Notes under the pieces: generated by a model | The model's input: the letters and a program-made list of their open reading frames with translations, nothing else | Database searches by the model: none | What the model was told of the DNA's origin: nothing | UHGV virus genome: UHGV-0171999 | Strand: one strand, 5' to 3' | Source of the DNA: a virus | DNA length: 64,000 nucleotides | Part shown: positions 1-64,000 of the stretch, one piece after another | Numbering within the stretch: the first letter of the stretch is position 1 | Layout of the letters: each line of letters starts with the position of its first letter | Translations under genes and position numbers: made by a program

Positions 1-221
1 GTAACGGAGCCTCCAATTCCAGACATTGCTGCAGAAGTTATAGGTTGAATAACTGACATCCATGGTAATTTATCAGTTGGAATACCCATTACGTCGCCTT
101 GTGCTCTTTGAGGTGGATGCAGACCAACTACACGAACACGAACACGACCTAATTTTAATGGGTCCATTCTATCTTCAACAACACCAACAAACCAATTAAG
201 GTTATTACTTATCATTTCCAT
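1..221 (-). CDS. 5: baseplate hub/tail lysozyme gp5, N-terminal part; gene continues past window start
   Basis: Reverse complement of 1-221 translates MEMISNNLNWFVG...SVIQPITSAAMSGIGGSV, matching remembered T4 gp5 N-terminus; start codon at 219-221; overlaps gene 53 stop. Confidence 0.85.
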   Translation of the reverse strand, partial: MEMISNNLNWFVGVVEDRMDPLKLGRVRVRVVGLHPPQRAQGDVMGIPTDKLPWMSVIQPITSAAMSGIGGSV

Positions 222-795
222 AAGATTTCTCCATTATACGTATAAGGTCGTTCATAAATGAATTGATGTCTGATTTTGCTATTATTTTTATTTGACGAAG
301 TTTTTCATTTTCAAGAACAGCAGCTTCATACGTATCGACTGCAGCAAGTGCTCCTTCATATTGAGGATATTTTCTAGCTTTATCGCCTTTGTCATACCAA
401 ACATATGGATTATCATCATATGATACTAAATTATAAAATTTTTCACCGTTCTCGTTCACATGATATACTATTTGGTCTCCACCTACGTTTTTGTATTTTT
501 GTATAGATGCTTGATAAGCAGCTTCTTGCGAAGTAATCCATCCATAATACGGATCATAATTATCATTACACATCAATAAAACCCAATACAACTGCGGATT
601 TCCATATATAGCATTTGCTAATTCTTCCGGGCGTGGTGAACCTTTAATATAATAAGTACGTAAACGGTATCCCGCAAGAGCACGTTTGAAATAGTCTTTA
701 TAGTTTCTAAAAATATCTGTCATAGGAATAGTCGGCGCGTTTTTATTCACCGTTTTGGCCGCATATTCAATCGGATCAAAAAATGTAAAGAGCAT
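205..795 (-). CDS. 53: baseplate wedge protein gp53
   Basis: 196-aa ORF, size and position upstream of gene 5 as in T4; late promoter upstream. Confidence 0.85.
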   Translation of the reverse strand: MLFTFFDPIEYAAKTVNKNAPTIPMTDIFRNYKDYFKRALAGYRLRTYYIKGSPRPEELANAIYGNPQLYWVLLMCNDNYDPYYGWITSQEAAYQASIQKYKNVGGDQIVYHVNENGEKFYNLVSYDDNPYVWYDKGDKARKYPQYEGALAAVDTYEAAVLENEKLRQIKIIAKSDINSFMNDLIRIMEKSYGNDK

Positions 796-808
796 GGGCC
801 CTCCTGTT

Positions 809-816
809 TATAAATA
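809..816 (+). promoter_or_regulatory. T4 late promoter TATAAATA, upstream of gene 4
   Basis: Exact TATAAATA about 27 nt before the ATG at 843. Confidence 0.6.
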
Positions 817-823
817 TATTATC

Positions 824-831
824 TATTTATA
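824..831 (-). promoter_or_regulatory. T4 late promoter TATAAATA on minus strand, upstream of gene 53
   Basis: + strand TATTTATA is the reverse complement of TATAAATA; divergent arrangement with gene 4. Confidence 0.6.
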
Positions 832-842
832 AGGAGAATCCA

Positions 843-1295
843 ATGGCATATTCTGGAAAATGGGTTCCTAAAAATATATCAAAATATAGAGGTGACCCTA
901 AAAAAATTACGTATAGATCAAATTGGGAAAAATTCTTTTTTGAATGGTTAGATAAAAATCCAGAAATTATTGCATGGGGTAGTGAAACAGCAGTAATTCC
1001 TTATTTTTGTAATGCAGAAGGGAAAAAACGTAGATACTTCATGGATATTTGGATGAAAGATTCTTCTGGGCAAGAATTTTTTATTGAAATAAAACCTAAA
1101 AAAGAAACACAACCACCAGTTAAACCAGCACATCTAACAACTGCAGCGAAGAAAAGATTTATGAATGAAATTTATACATATTCCGTTAATACTGACAAAT
1201 GGAAAGCAGCGCAAGCTTTAGCTGAAAAGCGCGGAATAAAATTTAGAATTCTAACAGAAGATGGATTACGAGCTCTTGGCTTTAAGGGGGCATAA
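843..1295 (+). CDS. 4: head completion protein gp4
   Basis: 150-aa ORF, size and synteny as T4 gp4. Confidence 0.8.
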
Positions 1296-2119
1296 TGGCT
1301 ATTTTTCAAATAATTAATGAAAGCACTCCCCAAGTTCCAAAGGTTAAGCAATCATTAAACGAAAAGAAATGGATTCAGATAGGTCTTGAATACAAAAAGG
1401 CCAAAGCAAAAGGAATGACAGGAAAGCAATTTGCCGAAGAAAGAGGAATCAAATACTCTACGTTTACTTCAGCAATGTCAAAATATGCTTCAGGAATTAA
1501 AACGGCTGAAAAGATTCAAAAGCTTGAATCAAAACCAATGAATAAACTCAATAAGCAAGAAAGACAACTGCTTATGATAAATTCATTCAGGCAAACATTG
1601 CGTGATAAAATTCGTAATGAAGGCGCAGCAATTAATAATAAAACCAGAAAGTGGTTTGCTGAAACTATTAAGCAAGTAAAAGGACATAAAGTTGTTCGCC
1701 CGCAGCCGGGACGAATATATGCTTTTGCTTATGATGCTAAACACAAAGAAACTCTTCCTTACTGGGATAAATTTCCTTTGATAATTTATCTTGGTTTAGG
1801 TAAACATAATTTAATGTACGGATTGAACTTGCACTATATTCCACCTAAAGCTCGTCAGCAATTTTTAGAAGAGCTTTTAAAGCAATATTCAAATACACCT
1901 ACTATTACTAATAAAACGAAATTAAAAATTGATTGGAGTCAAGTGAAAGGATTTAGGGGTGCAGACCAAATGATTAAGGCATATATACCAGGTAATATTA
2001 TGGGTAGCCTTGTTGAAATCGCCCCGAAAGACTGGGCGAACGTTGTGTTAATGCCACTTCAGCAGTTCGTTTCAAAAGGAAAACGTTTCTCTGCAAACAA
2101 AGTCTGGTCAAATATCTAA
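1295..2119 (+). CDS. 2: DNA end protector protein gp2
   Basis: 274-aa ORF, size and synteny as T4 gp2; start overlaps gene 4 stop. Confidence 0.8.
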
Positions 2120-2225
2120 TTCTATTATCTTCCATTCTTTTCTATTGTTTGTTCTAATTGGAATTGAATGGAAGGGACTTAGATCCATTATACCACCAAC
2201 ATTTATAAAGCATTATGAGGAATAT

Positions 2226-2756
2226 ATGTCGCAAGCACTACAACAAATTTTTAACCAAGCAAATACAACTAACTTTGTAGTATCAATACCACATAGTAAT
2301 ACTACATCTGCTTTTACTTTAAATGCTCAGTCAGTTCCTATTCCAGGAATTAGGATACCTGTTACTGATACCGTGACTGGGCCATTTGGACTGGGTCGAG
2401 CACAGCGTCCAGGAGTTACATTTGAGTACGATCCACTCATCGTGAGATTTATAGTTGATGAAGAGCTTAAGTCGTGGATAGGAATGTATGAATGGATGCT
2501 AGGAACTAGTAACTATCTTACAGGCGAAAATACTGCCCCAAAAACAGGTCCTGAATACATTACGCTTTACATTTTAGATAATAGTAAAACTGAAATCGTG
2601 ATGTCAATAAATTTTTATAAGCCTTGGGTTTCTGACCTGTCTGAAGTAGAATTTAGCTACACGGAAGATTCAGACCCGGCTTTAGTATGTACAGCAACGA
2701 TTCCTTATACGTATTTTCAAGTAGAAAAAGATGGTAAAATTATAGCAGAAGTTTAA
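2226..2756 (+). CDS. 3: tail completion/sheath stabilizer gp3
   Basis: Internal ATG of ORF 2145..2756 with GAGGA Shine-Dalgarno gives 176 aa (T4 gp3 size). Confidence 0.75.
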   Translation: MSQALQQIFNQANTTNFVVSIPHSNTTSAFTLNAQSVPIPGIRIPVTDTVTGPFGLGRAQRPGVTFEYDPLIVRFIVDEELKSWIGMYEWMLGTSNYLTGENTAPKTGPEYITLYILDNSKTEIVMSINFYKPWVSDLSEVEFSYTEDSDPALVCTATIPYTYFQVEKDGKIIAEV

Positions 2757-2805
2757 TGCTTCAGTTTCATGTGTTATAATCTTAACTAAATTTGAGGAGA
2801 AACAT

Positions 2806-3518
2806 ATGAAACTAATCTTTTTAAGCGGTGTAAAGCGTAGTGGAAAAGATACCACTGCTGATTTTATTATGAATAATTATTTTGCAGTTAAATATCAACT
2901 TGCTGGTCCGATTAAAGATGCACTAGCCTATGCGTGGGGTGTATTTGCATCAAACACCGTTCATCCTTGCTTAACTCGTAAAGAGTTTGAAGGAATTGAC
3001 TATGATCGTGAAACTAATTTAAATCTGACTAAATTAGAAGTAATTACGATTATGGAACAAGCATTTTGCTATCTTAATAATAAAAGCCCAATTAAAGGTG
3101 TGTTTGTTTTTGATGACGCAGTTAATTTCGTAGCATTTAACAAGATTGCTGACGTTATAAATAATATTGAAGATCAATGGTCAGTCCGTCGTCTGATGCA
3201 AGCCCTAGGTACGGATTTGATTGTTAATAACTTCGACCGCATGTATTGGGTAAAATTATTTGCTTTAGATTATCTTGATAAATTTAACTCAGGTTATGAT
3301 TATTATATCGTTCCTGATACTCGTCAAGATCATGAAATGGATGCGGCTAGGGCGATGGGTGCTACAGTAATTCATGTAGTTCGTCCTGGTCAAAAATCCA
3401 ATGATACTCATATTACAGAAGCTGGATTGCCAATTCGTGATGGCGATTTAGTAATTACAAACGATGGTTCTCTTGAAGAACTTTTTTCTAAAATTAAAAA
3501 TACACTAAAGGTACTATA

Positions 3519-3519
<1 letters not shown>
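2806..3519 (+). CDS. 1: deoxynucleoside monophosphate kinase gp1
   Basis: N-terminus MKLIFLSGVKRSGKDTTADF (P-loop) and length match remembered T4 gp1. Confidence 0.9.
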
Positions 3520-4216
<697 letters not shown>

Positions 4217-4228
4217 TTTCACAAAGTT

Positions 4229-4258
4229 GTTTACACGTTGATGAGGTAGTGATACTAT
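4229..4258 (+). promoter_or_regulatory. T4 early promoter
   Basis: GTTTAC, 18-nt spacer, TACTAT; upstream of ORF 4289. Confidence 0.6.
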
Positions 4259-4288
4259 TATCTCATCAAAATTAATTAGGAAAATAAA

Positions 4289-4603
4289 ATGAAAACTTTC
4301 AAAGAATTTACTTCTACAACTACCCCGGTTTCTACTATTACTGAAGCTACTCTTACTTCTGAAGTTATTAAAGCAAATAAAGGACGAGAAGGTAAACCAA
4401 TGATTAGTTTGGTTGATGGTGAAGAAATCAAAGGTACTGTTTACCTAGGCGATGGATGGTCTGCTAAAAGGATGGTGCTACAATCGTTATCTCTCCTGCT
4501 GAAGAAACTGCGTTGTTTAAAGCTAAACACATTTCTGCGGCACATCTCAAGATTATTGCTAAAAATCTTTTGTAATAAATATTTCACAAAGTTGTTTACA
4601 TAG
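4289..4603 (+). CDS. ipI-locus internal-protein-like gene with capsid-targeting-like leader; apparent frameshift near 4466
   Basis: N-terminus MKTFKEFT...ITEA resembles IP capsid-targeting leader; after about residue 60 the frame runs into junk through the next promoter, while another frame reads DGATIVISPAEETALFKAKHISAAHLKIIAKNLL to a stop near 4575. Confidence 0.5.
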   Translation: MKTFKEFTSTTTPVSTITEATLTSEVIKANKGREGKPMISLVDGEEIKGTVYLGDGWSAKRMVLQSLSLLLKKLRCLKLNTFLRHISRLLLKIFCNKYFTKLFT

Positions 4604-4623
4604 GGTTTTAGTTGTGATACTAT
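4594..4623 (+). promoter_or_regulatory. T4 early promoter
   Basis: TTTCACAAAGTTGTTTACA...TACTAT consensus. Confidence 0.6.
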
Positions 4624-4651
4624 TACCCTATCAACTACCGAGGAGAATAAA

Positions 4652-4837
4652 ATGAAACGTTGTGAATTAATTCGAAATGTTGCTATTGCAATTTCTGCTT
4701 CTGCTTTTAGTTTTTCAATGTTTGTTGGATTTATATGCGGATTATTAACTACAGCAGAAAACGTTTTTTCACTTGTAGTAGCATTTTTAATTGGTTTAAT
4801 TGCTATCGTTATGGATAAAATTTCTAAAGGTGAATAG
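4652..4837 (+). CDS. small hydrophobic membrane protein
   Basis: 61-aa ORF with GAGGAG Shine-Dalgarno; predicted transmembrane segments. Confidence 0.55.
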   Translation: MKRCELIRNVAIAISASAFSFSMFVGFICGLLTTAENVFSLVVAFLIGLIAIVMDKISKGE

Positions 4838-4838
4838 A

Positions 4839-5219
4839 ATGTACAAAGTGTATGCGGATTATCAGGCTAATCCATCTGAAAAGCCAGGTTGTCAAATTGG
4901 ATGGGCTCATGATACTTTGCTTGAAGCAGTAGATGCTGCTCAAAAATTGGGATATAAATATGTAGAGATTGTTCAACCGTCAGGAAAAGTTATTACTCTT
5001 GAAGAGTTCAATAACATTAAACCAAACTTTTTACTTTTTGCAGGTGATAATTATTATCCTCGTGGTGGATATGCTGATTTAATAGCGAAAGCCGCTACCG
5101 AAGATGAACTCCGTGACATTATCAAAGAAAATGAAAACAAACCAGATTATGGTTCTAATCGCTTTGATTGGTGGCAAATTGTAAATGCCAATACGCACAC
5201 TATTGTTGATGAAGGTTGA
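4839..5219 (+). CDS. hypothetical protein
   Basis: ATG MYKVYADYQ... with AAAGGTGA Shine-Dalgarno; 126 aa. Confidence 0.55.
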   Translation: MYKVYADYQANPSEKPGCQIGWAHDTLLEAVDAAQKLGYKYVEIVQPSGKVITLEEFNNIKPNFLLFAGDNYYPRGGYADLIAKAATEDELRDIIKENENKPDYGSNRFDWWQIVNANTHTIVDEG

Positions 5220-5221
5220 TA

Positions 5222-5509
5222 ATGATTCTTTATGCGAAAGTATCGTCCGTTGAAAATGGATATAAATATGATCAAGAAGCAGCTAAAGCCTTGATTGATG
5301 ATTATGGCATTTTAACATATTTTGAAGTTGAAAAGGTTTACATTGACCGTTCATCTTCTCAAGTTAAATTAGTGAAGGAAGACCGTAAATTTAACACAGT
5401 AAATTTTGATTTCTTTATTGAAACAGAAAAAGGTCCTCTTGAATATGATATTTTCAAGAATCCTTTGGGTCTTGAATGCATCGTAAATATGTATTATCAT
5501 AAATGGTAA
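5222..5509 (+). CDS. hypothetical protein
   Basis: ATG MILYAKVSS... after GAAGG; 95 aa. Confidence 0.5.
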   Translation: MILYAKVSSVENGYKYDQEAAKALIDDYGILTYFEVEKVYIDRSSSQVKLVKEDRKFNTVNFDFFIETEKGPLEYDIFKNPLGLECIVNMYYHKW

Positions 5510-5606
5510 ATATGCTTTAAGAATTATTTGTTATTATTAACTCATATCGCACTGATTAATACCCTCTATCATCAAGGGTTCTTGCTTGAGAGCCTTTGTT
5601 AATAAT

Positions 5607-5679
5607 TGGGAATTAGCCAAGTTGGTAAGGCACTGGATTTTGATTCCAGGATGCAAAGGTTCGAGTCCTTTATTCCCAG
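5607..5679 (+). tRNA. tRNA-Gln (anticodon UUG)
   Basis: Manual cloverleaf: acceptor TGGGAAT/ATTCCCA, anticodon loop TTTTGAT, T-loop TTCGAGT. Confidence 0.8.
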
Positions 5680-5680
5680 C

Positions 5681-5767
5681 GCGAGAATGGTCAAATTGGT
5701 AAAGGCACAGCACTTAAAATGCTGCGGAATGATTTCCTTGTGGGTTCGAGTCCCACTTCTCGCACCA
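5681..5767 (+). tRNA. tRNA-Leu (anticodon UAA), long variable arm, encoded CCA
   Basis: Acceptor GCGAGAA/TTCTCGC, anticodon loop CTTAAAA, long extra arm. Confidence 0.8.
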
Positions 5768-5772
5768 AATTT

Positions 5773-5846
<74 letters not shown>

Positions 5847-5856
5847 ATTTAATTTA

Positions 5857-5931
5857 CTCCGTGTAGCTCAATGGCAGAGCGATCGCCTGTTAAGCGATTG
5901 GTTATAGGTTCGAATCCTATCACGTCCGCCA
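5857..5931 (+). tRNA. tRNA-like gene, anticodon GUU (Asn-type), acceptor stem mismatched as read; possible pseudo or chimeric tRNA
   Basis: Clean D-arm, anticodon arm (loop CTGTTAA) and T-arm (GGTTCGAATCC), but 5' CTCCGTG vs 3' CACGTCC leaves top three acceptor pairs unpaired. Confidence 0.45.
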
Positions 5932-5935
5932 AATC

Positions 5936-6011
5936 CGAGGCATAGCTCAGAAGGAAGAGCAAGGACCTTCTAAGTCCTAGGTCGTAGGTTCGATCCCTAC
6001 TGCCTCGACCA
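5936..6011 (+). tRNA. tRNA-Arg (anticodon UCU), encoded CCA
   Basis: Acceptor CGAGGCA/TGCCTCG, anticodon loop CTTCTAA, T-loop TTCGATC. Confidence 0.8.
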
Positions 6012-6027
6012 ATTAAGTGAGGAAAAT

Positions 6028-6378
6028 ATGAAAGGTAATGTTTATTTAGTAGTTCATGATTTAACGTTCTATTTTAATCACAATGACACTGTTATTTCTG
6101 AACGTGTAATTAATTTGCTTTATCAGCATGCAGATTATGTTTATGTCGAAAACGAATATGGTCATTGGCAATTTCTCAAAAATCGTTCATTTGGTTTAGA
6201 TGGTTACGAATACTTTGAACGTAAAGACCTTTTAGATAAAATTCCGTTATCTACACAATATCAAAATCATAAGTCTTTATATAAATGCCGTCCAATTCGA
6301 AATGCTGAATCCGCGTATGAAGCAATTGATTTATGGCGTAAACGCCGTGAACAGATTGATTCTTTAAAAGAATATTAA
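6028..6378 (+). CDS. hypothetical protein
   Basis: 116-aa ORF with GTGAGGAAAA Shine-Dalgarno immediately after tRNA-Arg. Confidence 0.6.
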   Translation: MKGNVYLVVHDLTFYFNHNDTVISERVINLLYQHADYVYVENEYGHWQFLKNRSFGLDGYEYFERKDLLDKIPLSTQYQNHKSLYKCRPIRNAESAYEAIDLWRKRREQIDSLKEY

Positions 6379-6382
6379 GAAA

Positions 6383-6716
6383 CCGGGTCGCTACCGGTAA
6401 GTCGTCGGACTGATGTTCCCTGCGTAAGGACTGGCATTAACAAATCTTTACGATCTGTTAATGTCCCCTTACATCACAGCAGAAACGGCGCACAGAATTA
6501 TCGATTCGAGGAAATATCTTTGCCGTAAGCCGAGTAGCGTTTTTGACGGAACGTTCGGATATGGTCGAGATATGGCCTTTTAAAAATATTGAGTAGCGTC
6601 AACTGCTTAATAACCGGGTTCGAATCCCGGCGTTTCGTACAAACACTTGCCTTAGCAGGTGGAACCCCGACAAGGTTGCCGCAAGGCTTAGCCCCGACCA
6701 AAAGGTTGGGGCTTTT
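6383..6716 (+). ncRNA. candidate structured stable RNA(s), possibly like T4 species 1/2 RNAs (rnaC/rnaD)
   Basis: About 330 nt with no supported ORF, higher GC, long hairpin around 6420-6470, tRNA-like T-arm CCGGGTTCGAATCCCGG, ends in an intrinsic terminator. Confidence 0.4.
6690..6716 (+). terminator. intrinsic terminator hairpin with T-run
   Basis: GCCCCGACC-AAAA-GGTTGGGGC followed by TTTTT. Confidence 0.6.
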
Positions 6717-6850
6717 TGGTATCTAGGCCTTTCTGGACCTCTCTAGGCATCATTTAGTTTCTACCCTTTATAATATATTATCCTATCCTTTAATTGCCCC
6801 TTTCATCCCTAGAATTCCCTAAAACTTTTTAAAAAATTTTTCACAAAACT

Positions 6851-6880
6851 GTTTACACCCCTGTTCTTCCATGGTACTAT
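6851..6880 (+). promoter_or_regulatory. T4 early promoter, member of a repeated promoter-leader cassette
   Basis: GTTTAC...TGGTACTAT; near-identical to cassettes near 22594, 24033 and 48545. Confidence 0.65.
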
Positions 6881-6911
6881 ACAACTATCAACTACTGATA
6901 CAGAAAACAAC

Positions 6912-7187
6912 TTGGAGAATGAAATGGATAATTACGGCGAACTGTTCAACTTCTTTATGAAATGCGTTTCAGAAGATTTCGGTCGTACAGTGAATGATAT
7001 TAAAGTTATCGGTCCTGACCATCCGATGTTTGAAACTTACGCAGTAATGGGTAATGAAGATGGTCAGTGGTATACTGTAAAGGTTGTGATTAACATGTTC
7101 ACTGCTGAAGGTTATGTTAAACTGTCTTCTAAAGTTTACCATGATAACGACGAAATCGCAGAAGAATATTTCAATAATATGAAATAA
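6912..7187 (+). CDS. hypothetical protein
   Basis: 91-aa ORF after early promoter and GGAGAA Shine-Dalgarno. Confidence 0.6.
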   Translation: MENEMDNYGELFNFFMKCVSEDFGRTVNDIKVIGPDHPMFETYAVMGNEDGQWYTVKVVINMFTAEGYVKLSSKVYHDNDEIAEEYFNNMK

Positions 7188-7291
7188 GTTTACATAGGCT
7201 CATGATTGAGATATTATGAGCCTATAACTTGATGATAGAGTATAATACTACTTTTACGGATTTTAAATCTTAATCAACCTAAGGAAATACT

Positions 7292-7885
7292 ATGAACACA
7301 CTGAAGAAAATTGTTGAGTTTATTCGCACTAAACTTGGTTCTGCTATGGCTAAAAATTTATCTGTTGAAGAACAGTATACTGCTGCAGCAGCAAAACTAC
7401 TTGATAAAATTAAAGACCTAAAAACTGCTTCTGTTAAATCTATTAATGAAGAAAAACGTATTCGTGAACTTATTGTCGAAAAGAATCGACAGGCCGAATC
7501 AAAAGAGCGTGAAATTCGCAAGCTTCTTTCCGAAGGTCAAGATGTAACAATGCATGCTAAACTCGGCTTGCTATATCGTCGAACAGCTGAGCAGTTGACT
7601 ACTAAAGCTGATGGTTATGCTGAAATGCGAATTGAAATCGCCAAGAAAGTAGTTGAATTGGATGATGCTCGCCAAGAACTTGCAGTTAAATTGGAATATA
7701 TCCGTGAAACTCGTGCAGCAAATGCCCTTGGAATTAGTACTGCTGATGATGTAGTTGAAATTGCAGCGCTGACTAAGGTTGATATTGAAGATACTCTTGC
7801 TCGAGTTGAAACCTTTAATGGCAATATTTCTGGGGTTGAAACTACCTCTGCCGATGTTCAGGAATATATTAATTCTTTGAAATAA
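7292..7885 (+). CDS. hypothetical coiled-coil protein
   Basis: 197-aa ORF rich in heptad-like charged repeats; AAGGAAA Shine-Dalgarno. Confidence 0.6.
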
Positions 7886-7890
7886 TGATA

Positions 7891-7906
7891 AGGGGCTTCG
7901 GCCCCT
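7891..7906 (+). terminator. UUCG-tetraloop hairpin
   Basis: AGGGGCTTCGGCCCCT. Confidence 0.55.
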
Positions 7907-7926
7907 ATTACTTGGAGTAAATAGGA

Positions 7927-8532
7927 ATGAAAATGCAAAGTGATTTTAATTCAATGTTTGAAGAGTTCCAAAGACAGGTTGATGTTCCAGACCAATTACT
8001 AAATGCTCTTAAACGCATGGCAGAAGGACGTAATTACTATTGGGGTTCTTCATATGAAACTGATGAAAGTCTTTCTGGAAGATTTTCTAGAGGTAAAAAG
8101 TCTTTAATACGTCCTGGAATACTTATTAACAGTATTGAATCAATTCATTTATTAACATGCGATTTTGATGTTGAATTTACTGATTTCATTTCTCCTGAAT
8201 GGACGGTCTGTTATTTAAATGACGATTATGATTATCTTGGCGTTTATAGTTTAAGTGACGCATGGTTTAAACGTAATTTACAAAAGTCAAATTTATTTTA
8301 TATTGATACTACAGTAAAATTTCAGGGAAAGAAATATTTCTTTACTCTTATAGTTGACTCTGAAACAAAATATGAAAATAAGCGTATTCTTAGTAAAAAG
8401 AATATCTTGACTATTGTTGATGATCTTTTTGATAAATTCGTAGAAAATCCTAATTTTGAAAGCGATTTATTAGAAAAATTTGTTAAGGAATGCAGAGAAT
8501 ATGTCAAAGCCATCACTATACCTTCCAAGTAA
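7927..8532 (+). CDS. hypothetical protein, first of four consecutive genes sharing a conserved 3' junction motif
   Basis: 201-aa ORF; C-terminal LEKFVKECREY motif shared with the next three ORFs. Confidence 0.55.
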   Translation: MKMQSDFNSMFEEFQRQVDVPDQLLNALKRMAEGRNYYWGSSYETDESLSGRFSRGKKSLIRPGILINSIESIHLLTCDFDVEFTDFISPEWTVCYLNDDYDYLGVYSLSDAWFKRNLQKSNLFYIDTTVKFQGKKYFFTLIVDSETKYENKRILSKKNILTIVDDLFDKFVENPNFESDLLEKFVKECREYVKAITIPSK

Positions 8533-8893
8533 ACCTTTGAAGTATGAATTAAAGCGCCAGATAATTTCTACCGATGTATTAATGGGTCCTGTGGTAGCTG
8601 TATCATTTGTGATTCTGCTGATTGCTGGAATGGTTATAGACGTTATGACTGATATTGAATCTGGTGTAATATTTGGAGCAACGCTAATTCTTCCATTAAT
8701 AATTCCGCTTTTATTAGTACCTGTAAATTTGGTAGGATACTGGTATCAAGGAAGACATTATCGTAAACGCGTACGTGATTGGAAAGCACAGTGTAAAAAG
8801 ATTAAAAAGGAACACCAGCTTAAACTAGATATGTATGAATTTAATGAAATTATGAAATTTGTTAAGGAATCACGATGCAAAAGCCAAAACTAA
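8501..8893 (+). CDS. small membrane protein, paralog family
   Basis: Start chosen by analogy with paralog junctions (AAGGA...ATG); hydrophobic segments; C-terminal MKFVKESRCK. Confidence 0.5.
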   Translation: MSKPSLYLPSKPLKYELKRQIISTDVLMGPVVAVSFVILLIAGMVIDVMTDIESGVIFGATLILPLIIPLLLVPVNLVGYWYQGRHYRKRVRDWKAQCKKIKKEHQLKLDMYEFNEIMKFVKESRCKSQN

Positions 8894-9237
8894 ATAAAGT
8901 CAAATATTCGTTTCCTGAGGCACTATTAATTCTTGCTGTGTCAGTATTTGCAGCTCTTGCAGGTAGTTTTATTGGATTAATGATTGACTGTATTATTTTA
9001 AACATCGATGGTTCAGCGATTATAACAGAGGTTTGGAGTGAACTTCGTTTTACTATAGCGATTACATTATTTTCATTCTTTGGCACCATGTTATATTTTC
9101 ATTATGATAATTTTAAAATAAATTGGCAAAGAAAAAAGGATTACAAAATACAATTAAAAGAATATAATAGCTATATGTCTTATATTGAAAATGAATCAAT
9201 GAAAGAGTTTGTGAGTGATTGTAGGAAAATCGGATGA
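8875..9237 (+). CDS. small membrane protein, paralog family
   Basis: 120 aa; two hydrophobic segments; C-terminal KEFVSDCRKIG; AAGGA Shine-Dalgarno inside preceding gene's 3' end. Confidence 0.55.
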   Translation: MQKPKLNKVKYSFPEALLILAVSVFAALAGSFIGLMIDCIILNIDGSAIITEVWSELRFTIAITLFSFFGTMLYFHYDNFKINWQRKKDYKIQLKEYNSYMSYIENESMKEFVSDCRKIG

Positions 9238-9722
9238 TTTTAAAAACTCGCTGGTATGATTTAGATGATGGGGATGATGGCATTCCAGTTGATAGAGTTG
9301 ACTGGAATGGCTGTTCCGAAGATATGAAAAATTTGTTGATTAGGGAGTTTAGAATGGGATATCAACCAGTTAAGCCATCTACTATAACAGATGATAAATT
9401 CGTGTGTATTCAAAATGGCCGCGCTAAGTTAACGAATGCTGATTGGTTTACAAATAAGATTATGATTCTGTGGTATATCATTAGTCTTCCTGTGACATCA
9501 TTTGTATTTTGCTTCTTTGGAGAAAGTCCAGTAGGCAGAATGGGAGATTGGATTCTTTTAATCATACTTGTTAATATTTTGACAGCAGCAATACTATCAG
9601 GAATATGGTGTGTGTTCATCGAAATGCCATGGCGGTTACGTAAGCAGCAAAAGATTTTTGATGAAAAGAAATATACTCAAAATTTAAATAACTTTATCAC
9701 TGAATGCAGGAAATTAAAATGA
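9234..9722 (+). CDS. small membrane protein, paralog family
   Basis: 162 aa; hydrophobic segments; C-terminal NNFITECRKLK. Confidence 0.55.
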   Translation: MILKTRWYDLDDGDDGIPVDRVDWNGCSEDMKNLLIREFRMGYQPVKPSTITDDKFVCIQNGRAKLTNADWFTNKIMILWYIISLPVTSFVFCFFGESPVGRMGDWILLIILVNILTAAILSGIWCVFIEMPWRLRKQQKIFDEKKYTQNLNNFITECRKLK

Positions 9723-10159
9723 AAACACTATCAGCTGGTATTATCTTTATGACAGAAGATAAAGATTTATTTATGGGACGAGTTACTGGTTCTCGTAAAC
9801 ATGGAATGATGGCACATCGCTGGGATATTCCAAAGGGCCGCGTAGAAAATTCTGATTTAAACGCGCTAGATGCAGCACGAAGAGAATGCTTAGAAGAGAC
9901 CGGTTTTAGCAATTATAATCCAGACCTTCTAGAAGACCTAGGTGTATTTAAATATTCTAGTAATAAAGACTTACAGTTATTTTATTATACGATTCCAGTA
10001 GAGCATGAGATGTTTAGAAATTGCCATTGCGAGTCTTATTTTGAAAATAAAGATGGAGTTATGATTCCAGAGATGGATGCTTTTGCTCTTATTCCTCGTA
10101 CTCAGTGGCAATATGTGATGGGTCCTTCACTTTACCGAATAATGAACAGCCTCTTTTAA
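9719..10159 (+). CDS. nudE: Nudix hydrolase NudE (e.1)
   Basis: MKTLSAGIIFMTEDKDLFMGRVTG... and Nudix box RRECLEETG match remembered T4 NudE. Confidence 0.85.
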   Translation: MKTLSAGIIFMTEDKDLFMGRVTGSRKHGMMAHRWDIPKGRVENSDLNALDAARRECLEETGFSNYNPDLLEDLGVFKYSSNKDLQLFYYTIPVEHEMFRNCHCESYFENKDGVMIPEMDAFALIPRTQWQYVMGPSLYRIMNSLF

Positions 10160-10962
<803 letters not shown>

Positions 10963-10963
10963 T

Positions 10964-10993
10964 GTTTACTTCCTCCAAGGACTTTGATACTAT
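10964..10993 (+). promoter_or_regulatory. T4 early promoter upstream of denV
   Basis: GTTTAC, 18-nt spacer, TACTAT. Confidence 0.6.
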
Positions 10994-11020
10994 ACATTCA
11001 TCAACTACTTGGAGGAAATT

Positions 11021-11434
11021 ATGACTCGTATCAATTTAACACTTGTTTCTGAATTGACCGACCAACATCTTATGGCTGAGTATCGTGAATTACCACGCGT
11101 ATTTGGTGTAGTTCGTAAACATGTTCAAAACGGTAAACGTGTAAAGGATTTTAAAATCTCTCCAACATTTATCTTAGGCACAGGTCACGTAACATTCTTT
11201 TACGACAAACTCGAATTTTTACGTTTACGTCAAATCGAGCTAATCACTGAATGCTTGAAACGTGGTTTCAAAATCAAGGACACGACTGTCCAGGATATTT
11301 CCGACATCCCTGCCGAATTTCGTAATAATTATGTCCCGTCCGAAGCGTCCATTGCGATAAGTCAAGCACGCTTAGATGAAAAAATTGCTCAACGTCCTAC
11401 TTGGTACAAATACTATGGTAAATCAATCTACTAA
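11021..11434 (+). CDS. denV: endonuclease V (pyrimidine dimer DNA glycosylase)
   Basis: [29 protein letters not shown]... matches remembered T4 endo V; 137 aa. Confidence 0.95.
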
Positions 11435-11440
11435 GGAAAA

Positions 11441-11701
11441 ATGAAAATGTATCAAGAATTTATCATTGAAGCAGATGCCAAAGGTCCTAAATTTAAAGTT
11501 AAAGCTTTCATTGGTGATGCGGAAGACTTTGGCTCATTAAAACGTAATGGGTATTTTTTCTTAGGTGGCGATGGTAAAGAAATCAACACCTATGCAAAAC
11601 GTAGTGAAATTGCTTATGTTGTAGCAAGCCCTAAAGTAGATGTTGACGATATTGGATATGATTTTAACAACTTCGGAATTATTTCTGGCGGTAAAGCTTA
11701 A
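11441..11701 (+). CDS. ipII: internal protein II-like
   Basis: MKMYQEFIIEADAKG leader; size and position after denV. Confidence 0.6.
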   Translation: MKMYQEFIIEADAKGPKFKVKAFIGDAEDFGSLKRNGYFFLGGDGKEINTYAKRSEIAYVVASPKVDVDDIGYDFNNFGIISGGKA

Positions 11702-11704
11702 ATT

Positions 11705-11734
11705 GTTTACGCTTAAGTATTAATATGGTATAAT
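11705..11734 (+). promoter_or_regulatory. T4 early promoter
   Basis: GTTTAC, 18-nt spacer, TGGTATAAT. Confidence 0.65.
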
Positions 11735-11764
11735 TACTCTATCAAAACAAACAAGGAAACAAAA

Positions 11765-12343
11765 ATGAAAACGTATAAAGAATTTATCGCCGAGGCCTTT
11801 GCAGGAAAAGCTCAAGGTATTAATAAGGACGAGTGGACTTATCGTGGTGGAAACGGCTTTGACCCTAAAACTGCTCCACTTGAACGATATCTAGCCACAA
11901 AAGCTTCTGATTTTAAAGCCTTCGCTTGGGAAGGACTTCGCTGGCGTAACGATCTAAATATTGAAGTTGACGGACTTAAATTTGCTCATATTGAAGATGT
12001 TGTTGCTAGTAACTTAGACGCAGCTTTTGTTAAAGCCGACAGTGACCTTCGTCGCTGGAATTTAAAACTGTTCTCTAAACAAAAAGGCCCGAAGTTTGTG
12101 CCTAAAGCAGGTAAATGGGTTATTGATAATAAATTAGCTAAGGCTGTCAACTACGCCGGTCTTGAATTTGCCAAGCATAAATCATCATGGAAAGGTCTTG
12201 ATGCAATGGCTTTCCGTAAAGAATTTGCCGATGTTATGGCTAAAGGCGGCTTTAAGGCAGAAATAGATACCTCTAAAGGTACGTTTAAAGACGCTAATGT
12301 TCAGTACGCTTACGCCGTTGCTAATGCGGCCCGTGGTAATTAA
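11765..12343 (+). CDS. ipIII: internal protein III-like
   Basis: MKTYKEFIAEAFAGK leader; 192 aa close to T4 IPIII size. Confidence 0.65.
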   Translation: MKTYKEFIAEAFAGKAQGINKDEWTYRGGNGFDPKTAPLERYLATKASDFKAFAWEGLRWRNDLNIEVDGLKFAHIEDVVASNLDAAFVKADSDLRRWNLKLFSKQKGPKFVPKAGKWVIDNKLAKAVNYAGLEFAKHKSSWKGLDAMAFRKEFADVMAKGGFKAEIDTSKGTFKDANVQYAYAVANAARGN

Positions 12344-12523
12344 TAAGGCCTATACTTAGGCCTATTTACATTCAAATAACATGGGAACAAGCTGGACTTC
12401 ATGATTCTGTGAGGGATTCCCGCCAACCTATAATAAGGTCGAGCCCAAGTGCGGTAATGGGTAAATACAGAAATGGACAATTCATGCGCCATGGAATGGC
12501 CCAAATTTAGAGAGAATAAAATG

Positions 12524-13060
12524 AGAACATTTTTAACTGGTCCTTATCTATCCCTGATGAATGCTTTTACACACCATTCTGATGCTAGAGTAGAAGAAAT
12601 TTGTAAAAACGATTATATCCCACCATTTGAAGACTTACTTAAGCAGTATTGCACACTTCGACTAGATGGTGGACGTCAATCTGGTAAATCAACTGCAGTA
12701 ACTAATTTTGCCGCTAATTGGTTGTATGACGGTGGAACAGTTATTGTTCTTTCTAATACTTCAGCTTACGCTAAAATTTCTGCGGGCCACATTAAAAAAG
12801 AATTTTCTCGTTATTCTAGCGATGATATTCGATTCCGTTTATTTACTGATTCTGTCCGTAGTTTTGTTGGTAATAGAGGTAGCAAGTTCAGAGGTTTATC
12901 GCTTTCTCGAATTTTGTATATAATCGATGAGCCTGTTAAAGCTCCTGATATGGATAAAATTTACGATATTCATATTGAAACTGTGCAACACTGTTGCAAT
13001 AGTAAATGCTGCATTGGTGGTATTACTCGTCCACAGTTTTTCGTAATTGGGATGCAATGA
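12524..13060 (+). CDS. hypothetical P-loop NTPase-like protein
   Basis: Walker A-like GGRQSGKST and hhhhDE (LYIIDEP); start uncertain (ORF opens at 12473). Confidence 0.5.
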   Translation, partial: RTFLTGPYLSLMNAFTHHSDARVEEICKNDYIPPFEDLLKQYCTLRLDGGRQSGKSTAVTNFAANWLYDGGTVIVLSNTSAYAKISAGHIKKEFSRYSSDDIRFRLFTDSVRSFVGNRGSKFRGLSLSRILYIIDEPVKAPDMDKIYDIHIETVQHCCNSKCCIGGITRPQFFVIGMQ

Positions 13061-13386
13061 TGACAGATACGCAACTTTTCGAATATCTTTATTTTTCGCC
13101 AAAAACTATTAAAAATAAATTGGTGAATCATTTTGAAATTTTGGCAAATAACAACGTCTTGAGCGAATTTTATCCTAAGCAATACAAATTACAAAAAGGT
13201 GTATTCAAAGGATGCAGAGTGTTGTGCACCGCTCCTAATGCAAAGTTAATGAATAAAATTCCATATTTTACCATGGAATTTATTGATGGGCCTTTTAAAG
13301 GACTAATTACCCAAAGTTTAATGGCATATGATTCTGAGCCATTTTTAATTAAAGAACAATCTTGGATAAATTTATTTTCTAATTGA
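13057..13386 (+). CDS. hypothetical protein
   Basis: ATGATG overlapping preceding stop; 109 aa. Confidence 0.5.
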
Positions 13387-13394
13387 GAGGTTAT

Positions 13395-13757
13395 ATGAAA
13401 GCATATCAAATTCTTGAAGGCACGCATAAAGGTACTATTTATTTTGAAGACGGTATTCAAGCACGAATTATTGTATCTAAAACCTTTAAAGAGGACTCTT
13501 TTGTAGACCCAGAAATTTTCTACGGTTTGCATGCCCGTGAAATTGAAATTGAAACACAACCTACAGTTAAAATTGAGGGTGGTCAACACCTGAACGTTAA
13601 CGTTCTGCGTCGCGAAACTCTGGAAGATGCAGTTAAGCATCCGGAAAAATATCCGCAGCTGACCATCCGTGTATCCGGTTATGCAGTTCGCTTTAACTCT
13701 CTGACTCCGGAACAGCAGCGCGACGTTATTGCTCGTACCTTTACCGAGAGTTTGTAA
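13395..13757 (+). CDS. autonomous glycyl-radical cofactor protein (GrcA/YfiD-like)
   Basis: C-terminal glycyl-radical motif [15 protein letters not shown]; GAGAGG Shine-Dalgarno. Confidence 0.7.
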
Positions 13758-13978
13758 TGGCAAAGATAATTATTGAAGGTTCTGAAGATGTGTTAAATGC
13801 TTTCGCCGAATGGTTTAGTAATTCAGGCGAACAACAATTTAACGAAGCGTGGAACATGGGTGATATTAATGGAATTTATCCTACGACAGAAATTTCTGTT
13901 CAAGGATATGGCATTCATGAGCCTATTCGTTTAGTTGAATATGATTTGGGAACAGGTGAGGAAGTAAAATATGATTGA
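13757..13978 (+). CDS. hypothetical protein
   Basis: 73-aa ORF translationally coupled to neighbours. Confidence 0.5.
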   Translation: MAKIIIEGSEDVLNAFAEWFSNSGEQQFNEAWNMGDINGIYPTTEISVQGYGIHEPIRLVEYDLGTGEEVKYD

Positions 13979-14237
13979 AGATATTAAAGGCTATAAGCCA
14001 CATACTGACGATAAAATCAGTAAAGTGAATGCAATCAAAGACGCTGAAGTTCGTTTAGGACTTATCTTTGATGCTTTATATGATGAATTCTGGGAAGCGC
14101 TAGATAATTGTGAAGACTGTGAATTTGCGAAGAATTATGCTGAAAGTCTTGATCAGTTAACTATTGCTAAAACGAAACTCAAAGAAGCTAGTATGTGGGC
14201 TTGTCGCGCAGTGTTCCAACCAGAGGAAAAATATTAA
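13971..14237 (+). CDS. hypothetical protein, vs-region; candidate Acb2-like by position only
   Basis: 88-aa ORF, second ORF upstream of regB (position of T4 vs.4 by recall). Confidence 0.4.
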
Positions 14238-14515
14238 TGGCTCAATTAAGCGCAGGGTTTGGTTATGAGTATTATACCGCCCCTCGTCGTGTATCTGTTG
14301 CTCCTAAGAAAATTCAAAGTCTTGATGACTTCCAGGAAGTAGTCCGTAAAGCTTTCCAGGACTATGCACGTTATCTTAAAGAAGATTCACAGGACTGTCT
14401 CGAAGAAGATGAAATTGCTTACTATGAGCAACGTCTTGAACAGCTCAAAAACCTACATGAGGTTCGTGCAGAAGTTACAAAGTCTATGAATAAATTGATT
14501 AGATTTAAAGAATAA
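14237..14515 (+). CDS. hypothetical protein, vs-region
   Basis: ATG overlapping preceding stop; 92 aa. Confidence 0.5.
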
Positions 14516-14519
14516 CTGT

Positions 14520-14549
14520 TTACTTTTCCTCTTGACTGTGGTATAATTT
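14520..14549 (+). promoter_or_regulatory. T4 early promoter upstream of regB
   Basis: GTTTAC, 18-nt spacer, TGGTATAAT. Confidence 0.65.
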
Positions 14550-14574
14550 TTCTATCAGTTAAGAGGAGAATAAC

Positions 14575-15036
14575 ATGACTATCAACACAGAAGTTTTTAT
14601 CCGTCGAAATAAGCTCCGTCGTCACTTTGAGTCGGAGTTTCGTCAAATTAACAATGAGATTCGTGAGGCATCAAAAGCAGCAGGGGTCTCATCGTTTCAT
14701 CTAAAATATTCTCAACATCTTCTTGATCGTGCAATTCAACGGGAGATTGATGAGACATATGTTTTTGAATTATTCCATAAAATAAAAGACCATGTTTTAG
14801 AAGTTAATGAATTCCTGAGTATGCCTCCGCGTCCTGACATTGACGAGGATTTTATCGATGGGGTTGAATATCGTCCTGGGCGTTTAGAAATCACAGATGG
14901 AAATCTTTGGCTTGGATTTACAGTTTGTAAACCTAACGCGAAGTTCAAAGACCCGTCACTTCAATGTAGGATGGCCATTATCAACAGCCGTCGTTTACCA
15001 GGAAAGGCTTCTAAAGCAGTAATTAAAACTCAATGA
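14575..15036 (+). CDS. regB: endoribonuclease RegB
   Basis: MTINTEVFIRRNKLRRHFESEFRQ...; 153 aa as T4 RegB. Confidence 0.85.
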   Translation: MTINTEVFIRRNKLRRHFESEFRQINNEIREASKAAGVSSFHLKYSQHLLDRAIQREIDETYVFELFHKIKDHVLEVNEFLSMPPRPDIDEDFIDGVEYRPGRLEITDGNLWLGFTVCKPNAKFKDPSLQCRMAIINSRRLPGKASKAVIKTQ

Positions 15037-15043
15037 GGTAAGC

Positions 15044-15589
15044 ATGAGAAAAGCACTACTCGCTGGTCTATTGGCCATTTCAATGATGGCACATAGCTCC
15101 GAGCATACTTTCAGTAATGTCCAACTCGATAACATGCGTTACGCGTATCAATTCGGGGAACAATTTTCTAAGGATGGAAAATATAAAACACACAAAAATA
15201 TCCATAAAAGCGGATTAGGTCATATAATGGCTGCTATTTTATGGCAAGAAAGCTCTGCCGGAGTTAATTTAAAATCTAAACCGAAGCATCATGCCTACGG
15301 AATGTTCCAAAACTATTTGCCGACCATGCGTGCAAGAGTTAAGGAACTTGGTTATAATATGACCGATGCCGAAATAAAAAGAATGTTGAATAAACGGTCC
15401 AATTCAGCTTCCTGGGCGTACATTGAACTTTCTTATTGGTTAAATATACATAAGGGTGATATAAGAAAGGCAATATCCTCTTATAATTCGGGATGGAATG
15501 TTAAAGCAGGTTCTAAATATGCTTCTGAAGTCCTAGAAAAGGCTAACTACTTTAAAAATAATAAACTACTGGAAATAGTAAATGACTAA
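15044..15589 (+). CDS. secreted hypothetical protein (vs.1-like)
   Basis: 181 aa with N-terminal signal peptide MRKALLAGLLAISMMAHS. Confidence 0.6.
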   Translation: MRKALLAGLLAISMMAHSSEHTFSNVQLDNMRYAYQFGEQFSKDGKYKTHKNIHKSGLGHIMAAILWQESSAGVNLKSKPKHHAYGMFQNYLPTMRARVKELGYNMTDAEIKRMLNKRSNSASWAYIELSYWLNIHKGDIRKAISSYNSGWNVKAGSKYASEVLEKANYFKNNKLLEIVND

Positions 15590-15929
15590 AATTTTGGTTT
15601 TATGTATAGGATTAATTTCATTTTCTGCTTATGCGTCAGCAGATATATCATATTCTGAAGTTAGAGAGTATGTAAACCGTACTGCCGCGGATTATTGTGG
15701 GAAAAATAAAGCATGCCAAGCTGAATTTGCACAGAAATTAATATATGCATATAAAGACGGAGAAAGAGATAAATCAAGCAGATACAAAAACGATACATTA
15801 TTAAAACGATATGCTAAAAAGTGGAATACCTTAGAATGTTCAGTTGCGGAGGAGAAAGATAAAGCCGCTTGTCATTCAATGGTTGACCGTTTGGTAGATT
15901 CTTATAATCGAGGATTGAGTACTAGATGA
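15582..15929 (+). CDS. vs: valyl-tRNA synthetase modifier-like protein
   Basis: 115 aa with signal-like N-terminus; size and position between regB and tk as T4 vs. Confidence 0.55.
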   Translation: MTKILVLCIGLISFSAYASADISYSEVREYVNRTAADYCGKNKACQAEFAQKLIYAYKDGERDKSSRYKNDTLLKRYAKKWNTLECSVAEEKDKAACHSMVDRLVDSYNRGLSTR

Positions 15930-16405
15930 TTGTAAAATATATCAAGGGCGATATTGTCGCCCTATTTCTTCAAGGTAATATTATTGCGCACGGGTGCAAT
16001 TGCTTCCACACAATGGGCTCTGGTGTAGCTGGTCAATTAGCAAGAGCCTATCCCAAAATTTTAGAAATAGATAAGACCACAACTGAATATGGTTCGCGTG
16101 AAAAACTCGGTGATATGTCTATTGTTTTTAGACATAAACCTAATGGTTTTGGTATATGCTATAACCTGTATACACAATACGAACCAGGTCCTAATCTTGA
16201 TTATGGTGCTTTAGTAAACTGCATGATAGAATTAAATCTACAGGCAGAAACCCTTTTGTTTAAACCAGTAATTTACATTCCACGCATAGGTTGTGGTATT
16301 GCTGGCGGTGATTGGGATAAGGTTTCTAAATTAATCGACATGTTTACTCCTGATATTGATTTAATAGTGGTGGATTATGAAAGTACATTACCCACATCCG
16401 TTTGA
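15926..16405 (+). CDS. macro domain protein (ADP-ribose binding/hydrolase fold)
   Basis: Motifs IIAHGCNCFHTMGSGVAGQL and IYIPRIGCGIAGGD resemble macro-domain signatures. Confidence 0.55.
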   Translation: MIVKYIKGDIVALFLQGNIIAHGCNCFHTMGSGVAGQLARAYPKILEIDKTTTEYGSREKLGDMSIVFRHKPNGFGICYNLYTQYEPGPNLDYGALVNCMIELNLQAETLLFKPVIYIPRIGCGIAGGDWDKVSKLIDMFTPDIDLIVVDYESTLPTSV

Positions 16406-16589
16406 TCCTAAAAACAAAGCAGAAATTATTCGTCAATGGGAACGCATTTGCCGTACTAAATGCCCAATTAATAGTCCTCATGATGTAGATAAAGACTATA
16501 TTGGAACATTCGTTGAATATACCTTCATTGATAGGAAAGGTCGTAAACAACATGTAGAAGAATATTGCTTAAAGGTTACATGGTTATGA
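16377..16589 (+). CDS. hypothetical protein
   Basis: 70-aa ORF overlapping the 3' end of the macro-domain gene; GGTGG Shine-Dalgarno. Confidence 0.4.
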   Translation: MKVHYPHPFDPKNKAEIIRQWERICRTKCPINSPHDVDKDYIGTFVEYTFIDRKGRKQHVEEYCLKVTWL

Positions 16590-16792
16590 GCCAAACTAGT
16601 ATTCTTAAAAATGCCCATTGTGAAAAGTGTAAATGGCCTGTTGTTTTTGCTTTATGTAATGATGAAATGGCCTGTGATTTCGACTATTGGTGCTATTGTT
16701 CTAATAAAGGATGCATCAATCATAAAGGTGAAGGATTTTATTCAGGATTTTATCCTTATCCTGATTTCGTTAAAGAAGGTAAACCAAAATGA
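16586..16792 (+). CDS. small Cys-rich protein
   Basis: ATGA overlap start; CEKCKW...CNDEMACDFDYWCYCSNKGC. Confidence 0.5.
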   Translation: MSQTSILKNAHCEKCKWPVVFALCNDEMACDFDYWCYCSNKGCINHKGEGFYSGFYPYPDFVKEGKPK

Positions 16793-16962
16793 ATAATTTT
16801 GAGTTACAATATGAAGTGTTACGTGAGCTTGATAATTTAATTGAACTCGCTGTTAATAAAGGTTTTGCCATTGGAATCGGTCAAAAAGATACTGACCATT
16901 TAACTACGGAAATATTTAAGCAAAAGCGAATTATTTTAAAACTCCTGGAAATTAATATATGA
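16789..16962 (+). CDS. small hypothetical protein
   Basis: 57-aa ORF (below the 60-aa track threshold) coupled by ATGA overlaps on both sides. Confidence 0.4.
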   Translation: MNNFELQYEVLRELDNLIELAVNKGFAIGIGQKDTDHLTTEIFKQKRIILKLLEINI

Positions 16963-17144
16963 GTCTAAGTAAAGAACAAAAAGATAAATTGTTTGAGCTT
17001 ATCCATGAACTTCTAGATGAGCATGCAGAAGCAAACACCTTTTATGATGAATACGGCCCGCTATCTCCCGAACAACAAGAAGAATTTGCTGACCGGTTTG
17101 ATAAGAAAGAAAACGAATTAATAGCTTATGTGAATACGCTTTAA
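16959..17144 (+). CDS. small acidic hypothetical protein
   Basis: 61-aa ORF just upstream of tk. Confidence 0.5.
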   Translation: MSLSKEQKDKLFELIHELLDEHAEANTFYDEYGPLSPEQQEEFADRFDKKENELIAYVNTL

Positions 17145-17153
17145 GAAGGTGAT

Positions 17154-17735
17154 ATGGCGAGTTTAATTTTTACTTATGCAGCAATGAATGCTGGAAAATC
17201 TGCTTCTCTTTTGACTGCCGCACATAATTATAAAGAACGTGGGATGAGTGTATTAGTTCTTAAGCCTGCTATTGATACTCGCGATTCTGTCTGTGAAGTC
17301 GTTTCTCGCATTGGAATTAAGCAGGAAGCGAATATTATTACGGATGATATGGATATTTTTGAGTTCTATAAATGGGCTGAAGCACAAAAAGATATTCATT
17401 GCGTATTTGTAGATGAAGCTCAATTTTTAAAAACTGAACAGGTGCATCAATTAAGCCGAATTGTTGATACATATAATGTTCCTGTTATGGCTTATGGTCT
17501 AAGGACTGATTTCGCTGGAAAATTATTTGAAGGTTCTAAAGAACTTTTGGCGATTGCAGATAAACTTATTGAACTGAAGGCAGTTTGTCATTGCGGCAAA
17601 AAAGCGATTATGACAGCTCGATTAATGGAAGATGGAACACCAGTTAAAGAAGGTAATCAAATCTGTATTGGTGATGAAATTTATGTTTCTTTGTGTAGAA
17701 AACATTGGAACGAATTAACTAAAAAGCTCGGTTAG
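17154..17735 (+). CDS. tk: thymidine kinase
   Basis: P-loop YAAMNAGKS, C-terminal Cys motifs; 193 aa as T4 Tk. Confidence 0.9.
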   Translation: MASLIFTYAAMNAGKSASLLTAAHNYKERGMSVLVLKPAIDTRDSVCEVVSRIGIKQEANIITDDMDIFEFYKWAEAQKDIHCVFVDEAQFLKTEQVHQLSRIVDTYNVPVMAYGLRTDFAGKLFEGSKELLAIADKLIELKAVCHCGKKAIMTARLMEDGTPVKEGNQICIGDEIYVSLCRKHWNELTKKLG

Positions 17736-17744
17736 TGCAAAAGT

Positions 17745-17752
17745 TATAAATA
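17745..17752 (+). promoter_or_regulatory. T4 late promoter TATAAATA
   Basis: Exact TATAAATA about 25 nt before ORF 17778. Confidence 0.5.
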
Positions 17753-17777
17753 GGTTTATCTAACTAAAGGGGTATAT

Positions 17778-17990
17778 ATGCTACAATTAACTGAAAAGCA
17801 ACTTCGCAATCTTACTGTTCTTCAATTAGATGAAATTCGTAGGGAAGTTGGAAATATCATTTCAGCTTTGCGTCGAGAAGTATCACTCAACCAATCTCCA
17901 GCAGACTATACTAGATTGCGAAATTTTGAAAAATACCTTGATAAAGTTAAGGCCGTGCACCGGCACAAAGTAAATACAGGACAAAAATGA
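17778..17990 (+). CDS. hypothetical protein
   Basis: 70-aa ORF with AAAGGGG Shine-Dalgarno. Confidence 0.55.
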
Positions 17991-18002
17991 TAGGAGGCCT
18001 TT

Positions 18003-18296
18003 ATGGCCTTAAAAGCAGCGGCACTATTCGCCATGCTAGGATTAGCGTTTGTTTTATCTCCACCGATTGAAGCGAACGTCGATCCTCATTTTGATAAATT
18101 TATGGAATCTGGTATTAGACATGTTTATATGCTTTTTGAAAATAAAAGCGTAGAATCATCTGAACAGTTCTATAGTTTTATGCGAACGACTTATAAAAAT
18201 GACCCGTGCTCTTCCGATTTTGAATGTATAGAGCGAGGCGCGGAGATGGCACAATCATACGCTAGAATTATGAACATTAAATTGGAGACTGAATGA
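18003..18296 (+). CDS. rI: lysis inhibition regulator rI
   Basis: MALKAAALFAMLGLAFVLSPPIEANVDPHFDKFMESGIRHVYMLFENKS... near-identical to remembered T4 RI. Confidence 0.9.
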   Translation: MALKAAALFAMLGLAFVLSPPIEANVDPHFDKFMESGIRHVYMLFENKSVESSEQFYSFMRTTYKNDPCSSDFECIERGAEMAQSYARIMNIKLETE

Positions 18297-18679
18297 AATT
18301 CAGCGACTTTTCACAAAGTGGAAAACCTTCAAAGGCAGATGAATACTTAGGTTTATTAATGGCTGCACAAGCTTATTTTCATTCTGCGCATTTTGAAACT
18401 AAAAGTTATGCTAGACACAAAGCATACGATTTTATTTTCTCTGAGTTGCCAGATTTGATTGATAAATTTGGTGAGCAATATTTGGGGTATTCTGGTAGAA
18501 AATACACACCTTCAATTCCAGATGCCAGTAAACTTCCTACCGACACAATTAAAATGATTGATCGTATACTAGACCAATCTAACAGCATTTATAAAGAAAT
18601 GCCTCCAGCCATTCAAAGCACGATAGATGATATTACTGGAATGTTTTACCAGAGTAAGTATCTTCTTTCCCTCGAATAA
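18293..18679 (+). CDS. hypothetical protein (rI.1-like)
   Basis: 128-aa ORF coupled to rI. Confidence 0.6.
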
Positions 18680-18683
18680 CATT

Positions 18684-18706
18684 AGTCTCCTTCGGGAGAC
18701 TTTTTT
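18684..18706 (+). terminator. intrinsic terminator, UUCG-tetraloop hairpin plus T-run
   Basis: AGTCTCCTTCGGGAGACTTTTTT. Confidence 0.7.
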
Positions 18707-18716
18707 CATTTTACCG

Positions 18717-18746
18717 GTTTACTTTCCATTTGAGCTGTGATACTAT
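18717..18746 (+). promoter_or_regulatory. T4 early promoter
   Basis: GTTTAC, 18-nt spacer, TACTAT. Confidence 0.6.
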
Positions 18747-18774
18747 ACAACCATCGGATAAAGAGGAGAACATC

Positions 18775-18963
18775 ATGAAAATTGAAGCACTTAATCAAGA
18801 AGGAAATATCTACGTCATCATTAATGGTGATTTTTTCGTCGACATGGATGAAGTTACTAGTGAAGAACTTGTAGAACTTCTTAAGAAACGTTATGATATG
18901 TGTGATGAAGCTGCAACTCACATGGCGTGTGCAATATTCTCTCTTTCATATGTGGTGGAATAA
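18775..18963 (+). CDS. hypothetical protein
   Basis: ATG after AAGAGGAG Shine-Dalgarno; 62 aa. Confidence 0.55.
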
Positions 18964-19166
18964 TGATTAGTATCGAACAAGCAGATAAAATTAAAGAATT
19001 GGTAGCTTTAATTCGCAAAGCAGATGAGGAACTTAGTGACTTTGCTTGGTTTTCGGCAGGCATTGCAAATAAAGGCGCTGAAGAACTTGAAGCTAAAGTT
19101 GATAATGCTGTAGAAGCTTTAGATATGTTTCTTGATGAAATTATCGATCATAATACGAGAGTTTAA
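18963..19166 (+). CDS. hypothetical protein
   Basis: ATGA-coupled; 67 aa. Confidence 0.5.
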   Translation: MISIEQADKIKELVALIRKADEELSDFAWFSAGIANKGAEELEAKVDNAVEALDMFLDEIIDHNTRV

Positions 19167-19168
19167 GT

Positions 19169-19516
19169 ATGCTGACACGCGAACAGTTTGAAAAAATCAT
19201 TAAATTAGTACGTGATGTTGAAATAGATTCATATCAATTAGCAGTTGAGCATTGTGAAGGATACTCATACGATGGTATAGAAGCAGCTAAAAAGGATTTG
19301 GATAAATCCAAAGCTAAGTTAGTTCAATATCTTGAAATGATTAGGTGGACTGAAAAGCAGATGTTTTTAATGAAGCTAATTGAAGAATATGCTAATGCAG
19401 TTTCTGACTATGAGTATTCTGCTCGAGAAAGAGGTACAGCTTTCGCAAAGGAAGAAATGAAAATCATGGTTGATGCTCACACAAAGCTTCAGAATTTTAT
19501 TGAAAACGTCATTTAA
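19169..19516 (+). CDS. hypothetical protein
   Basis: 115-aa ORF. Confidence 0.55.
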   Translation: MLTREQFEKIIKLVRDVEIDSYQLAVEHCEGYSYDGIEAAKKDLDKSKAKLVQYLEMIRWTEKQMFLMKLIEEYANAVSDYEYSARERGTAFAKEEMKIMVDAHTKLQNFIENVI

Positions 19517-19518
19517 TG

Positions 19519-19548
19519 GTTTACAAGTTGGCAAGGTTATGGTATAGT
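19519..19548 (+). promoter_or_regulatory. T4 early promoter
   Basis: GTTTAC, 18-nt spacer, TATAGT. Confidence 0.55.
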
Positions 19549-19741
19549 AATCTTGTCAACTGCCAAGGAGAAGAGAATGAAAGTTTTGTTTGTTGTGTAT
19601 GTGATGATTCAATATTATCACCCGATGTTTACTTATAATCTGGTGAACAACATTATTGATATTATTCAAAGGAGTATGTAATGACAAATGAACAAGCTTT
19701 TAAGTTAAGAGAATTAATTGAAACTTTAATTGGTGAATAAT

Positions 19742-20008
19742 GTGAGCTTTCCGAAATTAGAAGTAGGTGATTTAGTCTTAACAAAATTGTGGAATGATAC
19801 TCAATCAGTAGAAATCTGCCAATATCGTGGAGCAACAGGTAATTTGATGTACACGATTTATAATCCAGAAATTTTGTTAGAGTGTCATTTGGAACGCTTT
19901 ATAAAAGATACTGATAGTATGCCTTATAGTGTATCGATTGTACGTAAATCTAATACGAAGGAATACTCTAAAATTTTAGAACAAATTCATGCCAATAAAA
20001 AGGATTAA
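19742..20008 (+). CDS. hypothetical protein (start uncertain, possibly GTG)
   Basis: Track ORF 19730..20008; in-frame GTG after GGTGA. Confidence 0.4.
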   Translation: MSFPKLEVGDLVLTKLWNDTQSVEICQYRGATGNLMYTIYNPEILLECHLERFIKDTDSMPYSVSIVRKSNTKEYSKILEQIHANKKD

Positions 20009-20009
20009 T

Positions 20010-20540
20010 ATGAAACGATTAGTATTAGAAGTTAGTCCGCTTTTTGGTGAATTGGCTATAGAAAAAGTAAATAACATGTATCGTTTGACGCAAGAAGACG
20101 ATATGCTATATTTTACGCCTAGTGAAATCATTCATTTAACCCAAATTGAATATCCTTATACCGATAAAATAGTAAGCATTAATGATGAGCATAAAATTCA
20201 TTTTTATTCTTCATGTCCAGGATTTAATATTAAAAGTGAGTCGATGTGTTTATCAGTTATCCATTGGGATAGTTTTATAGATAAGATTAAATATTTTTAT
20301 TATTCTAATGAAAGAAAACATAATTTAAAATGGTTTAAAAATTGCAATGCTATTATTACTAACGCTTGTAATCAAAATTATGAAACTGTTTTAGATGTAT
20401 CAAAATGCTATGAAGAGGGAGATGTCATAACTATTCGTCAATCGGTAAATGATGTTAATGTTGTTGTATTAAACAAAGAAGAAGCTGTTTTATTAAAGAC
20501 TTATCTTGATTCTGTCATTCCAACTATGGTTTCAAAGTGA
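20010..20540 (+). CDS. hypothetical protein, tandem paralog A
   Basis: AAGGA Shine-Dalgarno; C-terminus LKTYLDSVIPTMVSK similar to the next ORF. Confidence 0.55.
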   Translation: MKRLVLEVSPLFGELAIEKVNNMYRLTQEDDMLYFTPSEIIHLTQIEYPYTDKIVSINDEHKIHFYSSCPGFNIKSESMCLSVIHWDSFIDKIKYFYYSNERKHNLKWFKNCNAIITNACNQNYETVLDVSKCYEEGDVITIRQSVNDVNVVVLNKEEAVLLKTYLDSVIPTMVSK

Positions 20541-20546
20541 GGAAAT

Positions 20547-21068
20547 ATGTTTATTTCAAGTGGAAGCGGTTTAATTCGTGTTGAATTTAAAAATGACATC
20601 TTCCTTATTCAAGGAGATGATATTATTAAAATGAGCTATGATGAAATCAAGAAAATTTGTCATGCTCTTGAAAGTCATGGAAAGGAAAATGCTACTATCG
20701 ATATAGGTGATTTATGGGTGACACTCTATGAAGTATCCGAAGGATTTAACATTGAAGATGAAAACAACATCTTAGCTATTGATAAAAGAAGCGATTTGTT
20801 TGACGTGTTAAAAGTTTATGAACAGTCAAACGATGGAAGAAAAGCTGCATTGATTTATCAAAAACCACATTCATGTGGAACTGCTTCAATCATTTCAGAT
20901 ATTGAAGATGAAACTGATACTTATATGTGTGTTTTAAAAGCTGGTGGTGACCGTCATCCGGATTTTATTTCTATTCGTCAAAACAATGGAGAAATTTCAT
21001 TATCAAAATCAGAAGCTGAAGCTATGATTAAGTATTTAACAACTGTTACACCTTCAATGAAAGGATAA
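20547..21068 (+). CDS. hypothetical protein, tandem paralog B
   Basis: 173 aa; C-terminus MIKYLTTVTPSMKG. Confidence 0.55.
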   Translation: MFISSGSGLIRVEFKNDIFLIQGDDIIKMSYDEIKKICHALESHGKENATIDIGDLWVTLYEVSEGFNIEDENNILAIDKRSDLFDVLKVYEQSNDGRKAALIYQKPHSCGTASIISDIEDETDTYMCVLKAGGDRHPDFISIRQNNGEISLSKSEAEAMIKYLTTVTPSMKG

Positions 21069-21070
21069 TT

Positions 21071-21532
21071 ATGATTATTAATGAAAGCTCTTGGCACTAT
21101 AAATTATTCAAAATGTTTAACGACGAATGGAAACGACCTAAGACACTGTGCGCGTATTTTTGGTCTATTGTTATCCCTACATTTTTCGTTTCTTTTTTCG
21201 GATGTACTATACTCGCAGGTCTAACTATCATCTGTGCAGAAATCATGCAGAAATGGCTTATTTTTGGTAGTTTATGGACTCTTATTCCAGCAGCATTTAT
21301 ACTTGCCATTTTGCTTGTTTTACTTATTATTGGTTCATTTGTTATTCCTGCACAACTACATGAAAAATATAAAGATTATAAATGGAAAAAGGATTATGCT
21401 TTACATGTAGAAAATATTGATAGGGCGTATAAAGGTTTACCTCCTATTCAACCCAAGAAATCTATTATCATCGAATTTTTAAAAGCGTGTAAAGCTAAAG
21501 TATGTCCTGTTATTGAATATAAGGCTGAATAA
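21071..21532 (+). CDS. membrane protein
   Basis: 153 aa with several hydrophobic segments. Confidence 0.55.
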   Translation: MIINESSWHYKLFKMFNDEWKRPKTLCAYFWSIVIPTFFVSFFGCTILAGLTIICAEIMQKWLIFGSLWTLIPAAFILAILLVLLIIGSFVIPAQLHEKYKDYKWKKDYALHVENIDRAYKGLPPIQPKKSIIIEFLKACKAKVCPVIEYKAE

Positions 21533-22542
21533 TGAAAACAGTAATGAAAAGTTATTTTGGTAGTCATCTTTATGGAACTTCTACCCCAGAATCTGATGTA
21601 GATTTTAAAGAAATTTTTGTTCCTCCTGCTCGTGATATTCTTATCGGAAATGTTAAAGAGCATATGAGTAAAAACACTAACAACACATCATCTAAAAACA
21701 CTAAAGATGATATTGACCATGAACTATATAGTCTTAAGTATTTCTTTAAATTAGCAGCAGATGGTGAAACTGTAGCATTAGATATGCTCCACACTCCACC
21801 TGCACTAGTGGTTAAATCTGATTTGCCTGATGTGTGGAAGTTTATTCAAGACAACCGTTCTCGTTTTTATACAACTAACATGAAATCCTATTTAGGATAT
21901 GTCCGTAAGCAAGCTTCTAAATATGGCGTTAAGGGTTCTCGTTTGGCTGCATTACGTGATGTATTGAAAGTAGTTAATCAAATCCCTGAGCAATGGGTTG
22001 ATTACCAAGAAGATGGTTCTATTAAACAGCGTCGCACTAAAGTTGAAGATATTAAGCATCGTCTTCCAGAGAACGAGTTCTGCGAATGGGTGTTCCATAA
22101 TCATGAGAAAACAGGTCCGCAAACGTTCTATACAGTGTTGGGTCGTAAATATCAGACAACGCTTTCTCTTATTGAGCTTAAGCAGTCACTGAACAAATTA
22201 GATGCTGAATACGGCGAACGTGCTCGTAAGGCCGAAGCTAATGAAGGTATTGACTGGAAAGCTCTGAGCCATGCTTGCCGTGGTGGACTCCAACTATTGG
22301 AAATTTACAAAACTGGTGACTTGGTTTATCCACTCCAAGATGCTCCATTTATTCTCGATGTGAAGTTGGGTAAACACCCATTTAAAACGGTCCAAGAGTT
22401 TTTGGAAGATGTGGTCGATCAAGTAGAAGCAGCATCTACTGAAGCTTCTAAGAACGGTATGCAGCAAAAAGTGGACATGGGTTTCTGGGATGACTTCCTT
22501 GAGAGGGTGTATCTCGAAAACCATCGAAGTTATTATAAATGA
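21532..22542 (+). CDS. nucleotidyltransferase-fold protein (Pol-beta superfamily motif)
   Basis: N-terminal GS-x10-DVD motif (FGSHLYGTSTPESDVDF); 336 aa. Confidence 0.55.
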   Translation: MKTVMKSYFGSHLYGTSTPESDVDFKEIFVPPARDILIGNVKEHMSKNTNNTSSKNTKDDIDHELYSLKYFFKLAADGETVALDMLHTPPALVVKSDLPDVWKFIQDNRSRFYTTNMKSYLGYVRKQASKYGVKGSRLAALRDVLKVVNQIPEQWVDYQEDGSIKQRRTKVEDIKHRLPENEFCEWVFHNHEKTGPQTFYTVLGRKYQTTLSLIELKQSLNKLDAEYGERARKAEANEGIDWKALSHACRGGLQLLEIYKTGDLVYPLQDAPFILDVKLGKHPFKTVQEFLEDVVDQVEAASTEASKNGMQQKVDMGFWDDFLERVYLENHRSYYK

Positions 22543-22544
22543 TA

Positions 22545-22568
22545 GGGAGCCTTCGGGCTCCCTTTTTT
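22545..22568 (+). terminator. intrinsic terminator, UUCG-tetraloop hairpin plus T-run
   Basis: GGGAGCCTTCGGGCTCCCTTTTTT. Confidence 0.7.
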
Positions 22569-22593
22569 ATTTCAAAATTTTTTTCACAAAACA

Positions 22594-22623
22594 GTTTACA
22601 AGCATAAAGCTTTATGGTACTAT
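22594..22623 (+). promoter_or_regulatory. T4 early promoter, repeated cassette
   Basis: TTTTTTTCACAAAACAGTTTACA...TGGTACTATACAACTATCAAC. Confidence 0.65.
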
Positions 22624-22657
22624 ACAACTATCAACTGATACGGATTTGGAGAATAAA

Positions 22658-23626
22658 ATGAAAACTGTAACTATCAATAAGGGTATCTACTTCGGTAAAG
22701 AAATCTCTGGAACTTTTGAGCTCTTAGGCGAATGGTTCCCAGATAATGCTCCGGTAGATGCACAAGGAGATGGTAAAGTTTTTGTTGAAATTGACGGTAA
22801 ACGTCGCGGTGTTTGGGTTTACAAATCAGATATTTCATATGATGGTGTAAAAGTTGAAGAAGTTAAAGAATCATATGAAGATATGAAAACCCGCATTAAT
22901 AAAAGATTTAATGTTATGGGAATGATGACGAATGGTATTATTAACGGAAACATTCGTTCATTAATTATCTCTGGCGCAGCAGGTATTGGTAAAACGTATT
23001 CTTTAGATAAAGCTTTAAATAAAGCAAATGATATTGGATACATTGAATATAAAAGCATTAATGGTAAAATCTCTGGTATTGGTCTTTATGAGCAGCTTTG
23101 GAATAATCGTGAAGAGAATTCTGTCCTTTTGATTGATGATGTGGATGTTTTTTCTGATATGGACATTCTTAATCTTCTAAAAGCCGCTCTGGACACCGGA
23201 GAGACCCGTAAAGTATGCTGGAGCACTGCATCTTCCTACTTAGAAGAAAAAGGTATTGACCGTGAGTTTGAATTTAAAGGAACGATTGTTTTTATCACAA
23301 ACGTTGACATTGACCGCGAATTAGACCGTGGTACTAAACTTGCTCCACACTTACAAGCATTAGTGTCCCGCTCAGTTTATTTGGATTTGGGTGTTCATAC
23401 TAATGAAGAAATTATGGTCAGGGTTGAAGATGTTATTCTTTCAACTGACATGATGCAAAAGCGCGGTCTTTCTGATGAAGAAACTTATAAAGCATTATCA
23501 TGGATGAAAGTTAATGTAAACCGTTTACGCAATGTTTCACTGCGTACTGCTCTTTATCTTGCTGACTTTATTATGACCGACAAAAACGGTTGGGAAGAAA
23601 TTGCTGAGGTTACTCTTCTGAAATAA
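22658..23626 (+). CDS. P-loop ATPase (AAA-like)
   Basis: Walker A SGAAGIGKT and Walker B LLIDDVD; ATG after GGAGAA; the track's upstream extension runs through the promoter and is not coding. Confidence 0.6.
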   Translation: MKTVTINKGIYFGKEISGTFELLGEWFPDNAPVDAQGDGKVFVEIDGKRRGVWVYKSDISYDGVKVEEVKESYEDMKTRINKRFNVMGMMTNGIINGNIRSLIISGAAGIGKTYSLDKALNKANDIGYIEYKSINGKISGIGLYEQLWNNREENSVLLIDDVDVFSDMDILNLLKAALDTGETRKVCWSTASSYLEEKGIDREFEFKGTIVFITNVDIDRELDRGTKLAPHLQALVSRSVYLDLGVHTNEEIMVRVEDVILSTDMMQKRGLSDEETYKALSWMKVNVNRLRNVSLRTALYLADFIMTDKNGWEEIAEVTLLK

Positions 23627-23727
23627 TTCATAAGAGGACTTCTATGACAAAAAGGCAGTTCAGAAATAGATTATATGGACTGCCATTAAAAAGATGACTA
23701 GAATTAAACTGGTGAATGGAGGTAGTG

Positions 23728-24030
23728 ATGTTATACTCAAAGGCTCGTGAAATTTACGAAACTAAAATTAAAGAAGCAGTATTTCAGTTCGCAACGACAA
23801 TGCGATGGACAAATGATTGGGAGTATTCAAAAAATCATAAGAAGCCCATGGTGACAAGAAAGGCTCATATGTTAGTGTTAATAGACCGTGAGCAGATTAA
23901 AGCCCGAGAAGCCCTCCAGAATCATAAAAAGGCTGCCTTTGAATGGTTTATGGACCACACTGCTCCTGAGACTAAGAAAGCAGTGAGCGCCTGGTTCAGT
24001 GGAAAAAATTGTGAAAGAAGTTTCTTTTAG
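23728..24030 (+). CDS. hypothetical protein
   Basis: ATG after GGAGG; 100 aa. Confidence 0.5.
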   Translation: MLYSKAREIYETKIKEAVFQFATTMRWTNDWEYSKNHKKPMVTRKAHMLVLIDREQIKAREALQNHKKAAFEWFMDHTAPETKKAVSAWFSGKNCERSFF

Positions 24031-24032
24031 TG

Positions 24033-24062
24033 GTTTACAAGACTGTTCCTCTGTGGTACTAT
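24033..24062 (+). promoter_or_regulatory. T4 early promoter, repeated cassette
   Basis: GTTTAC...TGGTACTATACAACTATCAACTACGGAGGAACA. Confidence 0.65.
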
Positions 24063-24090
24063 ACAACTATCAACTACGGAGGAACAGAAA

Positions 24091-24618
24091 ATGAACGCTA
24101 AAGATATTTTCAACTTGGTAAATTACAACGATGGTAAATTTAAATCTGAAGCACAAAGCAAGTTCTTTAATGACATCTCAATCGGAGGTGAAATCACTGT
24201 TGATGGAGGACAAATTTACAAATCACGTTGGAATTGGATCGTTATTATCGATGAGATTGGTATTGTAGAAATTTACAAGAATACGAATAAAAATCGTACA
24301 TTACACTGGTCTCGTGATACTAACGAACAGTATAAAAAGGATAAAGCATCTAAATTATCTCGTGTAACTCAAGAAGATATTGAGTTCATCAAGAAAGATA
24401 TTTTAATGTATGATAACTTAATTGCTGAAGAGCAAGCTGTTATTGATAAATTTGATGAGATTAAAGCTTCTCGTGAAATTCCTGATTTTATGAAAGAATC
24501 AGTAAATGAACGATACACTCTCATTTCAGAGCGTATTGAAACTTACAAAAAGCAAAGAGCTGAACGCCAAAATACTCTTCGGAAGTTTGAAGAACGGTTA
24601 AAGACGGTACTCGCATAA
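24091..24618 (+). CDS. hypothetical protein
   Basis: 175-aa ORF after promoter cassette and GGAGGAACA Shine-Dalgarno. Confidence 0.6.
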   Translation: MNAKDIFNLVNYNDGKFKSEAQSKFFNDISIGGEITVDGGQIYKSRWNWIVIIDEIGIVEIYKNTNKNRTLHWSRDTNEQYKKDKASKLSRVTQEDIEFIKKDILMYDNLIAEEQAVIDKFDEIKASREIPDFMKESVNERYTLISERIETYKKQRAERQNTLRKFEERLKTVLA

Positions 24619-24673
24619 CCGCTTTATACCAAGGATGGTATAATGGTTCTAAGCCCTTTTAATTGAGATTATT

Positions 24674-25081
24674 ATGAAACAGTTGATAATTAAAAGATTG
24701 AATTTATTGATATGTTGTTTATGTGTAGTAGTTGCATATGGTTATTACGCAATTAATGATTATATGCACTATAAAGATTATGATGTTACTGTAGTTAATA
24801 CTATTACAGGAACACAAGGAAAGGGGTCTAGTTTATCGTTTATTGCCGTATATGAACTTAAAGACGATTATAGATTTAGTGAATATATTTCCCCAGAGAT
24901 GTATTCTTCAATAGAAAAAGGTGATAATATTACTGTAAGTTTACGTCCTTTCGACGTAAAACAGACACTGTTTGATAATATTGTTTGGTTCTTTGGAATG
25001 GTATTAGTTCAATCCGTATGTGGCGCTTATGTAGTCTGTTCCATCTTGTTCTGTATATTTAGTAAAATTGAAATTGAGTGA
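24674..25081 (+). CDS. membrane protein
   Basis: 135 aa with hydrophobic N- and C-terminal segments. Confidence 0.55.
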   Translation: MKQLIIKRLNLLICCLCVVVAYGYYAINDYMHYKDYDVTVVNTITGTQGKGSSLSFIAVYELKDDYRFSEYISPEMYSSIEKGDNITVSLRPFDVKQTLFDNIVWFFGMVLVQSVCGAYVVCSILFCIFSKIEIE

Positions 25082-25144
25082 GGAAAATATGTCAGTAGTA
25101 ATTAATAATGTCAATGCAGTAATTAAATCTTTAGTTAATAAAAA

Positions 25145-25978
25145 ATGATGAATGAATGGACTGTATTTCGTCGTGGAGAGCCAGATAAATTTTTTCATAG
25201 ATTTAACTCAACTTTGGATTTGAATGTTATCGACAGAGATGTTCATGCAGAAATTTTAGATAAGTTTAAAGTTGATATTGGATTTGGATTAGAAAAACAT
25301 TTGCAGCGAACAAATGGGTCTGGAATGAGTTTATCTAATCGCATTATGAAAGCCCTTAATAAAATTGGAGCGTTGTCTCGTATTAACGCGAGTGAAATCC
25401 TTCGTAATTATAATAAAGGATATGACCTTTATGGTCGACTAATGCCGAAGTTATCATTTGACCAAATGATTGCAGATTTGTGGGAAAATCAACGACGATT
25501 ATTAGCATTAGGTGCTCGATTAGCTAAAGGTCTAGATAAACAAATGATTTTTAAGACCAATAATACAGAAGACCTTAAATGCTTTAAATTTAGTATTCGT
25601 GGCGATGATTATTACATCAGAGCTCGCTCTACAGATTATGTTAATATGGGTCATCATCTCTGTTTAGCCTTTGAAGTTTTAAAAGAAGCTGGAACACTAG
25701 AATATTCATCTGGTGCAAAATGCCCTATTGGCTCAAGTTGTATTTTAATTTATCGCCCGAATGAATCCAGTTCAACTACATTGCCTACGAAACCTGTACC
25801 AGTTCGTAGTAACGAAAAACATTCTGAACAAATTGATTATTTTAATAAGCAAATTGAAGAGCTGAATATTTCTATTCAACAATATGATGATGAAATTTTC
25901 AGACTATCTGGACTGAGTAGTAAAGCTAAATCTGAGCGTGAAAAGTTAATTAAAATTGTTGATTTACTTAAATCTTAA
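25145..25978 (+). CDS. hypothetical protein with C-terminal coiled coil
   Basis: 277-aa ORF. Confidence 0.55.
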   Translation: MMNEWTVFRRGEPDKFFHRFNSTLDLNVIDRDVHAEILDKFKVDIGFGLEKHLQRTNGSGMSLSNRIMKALNKIGALSRINASEILRNYNKGYDLYGRLMPKLSFDQMIADLWENQRRLLALGARLAKGLDKQMIFKTNNTEDLKCFKFSIRGDDYYIRARSTDYVNMGHHLCLAFEVLKEAGTLEYSSGAKCPIGSSCILIYRPNESSSTTLPTKPVPVRSNEKHSEQIDYFNKQIEELNISIQQYDDEIFRLSGLSSKAKSEREKLIKIVDLLKS

Positions 25979-25986
25979 GGAACACC

Positions 25987-26334
25987 ATGAAAACTCGTTC
26001 TCAAATTGAAGATATGGTTCGTAATGCCAGCTATACTCGTGATGTTATGACATTTTTGTGTCAAAATAATTTAGACCCTGATAAAGTTAATCGTGATATT
26101 CACTTTAAATATATGAATAGCAGTGAATGGTTACGTCATTTTAGTAAAGCGGGGTATATTACACAAATGACTGCTCGTGAGCAGCTCACCGATTTCTGTA
26201 AAACTATTGATTATAAAAATCCTCTATTTGTTCAGGCGTTGGTCAGAGTAAGGTTGATTTATCATCTGGATTTTTTAATCCAAATCATTATCGTATTGAA
26301 TGGAGATTTATTGCTCTATTCCGTAAACAATTAA
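25987..26334 (+). CDS. 5' portion of an apparently frameshifted gene
   Basis: Protein-like to about residue 95, then junk (LDFLIQIIIVLNGDLLLYSVNN); shift near a T-run around 26271. Confidence 0.45.
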   Translation: MKTRSQIEDMVRNASYTRDVMTFLCQNNLDPDKVNRDIHFKYMNSSEWLRHFSKAGYITQMTAREQLTDFCKTIDYKNPLFVQALVRVRLIYHLDFLIQIIIVLNGDLLLYSVNN

Positions 26335-26417
26335 AGCAAATTTTATCAACTGCGAGTCGATTAAAAGGTTCTGATATTAACTTAAAGAACCTGAAATTTG
26401 ATGGTTATACTCTTCAG

Positions 26418-27317
26418 ATGGAAGTAAGACCATTAAAAGAAAATAATAGAACTGCACGAATTAGCTTTAAACCTAATACAAAAAATTCTCTTTCAATTTG
26501 CGAATGCCTTAAATCGCAGTTGACAGAAGCATTTAAGTATATGGATGTTGTTGCCGCTGTTCAGTCTAAGATTTTACCTCGTTTTGAGCGATTTAAATTA
26601 GACACAACAACATATGAACTTGATATGATCGTTTCATTTAAATACGATTTTTTGAGAAAGGATGAAGTCCCGCAAGAGAAAAAGCAGGAAGTGCAAGATA
26701 ACTTAAATTTAAATTTATCTAATTACTCATCAAACGATCCTAAATTTTGGATGTATAGTTCAGGTAATGAGGATGCATGGAAATTCAATAAAGTGAATAT
26801 GCTTTTTAAGCATGCTCGCAAATTATTTACCGCGGGTGATGACCGTACAAATACAGTTCATGTTAAGGACTGGGTTATTGCTGATGAAGTAACACATAAG
26901 CCAGGTGGTTCATCAGTGTTAATTAATATCCAGGTTCCTTATTATTACTCACGTAATCTCGGCACCATGAACTCTAGAGAAATTAATAAGCACAACAAAA
27001 CTATTCGTTCGTTGTCTTATAAACTCCGCATGATGTTAAAAATCATGGACGTAGTGGAAATGTATGACGAAACCGAAGATAATGGTTCAATGTTATACAG
27101 CTCACGCATTCTAATTAAACTGAAGAACCCTAATACATACAAGCCAGTTGTAAAAGAACCTAAAGTAGAAAAGGTTGATAACCTGAGCGAAGAACGCGAA
27201 TATCTTAATGCTCGCTTAATTGAAGTTGAAAAACAGATTGAAGAGCATACTAAAGTTCTTAAAGATTTAACTGCCAAAGCAAATGGTTTACGTAATGCTA
27301 TTGAGGTATTAAAATGA
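26418..27317 (+). CDS. 3' portion of an apparently frameshifted gene, C-terminal coiled coil
   Basis: Frame is open and protein-like from about 26217 with no start codon or Shine-Dalgarno until the ATG at 26418. Confidence 0.45.
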   Translation: MEVRPLKENNRTARISFKPNTKNSLSICECLKSQLTEAFKYMDVVAAVQSKILPRFERFKLDTTTYELDMIVSFKYDFLRKDEVPQEKKQEVQDNLNLNLSNYSSNDPKFWMYSSGNEDAWKFNKVNMLFKHARKLFTAGDDRTNTVHVKDWVIADEVTHKPGGSSVLINIQVPYYYSRNLGTMNSREINKHNKTIRSLSYKLRMMLKIMDVVEMYDETEDNGSMLYSSRILIKLKNPNTYKPVVKEPKVEKVDNLSEEREYLNARLIEVEKQIEEHTKVLKDLTAKANGLRNAIEVLK

Positions 27318-27631
27318 AAAAGCGTCTATTAGAAGATATTGCAGCTTCAAGTAATTCCAGTCTAATTAAAATTATTATGGCTGGTGAAGAAGACGATCTA
27401 GAAATGCGTGGAAAGATTCATGGTTGTGACGATCTAGACTTTAAACCTCCTGCTTGGGATGCCATTATGGTTATGGTTGAACGCCGCGAAAGGGCTTCTA
27501 AGAATGTTCCAAACTGTCCAAAGTGTGGTACTGAACAGGTACAATTAGTTCATTGGCAGACTAGTAATCTTCGTTATAAATGTCGTTATTGCAAACACCG
27601 ATTTAACCGAGAAGAAAATGACCAAGCGTAA
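27314..27631 (+). CDS. Zn-ribbon protein
   Basis: CPKCGTEQ...CRYCKHRF; 105 aa. Confidence 0.55.
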
Positions 27632-27869
27632 AGAATATATGAAGACTGCTGAAATGGCAGTCCGCGAATTAGCAATAGCTTATTATTATGAACATGGTAA
27701 ATTTCCTGATAGATACAGCGTGCTTAAATCTGCTTTAACTCGTTCATATAAAAATATGCTATCAGAAGTAAGTGATATTATATACAAACATAAAGAACAA
27801 ACGGGCCAAAGTCTTGATTATGACGAGACTTTTAAACAAGTACTAGGAATTAAGGAATATTATGTTTAA
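27618..27869 (+). CDS. hypothetical protein
   Basis: 83-aa ORF. Confidence 0.5.
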
Positions 27870-28125
27870 GGTATATGGTTATGATAGCAGCATCCATAAA
27901 TGTGTGTATTGCGATAATGCAAAACGTCTTTTGACTGTAAAGAAACAGCCGTTTGAATTTATCAACATTATGCCGGAAAAAGGTGTTTTTGATGATGAGA
28001 AAATCGCTGAGCTTCTGACGAAACTAGGTCGTGATACTCAAATTGGTTTGACGATGCCACAAGTATTTGCTCCTGATGGAAGTCATATTGGTGGATTTGA
28101 CCAATTGCGGGAATACTTTAAATGA
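27862..28125 (+). CDS. nrdC: glutaredoxin/thioredoxin NrdC
   Basis: [24 protein letters not shown]... CxxC; 87 aa as T4 NrdC. Confidence 0.9.
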
Positions 28126-28337
28126 TGCTCGAAGGAACTGATTATATCCATGACTACCGCGGAAGCGCGGTATATGTAGGTGATGAGGTTGCAGTTTATT
28201 ATGGATATGGAACTTTGATGACAGCAAAGGTTATTCAAATTAAAAATAATCGTGCTAAACTCGAAGTTTATTATTCTAACGGTGAAAAGTCTATTTCTAA
28301 ATGGAAATATGGCGATTGCATGGTCAAACTGGGGTAA
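28122..28337 (+). CDS. hypothetical protein
   Basis: 71-aa ORF coupled to nrdC. Confidence 0.5.
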   Translation: MMLEGTDYIHDYRGSAVYVGDEVAVYYGYGTLMTAKVIQIKNNRAKLEVYYSNGEKSISKWKYGDCMVKLG

Positions 28338-28339
28338 AT

Positions 28340-28510
28340 ATGATTTACGATATTAGTGCATCAAGAACTCCGTCAATGGTTACTATTCCTGCTGAAGAAT
28401 TAGATCGTCTTCAGAAAATTGAAGAACTTCTTTGGGAAATTGAATCTGATTTGCCATCAGGATTAGAATCCTGGATTGATTATGAAGAACTTAATAAATT
28501 GCGAAATTAA
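28340..28510 (+). CDS. small hypothetical protein
   Basis: ATG after preceding stop; 56 aa. Confidence 0.4.
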   Translation: MIYDISASRTPSMVTIPAEELDRLQKIEELLWEIESDLPSGLESWIDYEELNKLRN

Positions 28511-28520
28511 TTGGTGAAAA

Positions 28521-28841
28521 ATGAATATTGAAAATAAATTAGATATTGATGCAGTTCTGAGTGAAATCATCGAAGACCATGATGCATTTTCAGAAAATTA
28601 TGATTTCGATTTTTCGGATTATCTTAAACCTATCGAAATAGAAGACTGGGTACAAGATGGCAAATGCCAATATCGCCAGTGTGTTTATTTTAGTCCAAAA
28701 CACAATGTACATGTTTCCGTAAATGAATGCCGTTCAGGTTCTTACCATTCTGACTGGTATTATGCAGTTCCGACTGTTGAACTAGTCGAGCCCCGTGAAC
28801 GTGTAGTAACTCAGACAGTACGAGAATGGATTACGCTATAA
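28521..28841 (+). CDS. hypothetical protein
   Basis: 106-aa ORF from the track. Confidence 0.5.
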   Translation: MNIENKLDIDAVLSEIIEDHDAFSENYDFDFSDYLKPIEIEDWVQDGKCQYRQCVYFSPKHNVHVSVNECRSGSYHSDWYYAVPTVELVEPRERVVTQTVREWITL

Positions 28842-28964
28842 AACCTTGGTGGGCGGCTAGATGGGAAACAGTAGAGCCAGAGCCGGAAGAACCGGTTTAC
28901 ACTGATGAAGAAACAGTATATAATGAACCAACGATAAATGACTTAATTGATATGGAGATGGGAC

Positions 28965-29411
28965 ATGATTACAGTAGATAAGTGGTTTAGAATTAATCGT
29001 GCTGATACAGGGCTGTGTAATTACTGGCCGGAACTTAGTGCAGGTACTGTCTTTAAAGTTCGTGAACTTGTAAAAGAATGTGAAGATGATATAGAACCTG
29101 ATACTGGAATTATTGAAATTGAACTTTCTGATGGAAAGATTATTAACATCTACGATAAGCCAATTACGTATTGGTGCTTATGGAATACTGAATCAGTAGA
29201 AAATGGCGAAATTGAAGAAGTTGTAGAACGAACTAGTCAAGATGTTCAAATACCTAAAGCCGCTTTTCAAGGTGAACGTATTTCATATGCATTAGCTAAA
29301 GTGTCATTAAAAAAGGATATTGATGATTATGAAGGAAATTTAATGCAAGCCGCGGCAGAATATATTGAATGGCTTGAAACTCAAATTTCTTTTTCTGACC
29401 GAGCGTTTTAA
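28965..29411 (+). CDS. hypothetical protein, possibly protease inhibitor Pin by position
   Basis: ATG after GGAGA; located immediately upstream of gene 49. Confidence 0.4.
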   Translation: MITVDKWFRINRADTGLCNYWPELSAGTVFKVRELVKECEDDIEPDTGIIEIELSDGKIINIYDKPITYWCLWNTESVENGEIEEVVERTSQDVQIPKAAFQGERISYALAKVSLKKDIDDYEGNLMQAAAEYIEWLETQISFSDRAF

Positions 29412-29459
29412 TACTTGAAATAATAAATACCCTTATCTATTCAAGGTAAGGGTTTTATT

Positions 29460-29933
29460 ATGTTATTGACTGGCAAATTATACAAAGAAGAAAAACAAAA
29501 ATTTTATGATGCACAAAACGGTAAATGCTTAATTTGCCAACGGGAACTAAATCCTGATGTTCAAGCTAATCACCTTGACCATGACCATGAATTAAATGGA
29601 CCGAAAGCTGGAAAGGTGCGTGGATTGCTTTGTAATCTGTGTAATGCTGCGGAAGGTCAAATGAAGCATAAATTTAATCGTTCTGGCTTAAAGGGACAAG
29701 GTGTTGATTATCTTGAATGGCTAGAAAATTTACTTGCTTATTTAAAATCCGATTACACCCAAAATAATATTCACCCTAACTTTGTTGGAGATAAATCAAA
29801 GGAATTTTCTCGTTTAGGAAAAGAGGAAATGATGGCTGAGATGCTTCAAAGAGGATTTGAATATAATGAATCTGACACTAAAACACAATTAATAGCTTCA
29901 TTTAAGAAGCAGCTTAGAAAGAGTTTAAAATGA
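29460..29933 (+). CDS. 49: endonuclease VII (Holliday junction resolvase)
   Basis: MLLTGKLYKEEKQKFYDAQNGKCLICQRELNPD... matches remembered T4 gp49; 157 aa. Confidence 0.9.
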   Translation: MLLTGKLYKEEKQKFYDAQNGKCLICQRELNPDVQANHLDHDHELNGPKAGKVRGLLCNLCNAAEGQMKHKFNRSGLKGQGVDYLEWLENLLAYLKSDYTQNNIHPNFVGDKSKEFSRLGKEEMMAEMLQRGFEYNESDTKTQLIASFKKQLRKSLK

Positions 29934-31747
29934 CAATTGAAAAAGAAATTGAAGGATTGATTCATAAAACTAATAAAGACCTTTTAAACGAGAATGCTAA
30001 TAAAGATTCTCGTGTTTTTCCAACTCAACGGGACCTTATGGCTGGTATTGTGTCTAAACACATTGCCAAAAATATGGTCCCGTCTTTTATTATGAAAGCG
30101 CATGAAAGCGGAATTATCCATTTCCATGATATTGATTATTCCCCTGCTCTTCCATTTACTAATTGCTGTTTAGTAGATTTAAAAGGAATGCTTGAGAACG
30201 GGTTTAAGCTCGGTAATGCACAGATTGAAACTCCTAAATCAATCGGCGTTGCTACTGCAATTATGGCACAAATTACTGCACAGGTTGCTTCCCATCAATA
30301 CGGTGGAACGACTTTTGCGAATGTAGATAAAGTACTTTCTCCTTATGTTAAACGCACCTATGCAAAACATATTGAGGATGCAGAAAAATGGCAAATCGCT
30401 GATGCGTTGAATTATGCCCAATCTAAAACAGAAAAAGACGTATACGATGCATTCCAAGCTTATGAATATGAAGTAAATACTCTCTTTAGTTCAAACGGAC
30501 AGACTCCTTTTGTAACAATTACATTTGGTACGGGAACTGACTGGACTGAACGAATGATTCAGAAAGCAATTCTGAAAAATCGCATTAAAGGTCTCGGTCG
30601 TGATGGGATAACTCCTATTTTTCCTAAGCTCGTTATGTTCGTTGAAGAAGGTGTTAATCTTTATAAAGACGATCCGAACTATGATATTAAGCAGCTTGCT
30701 CTAGAGTGTGCAAGCAAAAGAATGTATCCTGATATTATTTCAGCTAAGAACAATAAAGCTATCACCGGCTCATCTATTCCTGTTTCTCCAATGGGTTGTC
30801 GTAGTTTCTTGAGCGTATGGAAAGATTCGACTGGTAATGAAATTCTTGATGGACGTAATAATCTTGGTGTTGTAACACTGAATCTTCCTCGTATTGCGTT
30901 AGATTCTTATATTGGAACACAATTCAATGAACAGAAATTTGTTGAGCTATTTAATGAACGAATGGATCTGTGTTTTGAAGCATTGATGTGCAGAATTAGT
31001 TCCTTAAAAGGAGTTAAAGCGACTGTTGCTCCTATTCTTTACCAAGAAGGTGCATTCGGGGTTCGTCTTAAACCTGATGACGACATAATTGAGTTATTTA
31101 AAAACGGTAGAAGTTCAGTGTCCCTAGGATACATTGGTATTCACGAATTGAATATTCTTGTCGGTCGTGATATTGGACAGGAAATTTTAACTAAAATGAA
31201 TGCTCGTCTTAAGCAGTGGACTGAAAGAACCGGTTTTGCTTTTAGCTTGTATTCTACTCCTGCTGAAAACCTTTGTTATCGCTTCTGTAAACTTGATACT
31301 GAAAAATATGGAAGCGTAAAAGATGTTACTGATAAAGGTTGGTACACTAATAGTTTCCATGTTTCAGTAGAAGAAAATATTACTCCGTTTGAAAAGATTT
31401 CTCGCGAAGCCCCATATCATTTCATTGCAACAGGTGGTCACATTTCTTATGTTGAACTTCCTGATATGAAAAATAACTTAAAAGGTCTTGAGGCTGTATG
31501 GGATTATGCTGCACAACATTTAGATTATTTTGGCGTTAACATGCCAGTAGATAAATGTTTTACATGCGGAAGCACCCATGAAATGACTCCAACCGAGAAC
31601 GGATTTGTTTGTTCTATTTGTGGAGAAACTGATCCTAAAAAGATGAATACCATAAGAAGAACATGCGGATATCTTGGAACTCCTAGCGTTGTTCCATGGA
31701 ATTTAGGTAAAATGAAAGAAATGGTAAAACGAGTAAAACATGCATAG
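29930..31747 (+). CDS. nrdD: anaerobic ribonucleoside-triphosphate reductase NrdD, uninterrupted
   Basis: 605-aa continuous ORF; C-terminal glycyl-radical motif RRTCGYLG and Cys cluster. Confidence 0.9.
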   Translation: MTIEKEIEGLIHKTNKDLLNENANKDSRVFPTQRDLMAGIVSKHIAKNMVPSFIMKAHESGIIHFHDIDYSPALPFTNCCLVDLKGMLENGFKLGNAQIETPKSIGVATAIMAQITAQVASHQYGGTTFANVDKVLSPYVKRTYAKHIEDAEKWQIADALNYAQSKTEKDVYDAFQAYEYEVNTLFSSNGQTPFVTITFGTGTDWTERMIQKAILKNRIKGLGRDGITPIFPKLVMFVEEGVNLYKDDPNYDIKQLALECASKRMYPDIISAKNNKAITGSSIPVSPMGCRSFLSVWKDSTGNEILDGRNNLGVVTLNLPRIALDSYIGTQFNEQKFVELFNERMDLCFEALMCRISSLKGVKATVAPILYQEGAFGVRLKPDDDIIELFKNGRSSVSLGYIGIHELNILVGRDIGQEILTKMNARLKQWTERTGFAFSLYSTPAENLCYRFCKLDTEKYGSVKDVTDKGWYTNSFHVSVEENITPFEKISREAPYHFIATGGHISYVELPDMKNNLKGLEAVWDYAAQHLDYFGVNMPVDKCFTCGSTHEMTPTENGFVCSICGETDPKKMNTIRRTCGYLGTPSVVPWNLGKMKEMVKRVKHA

Positions 31748-32570
31748 GTATTATATAATTTATAAAATAACAAATATAATTAATTCAAAGGAATATATCG
31801 GTGCGCATAGCACCGATAACATAAATGATGGTTATATGGGGTCAGGAACATTGATTCGTGCCGCTTTATTAAAATATGGTAGAAAAAATTTTAATAAAGA
31901 AATTTTACATGTTTTTGATAATGAAAAACAAATGTATGATAAAGAAGCTGAACTTGTAACCGAAGAGTATTGTCTAAAAGAAAATACATATAATATTAAA
32001 CCCGGTGGAAAAGGTGGAACTGCGTATGAACAGACACTTGAACATCGCCGCAAAAATAGTTTAGCAAATAAAGGTAAAAAGAGAACAGAAGAAACTAAAA
32101 TAGCTATTTCACGTGCTTTAAAGAAATATAAACGTACGCCAGAGCATCAAGCAAATTTAAATAAAGCCGTAAGCATAGCTATGAAGCGAAAAGATGTTAG
32201 AAGTAAATTAGCTGGAGAGCGGTCTGAGAAAGATAAATTATCTATATCAAACGGTGTTAAAAAATATTACAATTCTTTGAGTGAAGAAGAACGCGAACTT
32301 CATCGCAAGCGAATTATTGAAGGTAAAAAGAATTCTCCCATGTCATTGGAATCTAGACAAAAGCTTTCAAAAGCTTTAAAAGGACTTCAAGTTGGTTCAA
32401 AAAATCCAATGTATGGAAAAATTTCTCCAACTAGCAAAACCGTTTCAGTTGACGGTATTAAATATGATTCAATTAAAAAGTGCTCAAATGCAATAAAAGT
32501 TTCTAGACATCTTATACTAAAACGCTGTAATTCTACTGATGAAGCTTGGAAAAATTGGATATTATTATGA
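31740..32570 (+). mobile_element. free-standing GIY-YIG homing endonuclease gene (Seg-like)
   Basis: 276-aa ORF with GIY-YIG motifs (YIIYKITN...KEYIG...GSG) and basic repeat C-terminal DNA-binding region; overlaps nrdD stop and nrdG start. Confidence 0.75.
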
Positions 32571-33037
32571 ATTATGATAGATTTTATCCCTGCGATTTTG
32601 TGAATGGCCCTGGATGCAGGGTTGTTCTTTTCGTTACGGGGTGTTTGCATAAATGCGAAGGGTGTTATAATAAATCAACGTGGAATGCTAGAAATGGCGT
32701 TCCATTCACTGGTGAAACACTAGAACAATTAATTGAATGTTTGAATAATGATTATATAGAAGGATTAACTATAACCGGAGGTGACCCTCTTTATCCTGAT
32801 AACAGAGACGTGATTCACTCTGTGGTTCAAACTATTAAAAATCTTTATCCAAATAAAAGCATTTGGTTGTGGACAGGATATAAGTTTGAAGATATTAAAC
32901 AACTAGAAATGCTTAAATATGTTGATGTTATTATTGATGGGAAGTATGAGAAAAATCTTCCGACCAAAAAGCTGTGGCGAGGATCAGATAATCAGCGACT
33001 TTGGTCAAATACCGATGGGGTGTGGAAACATGATTAA
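32567..33037 (+). CDS. nrdG: anaerobic RNR activating protein NrdG
   Basis: MNYDRFYPCDFVNGPGCRVVLFVTGCLHKCEGC radical-SAM motif; 156 aa from internal ATG. Confidence 0.9.
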   Translation: MNYDRFYPCDFVNGPGCRVVLFVTGCLHKCEGCYNKSTWNARNGVPFTGETLEQLIECLNNDYIEGLTITGGDPLYPDNRDVIHSVVQTIKNLYPNKSIWLWTGYKFEDIKQLEMLKYVDVIIDGKYEKNLPTKKLWRGSDNQRLWSNTDGVWKHD

Positions 33038-33151
33038 ATTGAATTATATTATGGACACTATAAATGATATGATTTTTCATTTTGGTCCAGAATTTTATTC
33101 GCAATATAGTTTAGTGCTTATCAATGCTTGGTTAATCAATTAAGGGTAAAT

Positions 33152-33364
33152 ATGTATAAATTTCGTAAAGGTTTAGCTGATTTTCTTACAACCGTAACAT
33201 TCTTTTTGTTTATGGCAGTTGGAGCTATTTTCCTTATTCCTTTTATTGCTATATTTTTCGTGATTAGTTTGATTTCTCCAGAAAAAGGACTATCTTCTAG
33301 TGAGTTCAATGAGCGTCTGGATAAAATTACTAACAAGCTGAATGCTGCTCTTAGTAAGGAATAG
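33152..33364 (+). CDS. small membrane protein
   Basis: 70 aa, hydrophobic core. Confidence 0.5.
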   Translation: MYKFRKGLADFLTTVTFFLFMAVGAIFLIPFIAIFFVISLISPEKGLSSSEFNERLDKITNKLNAALSKE

Positions 33365-33366
33365 TT

Positions 33367-33675
33367 GTGAAACAAAACAAGATTGAAGTCTATGGAATTC
33401 CAGATGAAGTAGGTCGTTGTCCTGGATGTCAATCAGTTACAAAACTTCTAAAGGAGCTCAATGCTCCTTTTACTTTCTATAAAGTTCTTACAAATAATGG
33501 TAAGATTGAGTATGATCGTCCACTGATTGTATCTCTTGCTAAACGAGCTGGATTCACATCTCTTAACATTCGTTATCCAGTCATTTTCATTAATGATTCT
33601 AGACAAAAGAACATTAAACACTTCAAAGAAACTCTCATTTCACTTGGATATGATAGAGATATCATAGAAGACTAA
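33367..33675 (+). CDS. nrdH: glutaredoxin-like protein NrdH
   Basis: CPGC motif; 102 aa; apparent GTG start. Confidence 0.75.
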   Translation: MKQNKIEVYGIPDEVGRCPGCQSVTKLLKELNAPFTFYKVLTNNGKIEYDRPLIVSLAKRAGFTSLNIRYPVIFINDSRQKNIKHFKETLISLGYDRDIIED

Positions 33676-33677
33676 GA

Positions 33678-33700
33678 CGGGCCCTCTGGGCCTTTCTTTC
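33678..33700 (+). terminator. hairpin followed by T-rich tract
   Basis: GGGCCCTCTGGGCC then TTTCTTTC. Confidence 0.4.
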
Positions 33701-33771
33701 TAACATTCTGTATATTACCATTCTAACTATCGTTCCCTTCTTATCATTCCCTAAAATAATTTCACAAAGTT

Positions 33772-33801
33772 GTTTACAAGAAGTTCAAACTGTGGTATTA
33801 T
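33772..33801 (+). promoter_or_regulatory. T4 early promoter
   Basis: GTTTAC, 18-nt spacer, TGGTATTAT. Confidence 0.6.
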
Positions 33802-33831
33802 TAACATATGAATTGCCTTTGAGGATTTGAT

Positions 33832-34008
33832 ATGGTTGATAAAGAGATTAAAAAGGATCAGTATTATCGTGTTAACGGACATATTGTTATTGTTACAACA
33901 GTAGATGATTTAGATGTTCATTATACTGTACTTAAATGGAATAAACATATGATTTGTGATCGTGCTGTATTTAGTTCAGTTGCTAAGGAAATTAAACTTC
34001 ATGGGTAA
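33832..34008 (+). CDS. small hypothetical protein
   Basis: 58-aa ORF after GAGGA (below track threshold). Confidence 0.45.
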   Translation: MVDKEIKKDQYYRVNGHIVIVTTVDDLDVHYTVLKWNKHMICDRAVFSSVAKEIKLHG

Positions 34009-34294
34009 AACGTATCGTCGTAAAGACTTAAAAGTGCGTGATTATGACTATTTCGGAAAGCGTAAAGCTCCTGATGGTGTAAGTCATAAAGATATGGTTG
34101 AAAACATTTTTCGCTCTGATAAATGGCGTAGAATGAAAGGCATTGATTCAGAAGTTAAAGATGAGTTAAATCGTCAATTACGTGGTGAAGTAAGAAAGTT
34201 GAAAAAATCAGTTTACATTGACGATGATTTTGATTACAATACTTCTCAACGAGTTGCTAAGCGTAAATCAAACGAGTGCTATCGTTACAGCTGA
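34001..34294 (+). CDS. basic hypothetical protein
   Basis: Internal ATG (MGKTYRRK...) of track ORF 33956..34294. Confidence 0.5.
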   Translation: MGKTYRRKDLKVRDYDYFGKRKAPDGVSHKDMVENIFRSDKWRRMKGIDSEVKDELNRQLRGEVRKLKKSVYIDDDFDYNTSQRVAKRKSNECYRYS

Positions 34295-34301
34295 GGAAAA
34301 T

Positions 34302-34433
34302 ATGAATATCAAACGCATGCTTTTTAAACAAGGATTATACACTTTAAATGTTGCTCCAAAGGGCGATACGACCAAGTGGTCAGTAAATGACTGGATTAAA
34401 TTTATTGATGAAAACGGTAACTGGAAAATTTAA
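34302..34433 (+). CDS. small hypothetical protein
   Basis: 43-aa ORF after GAGGAAAA. Confidence 0.35.
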   Translation: MNIKRMLFKQGLYTLNVAPKGDTTKWSVNDWIKFIDENGNWKI

Positions 34434-34634
34434 ATGAATCCTGAATCTAAATTATCGCAACGAATTGCTGAAGCTCGTCGTCAGTTCTTTGAAAATATGA
34501 TAGCCCAAGGTATTGATGACGAAGTTTTTCTAAACTGGTTTTGGAATCACAAATATTCAAGTTGCTCAGGAGCAATATTAATATCAGCCGCAATGATGTA
34601 CGAAGGCTGGAAGGGTGCCAAACAGTTTAGCTAA
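34434..34634 (+). CDS. hypothetical protein
   Basis: 66-aa ORF followed by terminator. Confidence 0.5.
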   Translation: MNPESKLSQRIAEARRQFFENMIAQGIDDEVFLNWFWNHKYSSCSGAILISAAMMYEGWKGAKQFS

Positions 34635-34652
34635 GGGCTTCGGCCCTTTTTT
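34634..34652 (+). terminator. intrinsic terminator, UUCG-tetraloop hairpin plus T-run
   Basis: AGGGCTTCGGCCCTTTTTT. Confidence 0.7.
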
Positions 34653-34687
34653 GGATAATAAAATTTTAATGCAATTGAGGATAATGT

Positions 34688-35014
34688 ATGACTATTCAAA
34701 TTAAAAACGCCATCAATTCTTACGCATATGATAAAGTAGTTTCTTTGCTAGAAAAAGGCGATATTGTAACTCCTCAAATTTTGGATAAATGGGAAAAAGA
34801 GCTTCATCAGACGATGAAACAGAATGATCAGAAAATTGGACGCAATACTGTCCGCGAATTGTTGGTTCAATATATCTTGTCAGAATTTGATGTTAAAGCT
34901 TTTGGTGTAGAATCTAAAGCTTATCAAAAGCATGAAATTTCCGATAAGACTATTCGTCGCATGAAAAATCAACGTAAGAAAAAATTTGCAGACCTGAAAA
35001 TTACTAAGGTATGA
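34688..35014 (+). CDS. hypothetical protein
   Basis: 108-aa ORF. Confidence 0.55.
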   Translation: MTIQIKNAINSYAYDKVVSLLEKGDIVTPQILDKWEKELHQTMKQNDQKIGRNTVRELLVQYILSEFDVKAFGVESKAYQKHEISDKTIRRMKNQRKKKFADLKITKV

Positions 35015-35232
35015 ATATGAACGAAGCTCTTATTAACGATTTGCGTCTTGCTGGATATGAAGTAAATACAAATGACATTGGTTTAACTCAAATTGAAGGA
35101 AACGGATTCATCCTTGAGTATGAATTTAGCCAATGGTGGTTATATGCCAATTACGGCGAATTGATTGAATACGTTGACCAATTTGATTCACTAGATGCAG
35201 CTCTTGGAGCGGCTAAGTTGATGAATGTATGA
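35011..35232 (+). CDS. hypothetical protein
   Basis: 73-aa ORF. Confidence 0.5.
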   Translation: MNMNEALINDLRLAGYEVNTNDIGLTQIEGNGFILEYEFSQWWLYANYGELIEYVDQFDSLDAALGAAKLMNV

Positions 35233-35498
35233 AATTTATTAATATTTCTATTACTATTGAAAATTATGGAATTTTCTATGTTGACCAATATATGAAAATT
35301 TCATTTTTCCCAAATAAGACTGGTGTTGGATATTGGGAAAGCCATGTTTCTGAATTAAATGAAAGTGAATATGTTAGTACACATGAAAAGTTTTTAGACT
35401 TTTTATATCATGCTGATTTAACTAGTCATTACATAGATATTCATGAATTTAAAAAGATGATGGAGAAAGTGTTCCAAGCATACTGCTTACTTAGATAA
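35229..35498 (+). CDS. hypothetical protein
   Basis: 89-aa ORF. Confidence 0.5.
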   Translation: MKFINISITIENYGIFYVDQYMKISFFPNKTGVGYWESHVSELNESEYVSTHEKFLDFLYHADLTSHYIDIHEFKKMMEKVFQAYCLLR

Positions 35499-35576
35499 CT
35501 GATATCCTCTATGCTTTAAGATAGATCTTCAAATATTATGATATAATAGATCTATGAATTGAGCTAAGAGGTGAAA

Positions 35577-36134
35577 ATGTCAGAAACTAAGCCTAAATAT
35601 AATTACGTAAACAATAAAGAGCTTTTACAAGCTATTATTGATTGGAAAACAGAATTAGCAAATAATAAAGACCCAAATAAAGTAGTTCGTCAGAATGATA
35701 CTATCGGATTAGCCATTATGCTTATTGCAGAAGGCTTATCTAAACGTTTCAACTTTTCAGGATACACCCAATCCTGGAAACAAGAAATGATTGCAGATGG
35801 CATAGAAGCTTCTATTAAGGGGCTTCATAATTTTGATGAAACGAAATATAAAAACCCACATGCATATATAACTCAAGCTTGTTTTAATGCATTCGTCCAA
35901 CGTATTAAAAAAGAACGTAAGGAAGTTGCAAAGAAATATAGTTACTTCGTTCACAATGTCTATGACAGTCGTGACGACGATATGGTTGCGTTAGTAGATG
36001 AAACTTTTATTCAAGACATTTACGATAAAATGACGCATTACGAAGAATCAACCTATAGAACACCAGGGGCTGAAAAGAAAAGTGTTGTAGACGATTCTCC
36101 TAGTTTGGATTTTTTATATGAGGCTAACGATTAA
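35577..36134 (+). CDS. 55: late transcription sigma factor gp55
   Basis: [33 protein letters not shown]... matches remembered T4 gp55; 185 aa. Confidence 0.9.
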
Positions 36135-36336
36135 CCTCTCCGGATTCTTGGAAGAAATACCTGAAGTTGAAGCTATTCCCTATTTACTTAAAATGTATCT
36201 CAGGGAAGTTTTAGCTCTTGACATTGATATTGATCCAGAAAATCCGTATGATACCGCTTTTAAATCTAATGGTGTAGAATTAAACTATCGGTATCATTTA
36301 ACAGATGATGATTTTTATTTTATATTAGAGAAATAA
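36118..36336 (+). CDS. hypothetical protein
   Basis: 72-aa ORF overlapping gene 55 3' end. Confidence 0.45.
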
Positions 36337-36337
36337 T

Positions 36338-36655
36338 ATGACTGATAAACCCGAAATTAATGATGAAGTGGAAAAGCTTATTTCTTCTATTGAAGAAAAG
36401 AACCGTCTTGAAGCAGAAAGAAAAGCAAATAAGTTATTGTCTAAAAATAAACGTGAACTGAACCGTCTTTATAAGCACGCTCAGATTGCAGCTGAAAACA
36501 ATAATTTTGCTCAATACGAATATGCTATCAAGAAAAGTCGGGATATTCTAAAACAGCCATATAACGATGAACTTATTAGTATTCTTTGGAAGACTACTAG
36601 ATCGCAGATTGAGGATATGATTGATGCTTACACACGTAAAATTCAAGCGTCTTAA
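36338..36655 (+). CDS. hypothetical protein
   Basis: 105-aa ORF. Confidence 0.5.
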   Translation: MTDKPEINDEVEKLISSIEEKNRLEAERKANKLLSKNKRELNRLYKHAQIAAENNNFAQYEYAIKKSRDILKQPYNDELISILWKTTRSQIEDMIDAYTRKIQAS

Positions 36656-36827
36656 AATTAATGCAGGATTTACTGAATCTTTGAATGGTCATCTTTGCGT
36701 GAAAATTTCTGAAAAAGAATACCATGATAGTTCAATCAAAGAAGTTAATCCTCCTATTGTAAGAGCAGACCCTAATATGAAAGTGTGGGTTGATTCTTAT
36801 CAAGTCAAAAAATGGTGGCAGTTATGA
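36621..36827 (+). CDS. hypothetical protein
   Basis: 68-aa ORF. Confidence 0.45.
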   Translation: MMLTHVKFKRLKINAGFTESLNGHLCVKISEKEYHDSSIKEVNPPIVRADPNMKVWVDSYQVKKWWQL

Positions 36828-36830
36828 AAG

Positions 36831-37004
36831 ATGAACACCCAGACTTCTGAAATAGATTATAACAAAATTCGTTCCTCTAAAGTAGAAATGATGAGACGCT
36901 TTAAAGAGGCTCACGATAAAGCTAAAGCAGAAGGAACTATAACATATAAGCGTATAAAATTTAGAAGCTCTAATGAGCCTCTGTATGGTGTATTATGTGG
37001 ATAG
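36831..37004 (+). CDS. small hypothetical protein
   Basis: 57-aa ORF (below track threshold) ending at terminator hairpin. Confidence 0.4.
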   Translation: MNTQTSEIDYNKIRSSKVEMMRRFKEAHDKAKAEGTITYKRIKFRSSNEPLYGVLCG

Positions 37005-37019
37005 GAGCTTCGGCTCCTA
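37002..37019 (+). terminator. UUCG-tetraloop hairpin
   Basis: TAGGAGCTTCGGCTCCTA. Confidence 0.55.
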
Positions 37020-37020
37020 T

Positions 37021-37046
37021 ATTGCTTTATAAATTTTTGGTAAAAT
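37021..37046 (+). promoter_or_regulatory. candidate T4 middle promoter (MotA box) for a-gt
   Basis: TTGCTTTAT, about 11 nt, TAAAAT. Confidence 0.4.
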
Positions 37047-37070
37047 AAACCAAAACAATGAGGATATTAA

Positions 37071-38285
37071 ATGAAAGTATGTATTTTTATGGCTCGAGGT
37101 CTTGAAGGTTGCGGTGTAACTAAATTTTCTCTTGAGCAGCGTGATTGGTTTATTAAAAATGGTCATGAAGTAACTTTGGTTTATGCTAAAGATAAATCAT
37201 TTACCCGTAATTGCGCGCATGATTATAAATCATTTTCAATTCCGGTTTTATTGGCAAAAGAATACGATAAAACGCTTAAGTTGGTAAATGATTGTGATAT
37301 TCTAATTATCAATTCAGTTCCTGCTACTTCAGTCGAAGAAGACACAATTAATAACTATAAAAAAATTATTGATAACATTAAACCTTCGGTTCGTGTTGTA
37401 GTTTATCAACATGACCATTCTTCTCTTTCTTTGCGCCGAAATTTGGGATTAGAAGAAACTGTTCGTCGAGCTGATGTTATTTTTAGTCATTCTGACAATG
37501 GTGACTTTAATAAAGTTTTAATGAAAGAATGGTATCCGGAAACTGTTTCTCTGTTTGATGATATTGAAGAAGCACCGACTGTATATAACTTCCAGCCTCC
37601 TATGGATATTGCGAAGGTTCGATCAACCTACTGGAAAGATGTTTCTGAAATTAACATGAATATCAACCGTTGGATTGGTCGTACGACTACATGGAAAGGT
37701 TTTTATCAGATGTTTGATTTTCACGAAAAACATCTTAAACCTGCAGGACTAAGTACTATTATGGAAGGTTTGGAACGTTCTCCAGCGTTCATTCCTATTA
37801 AAGAAAAAGGAATTCCAAAAGGAATTCCATACGAGTATTATCGTCTTCATCAAGTAGACCAAATTAAAATTGCTCCTAATTTGCCGACGCAAATTCTCGA
37901 CCGTTATGTAAATAGCGAAATGCTTGAACGCATGAGTAAATCCGGATTTGGTTATCAGCTGAGTAAGTTGGACAAAAAATATCTACAGCGTTCTTTAGAA
38001 TACACTCATCTCGAGCTTGGTGCATGCGGAACAATTCCAGTATTTTGGAAATCTACTGGTGAAAATTTAAAATTCCGTGTTGATAATACTCCATTAATTT
38101 CTCATGATAGCGGTATCGTTTGGTTTGATGAAAATGACATGGAATCAACATTTGAGCGTATTAAAGAACTGTCATCTGACCGAGCTCTTTATGACCGTGA
38201 ACGTGAAAAAGCTTATGAATTTTTGTATCAGCATCAAGATTCAAGCTTCTGTTTTAAAGAACAGTTTGACATTATTACAAAATAA
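37071..38285 (+). CDS. agt: DNA alpha-glucosyltransferase
   Basis: MKVCIFMARGLEGCGVTKFSLEQRDWFIKNGHEVTLVYAKD... matches remembered T4 alpha-gt; 404 aa. Confidence 0.9.
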   Translation: MKVCIFMARGLEGCGVTKFSLEQRDWFIKNGHEVTLVYAKDKSFTRNCAHDYKSFSIPVLLAKEYDKTLKLVNDCDILIINSVPATSVEEDTINNYKKIIDNIKPSVRVVVYQHDHSSLSLRRNLGLEETVRRADVIFSHSDNGDFNKVLMKEWYPETVSLFDDIEEAPTVYNFQPPMDIAKVRSTYWKDVSEINMNINRWIGRTTTWKGFYQMFDFHEKHLKPAGLSTIMEGLERSPAFIPIKEKGIPKGIPYEYYRLHQVDQIKIAPNLPTQILDRYVNSEMLERMSKSGFGYQLSKLDKKYLQRSLEYTHLELGACGTIPVFWKSTGENLKFRVDNTPLISHDSGIVWFDENDMESTFERIKELSSDRALYDREREKAYEFLYQHQDSSFCFKEQFDIITK

Positions 38286-38301
38286 AGGGCTTCGGCCCTT
38301 T
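38284..38301 (+). terminator. UUCG-tetraloop hairpin
   Basis: AAAGGGCTTCGGCCCTTT. Confidence 0.6.
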
Positions 38302-38324
38302 AGCTTTATACGGAGTTTGATATA

Positions 38325-38465
38325 ATGATATTTCTTGGATATGTGATACTTTTTCTGGCGTTTTATTTGTTCACCAGAGCATGTTGGATTGGGTTCTTTA
38401 GTACTCCAGATGGATTTATTTCAATAATTTTATTTTGCATTTCAATGACGGTTCTTGATATATGA
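38325..38465 (+). CDS. small hydrophobic membrane protein (47.1-like)
   Basis: 46-aa ORF, stop overlaps gene 47 ATG. Confidence 0.4.
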   Translation: MIFLGYVILFLAFYLFTRACWIGFFSTPDGFISIILFCISMTVLDI

Positions 38466-39481
38466 AAATTTTAAATTTAGGTGATTGGCATTTAGGCGTT
38501 AAAGCCGATGATGAGTGGATTCGCGGTATTCAAATTGATGGAATTAAACAAGCAATAGAATATTCTAAGAAAAATGGAATTACTACCTGGATTCAATACG
38601 GTGATATTTTTGATGTGCGAAAAGCGATCACACATAAAACTATGGAGTTTGCCCGTGAAATAGTTCAAATGCTTGATGATGCTGGAATTACATTACACAC
38701 TATTGTAGGAAATCACGATCTCCACTATAAAAATGTAATGCATCCAAATGCCTCTACCGAGCTTTTGGCTAAATATCCTAATGTTAAAGTATATGATAAG
38801 CCTACTACAGTAGATTTTGACGGATGTTTGATTGATTTAATTCCTTGGATGTGTGAAGAAAATACTGGTGAAATTCTTGAACACATCAAAACTTCATCTG
38901 CTTCTTTTTGTGTTGGTCACTGGGAACTGAATGGATTTTATTTTTATAAAGGAATGAAATCTCACGGTCTTGAACCTGATTTCCTTAAGACTTATAAAGA
39001 GGTATGGTCTGGTCACTTCCATACTATCTCTGAGGCTGCTAACGTCAGATATATTGGGACACCATGGACACTAACTGCAGGTGACGAGAATGACCCTCGT
39101 GGGTTCTGGATGTTTGATACAGAAACAGAACGAATGGAATTTATTCCAAACAACACTACCTGGCATCGTCGAATTCAATATCCATTTAAGGGAAAAATTG
39201 ACTATAAAGATTTTACAAATCTATCAGTACGTGTTATAGTAACTGAGGTAGACAAAAATCTGACGAAGTTCGAATCTGAACTAGAAAAAGTTGTGCATTC
39301 ATTACGAGTTGTGTCAAAGATTGATAACTCTGTCGAGTCAGATGATAGTGAAGAAGTTGAAGTTCAATCTCTTCAGACGTTGATGGAAGAATACATTAAT
39401 GCAATTCCAGACATCACTGATTCTGACCGCGAAGCACTTATTCAATATGCAAATCAGTTATATGTAGAGGCAACACAATGA
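38462..39481 (+). CDS. 47: recombination endonuclease subunit gp47 (Mre11-like)
   Basis: Phosphoesterase motifs (LGDWHLG, GNHD, GHWE); 339 aa. Confidence 0.9.
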   Translation: MKILNLGDWHLGVKADDEWIRGIQIDGIKQAIEYSKKNGITTWIQYGDIFDVRKAITHKTMEFAREIVQMLDDAGITLHTIVGNHDLHYKNVMHPNASTELLAKYPNVKVYDKPTTVDFDGCLIDLIPWMCEENTGEILEHIKTSSASFCVGHWELNGFYFYKGMKSHGLEPDFLKTYKEVWSGHFHTISEAANVRYIGTPWTLTAGDENDPRGFWMFDTETERMEFIPNNTTWHRRIQYPFKGKIDYKDFTNLSVRVIVTEVDKNLTKFESELEKVVHSLRVVSKIDNSVESDDSEEVEVQSLQTLMEEYINAIPDITDSDREALIQYANQLYVEATQ

Positions 39482-39741
39482 CTTTTGATGAATTTAAAAA
39501 TGTTATGATGAGTCAGCATTTTGAATGCGAAGTAAAAGATGATATTGGGCATAAAGAAATTATTGAATATTGGTTTGAACCACTAGAGGTTGAAGATAAT
39601 TGTATTAAAAAGGTCACGGTCTGCACTGACTGGGCTGTATCTTTTAACTTCAACATTTTAGATAATGACACACCTAAATCATTACAAGATATGGCTGTAT
39701 CTTGTATTAAGGATGCATACTGTGAAGTTTTCGACATTTGA
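39478..39741 (+). CDS. hypothetical protein (46.1-like)
   Basis: 87-aa ORF coupled to gene 47. Confidence 0.5.
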   Translation: MTFDEFKNVMMSQHFECEVKDDIGHKEIIEYWFEPLEVEDNCIKKVTVCTDWAVSFNFNILDNDTPKSLQDMAVSCIKDAYCEVFDI

Positions 39742-39928
39742 CATTAATGATGAATTCATAGCAAACATTGATTATACCGAAGAAGATTCTAGATATGTTG
39801 GAATAATTTATATCACATCAAAAGCAGCGCAAGGTGTTGTTTGCATGGCTGAATTTGATGAATACTTTTTAGATTATGATGATATGATAGAATGGTCTAA
39901 AAGATACATTAAAAGGAATCTTTTGTGA
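39713..39928 (+). CDS. hypothetical protein (start uncertain)
   Basis: Track ORF 39665..39928; N-terminal part overlaps the preceding gene. Confidence 0.35.
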   Translation: MHTVKFSTFDINDEFIANIDYTEEDSRYVGIIYITSKAAQGVVCMAEFDEYFLDYDDMIEWSKRYIKRNLL

Positions 39929-41613
39929 AGAATTTTAAACTTAATAGAGTAAAATATAAAAATATAATGTCAGTTGGTCAAAATGGGATTGACATTCAAT
40001 TAGATAAGGTTCAAAAAACTCTTATTACTGGACGAAATGGCGGTGGTAAGTCTACTATGTTAGAAGCCATCACATTCGGGCTTTTTGGCAAGCCATTCCG
40101 TGATGTAAAGAAAGGTCAATTAATAAACAGCACAAATAAGAAAGAACTTTTAGTTGAACTGTGGATGGAATATGATGAGAAAAAGTACTATATCAAAAGA
40201 GGACAAAAACCAAATGTTTTCGAAATCACCGTTAACGGTACACGTCTTAATGAATCTGCCAGCAGTAAAGATTTCCAAGCAGAATTTGAACAGCTTATCG
40301 GAATGTCATATGCCAGTTTCAAACAGATCGTCGTACTCGGCACGGCTGGATATACCCCTTTTATGGGCCTATCCACTCCTGCAAGAAGAAAGCTTGTCGA
40401 AGACCTGCTCGAGGTAGGAACATTAGCTGAAATGGATAAGCTTAATAAAGCACTAATACGTGAATTAAATTCACAGAACCAAGTGCTTGATGTTAAAAAA
40501 GATAGTATTATCCAACAAATTAAAATATATAATGATAACGTTGAACGCCAGAAAAAATTAACTGGTGATAACCTTACTCGTCTACAGAATATGTATGATG
40601 ATTTGGCAAAAGAAGCCAGAACGTTAAAATCGGAAATAGAAGAAGCTAATGAAAGATTAGTTAATATTGTTTTGGATGAAGACCCGACTGATGCATTTAA
40701 TAAAATCGGTCAAGAAGCATTTTTAATTAAATCAAAAATTGACTCGTATAATAAAGTCATTAATATGTATCACGAAGGTGGATTATGTCCAACCTGTTTG
40801 TCACAATTAAGTTCCGGCGATAAAGTTGTTTCTAAAATTAAAGATAAAGTTTCTGAATGCACGCATTCGTTTGAACAGCTTTCAACACATCGTGATAATT
40901 TAAAAGTTCTTGTTGATGAATACCGAGATAATATTAAAACCCAGCAGACGTTGGCGAATGATATTCGCAATAAAAAGCAATCTCTAATCACGACGGTAGA
41001 TAAAGCTAAAAAAGTTAAAGCAGCTATAGAAAAGGCATCATCTGAGTTTATTGACCATGCTGATGAAATAGCACTGCTTCAAGAAGAACTTGATAAAATT
41101 GTTAAGACAAAAACTAATTTAGTAATGGAAAAATACCACAGAGGAATTTTGACTGACATGCTCAAAGATTCTGGTATTAAAGGTGCTATTATTAAAAAGT
41201 ACATTCCATTATTTAATAAGCAGATTAACCATTATCTTAAAATAATGGAAGCGGATTATGTGTTTACATTAGATGAAGAATTTAATGAGACAATTAAATC
41301 CCGTGGTCGTGAAGATTTTAGTTATGCTTCATTTAGTCAAGGTGAAAAAGCACGAATTGATATTGCTCTTTTATTTACTTGGCGTGATATTGCTGAAAAA
41401 GTTTCAGGTGTTAAAATAAGTTGTTTATTTCTTGATGAAGTGTATGACGGTGCATTTGATGCTGAAGGTATTAAAAATGTGGCTAAAATTTTAGATGGTT
41501 TGAAGAATACCAACTTCTTCATAATTTCGCATAAAGACCATGACCCACAGGAATATGGTCAGCACATTCAAATGGAAAAAGTTGGTAGATTTAGTTTAGC
41601 TAAGATTAGTTAG
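39925..41613 (+). CDS. 46: recombination endonuclease subunit gp46 (Rad50/SbcC-like ATPase)
   Basis: Walker A GRNGGGKST, coiled coil with CPTC hook, C-terminal FLDEVYDG; apparent GTG start; 562 aa. Confidence 0.9.
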   Translation: MKNFKLNRVKYKNIMSVGQNGIDIQLDKVQKTLITGRNGGGKSTMLEAITFGLFGKPFRDVKKGQLINSTNKKELLVELWMEYDEKKYYIKRGQKPNVFEITVNGTRLNESASSKDFQAEFEQLIGMSYASFKQIVVLGTAGYTPFMGLSTPARRKLVEDLLEVGTLAEMDKLNKALIRELNSQNQVLDVKKDSIIQQIKIYNDNVERQKKLTGDNLTRLQNMYDDLAKEARTLKSEIEEANERLVNIVLDEDPTDAFNKIGQEAFLIKSKIDSYNKVINMYHEGGLCPTCLSQLSSGDKVVSKIKDKVSECTHSFEQLSTHRDNLKVLVDEYRDNIKTQQTLANDIRNKKQSLITTVDKAKKVKAAIEKASSEFIDHADEIALLQEELDKIVKTKTNLVMEKYHRGILTDMLKDSGIKGAIIKKYIPLFNKQINHYLKIMEADYVFTLDEEFNETIKSRGREDFSYASFSQGEKARIDIALLFTWRDIAEKVSGVKISCLFLDEVYDGAFDAEGIKNVAKILDGLKNTNFFIISHKDHDPQEYGQHIQMEKVGRFSLAKIS

Positions 41614-42322
41614 GTTTATATTTACAATTATCATTATGCCATCTTGATAAATTTCCGAAAGTGGTAACTTTACCACAATGGACGCAAGTACCAGTCTTTT
41701 CAGTTTTCTTGCGTCCATTTGGATTTTTCTTGCAGAAATTTCTATGCGCTGCGATAACGCATTTCTTGCCTATCATTCCGCAGAATTCGCAGGATGTTTC
41801 TTCAAGAACGATTGCTTTAAGCCCGTTTGAGATATTATTTCTGTGTTCTTTAGACATTGGCGGTCTAACTTTAGGATTGGGGTGATTTGGGCAGTTATCA
41901 AAATGCCATCGATTCATATTCCCGCTTAATCCAGACTTACCGCAATGTGGACAAGTTAGTCTTGCTTTATTAGCTACTGCATCGGACATTTTCTTTCGTG
42001 TCTCTTGGGAGAACTCTTTATTCTTTTCTATTTCCCAGAGTTTACGACGAATCCAGCCGAAAGTTTTATTGTTGCGTTTAGCGTATTTCGTAGAAACTGT
42101 CATCATGTTAGCAGCATAGACTAATTTTGGTTCAGAAGGATAAATTTTTACTAAAAGTTGATGAGCTACATAGTGCTCTTCTGGTGTTAAATCTACTAAG
42201 TTTGAAGCATCATCGCTACCATTTAAACAGCGTGGTATAATGTGATGAGATTCAGTATAGCAATCAAGTTTTCGAGATTTAGCATTAGAGATTAACTTTT
42301 CGTAAATTAGTTTATAATTCAT
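41606..42322 (-). mobile_element. free-standing HNH homing endonuclease gene (mob-like), antisense to early genes
   Basis: HNH motif ESHHIIPRCLNGSDDASNLVDLTPEEH plus repeated CPHCG/CEFCG/CVHCG zinc-finger-like modules; convergent 8-nt overlap with gene 46. Confidence 0.75.
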
Positions 42323-42355
42323 AACATATCCTTTTGATACAGCGAGTGATAAACA

Positions 42356-42363
42356 TATTTATA
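42356..42363 (-). promoter_or_regulatory. T4 late promoter TATAAATA on minus strand, upstream of the HNH gene
   Basis: + strand TATTTATA about 34 nt upstream of the HNH start codon. Confidence 0.55.
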
Positions 42364-42373
42364 CGGAGGAACT

Positions 42374-42565
42374 GTGGCAGAATATTCAACTGGACAGCAT
42401 CTATTAACTATTCCTGAAATAAAACGATATATTCTGAGAAATAATTTTTCTAATGAAGAGCATATAGTTACTGAATCTATGCTTAAGAATGCATTTAAAG
42501 CAGAATATACGAAAATAATGTCCAACAGAAATGAAGCTTGGACTGTTACTGATTATTATGACTAA
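42374..42565 (+). CDS. hypothetical protein (45.2-like)
   Basis: 63-aa ORF, GTG start after GGAGGA. Confidence 0.55.
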   Translation: MAEYSTGQHLLTIPEIKRYILRNNFSNEEHIVTESMLKNAFKAEYTKIMSNRNEAWTVTDYYD

Positions 42566-42574
42566 AGGTGTATT

Positions 42575-42964
42575 ATGACTAAAATTACCGTGAATTATAC
42601 TGTTGATGTAAAAGATATTCAGCCAAAACACGTGCGTTCTGAATCAAATCCGCAAAACCAAAATAAAATTCGTCGAGCATGGGTTTTGTCTCTTTCTGAT
42701 AACGCAATGGAAGTTATTCAGAATAAAATTAAATCTGCACCTGCTCGTCATGCGTATTATGAAGCTATCGATCGTGAAGTGAGTGATAAATGGATTGAAC
42801 TGATGCGCAAACATACGGCAGAATCTCTAAACGCTGGTGCCAAATTTATTATGACTTCATGTGGTGAACGCCTTGAAGATGATTATTGCGGTAATGCAGA
42901 TGAACGTCTAATTGTTGCTGCTCAAATTGTTGCTGAAACAATTGCTGCTGATTTTAATCGTTAA
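42575..42964 (+). CDS. rpbA: RNA polymerase binding protein RpbA
   Basis: [23 protein letters not shown]...; 129 aa as T4 RpbA. Confidence 0.85.
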
Positions 42965-42988
42965 TTGCTTTATTAAATTAGTTATAAA
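42964..42988 (+). promoter_or_regulatory. candidate T4 middle promoter (MotA box) for gene 45
   Basis: TTGCTTTAT, about 10 nt, TATAAA. Confidence 0.45.
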
Positions 42989-43019
42989 ATTAAATCTCAT
43001 TTGAATTGAAGGAAATTAC

Positions 43020-43706
43020 ATGAAACTGTCTAAAGATACTACTGCTCTGCTTAAAAATTTCGCTACTATTAACTCCGGTATTATGCTTAAATCTGGTCAA
43101 TTTATTATGACTCGCGCGGTTAATGGTACAACTTATGCGGAAGCAAATATTTCTGACACTATTGATTTTGATGTAGCGATTTACGATTTGAACGGTTTTC
43201 TCGGTATTCTGTCCCTAGTTAATGACGATGCAGAAATTTCCCAGTCAGAAGATGGAAATATTAAAATTGCTGATGCTCGTTCAACAATTTTTTGGCCAGC
43301 AGCCGATCCGAGTACAGTAGTTGCTCCTAATAAACCAATTCCATTCCCAGTAGCATCTGTTGTTACCGAAATTAAAGCTGAAGACCTTCAACAGCTGTTG
43401 CGTGTATCTCGTGGTCTGCAGATTGATACAATTGCTATCACAGTAAAAGAAGGTAAAATCGTAATTAACGGTTTTAATAAAGTAGAAGATTCTGCTTTGA
43501 CCCGTGTTAAATATTCTTTGACTCTTGGTGATTATGATGGTGAAAATACATTTAATTTCATTATCAATATGGCAAATATGAAAATGCAACCAGGAAATTA
43601 TAAACTTCTGCTCTGGGCAAAAGGTAAACAAGGCGCTGCTAAATTTGAAGGTGAACACGCGAATTATGTAGTAGCTCTTGAAGCTGATTCTACTCACGAT
43701 TTTTAA
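43020..43706 (+). CDS. 45: sliding clamp gp45
   Basis: MKLSKDTTALLKNFATINSGIMLKSGQFIMTRAVNGTTYAEANISD... matches remembered T4 gp45; 228 aa. Confidence 0.95.
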   Translation: MKLSKDTTALLKNFATINSGIMLKSGQFIMTRAVNGTTYAEANISDTIDFDVAIYDLNGFLGILSLVNDDAEISQSEDGNIKIADARSTIFWPAADPSTVVAPNKPIPFPVASVVTEIKAEDLQQLLRVSRGLQIDTIAITVKEGKIVINGFNKVEDSALTRVKYSLTLGDYDGENTFNFIINMANMKMQPGNYKLLLWAKGKQGAAKFEGEHANYVVALEADSTHDF

Positions 43707-43708
43707 TA

Positions 43709-43725
43709 GAGGGCTTCGGCCCTTT
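43709..43725 (+). terminator. UUCG-tetraloop hairpin
   Basis: GAGGGCTTCGGCCCTTT. Confidence 0.55.
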
Positions 43726-43757
43726 ATAATTTACACTAAAACTTGAATGAGGAAATT

Positions 43758-44717
43758 ATGATTACTGTAAATGAAAAAGAACACATTCTTGAACAGAAAT
43801 ATCGTCCATCTACTATCGATGAATGTATTCTTCCCGCCTTTGATAAAGAAACCTTTAAATCTATTACAAGTAAAGGTAAGATTCCGCATATTATTCTTCA
43901 TTCTCCTTCTCCAGGAACAGGTAAAACAACTGTAGCAAAAGCATTGTGTCATGATGTAAATGCTGATATGATGTTTGTGAATGGGTCAGATTGTAAAATT
44001 GATTTCGTTCGTGGTCCTTTGACTAATTTTGCTAGTGCAGCTTCATTTGATGGTCGTCAAAAAGTAATCGTTATTGATGAATTTGACCGCTCAGGGTTAG
44101 CAGAGTCTCAGCGACATCTTCGTTCCTTTATGGAAGCTTATAGTTCAAACTGTAGTATTATTATTACTGCTAACAATATTGATGGTATTATTAAACCACT
44201 TCAGTCACGCTGTCGCGTTATTACATTCGGTCAACCGACCGATGAAGATAAAATTGAAATGATGAAGCAGATGATTCGTCGATTGACTGAAATCTGTAAG
44301 CATGAAGGAATTGCTATAGCTGATATGAAAGTTGTAGCAGCTTTGGTTAAAAAGAATTTTCCTGATTTTCGTAAAACTATTGGTGAGCTCGATAGTTATT
44401 CATCTAAAGGTGTTTTGGATGCTGGTATTTTATCACTGGTTACTAACGATCGTGGTGCTATTGATGATGTTCTTGAATCTCTCAAAAATAAAGATGTTAA
44501 ACAGCTCAGAGCTTTAGCACCAAAATATGCGGCTGATTATTCGTGGTTCGTTGGTAAACTTGCCGAAGAAATCTATACACGCGTAACTCCGCAAAGTATT
44601 ATTCGTATGTATGAAATTGTTGGTGAAAATAACCAGTATCATGGAATTGCGGCTAATACGGAATTACATTTAGCATATCTTTTCATTCAATTAGCATGCG
44701 AAATGCAGTGGAAGTGA
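43758..44717 (+). CDS. 44: clamp loader ATPase subunit gp44
   Basis: Walker [11 protein letters not shown]; 319 aa from internal ATG after GAGGAAA. Confidence 0.9.
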
Positions 44718-44718
44718 T

Positions 44719-45282
44719 ATGAGCTTATTTGAAGATGATATTCAATTAAACGAGCATCAAGTTGCTTGGTATTCAAAAGATTGGACAGCTGTCCAATCTG
44801 CTGCTGATTCTTTTAAGGAAAAAGCTGAAAATGAATTTTTTGAAATAATTGGAGCTATTAATAATAAAACTAAATGCTCTATTGCTCAAAAAGATTATTC
44901 AAAATACATGGTTGAGAATGCATTATCACAATTTCCTGAATGCATGCCAGCTGTATATGCAATGAATTTAATCGGTTCTGGATTAAGTGATGAAGCCCAT
45001 TTTAATTATCTGATGGCTGCTGTTCCTCGTGGTAAAAGATATGGTAAATGGGCAAAATTGGTCGAAGATTCTACTGAAGTATTGATTATTAAGTTACTTG
45101 CTAAGCGGTATCAAGTTAATACAAATGATGCAATTAACTATAAATCAATTCTTACTAAAAATGGAAAACTTCCTTTAGTATTAAAAGAACTAAAAGGTTT
45201 AGTCACGGATGATTTTTTGAAAGAAGTGACTAAGAATGTAAAAGAACAGAAACAACTCAAAAAACTAGCATTGGAATGGTAA
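44719..45282 (+). CDS. 62: clamp loader subunit gp62
   Basis: 187 aa, coupled to gene 44. Confidence 0.85.
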
Positions 45283-45283
45283 A

Positions 45284-45652
45284 ATGATTGAAATTACTCT
45301 TAAAAAACCTGAAGATTTTCTGAAAGTAAAAGAAACTTTGACTCGTATGGGAATTGCTAATAATAAAGATAAAGTTCTGTATCAATCCTGTCATATTCTC
45401 CAGAAAAAAGGACTATACTATATCGTTCATTTTAAAGAAATGCTTCGTATGGATGGCCGTCAGGTTGAAATGACAGAAGAAGATGAAGTTCGTCGTGATT
45501 CGATTGCATGGCTGTTAGAAGATTGGGGACTGATTGAAATCGTTCCTGGTCAAAGAACTTTTATGAAAGATTTAACCAATAACTTCCGAGTTATTTCTTT
45601 TAAACAAAAACATGAATGGAAACTCGTTCCTAAATATACGATTGGTAATTAA
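45284..45652 (+). CDS. regA: translational repressor RegA
   Basis: 122 aa, position between 62 and 43. Confidence 0.85.
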   Translation: MIEITLKKPEDFLKVKETLTRMGIANNKDKVLYQSCHILQKKGLYYIVHFKEMLRMDGRQVEMTEEDEVRRDSIAWLLEDWGLIEIVPGQRTFMKDLTNNFRVISFKQKHEWKLVPKYTIGN

Positions 45653-45654
45653 GC

Positions 45655-45672
45655 AAGGGGCTTCGGCCCCTT
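45655..45672 (+). terminator. UUCG-tetraloop hairpin
   Basis: AAGGGGCTTCGGCCCCTT. Confidence 0.6.
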
Positions 45673-45730
45673 ATTTGGAGTATAATATATCAAGAGCCTA
45701 ATAACTCGGGCTATAAACTAAGGAATATCT

Positions 45731-48427
45731 ATGAAAGAATTTTATATCTCTATCGAAACAGTCGGAAATAATATTGTTGAGCGTTATATTGATGAAAACG
45801 GAAAGGAACGTACTCGTGAAGTAGAATATCTTCCGACTATGTTTAGGCACTGTAAGGAAGAGTCAAAATACAAAGACATTTATGGTAAAAATTGCGCTCC
45901 TCAAAAATTTCCATCTATGAAAGATGCACGAGACTGGATGAAACGAATGGAAGACATCGGTCTCGAAGCTCTCGGTATGAACGATTTTAAACTCGCTTAC
46001 ATCAGTGATACATATGGTTCAGAAATTGTTTATGACCGAAAATTTGTTCGTGTAGCTAACTGTGACATTGAGGTTACTGGTGATAAATTTCCTGACCCAA
46101 TGAAAGCAGAATATGAAATTGATGCTATCACTCATTATGATTCAATTGACGACCGTTTTTACGTCTTTGATTTGTTGAATTCAATGTACGGTTCAGTATC
46201 AAAATGGGATGCAAAGTTAGCTGCTAAGCTTGACTGTGAAGGTGGTGATGAAGTTCCTCAAGAAATTCTTGACCGAGTAATTTATATGCCATTCGATAAT
46301 GAGCGTGATATGCTCATGGAATATATTAATCTCTGGGAACAGAAACGACCTGCTATTTTTACCGGTTGGAATATTGAGGGATTTGACGTTCCGTATATCA
46401 TGAACCGTGTTAAAATGGTTCTCGGTGAACGCAGTATGAAACGCTTCTCTCCAATCGGTCGAGTAAAATCTAAACTAATTCAAAATATGTACGGTAGCAA
46501 AGAAATTTATTCTATTGATGGCGTATCTATTCTTGATTATTTAGATTTGTACAAGAAATTCGCATTTACTAATTTGCCGTCATTCTCTTTGGAATCAGTT
46601 GCTCAGCACGAAACCAAAAAAGGTAAATTACCATATGATGGTCCTATTAATAAACTTCGCGAGACTAATCATCAACGATACATTAGTTATAACATCATTG
46701 ACGTAGAATCAGTTCAAGCAATTGATAAAATTCGTGGGTTTATCGATCTAGTTTTAAGTATGTCTTATTACGCTAAAATGCCTTTTTCTGGTGTAATGAG
46801 TCCTATTAAAACTTGGGATGCTATTATTTTTAACTCACTGAAAGGTGAACATAAGGTTATTCCTCAACAAGGTTCGCACGTTAAACAGAGTTTTCCAGGT
46901 GCATTTGTGTTTGAACCTAAACCGATTGCTCGTCGATACATTATGAGTTTTGACTTGACGTCTCTGTATCCTAGCATTATTCGTCAGGTTAACATTAGTC
47001 CTGAGACTATTCGCGGGCAGTTTAAAGTTCATCCAATTCATGAATATATCGCAGGAACAGCTCCTAAGCCAAGTGATGAATATTCTTGCTCTCCGAATGG
47101 ATGGATGTATGATAAGCACCAAGAAGGTATCATTCCAAAGGAAATCGCTAAAGTATTTTTCCAGCGTAAAGACTGGAAAAAGAAAATGTTCGCTGAAGAA
47201 ATGAATGCCGAAGCTATTAAAAAGATTATTATGAAAGGTGCAGGGTCTTGTTCAACTAAACCAGAAGTTGAACGATATGTTAAGTTCAATGATGATTTCT
47301 TAAATGAACTATCGAATTACACCGAATCTATTCTCAATAGTCTGATTGAAGAATGTGAAAAAGCAGCTACACTTGCTAATACAAATCAGCTGAACCGTAA
47401 AATTCTTATTAACAGTCTTTATGGTGCTCTTGGTAATATTCATTTCCGCTACTATGATTTGCGAAATGCTACTGCTATCACAATTTTCGGTCAAGTTGGT
47501 ATTCAGTGGATTGCTCGCAAAATTAATGAATATCTGAATAAAGTATGTGGAACTAATGGTGAAGATTTCATCGCAGCAGGTGATACTGATTCTGTATATG
47601 TTTGTGTAGATAAAGTAATTGAAAAAGTAGGTCTTGACCGCTTTAAAGAACAAAATGATTTAGTTGAATTCATGAATCAGTTTGGTAAGAAAAAGATGGA
47701 ACCTATGATTGATGTTGCATATCGTGAGTTATGTGATTATATGAATAACCGCGAGCATCTGATGCATATGGACCGTGAAGCTATTTCTTGCCCTCCACTT
47801 GGTTCAAAGGGTGTTGGTGGATTTTGGAAAGCGAAAAAACGTTATGCTCTGAACGTTTATGATATGGAAGATAAGCGATTTGCTGAACCGCATCTAAAAA
47901 TCATGGGTATGGAAACTCAGCAGAGTTCAACACCAAAAGCAGTACAAGAAGCTCTCGAAGAAAGTATTCGTCGTATTCTTCAGGAAGGTGAAGAGTCTGT
48001 CCAAGAATACTACAAGAACTTTGAGAAAGAATATCGTCAACTTGACTATAAAGTTATTGCTGAAGTAAAAACTGCGAACGATATAGCGAAATATGATGAT
48101 AAAGGTTGGCCAGGATTTAAATGTCCGTTCCATATTCGTGGTGTGCTAACTTATCGTCGAGCTGTTAGTGGTTTAGGTGTAGCTCCAATTTTGGATGGAA
48201 ATAAGGTAATGGTTCTTCCATTACGTGAAGGAAATCCATTTGGTGACAAGTGCATTGCTTGGCCGTCGGGTACGGAACTTCCAAAAGAAATTCGTTCTGA
48301 CGTACTGTCTTGGATTGACTACTCAACTTTGTTCCAAAAATCGTTTGTTAAACCGCTTGCGGGCATGTGTGAATCGGCGGGTATGGACTATGAAGAAAAA
48401 GCTTCGTTAGACTTCCTGTTTGGCTGA
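45731..48427 (+). CDS. 43: DNA polymerase gp43 (family B)
   Basis: 898 aa; exonuclease and polymerase motifs (DIE, SLYPSII, YGDTDS). Confidence 0.95.
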   Translation: MKEFYISIETVGNNIVERYIDENGKERTREVEYLPTMFRHCKEESKYKDIYGKNCAPQKFPSMKDARDWMKRMEDIGLEALGMNDFKLAYISDTYGSEIVYDRKFVRVANCDIEVTGDKFPDPMKAEYEIDAITHYDSIDDRFYVFDLLNSMYGSVSKWDAKLAAKLDCEGGDEVPQEILDRVIYMPFDNERDMLMEYINLWEQKRPAIFTGWNIEGFDVPYIMNRVKMVLGERSMKRFSPIGRVKSKLIQNMYGSKEIYSIDGVSILDYLDLYKKFAFTNLPSFSLESVAQHETKKGKLPYDGPINKLRETNHQRYISYNIIDVESVQAIDKIRGFIDLVLSMSYYAKMPFSGVMSPIKTWDAIIFNSLKGEHKVIPQQGSHVKQSFPGAFVFEPKPIARRYIMSFDLTSLYPSIIRQVNISPETIRGQFKVHPIHEYIAGTAPKPSDEYSCSPNGWMYDKHQEGIIPKEIAKVFFQRKDWKKKMFAEEMNAEAIKKIIMKGAGSCSTKPEVERYVKFNDDFLNELSNYTESILNSLIEECEKAATLANTNQLNRKILINSLYGALGNIHFRYYDLRNATAITIFGQVGIQWIARKINEYLNKVCGTNGEDFIAAGDTDSVYVCVDKVIEKVGLDRFKEQNDLVEFMNQFGKKKMEPMIDVAYRELCDYMNNREHLMHMDREAISCPPLGSKGVGGFWKAKKRYALNVYDMEDKRFAEPHLKIMGMETQQSSTPKAVQEALEESIRRILQEGEESVQEYYKNFEKEYRQLDYKVIAEVKTANDIAKYDDKGWPGFKCPFHIRGVLTYRRAVSGLGVAPILDGNKVMVLPLREGNPFGDKCIAWPSGTELPKEIRSDVLSWIDYSTLFQKSFVKPLAGMCESAGMDYEEKASLDFLFG

Positions 48428-48439
48428 TAGAATAAATCT

Positions 48440-48461
48440 AGGGACCTCCGGGTCCCTTTTT
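48440..48461 (+). terminator. intrinsic terminator, tetraloop-type hairpin plus T-run
   Basis: AGGGACCTCCGGGTCCCTTTTT. Confidence 0.7.
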
Positions 48462-48544
48462 CATACAAGTAATATAAATCTATACTTAGGAAAAATAGAT
48501 GATTCTAGGTCCTGTAAATTCATTAAAATTTTTTTCACAAAACT

Positions 48545-48574
48545 GTTTACATCCCTGTTCTTCCATGGTACTAT
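48545..48574 (+). promoter_or_regulatory. T4 early promoter, repeated cassette
   Basis: Near-identical to the 6851 cassette: TTCACAAAACTGTTTACA...TGGTACTATACAACTATCAACTACGGAGGAACA. Confidence 0.65.
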
Positions 48575-48602
48575 ACAACTATCAACTACGGAGGAACACA
48601 AA

Positions 48603-48854
48603 ATGAAAAATATTCAAACTAATTTTATTCAAAATTTAAAAGTTGTTAATGCAGAAAAAGCTAATAAACTCTTTAAAGTTAAAGAATTCGAAAATGAAGG
48701 TAATACTTATGGTATTATAGAACAAAATGGAATGGTGACTGGATTAGAAATTTATATTGGCAAAGGAAAATTTCAGTCACAGCCAATTTCTGTTATGGGT
48801 GTAAGAAAAGGAATTAAAATTGAAGATGCTTTAAAATTATTTGCTAAGTTTTAA
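48603..48854 (+). CDS. hypothetical protein
   Basis: ATG after GGAGGAACA; the track's upstream extension runs through promoter and terminator; 83 aa. Confidence 0.55.
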   Translation: MKNIQTNFIQNLKVVNAEKANKLFKVKEFENEGNTYGIIEQNGMVTGLEIYIGKGKFQSQPISVMGVRKGIKIEDALKLFAKF

Positions 48855-48866
48855 GAGGAAATTGTT

Positions 48867-49247
48867 ATGAAAATCGCTATTTTGGTTATTGCATTAGGTC
48901 TTACTGGTTGTGTAGCTCAAGGACCGGTAGTGAATCAGTCTGATGTAGGAAAAATTGTAAACTGTTCAAGCAAATTTTATAATCCTAATGTCAAGTGTTA
49001 TAAAGAAGCTCCAAAGCAGACAGTAGAACAAATGCAGGCGAATTTTGACGAAGCTATTCGTCCAGATGAATCTGCTCAAGCATATCGTAATTCAGATGTG
49101 ATTACACGTGAAGAAAAAATTGAAAACTACTGCGCCGAACTTTGGGTTAATTGGGCTAATAATTACCAATGGCGTACTGGTAAAAATGCTCCAATGGAGT
49201 ATGTAGTGAATTCTTATAATTCATGCGTAAAAAATTTGACTAAGTGA
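48867..49247 (+). CDS. lipoprotein
   Basis: Lipobox MKIAILVIALGLTGC; 126 aa. Confidence 0.6.
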   Translation: MKIAILVIALGLTGCVAQGPVVNQSDVGKIVNCSSKFYNPNVKCYKEAPKQTVEQMQANFDEAIRPDESAQAYRNSDVITREEKIENYCAELWVNWANNYQWRTGKNAPMEYVVNSYNSCVKNLTK

Positions 49248-49254
49248 GGAAAAA

Positions 49255-49506
49255 ATGGAAACTTTAGTAGCAGGTTCAATTTTTATGGTTTTAGTTTCAG
49301 GCGTGTTGGCTATTATTATATACATGCTTCCGTGGTTCATCGCCTTGATGCGTGGGTCAAAATCGACAGTAGGAATCTTTTTCACATCTTTACTGTTTAA
49401 CTGGTCAATTATTGGTTGGTTTATTACATTTATTTGGTCAATTGCGGGTGAAACTAAAAAATCTGTGCAGCAAAATCAAGTAATTATCATCAGAGAGAAG
49501 GAATGA
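49255..49506 (+). CDS. imm: superinfection immunity membrane protein Imm
   Basis: 83-aa two-helix membrane protein immediately upstream of gene 42. Confidence 0.75.
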   Translation: METLVAGSIFMVLVSGVLAIIIYMLPWFIALMRGSKSTVGIFFTSLLFNWSIIGWFITFIWSIAGETKKSVQQNQVIIIREKE

Positions 49507-49652
49507 AAAGCAAATTTTTAGCAGTATTGCTTTTAATCTTGATGATTATAATAAGTATATACTATAGCGTAACGGTTCCTTGTATGATTCCGACACTTAT
49601 TATAGGTTGGGGTTTATTACTGTTACAAGTTAAATATGAATGTATCAATTGA
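49503..49652 (+). CDS. small membrane protein
   Basis: 49-aa hydrophobic ORF, ATGA-coupled to imm. Confidence 0.4.
   Translation: MKSKFLAVLLLILMIIISIYYSVTVPCMIPTLIIGWGLLLLQVKYECIN
49526..49552 (+). promoter_or_regulatory. candidate T4 middle promoter (MotA box) for gene 42
   Basis: TTGCTTTTA, about 11 nt, TATAAT. Confidence 0.35.
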
Positions 49653-49659
49653 GGTTTAA

Positions 49660-50400
49660 ATGATTAATGACTCTTTGACAGTTGAAGAAATCCGTCTTCA
49701 TTTGGGAATTGCGTTAAAGGAAAAAGATTTCGTAATTGATAAAACTGGCGTTAAAACTATTGAAATTATTGGTGCATCATTTGTAGCAGATGAACCTTTT
49801 ATTTTTGGCGCTCTTAATGATGAATACATTCAACGTGAACTTGAATGGTACAAGTCTCAAAGTCTGTTTGTTAAAGATATTCCAGGTGAAACACCAAAGA
49901 TTTGGCAACAGGTAGCATCTTCTAAAGGCGAAATTAACTCGAATTATGGTTGGGCCATCTGGTCAGAAGATAACTATGCCCAGTATGATATGTGTTTAGC
50001 TGAACTTGGTCAAAATCCTGATTCTCGACGTGGTATCATGATTTATACTCGTCCATCCATGCAGTTTGACTACAACAAAGATGGTATGTCAGATTTCATG
50101 TGTACTAATACAGTACAGTACCTGATTCGTGATAAGAAAGTCAATGCAGTAGTAAGCATGCGCTCAAATGACGTGGTCTTCGGATTCCGTAATGATTATG
50201 CATGGCAAAAATACGTATTAGATAAATTAGTATCTGATTTGAATGCAGGCGATTCAACTCGTCAGTATAAAGCAGGTTCTATTATATGGAATGTTGGAAG
50301 TCTTCATGTATATTCTCGTCATTTTTACTTGGTTGATCATTGGTGGAATACTGGCGAAACTCATATTGTGAAAAAAGACTATAAAGGTGAGTGGAAATGA
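49660..50400 (+). CDS. 42: dCMP hydroxymethylase gp42
   Basis: MINDSLTVEEIRLHLGIALKEKDFVIDKTGVKTIEIIGASFVADEPFIFG... matches remembered T4 gp42; 246 aa. Confidence 0.95.
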   Translation: MINDSLTVEEIRLHLGIALKEKDFVIDKTGVKTIEIIGASFVADEPFIFGALNDEYIQRELEWYKSQSLFVKDIPGETPKIWQQVASSKGEINSNYGWAIWSEDNYAQYDMCLAELGQNPDSRRGIMIYTRPSMQFDYNKDGMSDFMCTNTVQYLIRDKKVNAVVSMRSNDVVFGFRNDYAWQKYVLDKLVSDLNAGDSTRQYKAGSIIWNVGSLHVYSRHFYLVDHWWNTGETHIVKKDYKGEWK

Positions 50401-51239
50401 TTCAATTCGTAATTCCAAGTTATCAGCGTGTCGGGGCAGTTTCTGCCCTTGATATGTTTCCGACTGATTATGAACCCCATATTGTAGTGCGTGAACATGA
50501 AGAAAAAGCTTATTATGACGCTTACGGGTCTAGAGCTAAAATTGTAGTTATTCCCGATGATGTAAATGGAATTGCTGGAACTCGTAAAGCAATTACTGAT
50601 ATGTATGCAGGCCAACGAATTTGGATGATTGATGATGATACTACTATTCGTATGAGTTCAATGCGAAAGAAAGATGATCGTCGCTGCGTAGATAAAATTA
50701 ATCAATTAACTCGTGAACAGTTCTATGAATTGATTCAATACGTGGAAGATGCAATGGATTGCGGGTATTATCATGGTCATGCTCGTCTACCTATTTTTAA
50801 AATTACTTCATCTTGGGGTAATTATCGTGAAAATTCATATGGATTCACGAATACCTGGTATGACCTCGGAAAACTTACAACAGAACAAATTGGGTATGGA
50901 AAAATTGATTTATGCGAAGATATGTATGCATTTCTCAATTTAATTAATCAAGGTTATCCGCATTTGGCCTTGTTCAAATATCTGGTTGTATCTGGAAAAG
51001 CACAGGCTCCTGGCGGATGTAGTTCAATTCGTAGTAATTCAAAACATAATAGAGCGCTCGAGCAAATCAATAGAGAATTTCCAGAGCAAGCTCGTTGGAA
51101 AACATCGAATATTGAAAATAGAAAATCGTTGGGTGAAGAAGACGAGCCATTAAAAGTTCTTCGCATGTGTGTTTCACGTAAAGAAAAATCAGAAGCATTT
51201 CATAAGTTTAATGCTATTCATCCAATAGCAGTTGATTAA
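50397..51239 (+). CDS. putative DNA-modifying glycosyltransferase with DxD motif (GT-A-like), at the position of T4 beta-gt
   Basis: 280 aa; RIWMIDDDTTIR DxD motif; sits between 42 and uvsX and is unlike remembered T4 beta-gt. Confidence 0.55.
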   Translation: MIQFVIPSYQRVGAVSALDMFPTDYEPHIVVREHEEKAYYDAYGSRAKIVVIPDDVNGIAGTRKAITDMYAGQRIWMIDDDTTIRMSSMRKKDDRRCVDKINQLTREQFYELIQYVEDAMDCGYYHGHARLPIFKITSSWGNYRENSYGFTNTWYDLGKLTTEQIGYGKIDLCEDMYAFLNLINQGYPHLALFKYLVVSGKAQAPGGCSSIRSNSKHNRALEQINREFPEQARWKTSNIENRKSLGEEDEPLKVLRMCVSRKEKSEAFHKFNAIHPIAVD

Positions 51240-51316
51240 TGCCTAAATTTATTGTGTTATAATTACTCTATCTTTAACCAGTGAGGAAAATATAATGATG
51301 CCTATGGAAAAAATGA

Positions 51317-52498
51317 ATGTCTATTGCAGATTTAAAATCCCGTTTGATTAAAGCTTCCACTTCTAAAATGACTGCTGAACTGACTACATCTAAATTCTTT
51401 AATGAAAAGGATGTAATCCGTACAAAAATTCCAATGCTTAATATCGCTATTTCTGGTGCGATTGATGGCGGCATGCAGTCTGGTTTAACTATTTTCGCAG
51501 GGCCTTCTAAACACTTTAAATCAAATATGTCTTTGACTATGGTTGCGGCATATTTGAACAAATATCCTGACGCGGTTTGTCTATTCTATGATAGCGAATT
51601 TGGTATTACTCCAGCTTATTTGCGATCCATGGGAGTTGACCCGGAACGAGTAATTCATACGCCGATTCAGTCAGTTGAACAGCTGAAAATTGATATGGTG
51701 AATCAGCTTGAAGCTATTGAGCGCGGTGAAAAGGTTATTGTATTCATCGACTCAATCGGTAATATGGCTTCTAAGAAAGAAACGGAAGATGCCTTGAATG
51801 AAAAATCTGTGGCAGATATGACTCGTGCTAAATCACTGAAGTCATTATTCCGTATTGTTACTCCTTATTTTAGTATTAAAAACATTCCATGTGTTGCGGT
51901 TAACCATACAATTGAAACAATTGAAATGTTTAGTAAAACCGTGATGACAGGTGGTACAGGCGTAATGTATTCGGCTGATACTGTATTCATTATCGGTAAG
52001 CGCCAGATTAAAGATGGATCTGATCTTCAGGGGTATCAATTTGTTCTAAATGTAGAAAAATCTCGTACCGTCAAAGAAAAAAGTAAATTCTTTATTGATG
52101 TTAAATTTGACGGTGGTATCGATCCTTATTCTGGATTGTTAGATATGGCTCTTGAATTAGGATTTGTGGTAAAACCTAAAAATGGCTGGTATGCTCGTGA
52201 ATTTCTTGACGAAGAAACCGGCGAGATGATTCGCGAAGAAAAATCTTGGCGTGCAAAAGATACCAATTGCACTACATTCTGGGGTCCTTTATTTAAGCAT
52301 CAACCATTCCGAGATGCTATTAAACGTGCTTATCAGTTAGGTGCTATTGATAGTAATGAAATTGTTGAAGCTGAAGTTGATGAATTGATTAACTCAAAGG
52401 TTGAAAAATTTAAATCTCCAGAAAGTAAAAGTAAATCAGCAGCTGATTTAGAAACTGACCTAGATCAGTTAAGTGATATGGAAGAATTTAATGAATAA
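51317..52498 (+). CDS. uvsX: recombinase UvsX (RecA-like)
   Basis: 393 aa; sequence matches remembered T4 UvsX along its length. Confidence 0.95.
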   Translation: MSIADLKSRLIKASTSKMTAELTTSKFFNEKDVIRTKIPMLNIAISGAIDGGMQSGLTIFAGPSKHFKSNMSLTMVAAYLNKYPDAVCLFYDSEFGITPAYLRSMGVDPERVIHTPIQSVEQLKIDMVNQLEAIERGEKVIVFIDSIGNMASKKETEDALNEKSVADMTRAKSLKSLFRIVTPYFSIKNIPCVAVNHTIETIEMFSKTVMTGGTGVMYSADTVFIIGKRQIKDGSDLQGYQFVLNVEKSRTVKEKSKFFIDVKFDGGIDPYSGLLDMALELGFVVKPKNGWYAREFLDEETGEMIREEKSWRAKDTNCTTFWGPLFKHQPFRDAIKRAYQLGAIDSNEIVEAEVDELINSKVEKFKSPESKSKSAADLETDLDQLSDMEEFNE

Positions 52499-52841
52499 AG
52501 ATGATTTAGATTTAGATTTAGATCTAGAAATTATCGACGAATCCCCCTCTTCGGAGGGGGAAGAAGAAAGAAAAGAACGTCTTTTTAATGAATCTCTTAA
52601 GATAATTAAATCTGCCATGGAAAATGTTATCCAGGAGATTGTCATTAAACTAGAAGATGGTTCTACACACATTGTGTATGTGACAAAATTAGATTGGGTT
52701 GATGGAAAAGTCGTAATGGACTTTGCTGTTCTTGACCAAGAAAGAAAAGCTGAGTTAGCTCCTCATGTAGAAAAATGTATTACAATGCAACTACAAGATG
52801 CATTTAATAAAAGGTCAAAGAAAAAATTTAAATTCTTTTAA
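52491..52841 (+). CDS. 40: head vertex assembly chaperone gp40
   Basis: Acidic DLDLDLDLE N-terminus; position between uvsX and 41. Confidence 0.7.
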   Translation: MNKDDLDLDLDLEIIDESPSSEGEEERKERLFNESLKIIKSAMENVIQEIVIKLEDGSTHIVYVTKLDWVDGKVVMDFAVLDQERKAELAPHVEKCITMQLQDAFNKRSKKKFKFF

Positions 52842-52850
52842 GGAGTAAGT

Positions 52851-54278
52851 GTGGTAGAAATTATTCTTTCTCATCTCATATTTGATCAAGCTTATTTTTC
52901 AAAAGTTTGGCCATATATGGATTCAGAATATTTTGAAAGTGGTCCAGCTAAAAATACATTCAAATTAATTAAATCTCATGTTAATGAGTACCATAGCGTT
53001 CCATCTATTAATGCGTTAAATGTTGCATTAGAAAATAGTTCATTTACTGAAACAGAATATTCTGGTGTAAAAACACTTATTTCGAAACTAACCGATTCTC
53101 CAGAAGACCACAGCTGGTTAGTAAAAGAAACAGAAAAATATGTTCAGCAAAGGGCGATGTTTAATGCTACGTCTAAAATAATTGAAATTCAAACTAATGC
53201 TGAGCTTCCTCCAGAAAAACGAAATAAGAAAATGCCAGATGTAGGTGCTATTCCTGACATCATGCGCCAAGCATTATCAATTTCATTTGATAGTTACGTT
53301 GGTCATGATTGGATGGATGACTACGAAGCACGTTGGCTATCTTATATGAATAAAGCTCGTAAGGTTCCATTTAAACTCAAAATTCTAAATAAAATTACTA
53401 AAGGCGGAGCTGAAACTGGAACACTGAACGTTTTAATGGCCGGTGTTAACGTTGGTAAGTCATTAGGTCTGTGTTCATTGGCAGCAGATTATTTACAGCT
53501 CGGTCATAATGTTCTTTACATTTCAATGGAAATGGCAGAAGAAGTCTGTGCTAAGCGTATTGACGCTAACATGCTCGATGTTTCTCTTGATGACATTGAT
53601 GATGGGCATATTTCTTACGCTGAATATAAAGGAAAAATGGAAAAATGGCGTGAGAAATCTACTCTCGGTCGTTTAATTGTTAAACAATATCCTACTGGTG
53701 GAGCAGACGCTAATACATTTAGATCGCTTTTAAACGAATTAAAACTCAAGAAGAATTTTGTTCCAACAATCATTATTGTTGACTATCTAGGTATTTGTAA
53801 ATCTTGTCGCATCAGAGTTTACTCAGAAAATAGTTACACAACTGTTAAAGCTATCGCAGAGGAATTGCGTGCTCTGGCTGTTGAAACCGAAACCGTTCTT
53901 TGGACTGCAGCACAGGTTGGTAAGCAAGCTTGGGATTCTTCTGATGTTAACATGAGCGATATTGCAGAATCTGCCGGTCTTCCAGCAACAGCCGATTTTA
54001 TGCTTGCGGTCATTGAAACCGAGGAGTTAGCAGCTGCTGAACAACAACTCATTAAGCAAATCAAATCACGATATGGTGATAAGAATAAATGGAATAAGTT
54101 TTTGATGGGTGTTCAAAAAGGAAATCAGAAATGGGTAGAAATTGAACAAGATTCTACTCCAACCGAAGTGAACGAAGTAGCAGGTTCGCAGCAGATTCAG
54201 GCTGAGCAGAATCGCTATCAAAGAAACGAATCCGCTCGAGCTCAGTTAGATGCTTTGGCAAATGAATTAAAATTTTAG
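52851..54278 (+). CDS. 41: replicative DNA helicase gp41
   Basis: MVEIILSHLIFDQAYFSKVWPYMDSEYFESGPAKNTFKLIKSHVNEYH... matches remembered T4 gp41; 475 aa; GTG start. Confidence 0.95.
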   Translation: MVEIILSHLIFDQAYFSKVWPYMDSEYFESGPAKNTFKLIKSHVNEYHSVPSINALNVALENSSFTETEYSGVKTLISKLTDSPEDHSWLVKETEKYVQQRAMFNATSKIIEIQTNAELPPEKRNKKMPDVGAIPDIMRQALSISFDSYVGHDWMDDYEARWLSYMNKARKVPFKLKILNKITKGGAETGTLNVLMAGVNVGKSLGLCSLAADYLQLGHNVLYISMEMAEEVCAKRIDANMLDVSLDDIDDGHISYAEYKGKMEKWREKSTLGRLIVKQYPTGGADANTFRSLLNELKLKKNFVPTIIIVDYLGICKSCRIRVYSENSYTTVKAIAEELRALAVETETVLWTAAQVGKQAWDSSDVNMSDIAESAGLPATADFMLAVIETEELAAAEQQLIKQIKSRYGDKNKWNKFLMGVQKGNQKWVEIEQDSTPTEVNEVAGSQQIQAEQNRYQRNESARAQLDALANELKF

Positions 54279-54334
54279 TTTACAAGCCGACAAGACTATG
54301 GTAAGTAGTCTTGTTGGTTAAATGAGGAGATGTT

Positions 54335-54517
54335 ATGGAATTAGTAAAGGTAGTTTTTATGGGGTGGTTTAAGAATGAAAGCATGTTTACTAAAGAAATC
54401 ACAATGATGAAAGATGACGTTCAATGGGCTACTACTCAATATGCTGAAGTTAATAAAGCGCTAGTTAAAGCTTTCATTGATGACAAGAAAGTATGCGAAG
54501 TTGATTGCCGAGGATAA
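54335..54517 (+). CDS. dmd: Dmd, inhibitor of host RnlA/LsoA toxins
   Basis: MELVKVVFMGWFKNESMFTKEITMMKDDVQWATTQYAEVNKALVKAFIDDKKVCEVDCRG matches remembered T4 Dmd; 60 aa. Confidence 0.9.
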   Translation: MELVKVVFMGWFKNESMFTKEITMMKDDVQWATTQYAEVNKALVKAFIDDKKVCEVDCRG

Positions 54518-54518
54518 T

Positions 54519-54761
54519 ATGCATATTGTTTTATTTAAACCTACTCCGTATAACGTCAGGAAAAATACGCAATTCAAAGCACTTGTTGCAGATACGTGGG
54601 AATTGGTGTTAGATATTCCAGCAGAAGAAAGTCCTCCATTTGGTCGAGTGGAATTTATTAAGTTTGCTGTTCGCCCTACGAAGCGACAGATTCGTCAATG
54701 CAAAAGATACTTTCGTAAAATCGTCAAGTTAGAGAAACGGTTATTGATGCTAGTAAAATAG
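54519..54761 (+). CDS. hypothetical protein (61.4-like)
   Basis: ATG after GAGGA; 80 aa. Confidence 0.5.
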   Translation: MHIVLFKPTPYNVRKNTQFKALVADTWELVLDIPAEESPPFGRVEFIKFAVRPTKRQIRQCKRYFRKIVKLEKRLLMLVK

Positions 54762-54763
54762 TA

Positions 54764-54793
54764 GTTTACAAGCTGATAGAGTTGTGTTATAGT
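54764..54793 (+). promoter_or_regulatory. T4 early promoter
   Basis: GTTTAC, 18-nt spacer, TATAGT. Confidence 0.55.
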
Positions 54794-54824
54794 AATTCTA
54801 TCAGCTAATCGCGGAGAAAAGAAA

Positions 54825-55079
54825 ATGATGCTAGTTAATAGAGAATATCAGTTTAAATCAGAAGAAGATTTGGAAAAATTCGCAAGTGGTTGTGAACTGA
54901 ATAGACGCACAGCTAAAGTCATAGGATTAAAACCCTTTACAGTTCTAGATTGTGAAGTTTCTAAATTCCGCAGAGGGTGTTCTATTAGCGGTCATGCTCT
55001 GGTTGATGGGAATACATTTTTCTTTGTTTTTAGCGTCAGAGAACTTTTATTGATTAACGAACTTGAGGAAATAAAATAG
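54825..55079 (+). CDS. hypothetical protein
   Basis: 84-aa ORF after GGAGAAAAG. Confidence 0.55.
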   Translation: MMLVNREYQFKSEEDLEKFASGCELNRRTAKVIGLKPFTVLDCEVSKFRRGCSISGHALVDGNTFFFVFSVRELLLINELEEIK

Positions 55080-55108
55080 TTTACTTTTGTTTTAAACATG
55101 TTATTATA
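55079..55108 (+). promoter_or_regulatory. T4 early promoter
   Basis: GTTTAC, 18-nt spacer, TATTAT. Confidence 0.5.
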
Positions 55109-55131
55109 GACCTATCAAAACAAACGAGTAA

Positions 55132-55326
55132 ATGGAGAACAAAATGTCTAAAGTATCAGGTTATCAATTATTAACACAAGAACAACGTTCAGAGATGGAT
55201 TCTTTACAAGAACGGTGTCAGCATAGAAATAACGCACTTGATTCATTTTTATTAGTTGAATATGAAAACTTGTGCTCTAGACTTGAAAAAGAATATGTTC
55301 ATCAACATGAAGGAGGAGAAGAATGA
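55132..55326 (+). CDS. small acidic hypothetical protein
   Basis: 64-aa ORF. Confidence 0.5.
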   Translation: MENKMSKVSGYQLLTQEQRSEMDSLQERCQHRNNALDSFLLVEYENLCSRLEKEYVHQHEGGEE

Positions 55327-55429
55327 AACTGAAATCACCAATTATTGCAATTTGTCTGTTTGCTTCTACTGGTGTTTACTTTTGTTGAAAATTGAGATAT
55401 TATAAACATAAACTACTGAGGAGATTATC

Positions 55430-55723
55430 ATGAAAAAATTTATCTTTGCTGCAATTTTTGCTTTATCTTCTTGCGCTGCCCAGCCTGCCATGGCAGGTTA
55501 TGACAAAGATTTATGTGAATGGTCTATGACTGCAGATCAGACTGAGGTTGAAACTCAAATTGAAGCAGATATTATGAATATCGTTGAGCGTGATCGCCCT
55601 GAAATGAAAGCTGAAGTGCAAAAACAGCTTAAATCTGGCGGGGTAATGCAGTATAATTACGTTCTGTATTGCGATAAAAACTTCAATAATAAAAATATCA
55701 TCGCTGAAGTGGTAGGTGAATAA
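55430..55723 (+). CDS. sp: periplasmic spackle protein Sp
   Basis: 97 aa with signal peptide MKKFIFAAIFALSSCAAQPAMA; size and position as T4 Sp. Confidence 0.75.
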   Translation: MKKFIFAAIFALSSCAAQPAMAGYDKDLCEWSMTADQTEVETQIEADIMNIVERDRPEMKAEVQKQLKSGGVMQYNYVLYCDKNFNNKNIIAEVVGE

Positions 55724-56349
55724 TGCTTTATCAAATGCACAAGTGCAAAGATACATACAAATATAAAGGTGCCCAGTGTTATATCATTAATCGTGAAAAC
55801 GCGGGTCCAGGTCATTCGCATCAATCACGGTTTGTATTCGTTAAAAACAATGAAATTATAGCAGTTGCTAATTACATGCTTGTGACTAATGATGTTAATC
55901 CGGTGCCTTTTACATATTATAATCTAATGGATTTGGCGTACGATTATAATTGGTTTAATCATGACACTTTGGCTCATATTGAAGGCGTAGGATTTGACAT
56001 CTCTTATTCTAGTTACTCGTTGTGTCCTATGAGCCGAGCTCATAGAGAGCCTGAATATTTTTCATTTCGTCGGCGTGTAGACTTTAAACGCAGTACAGAG
56101 TATGTCGGTGGAATCTTTGTTAAAGATAATCGAATTACTCGCATTATTTATCCTTTGGGTTGTGGTCAAAAAGATATTGATGTTGATTTAGACTTTACTG
56201 AAAACGTCATTAATCATATTGCTTCTGTGTATTTTGATATTGATCACAAAATTGTAATATGTGGATATGAATTACCATCAGAAAAACAGTCTAAAATAGA
56301 TGTTTCTATTGATGACCAAATTTTTAATGCTTTTATGAATAGAGGTTAA
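55723..56349 (+). CDS. hypothetical protein
   Basis: 208-aa ORF coupled to sp. Confidence 0.55.
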   Translation: MLYQMHKCKDTYKYKGAQCYIINRENAGPGHSHQSRFVFVKNNEIIAVANYMLVTNDVNPVPFTYYNLMDLAYDYNWFNHDTLAHIEGVGFDISYSSYSLCPMSRAHREPEYFSFRRRVDFKRSTEYVGGIFVKDNRITRIIYPLGCGQKDIDVDLDFTENVINHIASVYFDIDHKIVICGYELPSEKQSKIDVSIDDQIFNAFMNRG

Positions 56350-56350
56350 T

Positions 56351-56515
56351 ATGAAAACATATAAAGAATTTATTAAAGAAGATATGGTTGCTGGAGATTC
56401 AGGTGGTAATCCTGAAAATATCTCTACTGGAACAACATCAGGTGCTGTAGTAAATAAAGGTCCTGAACAGATTCCTAAAAAGAAAAAAGAGGAATCTAAA
56501 GAAAAAGAAGAGTAA
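56351..56515 (+). CDS. small protein with internal-protein-like N-terminal leader
   Basis: 54 aa; N-terminus MKTYKEFIKED; Gly/Ser-rich then Lys/Glu-rich tail. Confidence 0.45.
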   Translation: MKTYKEFIKEDMVAGDSGGNPENISTGTTSGAVVNKGPEQIPKKKKEESKEKEE

Positions 56516-56517
56516 AA

Positions 56518-57546
56518 ATGTCATCAATACCTTGGATTGATAATGAGTTTGCATACCGTGCATTAGCTCATTTACCTAAATTCGCACAAGTAAATAATAG
56601 TTCAACTTTTAAATTACGGTTTAGATGCCCTGTTTGTGGAGATTCAAAAACCGACCAAAATAAAGCCCGTGGATGGTATTATGGTGATAATAATGAAGGA
56701 AATATTCATTGTTATAACTGTAACTATCATGCACCAATCGAAATATATTTAAAGGAGTTTGAACCTGATTTATATCGTGAGTATATCTTTGAAATAAGAA
56801 AAGAAAAAGGTAAAAGTCGTCCAGTAGAAAAACCTAAAGAACTTCCTAAACAGCCTGAGAAGAAAATAATTAAATCTCTTCCGTCATGCGTTAGATTAGA
56901 TAAATTGGCGGAAGACCACCCAATTATAAAATATGTAAAAGCTCGTTGTATTCCAAAGGATAAATGGAAATATCTTTGGTTTACAACTGAATGGCCTAAA
57001 TTAGTTAATAGTATAGCGCCAGGAACATATAAAAAGGAAATACCTGAGCCTCGTCTTGTTATTCCAATTTATAATGCTAACGGAAAAGCTGAGTCTTTTC
57101 AAGGACGTGCATTAAAGAAAGATGCTCCTCAAAAATATATCACTATCAAAGCTTATCCTGAGGCAACAAAAATCTATGGAGTCGAGCGAGTTAAAGATGG
57201 TGATGTATATGTTCTAGAAGGACCTATCGATTCACTTTTTATTGAAAACGGTATAGCTATTACGGGTGGTCAATTAGACCTAGAAATTGTTCCATTTAAA
57301 GATAGACGTGTATGGGTTTTAGATAATGAACCTCGTCACCCTGACACTATTAAACGAATGACTAAATTGGTTGATGCAGGAGAAAGGGTTATGTTTTGGG
57401 ACAAATCTCCCTGGAAATCAAAAGATGTTAATGATATGATTAGAAAGGAAGGTGCAACCCCTAAACAAATTATGGAATATATGAAAAATAATATTGCCCA
57501 GGGGTTGATGGCTAAAATGCGGCTATCTAAATATGCTAAGATTTAA
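56518..57546 (+). CDS. 61: DNA primase gp61
   Basis: Zn-binding CPVCGDSK...CYNCNYH and TOPRIM-like region; 342 aa. Confidence 0.9.
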   Translation: MSSIPWIDNEFAYRALAHLPKFAQVNNSSTFKLRFRCPVCGDSKTDQNKARGWYYGDNNEGNIHCYNCNYHAPIEIYLKEFEPDLYREYIFEIRKEKGKSRPVEKPKELPKQPEKKIIKSLPSCVRLDKLAEDHPIIKYVKARCIPKDKWKYLWFTTEWPKLVNSIAPGTYKKEIPEPRLVIPIYNANGKAESFQGRALKKDAPQKYITIKAYPEATKIYGVERVKDGDVYVLEGPIDSLFIENGIAITGGQLDLEIVPFKDRRVWVLDNEPRHPDTIKRMTKLVDAGERVMFWDKSPWKSKDVNDMIRKEGATPKQIMEYMKNNIAQGLMAKMRLSKYAKI

Positions 57547-57743
57547 ATTAACCCAACTAAAGCAAATGCTAAATCTACGAATGTATCAAGAGTAATTACT
57601 GGAATATTAACGCCATGAGCAATAGCAACTGGCGATAAAACAAAATTCCAAAGTAAAATTCCTACCATAGCAGAAATAGTAAAAGCTATACGTTTTTTAT
57701 TACCTTTGATGGCATTAACAAGTGCCATTAATTTTTGTACCAT
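57543..57743 (-). CDS. small hydrophobic membrane protein on minus strand
   Basis: 66-aa ORF with strong minus-strand Shine-Dalgarno AAGGAGGA; near-consensus late promoter upstream. Confidence 0.5.
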   Translation of the reverse strand: MVQKLMALVNAIKGNKKRIAFTISAMVGILLWNFVLSPVAIAHGVNIPVITLDTFVDLAFALVGLI

Positions 57744-57791
57744 GTGTCGTCCTCCTTTAAATTAATATTTATTGCAAATTTTACAAAATTT

Positions 57792-57821
57792 GTTTACTTT
57801 CTCAGCTTGTTATGGTATTAT
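57792..57821 (+). promoter_or_regulatory. T4 early promoter
   Basis: GTTTAC, 18-nt spacer, TGGTATTAT. Confidence 0.55.
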
Positions 57822-57846
57822 AAAATAAACTGCTGAGGATAATATA

Positions 57847-59185
<1,339 letters not shown>

Positions 59186-59186
<1 letters not shown>

Positions 59187-59212
59187 TTGCTTATATACTT
59201 AAATGATATAAT
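59186..59212 (+). promoter_or_regulatory. candidate T4 middle promoter (MotA box) for gene 56
   Basis: TTGCTTAT, about 12 nt, TATAAT. Confidence 0.4.
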
Positions 59213-59246
59213 TATTTAACTTATTAATGAATTGAAAGGAAAAATA

Positions 59247-59765
59247 ATGGCATATTTCAACGAATGTAGTCAACTGATCGAAGGCGCTGATAAAGCTCAA
59301 AATGAATACTGGGATATTCTCGGTGATGAAAAAGACCCGCTGCAGGTCATGCTTGATATGCAGAAATCTCTGCAGGTTCGTTTAGCTAAAGATAAACCCG
59401 AATATAACCGTCATCCTGATGATTTGGCTACTGCAGGTGAAGTTGTTGATTGGCTGCGTAATCAGAAAGATTATATTGATGATGAATTCCGCGAACTTCT
59501 GACTTCTCTTGGTGGTATGAGCAATGGCGAAAAAGATGCATCTGCTGTATGGAAGCCATGGAAAGCTCAACATGGTGAACGTCGTGAAACTCTGATTACT
59601 GATTTGTCTCCACAAGACCAGTTGGAAATTAAATTCGAAATGATTGATATTCTTCATTTCGTTTTGAACATGTTCCAAGGTCTCGGTCTTACGGCTGAAG
59701 AAATCTTTAAACTTTATTATCTGAAGAATGCAGAAAATTTCGCTCGTCAAGACCGAGGTTATTAA
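59247..59765 (+). CDS. 56: dCTPase/dUTPase gp56
   Basis: Internal ATG MAYFNEC... after AAAGGA; 172 aa as T4 gp56. Confidence 0.8.
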   Translation: MAYFNECSQLIEGADKAQNEYWDILGDEKDPLQVMLDMQKSLQVRLAKDKPEYNRHPDDLATAGEVVDWLRNQKDYIDDEFRELLTSLGGMSNGEKDASAVWKPWKAQHGERRETLITDLSPQDQLEIKFEMIDILHFVLNMFQGLGLTAEEIFKLYYLKNAENFARQDRGY

Positions 59766-59965
59766 TGGCTCGTTTAAATAAACGCCAGCTTAAGAAAGCC
59801 CACAAGAAACGTATTGACCAGCTATTTAAAAATTATGACAAGGAGCTCACATACGAGCTCTTATCTAATCAGCTCCGCAAAGCTCACACAATTAAAACTG
59901 GACATATACCAGGTAAGTGGTTGCATGAAGAATCCTTAAAATTAATTATAGAGCATTCAAAATGA
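59765..59965 (+). CDS. small basic hypothetical protein
   Basis: 66-aa ORF in the 56-soc interval. Confidence 0.5.
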   Translation: MARLNKRQLKKAHKKRIDQLFKNYDKELTYELLSNQLRKAHTIKTGHIPGKWLHEESLKLIIEHSK

Positions 59966-60171
59966 AATTTGATTTTTATGCATGGCAAAAAGCCGGTAGA
60001 CCTGCTAGTCGAGCATTTGGTTCTGATGGATATAATATTAGAGCCCATTGGAAGTTTAATGCTCCAGACGATTATTCTCCGGTAGTTATTAACGGTGATG
60101 TTGTTATATTAACTAAAATTGGGTATTTTAACGTTCCGCAAGAATTTATTATAAATAGTCATGTAATTTAA
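59962..60171 (+). CDS. small hypothetical protein
   Basis: 69-aa ORF in the 56-soc interval. Confidence 0.5.
   Translation: MKFDFYAWQKAGRPASRAFGSDGYNIRAHWKFNAPDDYSPVVINGDVVILTKIGYFNVPQEFIINSHVI
60150..60157 (+). promoter_or_regulatory. T4 late promoter TATAAATA upstream of soc
   Basis: Exact TATAAATA about 30 nt before the soc ATG. Confidence 0.6.
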
Positions 60172-60187
60172 ATAAAAGGAGAATTAC

Positions 60188-60433
60188 ATGGCTAGTACTC
60201 GCGGTTATGTTAATATCAAAACGTTTGAGCAGAAATTAGATGGAAATAAGAAAATTGAAGGAAAGGAAATTTCTGTAGCTTTCCCTCTTTATTCTGACGT
60301 TCACAAAATTTCTGGCGCTCATTACCAGACATTCCCTTCAGAAAAAGCAGCATATTCTACAGTATATGAAGAAAATCAACGTACTGAATGGATTACTGCA
60401 AACGAAGATTTGTGGAAAGTAACTGGTGAATAA
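60188..60433 (+). CDS. soc: small outer capsid protein Soc
   Basis: MASTRGYVNIKTFEQKLDGNKKIEGKEISVAFPLYSDVHKISGAHYQTFPSEKAAYSTVYEENQRTEWI... matches remembered T4 Soc. Confidence 0.95.
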   Translation: MASTRGYVNIKTFEQKLDGNKKIEGKEISVAFPLYSDVHKISGAHYQTFPSEKAAYSTVYEENQRTEWITANEDLWKVTGE

Positions 60434-60437
60434 ATTC

Positions 60438-60465
60438 AAGGACTCCTCCGGGAGTCCTTTTTCAT
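60438..60465 (+). terminator. intrinsic terminator, hairpin plus T-run
   Basis: AAGGACTCCTCCGGGAGTCCTTTTT. Confidence 0.7.
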
Positions 60466-60472
60466 TTTACCG

Positions 60473-60502
60473 GTTTACTTTCCAAAATGAGTATGGTATA
60501 AT
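60473..60502 (+). promoter_or_regulatory. T4 early promoter
   Basis: GTTTAC, 18-nt spacer, TGGTATAAT. Confidence 0.65.
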
Positions 60503-60528
60503 AGAATTATCTTATAGAGGAGAGTACT

Positions 60529-60735
60529 ATGTTAAATCGCTGGATTAAACCAAATGAAGATTTAGATATTATCATTTCACGGCATGTAATGAAGAAATAT
60601 GAACTACAGCCATGGTCTACAGAAGTTGTTGTGCATTCATTTATGATGTATGCAGATGGTTCTGTCGAATTTAATGCAGAGATTCGATATGATTATGGCG
60701 AAAAGCAAGTCGAATTCAAAAGAGGCTTTTTGTAA
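60529..60735 (+). CDS. hypothetical protein
   Basis: 68-aa ORF after GGAGAG. Confidence 0.5.
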   Translation: MLNRWIKPNEDLDIIISRHVMKKYELQPWSTEVVVHSFMMYADGSVEFNAEIRYDYGEKQVEFKRGFL

Positions 60736-61076
60736 TGTTTATCTTTAATTGGTTTAAAAGTTTCTTTACGGATTTTTTCTCTACAACTCCCGGAGAAGGT
60801 GTAGTTCCTATTTCAAATGACTACCTTCCTTTAACTGTAGTTGAATATGTTTATATGGGAGATGGAACAGTAGAAGCAGTCACTATGACTTATGAAGAAG
60901 CCCAGGAATACTATAAAAATCCTTGGCGCTGGTCAACACCTACTACATCATCTAATACGCAGAATACACAGTCTAGTTCTGATTCATATGATACTAATGT
61001 TCCTGTTCATGTGTGGACGGGCGATTCATGTGGAAGTTCTTGTGATTCTAGTTGTTCATCTACATCTTGTGATTGA
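60735..61076 (+). CDS. hypothetical protein with Ser/Thr-rich linker and Cys-rich C-terminal tail
   Basis: 113 aa ending [17 protein letters not shown]. Confidence 0.5.
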
Positions 61077-61084
61077 GGAAAATT

Positions 61085-61570
61085 ATGGAAGCGATTTTGT
61101 TTGAAATGTATATTAGCAGTAATAGCATGTCATTTGCTAAAGATGTTCCAATTACCGTAGCAGTAATGATTGATAAGGGTTATTGCGACCCAATGTATCT
61201 CGTAGAAAATTTCGTTTCAATGCCAGTTCCAGAAGATGCTGAAATAAAACTTAAAAAGATTGGTATTATTGAAACTGTGCCAAATATTCCATTTAGAGCA
61301 ATTGAAGCATTTACTAAATCAGAATACATTAATGTTAACACAGAAAAATATAATGATGAACCTTTATCTTTTTATTCATATGATTCAGCATATAGTTGGG
61401 AAATAGATAAAGGAAATAAGTTTATAATTGTGGACGAAGATGCTTTATCATATTTTATTGCTTCTTTATGGAATAATTTAAATCCAAATTTGCTAAAAAT
61501 TCATGAATTTGATGATTCTCCTACTATTGTTTTAGGTAAAACAAATGAAAGTTCTGAAGAAAATGTTTGA
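61085..61570 (+). CDS. hypothetical protein
   Basis: ATG after GAGGAAAA; 161 aa. Confidence 0.5.
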
Positions 61571-61748
61571 ATGGTTCAGTAGACCAAACTCAATGTACAT
61601 TGACGATGGTTGGGTTGAACAGGCAAATAAAGAAATGCAGAACGAATCAGAAGAATGGATGAAATCAATGATTAGCGTTGAGAAAGAAAAGAAATTAGAA
61701 CGCTCAGCGCTTAAATTGATGAGAGACATCTATGGGGATAAATCATGA
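61545..61748 (+). CDS. hypothetical protein
   Basis: 67-aa ORF overlapping the preceding gene. Confidence 0.4.
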
Positions 61749-61909
61749 ACAGGAATATGACGTTAGAAGAAGCTAAGGCTAAAGCAAATGAAGCATTGGA
61801 TTTGCTTCTTAAAATTGGCAGTAAAATGATGGAAGAAAATGAGAAATATATCCAGGAAAACAAAATTCCTGACGGCCCATTAGTAGGCAAGAGGAAATCA
61901 CATGATTGA
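61745..61909 (+). CDS. small hypothetical protein
   Basis: 54-aa ORF, ATGA-coupled; below track threshold. Confidence 0.35.
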
Positions 61910-62372
61910 AGTAGCAAAACATTATTCAATAGAATTTATGTCTAAAGAAGGTAAATCGGTAAATACACTTGATAAAAAGTGCTCATTAATTATTCCTTTA
62001 GCAGAAAATCCGGATATTTTAATTAAAGATATAAAAGAAAGAAAATATCCAGAAAATGTTATTCTAATTATAAAGCATACTGAAGATATTTTGCAGAATA
62101 CTGATTCACCATTTTCTTCTTCTGAAGCTTTAACTATTAAAGGCTATAAAAGAGCTCATGAATATGGTCTTTTTGACTTGTTTGAAGATGATAAAGTTAA
62201 ATTAGTGAGTCAGCCTTCTAAAAGTAAAACATTCATTATTGAAGATATTAAAGATATAAATGCATTTGTTAAGATGGTCTGGGCTCATTTTGATGTTGGA
62301 CTACGCTGGAGAATGTCCGAAGAAGAAAGAAAGATTATTGAAGCTAATCGTCAATTTGGTTTTTATCGCTAG
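61902..62372 (+). CDS. hypothetical protein
   Basis: 156-aa ORF. Confidence 0.55.
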
Positions 62373-62380
62373 GAATTAAT

Positions 62381-62563
62381 ATGGATTTATTTGAGATGTT
62401 AGAAGATAATCATTCTACGAATATCCAGAATGATTCTAGTGATTATAAGAAAGAGTACCGTATAGTATTACAGAATTATGGAATTGAAGCCCCAGATGCT
62501 CTTCTAGAAGAACTAGCTTCATACCATCTTGACCCTCCGCCCTGGGCTCCCTGGGCAAAATAA
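62381..62563 (+). CDS. small acidic hypothetical protein
   Basis: 60-aa ORF. Confidence 0.45.
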   Translation: MDLFEMLEDNHSTNIQNDSSDYKKEYRIVLQNYGIEAPDALLEELASYHLDPPPWAPWAK

Positions 62564-62574
62564 TTCAAAAAGTT

Positions 62575-62604
62575 GTTTACTTTCCTTCCTAACAATGATA
62601 TGAT
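62575..62604 (+). promoter_or_regulatory. T4 early promoter
   Basis: GTTTAC, 18-nt spacer, TATGAT. Confidence 0.55.
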
Positions 62605-62630
62605 AGCTTCTGAAGTATATGGAGGCTATC

Positions 62631-63254
62631 ATGATTATTAATCTTGCAGATGTTGAACAGTTATCTATAAAAGCTGAAAGTGTCGATTTTCAATATGATA
62701 TGTATAAAAAGGTCTGTGAAAAATTTACTGACTTTGAGCAGTCAGTTCTTTGGCAATGTATGGAAGCCAAAAAGAATGAAGCTCTTCATCGGCAGTTGAA
62801 TAAAATCGTTAAAAAGCATTTAACTAAATCACCTTATCAGCTATATCGTGGTATATCAAAATCGACAAAAGAACTCATTAAAGATTTACAAGTCGGAGAA
62901 GTGTTTTCAACGAACAGAGTAGATTCATTTACTACTAGTTTGCACACAGCGTGCGGTTTTTCTTATGTTGAATATTCCACTGAAATAATATTTCGCTTAA
63001 AAACTGATAAAGCTTTTAATTACTCTGACCATATCAGCGATATTATACTTTCTTCTCCTAATACTGAGTTTAAGTATACATATGAAGATACCGATGGATT
63101 AGATTCAGAACGTACTGATAACTTAATGATGATTGTACGTGAACAAGAATGGATGATTCCAATTGGAAAGTATAAAATAACTTCTATTTCAAAAGAAAAA
63201 TTACACGATTCATTTGGAACATTTAAAGTGTATGATATTGAGGTAGTTGAATGA
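62631..63254 (+). CDS. modB: ADP-ribosyltransferase ModB
   Basis: R (LYRG), S-T-S (FTTS) and ExE (EQEWMIP) motifs; 207 aa from internal ATG. Confidence 0.8.
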   Translation: MIINLADVEQLSIKAESVDFQYDMYKKVCEKFTDFEQSVLWQCMEAKKNEALHRQLNKIVKKHLTKSPYQLYRGISKSTKELIKDLQVGEVFSTNRVDSFTTSLHTACGFSYVEYSTEIIFRLKTDKAFNYSDHISDIILSSPNTEFKYTYEDTDGLDSERTDNLMMIVREQEWMIPIGKYKITSISKEKLHDSFGTFKVYDIEVVE

Positions 63255-63853
63255 AATATTCAGCAATGCAATTAAAAGATTTTAAAATCAAATCAATGGA
63301 TGCATCGGTGCGTGCTTCTATTCGTGAAGAATTACTTTCTGAAGGATTTAATTTATCCGAAATTGAACTTTTAATTCATTGTATTACTAATAAGCCAGAC
63401 GATCATTCTTGGTTAAATGAAATAATCAAATCTCGTTTGGTTCCAAACGATAAACCTCTTTGGAGAGGTGTTCCAGTTGAGACTAAGCAGGTGTTAAATC
63501 AAGGAATTGATATTATTACATTTGATAAAGTAGTATCAGCTTCATATGATAAAAATATAGCTCTACATTTTGCTTCTGGATTAGAATACAACACGCAAGT
63601 TATTTTTGAATTCAAAGCTCCTATGGTGTTTAATTTCCAGGAGTATGCTATAAAAGCTCTACGTTGTAAAGAATATAGTCCGAGTTTTAAATTTCCGGAT
63701 AGCCATCGTTATCGTAATATGGAATTAGTTTCAGATGAACAAGAAGTAATGATACCAGCTGGAAGTGTATTTAGAATTGCGGATAGATATGAGTATAAAA
63801 AGTATTCAACATACACTATCTATACTCTTGATTTTGAAGGATTTAATCTATAA
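63251..63853 (+). CDS. modA: ADP-ribosyltransferase ModA
   Basis: LWRG, SAS, EQEVMIP motifs; 200 aa as T4 ModA. Confidence 0.8.
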   Translation: MKYSAMQLKDFKIKSMDASVRASIREELLSEGFNLSEIELLIHCITNKPDDHSWLNEIIKSRLVPNDKPLWRGVPVETKQVLNQGIDIITFDKVVSASYDKNIALHFASGLEYNTQVIFEFKAPMVFNFQEYAIKALRCKEYSPSFKFPDSHRYRNMELVSDEQEVMIPAGSVFRIADRYEYKKYSTYTIYTLDFEGFNL

Positions 63854-63855
63854 TG
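63792..63855 (+). repeat. direct repeat copy 1 (3' end of modA)
   Basis: 55 nt identical to 63946-64000, about 64 nt with two mismatches. Confidence 0.7.
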
Positions 63856-63909
63856 GAAGGACTTAGATTCATTATACCATGAAAGTTTTAAAGCATTTTT
63901 CATAAAGTT

Positions 63910-63939
63910 GTTTACAAGCTGAAGTAAAAATGTTATAGT
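63910..63939 (+). promoter_or_regulatory. T4 early promoter between the two repeat copies
   Basis: CATAAAGTTGTTTACA, about 18-nt spacer, TATAGT. Confidence 0.55.
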
Positions 63940-64000
63940 ATAAGTAGTATTCAACATACACTATCTATACTCTTGATTTTGAAGGATTTAATCTATAATG
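63937..64000 (+). repeat. direct repeat copy 2 (duplicate of modA 3' end; window ends here)
   Basis: Identical to 63801-63855. Confidence 0.7.

Follow-up and report, generated by a model that had tools for sequence, protein, structure and literature searches.

Sequence comparisons point to a shared C-terminal peptide box on otherwise unrelated proteins encoded between e.6 and nudE in the T4 family

Four consecutive genes upstream of nudE end in similar short sequences, each placed near the start of the following gene. The question raised by this locus is whether the common ending is a nucleotide element of the gene junctions, the mark of a tandemly expanded membrane-protein family, both of which had been proposed in an earlier note on this DNA, or a feature of the encoded proteins. 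The window analyzed here is the whole stretch of 64,000 nucleotides. By profile matches and gene order, the window is identified as Tequatrovirus DNA and the four genes as the orthologues of T4 e.5, e.4, e.3 and e.2. All four matched their PHROG profiles over the full length, with E-values of 2e-107 (e.5), 1.5e-69 (e.4), 1.6e-56 (e.3) and 4.6e-78 (e.2). The gene order and overlaps from e.5 to nudE were identical to those of T4 (NC_000866), and the array was placed between e.6 and nudE/e. The e.5, e.4 and e.3 products showed 95%, 84.6% and 78% identity to the T4 proteins (orthologue range, 78-95%), and divergence from T4 was greater for e.2-e.4 (78-85% identity) than for the neighbours (95-99.5%). 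Nothing essential differed between T4 e.5-e.2 and the window genes apart from the state of e.2, which is interrupted by two indels in the T4 reference and intact (162 aa) in the window. The features of the locus are as follows.

7292..7885, + strand: e.6 orthologue, 197 aa, the conserved upstream neighbour of the array, with a long helical hairpin and an N-terminal amphipathic helix.
7891..7906, + strand: GC-rich hairpin with a C(UUCG)G tetraloop between e.6 and e.5, seen in the sequence; a terminator-like match falls on the same palindrome.
7927..8532, + strand: e.5 orthologue, 201 aa, 95% identical to T4 e.5; phrog_2607, and Pfam PF26876 precomputed on homologues.
8479..8496, + strand: box 1, FVKECR (TTT GTT AAG GAA TGC AGA); the AAGGAA within it is the likely Shine-Dalgarno sequence of e.4.
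8501..8893, + strand: e.4 orthologue, 130 aa, 84.6% identical to T4 e.4; phrog_2604; two transmembrane (TM) segments from hydropathy and charge.
8858..8875, + strand: box 2, FVKESR (TTT GTT AAG GAA TCA CGA), with AAGGAA 6 nt before the e.3 ATG at 8875.
8875..9237, + strand: e.3 orthologue, 120 aa, two TM segments, 78% identical to T4 e.3, paralogue of e.4; phrog_2330.
9208..9225, + strand: box 3, FVSDCR (TTT GTG AGT GAT TGT AGG); the e.2 Shine-Dalgarno sequence AGGAAA comes from the Arg and Lys codons.
9234..9722, + strand: e.2 orthologue, 162 aa, intact; phrog_2203; hydropathy.
9693..9710, + strand: box 4, FITECR (TTT ATC ACT GAA TGC AGG), with the Shine-Dalgarno sequence AGGAAA 7 nt before the nudE ATG at 9719.
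9719..10159, + strand: nudE (e.1), Nudix hydrolase (Pfam NUDIX, E 2e-13; T4 annotation), without a box, the last gene coupled to the array.
21071..21532, + strand: possible distant fifth box protein, 153 aa, two TM segments, with the tail …IIIEFLKACKAKVCPVIEYKAE.

The four sequences listed in the earlier note were all recovered, the reading frames overlapped the next gene, and the ribosome-binding sites lay in or just after the box. The overlaps were 32 nt for e.5/e.4, 19 nt for e.4/e.3 and 4 nt (ATGA) for both e.3/e.2 and e.2/nudE, with AAGGAA or AGGAAA present 6-10 nt before each ATG. The common ending was real and far beyond chance: the degenerate DNA pattern TTTRTNANKGAWTSNMGR matched only at 8479, 8858, 9208 and 9693 on the + strand, compared with 0.03 matches in dinucleotide shuffles, a test that is partly circular since the pattern was built from these four sites. 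At the protein level, F[IV].[ED]C[RK] was found three times in the six frames of the 64 kb window (0.2 in shuffles), and all three matches were the C-termini of e.5, e.3 and e.2. The ending F-(V/I)-x-(E/D)-C-R that had been claimed for all four genes was thus correct for these three but not for e.4, which ends in FVKESR followed by C (…ESRCK); the form common to the four window genes is F-[IV]-x-[ED]-[C/S]-R. The ORF at 21071..21532, which we take, by its position, to be the counterpart of T4 nrdC.5, was the sole other one in the window with an in-frame [FW][IVL]xxC[RK] near a real C-terminus. Its product aligned with the e.3 profile over TM2 and the tail (hhalign 60%), and its membership of the box family is uncertain.

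Hydropathy analysis bore out the description of the last three products as small proteins with two hydrophobic helices. In particular, e.4, e.3 and e.2 each contained two hydrophobic segments, a basic N-terminus, a basic C-terminal tail and an acidic or neutral loop between the segments, and an N-in/C-in topology is predicted for them. The basic tail of e.4, on the predicted cytoplasmic side, comprises 51 aa and ends in FVKESRCKSQN, and the e.3 tail ends in FVSDCRKIG. The e.2 protein consists of an N-terminal soluble part of ~74 aa, two TM segments and a 33-aa basic tail ending in FITECRKLK. The e.5 protein contained no hydrophobic segment, and its AF2 model, of low confidence (pLDDT 64.6), had an α/β fold with a helix at residues 180-195; the box FVKECR was found in this last helix and was followed by 11 further residues.

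We compared the four proteins pairwise and as profiles. On these alignments, e.4 and e.3 are true paralogues, that is, tandem duplicates: the Smith-Waterman score reached z=7, a score matched by 0 of 500 shuffles, and hhalign aligned the two over TM2 and the tail with a probability of 97.3% (E 2.7e-11), which was 91% without the box and 6.7% in the reversed control. For e.3 and e.2, the pairwise Smith-Waterman comparison gave z=5; the e.2 profile aligned with those of e.3 and e.4 over the 12-14 box columns only (20-39%), and nothing was left once the box was removed. The e.2 protein thus appears to have in common with e.4/e.3 only the architecture, two TM segments with a basic tail, and the box. 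The pairwise scores of e.5 against the others were at shuffle level, and its profile aligned over 11-17 box columns only. With the box removed, profile comparisons between the scaffolds gave no alignment except for e.4-e.3. The earlier idea of one tandemly expanded membrane family therefore stood for e.4 and e.3 (97%, and 91% without the box) but not for e.5, which is soluble and matches through the box alone; for e.2 it was not supported by the profile match, which is also confined to the box. The earlier note had named similarity restricted to the junction motif as evidence against its view; we found similarity beyond the motif for e.4-e.3, whereas the profiles of the other pairs aligned in the box only.

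Database searches with the four proteins gave no match above noise in Pfam, PADLOC (no hits) or NCBIfam (noise only), and word-indexed homologue searches with e.3, e.5 and e.6 returned close relatives only. When 1.84 billion representative proteins were searched exhaustively with HMMER and a profile of e.3+e.4, only 6 clusters emerged, all of them T-even e.3 or e.4, which indicates that the sequence families are tiny and that only the box links them. Conservation among e.3 homologues was higher in the cytoplasmic N-terminus (92%), tail (94%) and box (95%) and lower in TM1 (81%), TM2 (82%) and the loop between them (76%).

To place the box in the wider family, we collected 49 loci from ~12 Straboviridae genera, with 411 unique ORFs. 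All loci were anchored on the neighbour gene e.6, so that the co-occurrence of e.6 and the box is seen in the e.6-to-box direction only. In these ORFs, all 101 occurrences of [FW][IVL]xxC[RK] fell within the last 26 residues, and the remaining 48,393 residues contained none. The box was present in Tequatro-, Mosig-, Dhaka-, Gapriver-, Kanagawa-, Marfa-, Jiaoda-, Moon-, Ishiguro-, Biquarta- and Pseudotevenvirus, even where the remainder of the protein was unrecognisable. In TM proteins it often ended 0-3 residues from the C-terminus, and in e.5-like proteins it was followed by 5-15 further non-conserved residues. Position 4 was variable (E, Y, Q, M, H, L, G or N), and a basic residue followed the box (…CRKLK, …VRRK, …MRK). 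Additionally, the Cys was replaced by S, V, I or M in e.4-type proteins, which implies that no cysteine chemistry is required. A search of IMG/VR with a DNA pattern for E-x-F-I-K-E-C-R-K identified Mosigvirus e.3 only, plus two internal chance matches in an RNR and a winged-helix protein.

The conserved unit differed from the ~20-nt junction element proposed earlier. Among 122 distinct junctions, synonymous codons were used at every conserved position (F, TTT 84 and TTC 31; C, TGT 54 and TGC 38; Arg, all six codons), and the distance from the box to the next start ranged from -7 to >100 nt with the reading frame always kept. Synonymous codon changes and uneven spacing to the next start are at odds with a nucleotide element. 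We therefore consider that the box, F-(I/V)-x-x-C-R in its family-wide form, is conserved at the protein level on unrelated proteins of the T4 family and is not a nucleotide junction element, as judged from these sequences. The earlier note had also allowed that the junction might be no more than a shared Shine-Dalgarno context; this does not fit the 19 of 122 distinct junctions in which the box was kept outside the adjacent range, with the next start at least 38 nt away or absent from the locus. A start codon was found 0-25 nt downstream of ~80% of the boxes, and because the boxes so often sit right at a downstream start, selection on the ribosome-binding site is likely to contribute to codon choice, with many AGR Arg codons and AAG-GAR. 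The Shine-Dalgarno sequence was drawn from different box positions at different junctions, and that of the next gene appears to have been accommodated secondarily within or directly after the codons of the box (AAG-GAA or AGG-AAA). Translational coupling thus seems to be real but secondary.

A dual-coding relic of duplication would account for part of this pattern. Under this explanation, tandem duplication or unequal crossing-over at gene ends spread the ending without any specific protein function of the box, and the last codons stay alike since they encode a tolerable C-terminus together with the ribosome-binding site of the next overlapping gene. The tandem paralogy of e.4 and e.3 agrees with it, as does the likeness between the e.5/e.4 and e.4/e.3 junctions, which extends over the boundary into the start of the next gene (M-S/Q-K-P-x-L). 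The frequent adjacent starts also fit, with SD-like AAGGA, AGGA or GAGG in or just after the box and frequent AGR Arg codons. However, the invariant F, I/V, C and R are not the positions that form the Shine-Dalgarno sequence, the codons vary synonymously, and the box is kept without an adjacent downstream start in the 19 junctions mentioned above. It is also never internal, and it is carried by scaffolds with nothing else recognisably in common, in genera whose e.6 proteins share only ~50% identity. We regard a relic of this kind as unlikely.

We tentatively favour the explanation that the box is a common docking or oligomerisation helix for e.5 and e.4/e.3/e.2, with e.6, invariably adjacent to them, as the prime candidate partner. 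The common module would be a C-terminal cytoplasmic amphipathic helix with the consensus φ-[ED]-[DE]-F-[IV]-K-E-C-R-[KRG]; its hydrophobic residues at -3, 0, +1 and +4 have a heptad-like spacing and fall on one helical face. The same helix would be carried by unrelated bodies, namely the soluble α/β protein e.5, the two-TM hairpins e.4 and e.3, and the separate two-TM protein e.2 with its extra N-terminal domain, and would bring soluble e.5 and membrane-anchored e.4, e.3 and e.2 to one partner at the cytoplasmic face of the inner membrane. For e.5, the low-confidence model would also allow its box helix to pack simply against the protein's own core. The genes e.5-e.2 would constitute an early, translationally coupled block that begins after the hairpin downstream of e.6 and runs into nudE. 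Essentially all 47 loci showed the order e.6, hairpin, e.5-like box protein and 0 to 4 two-TM box proteins, and a hairpin with a different stem sequence was present at the same place in nearly all of them. This hairpin probably serves as a partial terminator or stabilises the mRNA, and it would mark where the coupled block from e.5 to nudE begins. The comparisons show the anatomy of the locus, the conservation of the box as protein, its restriction to C-termini, the synteny and the paralogy of e.4 and e.3, from which we infer that the box docks, which partner it has and what role it plays in the cell.

The structure predicted for e.6 bears on the choice of partner. Its AF2 model contained helices at residues 2-22, 25-80 and 86-145, with pLDDT >90 in the hairpin, and in Foldseek the top 8 matches were Vipp1 with a probability of 1.0, followed by archaeal CdvB2. 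Comparison with a Vipp1 profile gave a weak but collinear alignment of residues 1-145 with 1-147. The e.6 profile reached E-values of only 0.1-3 against the PDB, Pfam PspA_IM30 matched none of 42 e.6 homologues, and hhalign against an approximate sequence of E. coli PspA was not significant. The model thus suggests, but does not prove, homology of e.6 to PspA/Vipp1. A more specific proposal is that e.6 is a phage PspA/Vipp1-like membrane remodeller of the ESCRT-III superfamily and that the box is the docking motif of interchangeable adaptors that recruit or regulate it at the inner membrane. Soluble e.5 would be one such adaptor, and the two-TM anchors, e.4, e.3, e.2 and others in varying number, would be the rest; the purpose could be, for example, to protect the integrity of the membrane and its proton-motive force in the course of infection or when the host deploys pore-forming abortive-infection systems. 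We consider this full proposal unlikely as it stands.

The two-TM proteins could also be superinfection-exclusion, immunity or lysis-timing factors whose periplasm-facing parts act, with the box incidental. Small early inner-membrane proteins in a non-essential, plastic region would suit such a role, and genera differ in carrying anywhere from 0 to 4 copies. Evolution is faster in the TM segments and the periplasmic loop than in the cytoplasmic parts, and the lower identity of e.2-e.4 to T4 than that of their neighbours is compatible with an arms-race interface. However, no significant similarity to T4 Imm or Sp was found (shuffle z -0.4 to 4.0; the best, Imm-e.4, arose from TM composition), and PADLOC, NCBIfam and Pfam gave no hits, known defence and anti-defence families included. 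Moreover, this explanation accounts neither for the box on soluble e.5-like and other soluble proteins nor for the cytoplasmic tail being the most conserved part. An exclusion or immunity role is compatible with the docking model and does not exclude it; in the form in which the box is incidental, we find it quite unlikely.

C-terminal degrons exist as a general principle, and the box with its trailing basic residues might act as a degradation or quality-control signal for a host AAA+ protease of the ClpXP or FtsH type, timing the removal of early proteins. Its strictly C-terminal position, often at the very end of TM proteins, and the basic residue behind it would fit, but the e.5-like boxes are set back from the extreme C-terminus, a hydrophobic face with heptad-like spacing is more suggestive of a packed helix than of an unstructured tag, and there is no resemblance to known tag sequences, so that this explanation is very improbable. 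A capsid-targeting or prohead-protease site of internal proteins (M-K-T-Y-x-E-F-I-x-E), which the box recalls through E-F-I-x-E, was rejected, as position 4 is not a conserved Glu and the box is C-terminal on membrane proteins. An RNA-level element, such as a RegA-like translational-regulator site or an enhancer before each start with the peptide as a by-product, appears largely refuted and is the most improbable account, since the 16 identical nt (AAATTTGTTAAGGAAT) just before the next start at the first two window junctions stand against several codons for every conserved amino acid across the family, the variable spacing and the constant frame.

In the databases the four genes are filed as separate, unrelated families with no entry for the common C-terminal box, a limited literature search revealed no earlier description of it, and we found no mention of e.2-e.6 in T4 functional-genomics papers. 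The e.2-e.8 block belongs to the 'dark matter' of the best-studied phage, its genes being annotated as hypothetical proteins without relation to one another. A strictly C-terminal peptide found throughout the family on soluble and membrane products, always downstream of the highly conserved e.6, would turn these genes into one testable module, with a common partner, a defined motif for mutagenesis and a defined compartment. Should e.6 be that partner and be truly Vipp1/PspA-like, the module would be a phage-encoded membrane-maintenance system with exchangeable anchors, which would bear on lysis inhibition, abortive infection and keeping the host membrane energised. Even without the link to e.6, the locus illustrates that what looks like a 'junction element' where genes overlap can be a protein motif overlaid by a ribosome-binding site.

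Comparison with known systems places the array as follows. In the Psp and Lia systems, small membrane proteins (PspB/C, LiaI) anchor PspA-family proteins. PspA, Vipp1 and LiaH of the ESCRT-III superfamily have, like e.6, a helical hairpin and an N-terminal amphipathic helix. In a likeness to PspB, PspC and LiaI, e.6 adjoins genes for small inner-membrane proteins whose cytoplasmic C-terminal helices could anchor it, and docking of the box proteins on e.6 would parallel the anchoring in those systems. T4 Imm and Sp resemble the array products as small early phage envelope proteins, and the Imm sequence has hydrophobic segments; they differ in that they have no sequence relationship to the array and no box, the Imm tail is different, and Sp is annotated as periplasmic in the T4 record. 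Arbiol and co-workers are said to have described, in 2010, modular gene shuffling in the hyperplastic regions of T4-type phages, involving promoter/stem-loop cassettes. The locus is similarly plastic, as the number and type of box genes vary by genus and a short conserved element is present at the gene boundaries. Unlike promoter/stem-loop cassettes, which are missing between the overlapping genes from e.5 to nudE, the boundary element found here is coding and is conserved as peptide rather than as DNA.

Sequence comparison placed the window in Tequatrovirus, and its region 7292-10200 was ~95% identical to many T4-like phages. Orthologues were assigned by comparison with the annotated T4 genome and translation of both.

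Features of the region in the window
7292-7885: e.6 orthologue, 197 aa, 99.5% identity to the T4 protein
7891-7906: GC-rich hairpin between the e.6 stop and the e.5 start, found in nearly every locus (L003-L048, e.6-anchored regions from T4-like phages)
7927-8532: e.5 orthologue, 201 aa, 95% identity to the T4 protein
8501-8893: e.4 orthologue, 130 aa, 85% identity to the T4 protein
8875-9237: e.3 orthologue, 120 aa, 78% identity to the T4 protein
9234-9722: e.2 orthologue, 162 aa, 79% identity over the 102 aa annotated in T4

Downstream of e.2 lie nudE (e.1) and then the lysozyme gene e. Compared with T4, e.2-e.4 (78-85% identity) were far more diverged than the flanking e.6, e.5 and nudE (95-99.5%). 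As T4 ORFs, e.5, e.4, e.3 and e.2 are known but functionally uncharacterised, and databases split them into unrelated families: PHROGs assigned them to four separate families of unknown function, none of the four had a model in the Pfam copy scanned, and e.5 homologues carried a precomputed PF26876 label.

An earlier note had proposed that these four genes form a tandem membrane-protein family sharing a conserved ~20-nt junction that encodes F-(V/I)-x-(E/D)-C-R (hereafter the box) and holds the ribosome-binding site (RBS) of the next gene. The four 3' sequences were found exactly where it had placed them, and the overlaps (32 nt, 19 nt, ATGA and ATGA) were as described. A degenerate DNA pattern matched only at 8479, 8858, 9208 and 9693 (expected 0.03), in a test that is partly circular, as the pattern was built from these sites. 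A peptide-level search does not depend on that pattern: F[IV].[ED]C[RK] gave three matches in the six-frame translation of the 64 kb window (0.2 in shuffles), namely the C-termini of e.5, e.3 and e.2; e.4 ends in FVKESR followed by Cys, so the cysteine is not literal there. Relative to window 9234-9722, the T4 reference e.2 (NC_000866; 2988-3461 of the T4 locus L001) differs by a 1-nt deletion and, ~100 nt away, a 1-nt insertion, and for this reason is annotated as 102 aa with a 161-nt "gap" before nudE. Its box, FITECRKLK, is still legible in the original frame; the indels appear to reflect either a laboratory-strain pseudogene or a pair of sequencing errors. The T4 nudE annotation starts at an ATG at 9704 (151 aa), inside the e.2 box codons and without a Shine-Dalgarno sequence (SD). 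A later ATG, at 9719, is preceded by AGGAAA at a distance of 7 nt, overlaps the e.2 stop as ATGA and serves as the start in other phage records; the 146-aa form that it yields is the likelier product.

As the note had stated, e.4, e.3 and e.2 each contain two hydrophobic segments; e.5 has none. Because the three proteins have basic N-termini, basic C-tails (15, 9 and 9 K/R residues, respectively) and acidic or neutral loops between the segments, they are predicted to be N-in/C-in hairpins with the box in the cytoplasm. Smith-Waterman comparison with shuffling gave z=7 for e.4-e.3, z=5 for e.3-e.2 and z=1.9 for e.4-e.2, with e.5 at background level against each of the others. We also compared profiles of homologues from 49 loci by hhalign with reversed-sequence controls. 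The e.4 and e.3 profiles aligned over TM2 and the tail (97%, E 3e-11), and still did so at 91% with the box deleted. The e.2 profile aligned with e.3/e.4 over 12-14 box columns only, with no alignment once the box was removed, and e.5-like proteins matched the TM families over box columns only. These results indicate that e.4 and e.3 are tandem paralogues, that e.2 has the architecture and box in common with them, and that e.5 has the box alone. On a rival reading, the box might be a duplication relic maintained by dual coding and RBS constraint. In sequence, e.3 and e.4 form a very small family, with 6 clusters among 1.84 billion representative proteins. The e.3 tail (window 9160-9225) reads …EYNSYMSYIENES-MKEFVSDCRK; since MAFFT pairs its YMSYIENES with the e.4 box region IMKFVKESR, e.3 may have two copies, a degenerate older box and, in a 9-residue extension behind it, the current one.

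Conservation along e.3 was calculated as mean pairwise identity among 36 cluster representatives from Tequatrovirus.

Mean pairwise identity along e.3
Cytoplasmic N-terminus: 92%
TM1: 81%
Periplasmic loop: 76%
TM2: 82%
Cytoplasmic tail: 94%
Box: 95%

Together with the divergence of e.2-e.4 from T4, these values fit a cytoplasmic tail with a specific job and a TM hairpin serving as an anchor. A second possibility is diversifying pressure on the part that faces the periplasm. A rival explanation, in which the TM hairpins act in exclusion or lysis and the box is incidental, must accommodate both the conservation of the cytoplasmic tail and the presence of the box on soluble e.5.

Loci were anchored on the well-conserved e.6 (tblastn; IMG/VR loci; GenBank regions) and the downstream ORFs were tabulated. 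Every genus examined (Tequatro-, Mosig-, Dhaka-, Gapriver-, Kanagawa-, Marfa-, Jiaoda-, Moon-, Ishiguro-, Biquarta- and Pseudotevenvirus) had the order e.6, GC-rich hairpin, e.5-like soluble protein, the last of these with a C-terminal box (e.g. FIMECREY…, FIAECREY…, FIKHCREAVNG, FIKYCRKRVQK, FVDQCRAN…, FINLCRDE…, FVDYCRRT…, FIKKCRGMVK). This gene is followed by 0-4 two-TM proteins with a terminal box (e.g. FIKECRK, FIKECKS, FIKEVRRK, FLKEMRK, WIRSCRK, FIENCKNEK) and often by further small soluble box proteins (e.g. …FIQMCRGKQNVS, …FLEYCRSDVQL, …FIARCRAK). Among 411 unique ORFs of these loci, [FW][IVL]xxC[RK] had 101 matches within the last 26 residues of the proteins and none in the other 48,393 residues. 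Such confinement would also suit a rival explanation, a C-terminal degron. With redundancy removed, the consensus extends to φ(-3)-[ED]-[DE]-F-[IV]-K-E-C-R-[KRG], whose hydrophobic residues at -3, 0, +1 and +4 occupy a single helix face; in the AF2 model of e.5 the box lies within the terminal helix 180-195. The box observation is robust and family-wide.

Elsewhere in the window, a 153-aa two-TM protein (21071-21532), taken to be the counterpart of T4 nrdC.5, is followed by a 336-aa gene that is presumably nrdC.4-like. It has a box-like F-L-K-A-C-K in its cytoplasmic tail, 12 residues from the end, and aligned with the e.3 profile at 60% over TM2 and the tail (hhalign); it may be a distant fifth box member. 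Genera other than Tequatrovirus carry, behind the box genes, another tandem array in which 3-6 small soluble proteins (65-105 aa) have a strictly C-terminal G-x-W-[VI]-S-S-S-x-x-C* (variants W-x-P-S-S-C* and F-W-F-x-S-S-M-S-C*), a family absent from the window.

Positions of the second array (also present in other loci)
L003: 3357-4151
L004: 3351-4594
L005: 5210-6288
L006: 5067-6117
L012: 5363-6631

Across 122 distinct junctions, each conserved box residue was encoded by several codons: F by TTT (84) and TTC (31), I/V/L by nine codons, C by TGT (54) and TGC (38), and R by AGA, CGT, CGC, AGG, CGA and CGG. The next start codon lay 0-25 nt downstream of ~80% of boxes, and 19 of the 122 junctions kept the box with the next start 38 to 258 nt away or with no further gene in the locus. 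The SD is drawn from box codons 3-4 (AAG GAA) at window junctions 1-2 and from the Arg and Lys codons (AGG AAA) at junctions 3-4. From the codon variation, the non-adjacent boxes and the differing SD positions, we infer that constraint acts on the peptide, which largely excludes an RNA element and replaces the conserved nucleotide junction of the earlier note. Its placement of the RBS at the shared ending is supported: RBSs are fitted into or behind the box, probably with some bias to purine-rich codons. On the best-supported reading, modular proteins of one syntenic block share the box as an amphipathic-helix motif that lies at the cytoplasmic C-terminus and is conserved at the protein level. 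Searches of the available literature turned up neither a mention of the shared box nor a function for these genes.

The gene e.6 retains at least 50% identity across the range from T4 to phages of Aeromonas and always lies directly upstream of the array. The hairpin behind it often has a C(UUCG)G tetraloop, with a U-rich stretch and an SD following. Since its stems differ in sequence between genera, the structure itself has been kept by covariation, and it probably serves as a partial terminator or 3'-end stabiliser separating e.6 from the coupled e.5-to-nudE block. The AF2 model of e.6 (pLDDT 75.6, core above 90) shows a helix at the N-terminus followed by a long hairpin (25-80 / 86-145). Its top eight Foldseek matches in the PDB were Vipp1/PspA structures (probability 1.0, E 1e-3 to 1e-2), followed by archaeal CdvB2, and profile searches against PDB sequences gave collinear, non-significant Vipp1 matches. 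Because PspA_IM30 had no Pfam match in the 42 e.6 homologues scanned and hhalign against an unverified E. coli PspA sequence was non-significant, we treat this likeness as a lead, somewhat short of an even chance, and not as a finding.

We classify the box proteins as modular proteins with a common terminal candidate docking motif in a putative translationally coupled phage accessory block, and the box finding is directly testable by experiment. Most economically, the box would bind a common partner, or boxes would bind one another, so that soluble e.5 and membrane-anchored e.4, e.3 and e.2 would assemble on the cytoplasmic side of the inner membrane. The obvious candidate partner would be e.6, given that it is invariably adjacent and has a membrane-remodelling-like fold. 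Such a pairing of box proteins with e.6 would resemble the way PspB/C pairs with PspA and LiaI with LiaH.

Follow-up and report, generated by a model that had tools for sequence, protein, structure and literature searches.

A T4 tk.4/adfM ortholog on a divergent allele: a free-standing macrodomain protein that probably removes DarT2-installed ADP-ribose from phage DNA

INTRODUCTION

What does a small macrodomain protein do for a T4-like phage, and which ADP-ribose does it act on? The question is raised by an open reading frame at 15926-16405 of UHGV virus genome UHGV-0171999, of which we analyzed a stretch of 64,000 nucleotides, here called the 64-kb window. An earlier note on this DNA had placed a macro-domain protein there, citing two glycine-rich motifs and the vs-tk early region, and had proposed that it could either tune the ADP-ribosylation driven by the phage's own ModA and ModB or reverse host defenses based on ADP-ribosylation. 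The note missed the gene's identity as T4 tk.4, whose A1pp motif stands in the T4 RefSeq annotation.

The gene and its anti-DarTG2 role are already known through that T4 ortholog. In the November 2025 HIDEN-SEQ preprint, tk.4 was the single significant hit of a T4 transposon library on Escherichia coli with DarTG2, a clean tk.4 knockout was sensitized to DarTG2, and the gene received the new name adfM, for anti-DarT factor macrodomain (bioRxiv 10.1101/2025.11.20.689424). Its authors pointed out that Tk.4 structurally resembles Mycobacterium tuberculosis (Mtb) DarG and went no further than to say that it "seems likely" that ADP-ribose is taken off DNA enzymatically; hydrolysis by Tk.4 is drawn there from phenotype and fold only (bioRxiv 10.1101/2025.11.20.689424). 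Here we place the 64-kb window's gene within this family, describe its active site and its allele, and weigh what the protein may do.

RESULTS

The gene is an ortholog of T4 tk.4/adfM. It lies in the order regB, vs.1, vs, tk.4 ortholog, tk.3, three small ORFs, tk, rI.1, and rI, in line with the vs-tk placement proposed earlier: regB, vs.1, and vs stand upstream, and tk.3 and tk downstream. The features of this neighborhood are as follows.

14519-14547, + strand: sigma-70-like promoter match upstream of regB, TTTACT-17-TATAAT with TG
14575-15036: regB
15044-15589: vs.1
15582-15929, + strand: vs (valyl-tRNA synthetase modifier), 97% identical to T4 Vs
15926-16405, + strand: tk.4/adfM ortholog, an ATG-start ORF of 159 amino acids encoding a single-domain macrodomain protein
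15945-15963, no strand assigned: 8-bp hairpin AGGGCGATATTGTCGCCCT, within codons 7-13 of the tk.4 ortholog
16377-16589, + strand: tk.3 (DUF7202), 93% identity to T4
16565-16792: small ORF matching Pfam PF23895, a phage zinc-binding domain
16789-16962: small ORF without a Pfam match
16959-17144: small ORF with DUF7438, 55% identical to T4 Tk.2
17154-17735: tk

The neighbor genes shared with T4 keep the T4 order, and their proteins are about 93-100% identical to the T4 counterparts. The T4 slot between vs and tk.3 is filled by tk.4, which encodes 155 amino acids and carries the RefSeq label "phosphatase; contains A1pp phosphatase motif," and the query protein is 57% identical (88/155) to T4 Tk.4 over the full length of the latter. 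In a neighbor-joining tree of 84 family members, computed without bootstrap, the query, T4 Tk.4, and all homologs found in a T-even regB/vs.1/tk context form one clade, separate from the clade of the Vibrio phages Gary and Ceto and from those clades whose members have a Namat/NAMPT-like gene nearby. Synteny and tree together identify 15926-16405 as the ortholog of T4 tk.4/adfM. The T-even context recurs at 26 of the 79 viral-contig loci that we compared, and 266 deposited phage records contain copies of the protein with 95-99% identity. At the DNA level, many Tequatrovirus genomes match with 95-97% identity, and their records label the gene "hypothetical protein," "phosphatase," "Poa1p-like family protein," or "Phage protein with Macro domain."

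The stop codon of vs and the start codon of the tk.4 ortholog overlap as ATGA, an arrangement by which translation of the two genes may be coupled, and the 3' end of the tk.4 ortholog overlaps tk.3 by 29 nt. The best promoter-like match of the neighborhood in a consensus scan is the site upstream of regB, which we regard as a candidate early promoter for the same-strand run from regB through vs to tk.4; the protein would probably be co-expressed with the neighboring early-region genes, a timing that we infer. In the HIDEN-SEQ preprint, vs is the T4 gene with the strongest depletion in minimal medium (bioRxiv 10.1101/2025.11.20.689424), and vs and tk.4 thus adjoin as two conditionally important genes with overlapping stop and start codons. 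Within the coding sequence, AGGGCGATATTGTCGCCCT forms a perfect 8-bp stem (about -13 kcal/mol) followed by a T-rich run, a terminator-like match on both strands. This hairpin, which may serve as an attenuator within the gene or in RNA processing, is kept in T4 and, among the loci of the viral-contig scan, in three from related phages (L007, L017, and L027), despite divergence elsewhere; in the GenBank record of Yersinia phage fPS-2, a terminator is annotated beneath the gene match.

The product is a true macrodomain of the ALC1/TARG1-like class. It matches Pfam PF01661 (Macro) with 34 bits (E = 3.1e-8; gathering cutoff, 22 bits) over profile positions 2-117 of 118, and PHROG 335 ("phosphatase") with E = 2e-71, and its sequence matches in the PDB are Bt_1257, Poa1p, SCO6735, Mtb DarG, and human TARG1. 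Fold prediction, which the earlier note had named as a check, recovered a macro fold, with Foldseek matches at best E = 1e-10 among TARG1, Poa1p, and DarG. The AlphaFold2 model, computed from an input alignment that left out the T4 sequence row, has a mean pLDDT of 94.7 and a pTM of 0.89. TARG1 is its top Foldseek match in the PDB (E = 1.3e-10, TM 0.73-0.82), followed by Poa1p, Bt_1257, the DarG proteins of Thermus aquaticus and M. tuberculosis (for DarG, E about 1e-8 and TM 0.74-0.79), and SCO6735. All named, nondesigned top matches are macrodomains; ranks 1-26 are held by ALC1/TARG1-like proteins and designed TTHA0132 variants, coronavirus Mac1 first appears at rank 27, and alphavirus macrodomains stand likewise low in the list. 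This places the protein in the ALC1/TARG1-like class and not with MacroD, PARG, or viral Mac1, and the ligand that it is predicted to bind is most likely ADP-ribose. The family also has members in phages of other groups, namely those of Vibrio, Acinetobacter, Pseudomonas, and Salmonella.

For the active site, we aligned 62 homologs, 38-79% identical to the query and drawn from a search of 5.8 billion proteins, and compared the family profile by hhalign with Mtb DarG (a sequence 100% identical to PDB 5M3I), TARG1, Bt_1257, and Gary Adpp. A pairwise phmmer register to Bt_1257, which misplaced the NLYTQ motif, was dropped in favor of the profile-profile alignment. Three motifs stand out, two of which are the glycine-rich motifs of the earlier note, both present as described there.

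15980-16039, + strand: loop 1, the substrate-binding motif IIAHGCNCFHTMGSGVAGQL, residues 19-38, with invariant H22, G23, N25, C26, G33, and A35
16163-16177, + strand: NLYTQ motif, residues 80-84, ending in invariant Q84
16271-16312, + strand: loop 2, the phosphate-binding loop IYIPRIGCGIAGGD, residues 116-129, aligned to Bt_1257, SCO6735, and TARG1

Fifteen positions are invariant in the 62-sequence alignment (G8, H22, G23, N25, C26, G33, A35, D49, N80, Y82, Q84, P119, G122, G124, and W130), and the 15926-16405 protein has all of them. In loop 1, H22 and N25 align to the His and Asn of Bt_1257 (THICN) and of Adpp (AHQCN). Mutants are known from two other macrodomain proteins: His24 and Asn27 of SCO6735, whose closest structural homologue is listed as Bt_1257, were probed by mutagenesis (PMC9411070), and the N23A mutant of PhiKZ AdfM has reduced activity (PMC13309987). 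Q84, invariant in 62 of 62 relatives, aligns in the profile-profile comparison to catalytic Lys80 of DarG, to Lys84 of TARG1, and to the Gln of "MIGQ" in Bt_1257. A Gln at the position of the catalytic Lys is shared with SCO6735, Bt_1257, and Adpp, so that the Tk.4 family is, by its aligned residues, a Gln-type macrodomain family. Loop 2 follows a near-invariant family consensus, GxGIAGGDW, and within it A126 aligns to Asp125 of TARG1.

These residues also separate the protein from its better-known relatives. DarG proper is ruled out: Q84 replaces Lys80 of the "TK" motif, a defining feature of DarG (PMC8120803), the C-terminal domain is absent, and the score against the NCBIfam DarG equivalog NF048014 is far below its cutoff (27.8 bits versus 250, with model positions 2-142 of 338 matched). 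A TARG1-type mechanism is likewise ruled out, the Lys84/Asp125 dyad being replaced by Q84 and A126. Nor does the query have the longer mobile loop of the SCO6735/Bt_1257 subclass, since the profile-profile alignment to Bt_1257 leaves a 5-residue gap in the query after Q84; in SCO6735 and Bt_1257, this loop exceeds that of DarG and TARG1 by five residues and has been linked to DNA handling (PMC9411070).

The allele itself is mosaic. While the flanking proteins are 93-99.5% identical to those of T4, the query allele differs from T4 Tk.4 at 43% of positions, and at the nucleotide level, the match to T4 drops from about 100% to 40-78% identity across about 15950-16400, leaving the tk.4 gene as an island of 50-70% nucleotide identity in a T4-like backbone that is 97-100% identical. 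Identity recovers to 90-96% in tk.3, where the divergent cassette ends on the right. The query and T4 Tk.4 (NP_049723) agree in their slot between vs and tk.3, length (159 versus 155 amino acids), fold family, invariant residues, and clade; they differ in that the query is 4 residues longer, has the 29-nt tk.3 overlap, and carries GCGIAGGDW in loop 2, closer to the family consensus than the GAGIGKGNW of T4, which is the outlier.

Compared with locus L007, which we take to be JS98-like, the pattern is reversed, with 82-98% nucleotide identity within tk.4 and 42-64% in vs. The Tk.4 proteins of L007-L010 are 91-94% identical to the query, while their Vs and Tk proteins are 44-46% and 69-72% identical to T4, respectively; L027 was also compared over 15950-16400 alongside these loci. 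This reversal between T4 and L007-L010 marks the query allele as a recombination cassette common to T-even lineages, here apparently one in common with JS98-like phages. A second island of divergence from T4, at about 16580-17150 and ∼200 nt downstream of the first, has mostly 2-52% nucleotide identity; here, T4 tk.2/tk.1 are replaced by the three small ORFs, parts of which are 66-98% identical to L007. Such mosaicism is typical of recombination in hyperplastic regions, and selection at an anti-defense locus is another possible source.

DISCUSSION

In this study, we asked what the macrodomain protein between vs and tk.3 may do, and we consider its most likely function to be a hydrolytic one, in which a Gln-type, SCO6735-like pocket takes DarT2-installed ADP-ribose off the thymidines of single-stranded phage DNA, a reading that we hold with moderate confidence. 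In the setting of this model, the host toxin DarT2 places ADP-ribose on the N3 of thymidine in single-stranded phage DNA, at TNTC motifs; the free-standing macrodomain would bind this DNA-linked ADP-ribose and hydrolyze the bond between ribose and base, so that ADP-ribose is freed and replicable DNA restored, and DarTG2 defense would be neutralized without any contact with the toxin. Catalysis would follow SCO6735, with Q84 positioning the distal ribose, a backbone-held water acting on the bond, and H22 and N25 shaping the pocket. By analogy with T4 Tk.4, the 57%-identical query allele would have the same activity, the chemical mechanism being likewise one that we infer. For the earlier note's two proposals, this means that reversal of a host ADP-ribosylation defense finds support in the published T4 tk.4 genetics with DarTG2, while the tuning of ModA and ModB finds none, the genes being 46 kb apart and the substrates of SCO6735, a tested relative with the same Gln-type site, being different.

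The chemistry has a precedent in SCO6735 (Gln85), which outpaces both DarG and TARG1 in the cleavage of DarT-made dT-ADPr and rescues E. coli as well as Streptomyces coelicolor from DarT, its Q85A mutant being inactive (PMC9411070). SCO6735 works without the Lys/Asp dyad, and it has been proposed that its Gln orients the distal ribose while a backbone-held water starts the cleavage (PMC9411070). The main chemical objection to a DNA glycohydrolase that lacks the Lys falls away with this precedent. Further, PhiKZ gp104, an unrelated phage macrodomain, acts in vitro on an oligonucleotide modified by DarT2 and strips the ADP-ribose from it (PMC13309987, Cell Reports 2026), and the outcome of the T4 ortholog against DarT2 is that of DarG and of gp104.

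SCO6735 (S. coelicolor, PDB 5E3B) and Bt_1257 (PDB 2FG1/2AFC) are the best PDB sequence matches of the query, yet at about 26% identity; they share with it the Gln at the Lys position, the His/Asn of loop 1, and a PRIGCG(L/I)AGGxW loop 2, but they have the mobile loop that is 5 residues longer, and theirs is a cellular DNA-damage-inducible gene rather than a phage gene. DarG (PDB 5M3I and 5M31) has the same ALC1-like macro fold, whereas its Lys80 "PTK" motif is a Gln here, and only DarG has a C-terminal DarT-binding domain. Human TARG1/OARD1 (PDB 4J5R), the top structural match, also cleaves dT-ADPr (PMC12879935) but does so with a Lys84/Asp125 dyad of which the query has neither residue. Among the phage proteins, PhiKZ gp104 retains FPTK, whereas T4 Tk.4 (L002, 3923-4390) and the query have Gln, which makes the two proteins called AdfM members of different macrodomain subgroups.

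Against the DarT2 reading, the query lacks both the Lys with which DarG and TARG1 catalyze and the SCO6735-type mobile loop, its sequence departs from that of T4 at 43% of positions, and the closest biochemically characterized phage relative, which has the same Gln-type site, is a phosphatase, Adpp. According to a January 2026 preprint, Adpp of Vibrio phage Gary dephosphorylates ADPR-1''-phosphate, the product of aRES, so that NARP1 can rebuild NAD+ (bioRxiv 10.64898/2026.01.28.702374). The protein could, as its sole or its second activity, be an Adpp/Poa1p-type phosphatase that acts on a small molecule and not on DNA, for example, by turning the ADPR-1''-P made by the RES-domain NAD+ phosphorylases of aRES defense into ADPR; we consider this, the main rival, unlikely. 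Gary Adpp, which converts ADPR-1P to ADPR in vitro (bioRxiv 10.64898/2026.01.28.702374), is 40.6% identical to the query over 143 amino acids and matches the family profile at 99.9% in hhalign, with H-x-C-N-C, the Gln, and GCG-AGGDW in common. Poa1p, which also has HxCNC, is among the best sequence and structure matches, and the old annotation of the T4 gene is "phosphatase, A1pp motif." Gary Adpp (gp182, 40% identical) and yeast Poa1p thus resemble the query in belonging to the PHROG 335 "phosphatase" family and in its HxCNC, Gln, and GCG-AGGDW signatures, but Adpp has a loop after the Gln that is 7 residues longer, sits between Adps and Namat, and falls in another clade.

Genomic context bears on the same point. 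In the Vibrio phages Ceto (L004, 3501-3977) and Gary (L006, 3001-3477), the relative lies between genes labeled "ribose-phosphate pyrophosphokinase" and "nicotinamide phosphoribosyl transferase," and in Acinetobacter phage phi1_092033 (L005, 3501-3974), it lies beside such genes; these neighbors are the Adps and Namat of the published NARP1-AP operon, so that family members do stand within Adps-Namat operons of Vibrio and Acinetobacter phages. A Namat/NAMPT-like gene is found within 6 kb at 7 of the 79 viral-contig loci. Against a phosphatase role here, tblastn with Gary Adps and Namat found no homolog in the 64-kb window, and without NARP1, dephosphorylation of ADPR-1P does not rebuild NAD+. 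To our knowledge, the T4 gene catalogue contains no Adps or Namat either. The T-even clade is also set apart from the Gary/Ceto clade and from the Namat/NAMPT-linked clades, and the sole known phenotype of an ortholog is DarTG2 sensitivity.

Two further explanations are less likely still. The protein might counter DarT2, or some other ADP-ribosyltransferase, chiefly through contact with the enzyme or through sequestration of the ADP-ribosylated substrate rather than by catalysis, with allele turnover reflecting an arms race at a protein interface. In its favor, SCO6735 Q85A, DarG K80A, and TARG1 K84A, all catalytically dead, each inhibit DarT in vitro (PMC9411070), and a divergent allele island common to a different T-even lineage is unexpected, under a simple model, for an enzyme whose substrate is chemically invariant. 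Yet the pocket residues are all invariant in relatives down to 38% identity, which indicates selection on catalysis or ligand binding, and the second, unrelated divergence island 200 nt downstream means that ordinary recombination in T-even hyperplastic regions may account for the mosaicism; we hold a mainly binding role to be very unlikely. Still harder to credit is that the protein erases or tunes the ADP-ribosylation (or RNAylation) of host proteins by phage Alt, ModA, and ModB, as the earlier note had partly envisaged. The 64-kb window does encode both enzymes, as that note had stated: modB (62631-63254) and modA (63251-63853), each 96-98% identical to T4, which weakly match each other as paralogs at 27-30% identity. 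They lie about 46 kb from the tk.4 ortholog, so that genomic linkage is absent, and the family is spread over phages of several other groups. Alt and ModB are arginine-specific, making arginine-ADPr. The target of ModA is Arg265 on the alpha subunits of RNA polymerase (PMC8120803), and although macrodomains can be protein de-MARylases, with SCO6735 removing Glu/Asp-linked ADPr, this tested relative acts on Glu/Asp esters and thymidine (PMC9411070). A limited literature search gave no tk.4 phenotype tied to Alt/Mod targets. This possibility is, in our estimate, highly improbable.

Two points could be of use to specialists. One name, AdfM, has been given independently to two proteins whose active sites differ in type (Gln versus Lys). 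T4 AdfM, for its part, shares a family with the NARP1-linked ADPR-1P phosphatase Adpp, and its DNA-glycohydrolase mechanism is an assumed one. The gene itself is no discovery; its case shows that a sequence-only reading can pick out a genuine anti-defense enzyme. Finally, we speculate that members of the Tk.4 clade are dual hydrolases of 1''-substituents, acting on both thymidine-ADPr in DNA and ADPR-1''-P through one Gln-type pocket, with allele swapping between T-even lineages that tracks host DarT2 or RES variants through direct toxin binding and not by chemistry alone. We regard this combination as a long shot; if it were true, one small phage protein would be a broad-spectrum counter to several NAD+-derived defenses.

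Follow-up and report, generated by a model that had tools for sequence, protein, structure and literature searches.

Introduction

Early promoters of bacteriophage T4 (Pe) follow an UP/-35/TGn/-10 design, to which extra consensus regions are added (Hinton review, PMC2988021). Repeated early promoters of the promoter-early stem-loop (PeSL) type have been described for RB49 and phi1 (PMC2839356), and later for PST/T4 and nt-1/KVP40 (PMC4122927). The T4/PST PeSL consensus is TTTACW-N17-TAYWAT, with an A/T-rich upstream part and a Shine-Dalgarno (SD) sequence with ATG at the 3' end (PMC4122927). In some PeSL classes, the stem-loop overlaps the promoter (PMC2839356). The authors of these studies reported an association of PeSLs with indels and replacements, including the exchange of ndd.4 and ndd.5 in T4 (PMC2839356, PMC4122927). 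This particular exchange involves members of the repeat family that is described below. The kind of element treated here is already known (Arbiol 2010; Comeau 2014), and the very copies under study exist in T4.

The control of T4 gene expression by RNA structure and by RegB is also of relevance. Long transcripts of e, soc, 49 and I-TevI conceal the ribosome site in a hairpin, within which a promoter lies (PMC3014915). The consensus of strong RegB sites is GG*AGRAYARAA (PMC3014915).

We have analysed a stretch of 64,000 nucleotides of phage DNA, in its entirety referred to as the window, for which an initial annotation had proposed near-identical promoter-leader cassettes at four or more loci. 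Judged by its sequence, the window is a Tequatrovirus (T4-like) genome. Many Tequatrovirus genomes match its segment 20000-26000 at 96-97% identity, and the window is collinear with T4 (NC_000866) from 78.2 to 11.8 kb. The match is to the T4 minus strand, and the early genes therefore lie on the plus strand of the window.

Results and Discussion

Four copies of an invariant promoter core

The four cassettes are designated here as copies A, B, C and D, and lie in front of e.8, nrdC.10, nrdC.8 and the first gene after gene 43, respectively. Their near-identity is confirmed by a 21-mer, TGGTACTATACAACTATCAAC, which occurs exactly four times in the whole window, always on the plus strand (at 6872, 22615, 24054 and 48566), and not at all in 100 dinucleotide-preserving shuffles. 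As a window-wide search with up to three mismatches yields no additional match, the four copies form a discrete set. An independent repeat search recovered them as a 77-nt family, with the unit at copy A as the reference (Table 1).

All four copies are found in T4. The exact 21-mer is present at 4/4 orthologous sites, at T4 positions 70675 (A), 55363 (B), 53922 (C) and 27059 (D), and also before motA (163652) and ndd.6 (167065), so that T4 has six exact copies in total. Near copies, about five in number, belong to frd.3 (2 mismatches), cef and denV (3 each), and ndd.4 and mobD.5 (4 each). A 233-nt query around copy D matched 3,623 places in 550 records of a phage collection, corresponding to approximately 6-7 per genome.

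The units share a common layout, made up of an A/T-rich UP element, the -35 element (GTTTACA), a 15-nt variable stretch, a TGG-TACTAT extended -10, an ACAACT discriminator and an ATCAAC start region. All four read GTTTACA-N15-TGG-TACTAT, which gives a 17-bp spacer when the count runs from TTTACA to the -10. Leaders of 22-37 nt with a GGAG SD sequence follow, and then the ATG. The T4 early promoters have the same positions, the same 21-nt core and the same UP/GTTTACA/17-bp spacer/TGn/-10/CTATCA design, and differ from the window copies by a few UP and spacer bases. The larger difference concerns the site after gene 43, where the window has an nrdC.8-type leader and an extra 83-aa ORF, whereas the T4 promoter runs straight into imm.1.

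Promoter activity and start sites in the window phage are predicted by analogy with T4. The predicted +1 was taken as the A seven bases past the -10 (Table 1). If it is placed correctly, only the final six bases of the 21-mer are transcribed, and the invariant core corresponds in essence to the promoter segment that RNA polymerase melts and on which it starts. The predicted +1 of copy D has its T4 equivalent at coordinate 27,044, the position at which, according to PMC6024815, the region that lies downstream of the early promoters Pe26.4, Pe20.3 and Pe19.8 has its upstream boundary.

The initial annotation had assigned the entire block, with upstream part and leader, to all four loci. This is correct for the core, but not for its surroundings. 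Only three copies have an exact upstream block TTTTTCACAAAACWGTTTACA (6837, 22580 and 48531), with three-mismatch relatives at 4580 and 63896. The block is missing from the copy with its -35 at 24033 (C), in which the end of the nrdC.9 coding sequence occupies this stretch, the -35 beginning 2 nt past the nrdC.9 stop. A test of the UP elements gave the same picture: A, B and D carry AAAATTTTTTTCACAAAAC, and C, still A/T-rich, has a different sequence, which encodes the end of nrdC.9. The leaders fall into two types. Type 1, (TAC)TGATACRGA...TTGGAGAATRAAATG, is found at 6893 (A) and 22636 (B), and the only copies of type 2, TACGGAGGAACA, are at 24075 (C) and 48587 (D). Copy C follows copy B as a direct repeat at a distance of 1,439 bp.

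Table 1. Positions of the repeat units, promoter copies and associated elements in the window
Feature	Position	Strand	Details
Repeat unit at copy A	6822-6898		reference of the 77-nt family
Repeat unit at copy D	48516-48592		91% to reference
Repeat unit at copy C	24004-24080		73% to reference
Repeat unit at copy B	22565-22641		70% to reference
Repeat unit, looser relative	4565-4641		66% to reference
Copy A, e.8 promoter	6826-6926	+	UP with TTTTTCACAAAACT; -35 GTTTAC 6851-6856; TGG and -10 TACTAT 6872-6880; predicted +1 A 6887
Copy A leader, type 1		+	GGAGAATGAAA 6914-6924; ATG 6924; copy A without stem-loop
Terminator after nrdC.11, intrinsic	22544-22569	+	8-bp stem AGGGAGCC / GGCTCCCT; UUCG loop; T6 run
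Copy B, nrdC.10 promoter	22570-22660	+	UP; -35 22594-22599; -10 TACTAT 22618-22623; predicted +1 22630
Copy B leader, type 1		+	GGAGAATAAAA 22648-22658; ATG 22658
Copy C, nrdC.8 promoter	24033-24093	+	-35 24033-24038; -10 24057-24062; predicted +1 24069
Copy C inverted repeat, 15 bp	24043-24087	+	5' arm CTGTTCCTCTGTGGT 24043-24057; 3' arm ACTACGGAGGAACAG 24073-24087
Copy C leader, type 2		+	GGAGG 24078-24082; ATG 24091
Terminator after gene 43, intrinsic	48440-48461	+	AGGGACC-UCCG-GGUCCCU; T-run
Copy D, variable slot after gene 43	48520-48605	+	UP; -35 48545-48550; -10 48569-48574; predicted +1 48581
Copy D leader, type 2		+	GGAGG 48590-48594; ATG 48603
Slot D cargo, 83-aa ORF	48603-48854	+	unknown function; PHROG 18567

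Relation to the other early promoters of the window

The window contains 21 early-promoter-like sites before genes, which we compared over 84 aligned positions. The four copies have a mean identity of 0.69 among themselves (0.85 for A and D) and of 0.47 to the 17 other sites, which share 0.44 with each other. The copies could have turned out no closer to each other than to unrelated early promoters, and this is not the case. Over the full length, the separation is nevertheless not clean, since B and C are only 0.60 identical, compared to 0.63 for the promoter at 4594 versus both A and D. In the core, the four copies show no mismatches, and each of the other sites has at least 4. It is by these 21 nt alone that the four copies are distinguished; along its full length, the family has no sharp boundary. 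Many of the window's other early promoters also contain TTTCACAAA-GTTTAC, as well as CTATCA past the -10, the latter motif (nnnncTATCA) being seen in 10-13 of 16 promoters outside the family. The copies are a tight sub-family within a promoter class of long consensus.

Such a long consensus could by itself explain why the copies are alike. Selection for one optimal strong promoter would produce similar sequences without shared descent, and without any role in recombination. This explanation draws on the observation that much of the common sequence is general to T4 early promoters (TTTCACAAA-GTTTAC, CTATCA), on the extra consensus regions of these promoters (Hinton review, PMC2988021), and on the conservation of the positions between the window phage and T4. 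However, the identity reaches into the spacer, where base-specific contacts are not expected: the spacers of A and D match at 14/15 positions, against an all-pairs mean of 4.8 (sd 2.1). In T4, the copies at frd.3 (146854) and nrdC.10, which are 91 kb apart, have approximately 75 nt in common. Included in the common stretch of these paralogous copies are the terminator T-run, the UP element and the entire spacer. Selection for promoter strength would also not account for the events described in the next section, i.e. the identity of the T2 copy D with the nrdC.8 copy over approximately 58 nt, the swap of a clustered five-base patch within identical flanks, and gene-swap junctions inside cassettes. 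We therefore regard this explanation as unlikely. With high probability, the four copies form a T4-type early promoter family, which would be used by the host sigma-70 polymerase immediately after infection, and which would also provide homology patches for gene exchange.

Exchange between related genomes

The exact core was tabulated in 33 instances from 9 genomes, namely the window, T4, T2, Shfl2 and five T4-like genomes from IMG/VR. A 15-mer with which IMG/VR was scanned, TATAGACCTATCAAC, is too short and yields mostly chance matches, and of these matches only the T4-like genomes with multiple hits were used. At the A, B, C, motA and denB-side sites, the spacer is specific for the site and stable between genomes. 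The copies at these sites are therefore conserved orthologous promoters, and have not been recently transposed.

The slot occupied by copy D has three alleles, which contain the 83-aa ORF, an unrelated 78-aa ORF, or no extra ORF as in T4. In T4, imm.1 is preceded by leader type 1 and a spacer that resembles a hybrid of the C and A spacers. T2 has the nrdC.8-copy spacer, the core and the leader through the ATG (approximately 58 nt identical), and then the 83-aa ORF. The window combines an A-type spacer with an nrdC.8-type leader and the same 83-aa ORF as T2. In Shfl2 and four IMG/VR genomes, A-type or other spacers are found together with leader type 1 and the 78-aa ORF. Among the phage records, 31 contain the 83-aa ORF and 326 the 78-aa ORF, always in one place per genome. 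Whether the spacer is A-like or C-like is independent of the leader type and of the cargo, an assortment that requires crossovers inside the invariant core and the leader. The assortment could reflect ordinary allelic recombination in co-infecting phages, and not ectopic events.

Junctions are also found at other sites. The denB-side copy is followed by ndd.6 in T4, and by a different ORF in other genomes. In one genome (L032), homology upstream of nrdC.10 stops exactly at the SD sequence, with another promoter-hairpin and another small ORF upstream. In a genome that encodes a 100% identical nrdC.8 protein, the copy C core carries five clustered changes (TGGTATTATTACCCTATCAAC), while spacer and leader are otherwise unchanged. 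The altered core differs at a single base from that of the T4 ndd.4 promoter, and the ndd.4-like site of yet another genome has the C-type spacer, core and leader. From the sequences, the swaps between the copy C core and the ndd.4 site look like short conversion patches between paralogous cassettes. In more distant relatives (nrdC.8 with 68-85% amino acid identity), the promoter is in the same place and has other cores.

The cassettes had been likened to mobile ones, which overstates the data. The copies themselves keep their T4 positions and have site-specific spacers, and most of them do not behave as mobile units; it is the neighbouring cargo and short internal patches that move. The comparison with related genomes that had been recommended for the cassette positions has thus yielded both the same sites as in T4 and junctions of gene and promoter swaps that lie inside cassettes.

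The invariance of the core might alternatively indicate that it is the target of a dedicated phage factor, which could be a recombinase or nuclease with site specificity, or else a regulator by which a sub-class of immediate-early promoters is shut off. The core would then be more than a promoter with passive homology. The core is exact in all 33 instances from 9 genomes and in up to 10 site and cargo contexts, a count that is biased because the instances were chosen by an exact-core search. Other lineages have a multi-copy core of their own, such as TGATACTATAGACCTATCAAC, which is present at at least 7 loci of a JS98-like genome. Moreover, the mechanism of early-promoter shut-off is incompletely understood (PMC3014915), and a helper protein has been the subject of speculation by Arbiol et al. 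(PMC2839356). Against such a factor, the core comprises exactly the TGn, -10, discriminator and start elements that RNA polymerase itself reads, and orthologous sites accept other cores. There is no pointer to a recombinase in the window, and short homology suffices for T4 recombination (discussion of Arbiol et al., PMC2839356). On balance, a dedicated factor appears very improbable.

We return to the reading of the copies as promoters that also provide homology. The cassettes would drive e.8, nrdC.10, nrdC.8 and the first gene past the gene 43 terminator. Because 21-77 bp are common to distant sites, they would in addition serve as homology patches for the recombination system of the phage. 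As the comparison shows, related phages differ by swaps of genes and promoters with junctions inside the cassettes, and paralogous copies appear to have exchanged short patches. The genome comparison supports a description of the cassettes as positionally conserved promoters that probably act as crossover points and trade short patches. It supplies further cases for the published view of conserved promoter cassettes as linkers for modular exchange in T4-type phages, and leaves this picture unchanged.

Genes downstream of the cassettes

For the first of the downstream genes, the start proposed at 6912 has to be revised. The TTG at 6912 lies inside the SD sequence, and the true start is the ATG at 6924, which gives an 87-aa product that fits both T4 e.8 and PHROG 2678. 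The N-terminal extensions of the ORFs at 22490 and 48420 are indeed artefactual, as had been suggested, since both run through sequence that has no stop codon and in which a terminator and a promoter lie. The starts at ATG 22658 and ATG 48603 are in agreement with T4/T2 annotations and PHROG profiles. The cassettes fix the starts of four genes (ATG 6924, 22658, 24091 and 48603), and can be used in annotation to mark the borders of transcription units in a T4-like genome. They also flag the slot after gene 43 as one that holds different small genes among related phages.

According to Pfam and PHROG scans, the four downstream products belong to four unrelated PHROG families (2678, 1250, 2274 and 18567), and the cargo genes behind the cassettes are all of unknown function. 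The four products have no Pfam domain in common; only weak, sub-threshold AAA-type matches were seen, in nrdC.10. These assignments bear on the idea that whole genes were duplicated as segments and left the repeats behind, with promoters that are alike because the genes behind them are paralogous. A resemblance of this sort does exist in T4, where the first four codons of ndd.6 and imm.1, ATGAAAATCGCT, are alike behind the same leader. In the window, the repeat family stops at the leader, and the lack of a common Pfam domain and the membership in four unrelated PHROG families leave this idea with next to no probability. Segmental gene duplication was rejected on the basis of the Pfam and PHROG scans.

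Terminators and hairpins

Two of the cassettes had been placed directly after tetraloop terminators. This is accurate for copy B, where the hairpin at 22544-22563 (GGGAGCC-TTCG-GGCTCCC; -16.4 kcal/mol, z -3.55) abuts the UP element. It is not accurate for copy D, where the hairpin at 48440-48457 (-13.9 kcal/mol, z -2.9) lies approximately 60 nt upstream of the UP element and approximately 85 nt before the -35. Upstream of the copies with -35 elements at 6851 (A) and 24033 (C), no hairpin was found. The terminators that precede copies B and D would shield both from transcription that comes from upstream.

Copy C is itself enclosed by an inverted repeat (Table 1), which as RNA is predicted to form a hairpin with the -10 and the predicted start in the loop, and with the SD sequence GGAGG in the 3' arm. 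The fold of the read-through RNA has a predicted energy of -25.4 kcal/mol (z -5.4, 0/200 shuffles), and 9/9 bases of the SD region are paired in it. RNA from the predicted +1 is unstructured (MFE 0). Copy D has a weaker bracket hairpin, in which 48556-48569 pairs with 48585-48598 (-13.9 kcal/mol, z -2.6). As read-through RNA, copies A and B lack a bracket hairpin, their folds being comparable to those of shuffled sequences (z +0.4 to +0.8 for A). No plus strand terminator was found between copies B and C, and transcripts from B should therefore carry the whole copy C hairpin.

Taken together, the predicted folds suggest a switch. The spacer would pair with the leader in copy C, and to a lesser degree in copy D, so that RNA read through from upstream hides the ribosome site, and RNA begun at the cassette's own promoter would expose it. 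For copy C, we infer from the folding model that nrdC.8 translation may be gated by the hairpin. The arrangement resembles the hairpins of e, soc, 49 and I-TevI in that the SD sequence is predicted to be paired with upstream sequence, with the predicted start in the loop. The copy C hairpin is also consistent with those PeSL classes whose stem-loop overlaps the promoter (PMC2839356). The arrangement differs from the hairpins of e, soc, 49 and I-TevI in that copy C is an early promoter in an early unit, and not a late promoter, as in I-TevI, or part of a late-expressed gene.

The hairpin around the -10 is retained in diverged orthologues of the nrdC.8 promoter that have other arm sequences. These orthologues were folded one by one, because the arms are in different registers. 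Among them, the stem in L035 is AUCUCCAGUAG / CUACUGGAGGU (z -4.1), and L031 has a different 11-bp stem (z -3.6). In a simple survey with mononucleotide shuffles, bracket hairpins with z of -3.9 or below were found in 7/21 early promoters of the window, including the regB promoter and one after e.8. A scan of the whole window with Rfam at gathering scores returned five tRNAs only, and no match to the cassettes.

The likeness to T4-type PeSLs, which had been pointed out in the initial annotation, extends to all sequence-level features. The early promoter is repeated in the window, its upstream part is A/T-rich, an SD-ATG closes its 3' end, and the copies agree with the consensus TTTACW-N17-TAYWAT. 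They adjoin small genes of unknown function, at junctions of indels and replacements between close relatives. The stem-loop is variable, which sets the window cassettes apart from the published ones. Copy B has it directly upstream, as the PST PeSLs do, and copy C has the bracket hairpin only. In copy D, it is replaced by the distant upstream hairpin and the weak bracket hairpin, and copy A has none. The early promoter within a hairpin at copy C, with its retention in diverged orthologues, and the lineage-specific multi-copy cores are mildly new.

We tentatively raise a wider possibility, which we consider less probable than not. The 21-nt core might mark a co-regulated immediate-early sub-class (motA, e.8, nrdC.10, nrdC.8, the slot after gene 43 and ndd.6), kept uniform in a lineage by ectopic conversion of short patches, with each Tevenvirinae lineage homogenising its own core. 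In addition, the spacer-leader hairpins of C, D and approximately one third of the other early promoters of the window might limit translation to transcripts from the own promoter, and travel with the cassette. If this were true, it would amount to an early-gene version of the e/soc/49/I-TevI hairpin switch that is passed on with the cassette during gene shuffling.

Predicted RegB sites in the leaders

The two leader types also differ with respect to RegB. Leader type 1 agrees with the consensus for strong RegB sites at 11/11 positions in copy B and at 10/11 in copy A, and GGAGGAACA of copies C and D is a poor fit. Copies A and B, unlike C and D, are in this regard similar to the RegB targets in T4 early leaders. 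By analogy with T4, the leaders of A and B would be predicted sites of strong RegB cleavage, so that expression would surge and then be stopped. The window encodes regB at 14575-15036, and its own SD sequence (14565) is a RegB site with one mismatch, as in T4.

Early promoter hairpins and repeats

The bracket hairpin, in which the promoter spacer pairs with the leader around the -10 and is predicted to hide the Shine-Dalgarno sequence in read-through RNA, seems to be widespread, because such an arrangement occurs in other lineages and in T4 itself. In the lineages of the IMG/VR genomes L048, L073 and L046 (JS98-like and related), the spacer ATCTCCTGTAGG is found at many of the early promoters. 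This spacer and the leader CTACAGGAGAT are complementary and flank the core TGATACTATAGACCTATCAAC. The denV promoter of T4 (T4 65393) is built in this way too.

In the window, the promoter immediately 3' of e.8 sits within a 13-bp hairpin (arms ATAGGCTCATGAT / ATTATGAGCCTAT) that encloses its -10, with a predicted fold of -21 kcal/mol and a z of -7. In T4, e.7 lies downstream of this promoter, whereas the window lacks e.7 and has about 50 nt of unrelated sequence, followed by e.6. The junction with T4 at the e.7 position is immediately 3' of the promoter hairpin.

A further sub-family of promoter and stem-loop is found at two sites that are 41.8 kb apart and 93% identical over 42 nt. In this unit a hairpin, either CTCCTTCGGGAG or CTCCTCCGGGAG, is combined with a T-run and CATTTTACCGGTTTACTTTCCA. 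One site is located 3' of rI.-1 and 5' of a mobD.5-like gene, the other 3' of soc and 5' of an mrh.2-like gene. Separately, a 64-nt direct repeat is present at the window end, with copies that are 97% identical and 145 nt apart.

Differences from T4 in gene content and order

The gene order in the internal-protein region is unlike that of T4. The window has e, denV, an 86-aa ORF and ipIII, with one early promoter per gene, whereas T4 has e, ipIII, ipII and denV. The window denV shows 79% to T4 denV.

In T4, 45.2 alone lies between gene 46 and rpbA. The window contains in this interval a 238-aa ORF in opposite orientation, which may be an inserted gene, for example for a homing endonuclease. 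At the position of the T4 homing endonuclease gene mobD, the window has different ORFs (173 and 153 aa). Finally, the tRNA/segB region of T4 is not fully represented: some 0.6 kb of it is missing from the window, since part of the tRNA cluster is not covered by any T4 alignment.

Window positions of the features discussed
Feature	Position	Remark
tRNA cluster	5600-6380	five tRNAs (Rfam)
Uncovered by T4 alignments	5881-6378	
Promoter after e.8	7185-7292	
Internal-protein region	10680-12360	early promoters at 10964, 11705
Sub-family sites	18687-18728; 60443-60484	
mobD position	20565-21528	no match in comparison with T4
Stretch between gene 46 and rpbA	41593-42380	no counterpart in comparison with T4
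238-aa ORF	41606-42322	- strand
First 64-nt copy	63792-63855	spans end of modA-like gene
Second 64-nt copy	63937-64000	just 3' of promoter at 63910; reaches window end

Follow-up and report, generated by a model that had tools for sequence, protein, structure and literature searches.

Genes and features at the locus

The window, by which we mean the whole stretch of 64,000 nucleotides analyzed here, is a T4-like (Tequatrovirus) segment whose closest relatives among deposited genomes share ~96% identity with it. We compared the locus with Salmonella phage Lv5cm, Shigella phage Shfl2, RB27, KIT06, and T4, in which the genes follow the order nrdC.6, nrdC.5, (nrdC.4), nrdC.3, nrdC.2, nrdC.1, and nrdC. 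The nrdC.5 sequence of the window occupies the conserved position between nrdC.6 and nrdC.4/nrdC.3, in the nrdC-mobD early region. The features of the locus are as follows.

25145..25978, + strand: nrdC.6, the upstream neighbor (277 aa; PHROG 2257)
25987 to about 26798, + strand: nrdC.5, frame-broken and with its 3' end deleted
25987..26334, + strand: ORF1 (115 aa), made up of the first 83 codons of nrdC.5 read in their native frame, 32 codons read out of frame, and a TAA stop; its ribosome-binding site is normal (AAGGA)
26233..26235, + strand: codon 83, CAG, with a missing A (relatives, CAA GGC; window, CAG GC)
26235..26798, + strand: nrdC.5 codons 84-271, intact but read in the ORF2 frame (the tblastn match moves from frame 1 to frame 3)
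26271..26277, + strand: T-run plus A, T TTT TTA, with six T's at 26271-26276 and a length as in intact alleles
26418..27317, + strand: ORF2 (299 aa), consisting of NrdC.5 residues 144-271 and NrdC.3 residues 137-308
26782..26798, + strand: deletion joint, with the 8-bp microhomology AAGTGAAT at 26791-26798 and a second shared 8-mer, AATTCAAT, at 26782-26789
26799..27317, + strand: 3' part of nrdC.3 (codons 137-308 plus stop), which holds the C-terminal coiled coil
27314..27631, + strand: nrdC.2, the intact downstream neighbor
27862-28125: nrdC, located by mapping onto annotated relatives

The nrdC.3 stop overlaps the nrdC.2 ATG (ATGA), as it also does in the relatives. The start of nrdC.6 lies 19 codons downstream of the one annotated in some of them, a shift that is explained by the A-run at 25140, which has six A's in the window and seven in the relatives.

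An earlier note on this DNA, made from the sequence alone, had described two ORFs at 25987..26334 and 26418..27317, and these are present as described (115 and 299 aa). It had further proposed that the two are parts of a single gene, divided by a 1-nt frameshift, and had called for a comparison with orthologs; that comparison supports the proposal, as the relatives examined all have an uninterrupted reading frame of 334-342 aa across the break point. The start ATG of ORF2 corresponds to the internal Met144 of nrdC.5. The note was also correct in stating that the second frame is open from about 26217 with neither a start codon nor a ribosome-binding site before ATG 26418: the frame remains open for 67 codons after the TAA at 26214, contains no in-frame ATG, GTG, or TTG between 26217 and 26418, and has no Shine-Dalgarno motif upstream of ATG 26418, compared with 63 of the 94 ORFs that have one. 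The chance expectation for such a 67-codon stretch without a start is ~0.004 at 34% G+C, and the codons in question encode conserved NrdC.5 residues. One base added anywhere in the overlap of the two frames yields a 443-aa ORF without stops. The extent of the native sequence in ORF1 had been overestimated, since it does not continue to about residue 95 but stops at residue 83, followed by the 32 out-of-frame residues of the ORF1 tail (peptide LDFLIQIIIVLNGDLLLYSVNN).

The repaired protein could be assigned on both sides of its length. Residues 1-273 match positions 1-246 of the 307 positions of the DUF7235 profile (PF23882; E = 1.3e-90; 304 bits, with a cut-off of 30), and the protein matches PHROG 2351 (E = 3.5e-140); residues 268-443 match positions 130-334 of 334 in PHROG 1435 (E = 3.4e-54), and the nrdC.3-derived part belongs to the precomputed Pfam family PF26897 (Phage_T4_Y04OP). 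Neither gene is complete. In place of an uninterrupted NrdC.5 ORF of 334-342 aa ending in a coiled-coil helix, the window holds a frame broken at codon 83/84 and lacks DUF7235 profile positions 247-307 together with the C-terminal helix, and, relative to a full-length NrdC.3/NrdC.4, it likewise lacks the N-terminal ~135 residues, the gene's own start, and the ribosome-binding site. Truncated or rearranged natural forms of NrdC.5 occur elsewhere (P0040, P0055, and P0091) in a family that has 13 representatives among 1.84 billion proteins. There are no solved structures for the NrdC.5 or NrdC.3 family, and the AlphaFold2 model of NrdC.5 is poor (pLDDT 51), with confidence only in the C-terminal helix 283-341.

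Compared with T4 nrdC.5 (NP_049703.1), the window gene is alike in its position after nrdC.6, its start, its ribosome-binding site, and its sequence, with 94.5% identity over the native part (residues 1-272 compared), but differs in that its frame is broken at 83/84, its last 71 residues are gone, and its body is fused to nrdC.3. Similarly, the last 172 residues correspond to nrdC.3 of the Shfl2/Lv5cm type and share as much as ~91% identity with the nearest family members; the window differs from this nrdC.3 in lacking the first 136 codons and a translation start of its own. At the coiled-coil end, the sequence follows the T4 allele, which indicates that the nrdC.3 allele of the window is a mosaic.

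T4 nrdC.5 is an early gene that counteracts the Dsr1 sirtuin defense of E. coli ECOR17 (Srikant, Guegler & Laub 2022, PMC9391042). NrdC.1 inhibits Septu (bioRxiv 10.1101/2025.11.20.689424) and Gp49.2 inhibits OLD (PMC13096335); the neighborhood of the locus is an anti-defense island.

The frameshift lies in codon 83 of nrdC.5

The earlier note had attributed the frameshift to the T-run at 26271-26276 and had described it as homopolymer associated. Alignments place the indel 38 nt upstream, at 26234, where one A of an AA pair is lost (CAAGG to CAGG), so that the relatives read GTTCAAGGCG where the window reads GTTCAGGCG (26233-26236). This is the sole gap relative to Shfl2, Lv5cm, RB27, KIT06, and two IMG/VR contigs, the DNA being otherwise 93-97% identical. 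When positions 26150-26330 (181 nt) were used as a query, all 60 phage records among the matches listed (493 matching) spanned 182-183 nt; among these 60 of 493, one record spans two bases more than the query and none has the same frameshift. In contrast, the T-run is unaltered in length: the same T6+A (GGATTTTTTAAT) is found in the intact genes of RB27 and of the two IMG/VR contigs, and others carry the synonymous TTTTTC. The T-run is thus ruled out as the lesion because intact alleles share it, and, given that it is unchanged and that the lost A belonged to an AA pair, the lesion is not homopolymer associated in any useful sense. As a methodological lesson, assigning an indel to the nearest homopolymer can misplace the lesion.

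A deletion joins nrdC.5 to nrdC.3

The earlier note had predicted that repair of the frame would give one protein of about 440 aa with a C-terminal coiled coil. Both the length (443 aa) and the coiled coil were confirmed, but the product does not correspond to a natural single gene: the repaired protein is NrdC.5(1-271)::NrdC.3(137-308), joined in frame, a deletion fusion that the note had overlooked. The window sequence crossing the joint is AATAAAGTGAATATGCTT. Its 8-bp element AAGTGAAT is present as a single copy in the window, whereas Shfl2 has one copy in nrdC.5 and one in nrdC.3, and the corresponding copies in Lv5cm and KIT06 read AAGTGAGT/AAGTGAAT. In the relatives, the two copies share the same codon phase; the distance between them is 678 bp in Lv5cm, which lacks nrdC.4, and 1735 bp in Shfl2 and KIT06, which have it. 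A repeat at both ends in undeleted relatives, with one copy left at the joint, is the arrangement expected of a microhomology-mediated deletion. What has been lost comprises NrdC.5 residues 272-342 (the last 71 codons), the intergenic ribosome-binding site, and NrdC.3 residues 1-136.

Equal crossing-over between the two genes was rejected as the origin of the joint. The profile comparison aligns NrdC.5 106-127 with NrdC.3 125-146 (probability 74%), and the joint falls at NrdC.5 271 and NrdC.3 137; since these are nonequivalent positions of distant paralogs, the exchange was illegitimate rather than equal.

The fusion appears to be confined to this phage in the collections searched. With 26700-26900 as the query, the joint was crossed by none of 492 phage records. 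No phage record aligns to a 1500-nt query as a single piece; the top 26 match it in two, over ~2170 nt. Of the proteins in 5.8 billion clusters, only ORF2 of the window itself covers more than 67% of the chimera. Both ORFs are singletons in exact and 90%-cluster look-ups among ~15 billion proteins. Neither the frameshift nor the joint was found in JGI metagenomes and GTDB genomes, nor in IMG/VR, where an intact control sequence matched once and where Tequatroviruses are therefore few. A search for a sibling genome with identical flanking genes and an intact locus returned only the same phage.

Agreement of assemblies and screen for further frameshifts

Both ORFs occur exactly on the ENA scaffold PASO19-1_SAMN09781698_METAG-scaffold_6 (167,058 bp) and on a 24.5-kb Logan contig assembled from SRR7658682, and each of these matches the window with 100% identity over the two lesions. 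One read set of one gut metagenome probably underlies the two assemblies, so that their agreement is independent of the assembler, not of the data. The label "PASO19-1" suggests that the sample belongs to the Madagascar gut cohort of Pasolli 2019, which was sequenced on the Illumina HiSeq2500 from Nextera XT libraries. If this is the case, the loss of a base from an AA pair would be an unlikely consensus error.

When the 64 kb were screened for frameshifts against KIT06, GEP001, and SA21RB, no break was seen in any large or essential gene, and genes 43, 44, 45, 46, 47, 62, 41, and 61 as well as uvsX and nrdD are intact. Compared with KIT06, nrdC.5 is the only frame-broken ORF of at least 70 aa across ~46 kb, yet the 95-aa ipI carries a one-base loss. 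Isolated coding indels are restricted to ipI (4466), the N terminus of nrdC.6 (25140), nrdC.5, and possibly a small ORF (36838). The frameshift at 4466 likewise affects a dispensable anti-defense gene, ipI (anti-GmrSD). This pattern argues, if weakly in view of only three to four events, against a generally error-ridden sequence. The earlier note had regarded a second frameshift in the window as favoring a systematic sequencing artifact; this preference is not sustained in view of the identical lesions in two assemblies, the absence of frameshifts from all large or essential genes of the 64 kb, and the dispensability of ipI.

The nrdC.5 part carries almost no lineage-specific substitutions, which rules out an old pseudogene. 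As the remaining coding sequence shows no further decay, both lesions would be evolutionarily recent. The scarcity of lineage-specific change fits a very recent mutation and, for the single base, a consensus error equally well.

Alternative explanations

One alternative accepts the deletion and the fusion as real and takes the missing A for a consensus or sequencing error, in which case the phage would encode an intact 443-aa chimera of the N-terminal and middle regions of NrdC.5, followed by the middle region and coiled coil of NrdC.3. That a single inserted base restores a stop-free frame is compatible with this explanation, as is the nearly unchanged nrdC.5 part, and missing A's in the A-runs at 4466, 6904, 25140, and 29418 could hint at a systematic bias. 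The other A-run differences, however, are mostly intergenic or at sites that vary among relatives, and the base in nrdC.5 was lost from an AA pair and not from a long run. Together with the agreement of two different assemblies, the probable Illumina platform, and the unbroken large conserved genes of the 64 kb, this makes such an error unlikely. A more far-reaching doubt concerns the joint itself, which could be a misassembly by repeat collapse or a chimera of strains, with both genes in reality intact; the source is a metagenome in which related T4-like strains may co-occur, and the joint falls in sequence common to both genes. The two genes, however, share no more than 8 bp there (8+8, interrupted), a length that should fall far short of the assembler k-mers. 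Logan assemblies use a k of 31, and graph collapse should not create the joint if, as is probable, the 8- to 17-bp repeat is shorter than the k-mers. Moreover, the same joint lies inside long contigs of two assemblies (167 kb and 24.5 kb), and no alternative contig carries the missing 678 bp beside the same flanking alleles, so that we regard misassembly as very improbable.

Other alternatives accept the sequence as it stands and ask whether the locus might still be expressed. A -1 slip on T TTT TTA (26271-26277) would restore the frame and give a protein of 443 aa that carries ALVRVRLIYHLD instead of GVGQSKVDLSSG at residues 84-95 before the chain returns to the native sequence (...LDFFNPNHYR...). 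Programmed -1 frameshift sites include A AAA AAG in dnaX and U UUU UUA in retroviruses, and HIV-1 gag-pol reportedly uses the heptamer found here. Like these sites, the window has an X XXY YYZ heptamer, in phase with ORF1, inside the overlap of two frames; unlike them, it combines this with neither a stimulatory structure nor conservation, and the heptamer preexists out of phase, as an ordinary synonymous allele of intact genes. The fold of 26278-26360 has -10.3 kcal/mol (z = -0.13 relative to shuffled sequences), the sole hairpin begins ~20 nt from the heptamer rather than at a spacing of 5-9 nt, a search of Rfam gave no match, and there is no Shine-Dalgarno-like element 10-14 nt upstream of the heptamer. 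Since a heptamer has a one-in-three chance of being in phase, and since the two-frame arrangement is conserved in no relative examined, all of which have one continuous ORF, programmed frameshifting was rejected as extremely improbable. Alternatively, both lesions might be real and the locus used as a split gene, with ORF1 supplying an 83-residue N-terminal helical module and ORF2 a new chimeric protein made by weak internal initiation or reinitiation at ATG 26418. ORF2 indeed runs through 299 open codons to the very stop codon of native nrdC.3, which overlaps the nrdC.2 start, and Met144 opens the first beta-strand of the middle region in a low-confidence structure model. Against such use stand the missing Shine-Dalgarno motif, the 84 nt that separate the ORF1 stop from ATG 26418, the fact that Met144 is an ordinary internal NrdC.5 residue in all relatives, and the occurrence of the arrangement in one genome only with no sign of selection; we therefore consider a working split gene quite improbable. 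Taking together the routes by which a product could arise, whether the 443-aa chimera (through a consensus error in the missing A or low-level -1 slippage) or the 299-aa ORF2, it is rather unlikely that either is made. The chimera may nevertheless be functional, given that the joint preserves the reading frame, which stays open over all of the 1.1 kb downstream, and, if made, it would be a domain-shuffled anti-defense protein with an NrdC.5 body, the middle module and coiled coil of NrdC.3, and an altered target specificity.

A probable recent inactivation of two accessory genes

The locus thus probably reflects a real and recent event in which two neighboring accessory early genes in a T4-like phage were inactivated by two independent lesions, a microhomology deletion and a frameshift. 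In the sequence of events that we propose, recombination between the two AAGTGAAT copies would have removed 678 bp, or 1735 bp if the ancestor carried nrdC.4, leaving the in-frame nrdC.5::nrdC.3 chimera, and the loss of one A in codon 83 of nrdC.5, which the reads should then truly carry, would have shifted its frame. The normal start would now direct the synthesis of a 115-aa fragment (83 plus 32 residues), and ORF2, which has no ribosome-binding site, would be left untranslated or nearly so. The anti-Dsr1 function known for T4 nrdC.5 would be lost, and ~1 kb of untranslated RNA might exert polarity on nrdC.2, nrdC.1, and nrdC.

Deletions of this kind have precedents in T4. In laboratory-evolved T4, deletions of 0.7-6 kb arose at microhomologies of 6-10 bp, and one evolved clone lost nrdC.5 (PMC9391042); earlier papers on microhomology deletions in T4 (Kumagai 1993 and Wu 2021) are cited there. 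The window resembles these cases in that one copy of a repeat of 6-10 bp is kept at the joint, in that the size of the deletion fits the range of 0.7-6 kb (678 bp near its bottom, 1735 bp inside it), and in that only nonessential accessory genes are affected. In contrast to the evolved clones, the window comes from a wild metagenome phage, shows no evident compensating amplification, and adds a separate 1-nt frameshift. The window accordingly carries a chimeric allele of known accessory genes that is unique and decayed recently, through mechanisms that are already documented for T4 and none that is new.

If the lesions are real, a wild gut T4-like phage lacks nrdC.5, the one gene of T4 for which an ability to overcome Dsr1 has been demonstrated to date, and has also lost half of nrdC.3 and the frame of ipI (anti-GmrSD). 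It is tempting to see in this phage a natural counterpart of the shedding of anti-defense genes by microhomology deletions that T4 undergoes in the laboratory, and sensitivity to Dsr1-bearing hosts would be predicted for it. For annotation, the locus calls for caution, as it yields two spurious "hypothetical proteins."

Variation and decay in nrdC.5 and other anti-defense genes

Public data hold further natural NrdC.5 variants, located on other contigs (proteins P0040, P0055, and P0091). Among these three, one is a 250-aa protein with a frameshift-like tail and eight member sequences, another has 297 aa and carries an internal deletion, and a third, of 173 aa, retains only the coiled-coil end of NrdC.5. 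Judged by these sequences, nrdC.5 is truncated or rearranged repeatedly in nature. The features considered here and in the neighboring anti-defense genes are as follows.

27180-27317, coiled-coil end contributed by nrdC.3, no differences from the T4 allele
27618-27869, nrdC.1, intact
28521-28841, 49.2 homologue, intact
4289-4603, ipI (internal head protein I), indel at 4466, 95 aa in relatives

Immediately before this T4-identical coiled coil, the nrdC.3-derived sequence belongs to the Shfl2/Lv5cm type, a juxtaposition indicating that recombination within nrdC.3 has produced a mosaic.

Besides nrdC.5, ipI is the second anti-defense gene with a 1-nt loss in the window. Its frame is broken by a run of A4 where the relatives have A5, so that the ORF, 104 aa long, is out of frame from about residue 61. 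IPI has been described as an inhibitor of the type IV restriction system GmrSD (bioRxiv 10.1101/2025.11.20.689424). The earlier note had called the frameshift in nrdC.5 the second homopolymer-associated one in the window, and the indel at 4466 is probably the “first” to which it alluded. The nrdC.1 product, a reported inhibitor of Septu (bioRxiv 10.1101/2025.11.20.689424), and the homologue of 49.2, reported to inhibit OLD (PMC13096335), are both encoded by intact genes, so decay affects no more than part of the anti-defense island.

Other indels relative to annotated relatives

Three further sites came from comparison with T4-like relatives.

25134-25145, A-run directly 5' of the nrdC.6 start, compared with KIT06, Lv5cm, and Shfl2
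19169-19516, small ORF in the mobD region, indel at 19349, compared with KIT06
36838, additional C, compared with KIT06

The run before nrdC.6 is A7 in all three relatives and A6 in the window, and because of this difference the 19 additional N-terminal codons annotated for nrdC.6 in those phages (MSLVINNVNAVIKSLVNKK) are out of frame here; the ORF in the window begins with MMNEW and has 277 aa. Since the mass described for the T4 NrdC.6 protein, 31.7 kDa, is consistent with the short form, the A6 run may represent normal variation instead of a defect.

At 19349, the window lacks a 10-nt stretch that KIT06 carries (GGTGGAATAATGAAAACTG). Without it, one small ORF of the mobD region loses its start, and two small KIT06 ORFs (64 and 57 aa) appear to be joined into the single 115-aa ORF. 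At position 36838, the window reads CCC where KIT06 has CC; by coordinate mapping, the added C lies near the beginning of a small conserved ORF and may be a further frameshift in a small accessory gene.
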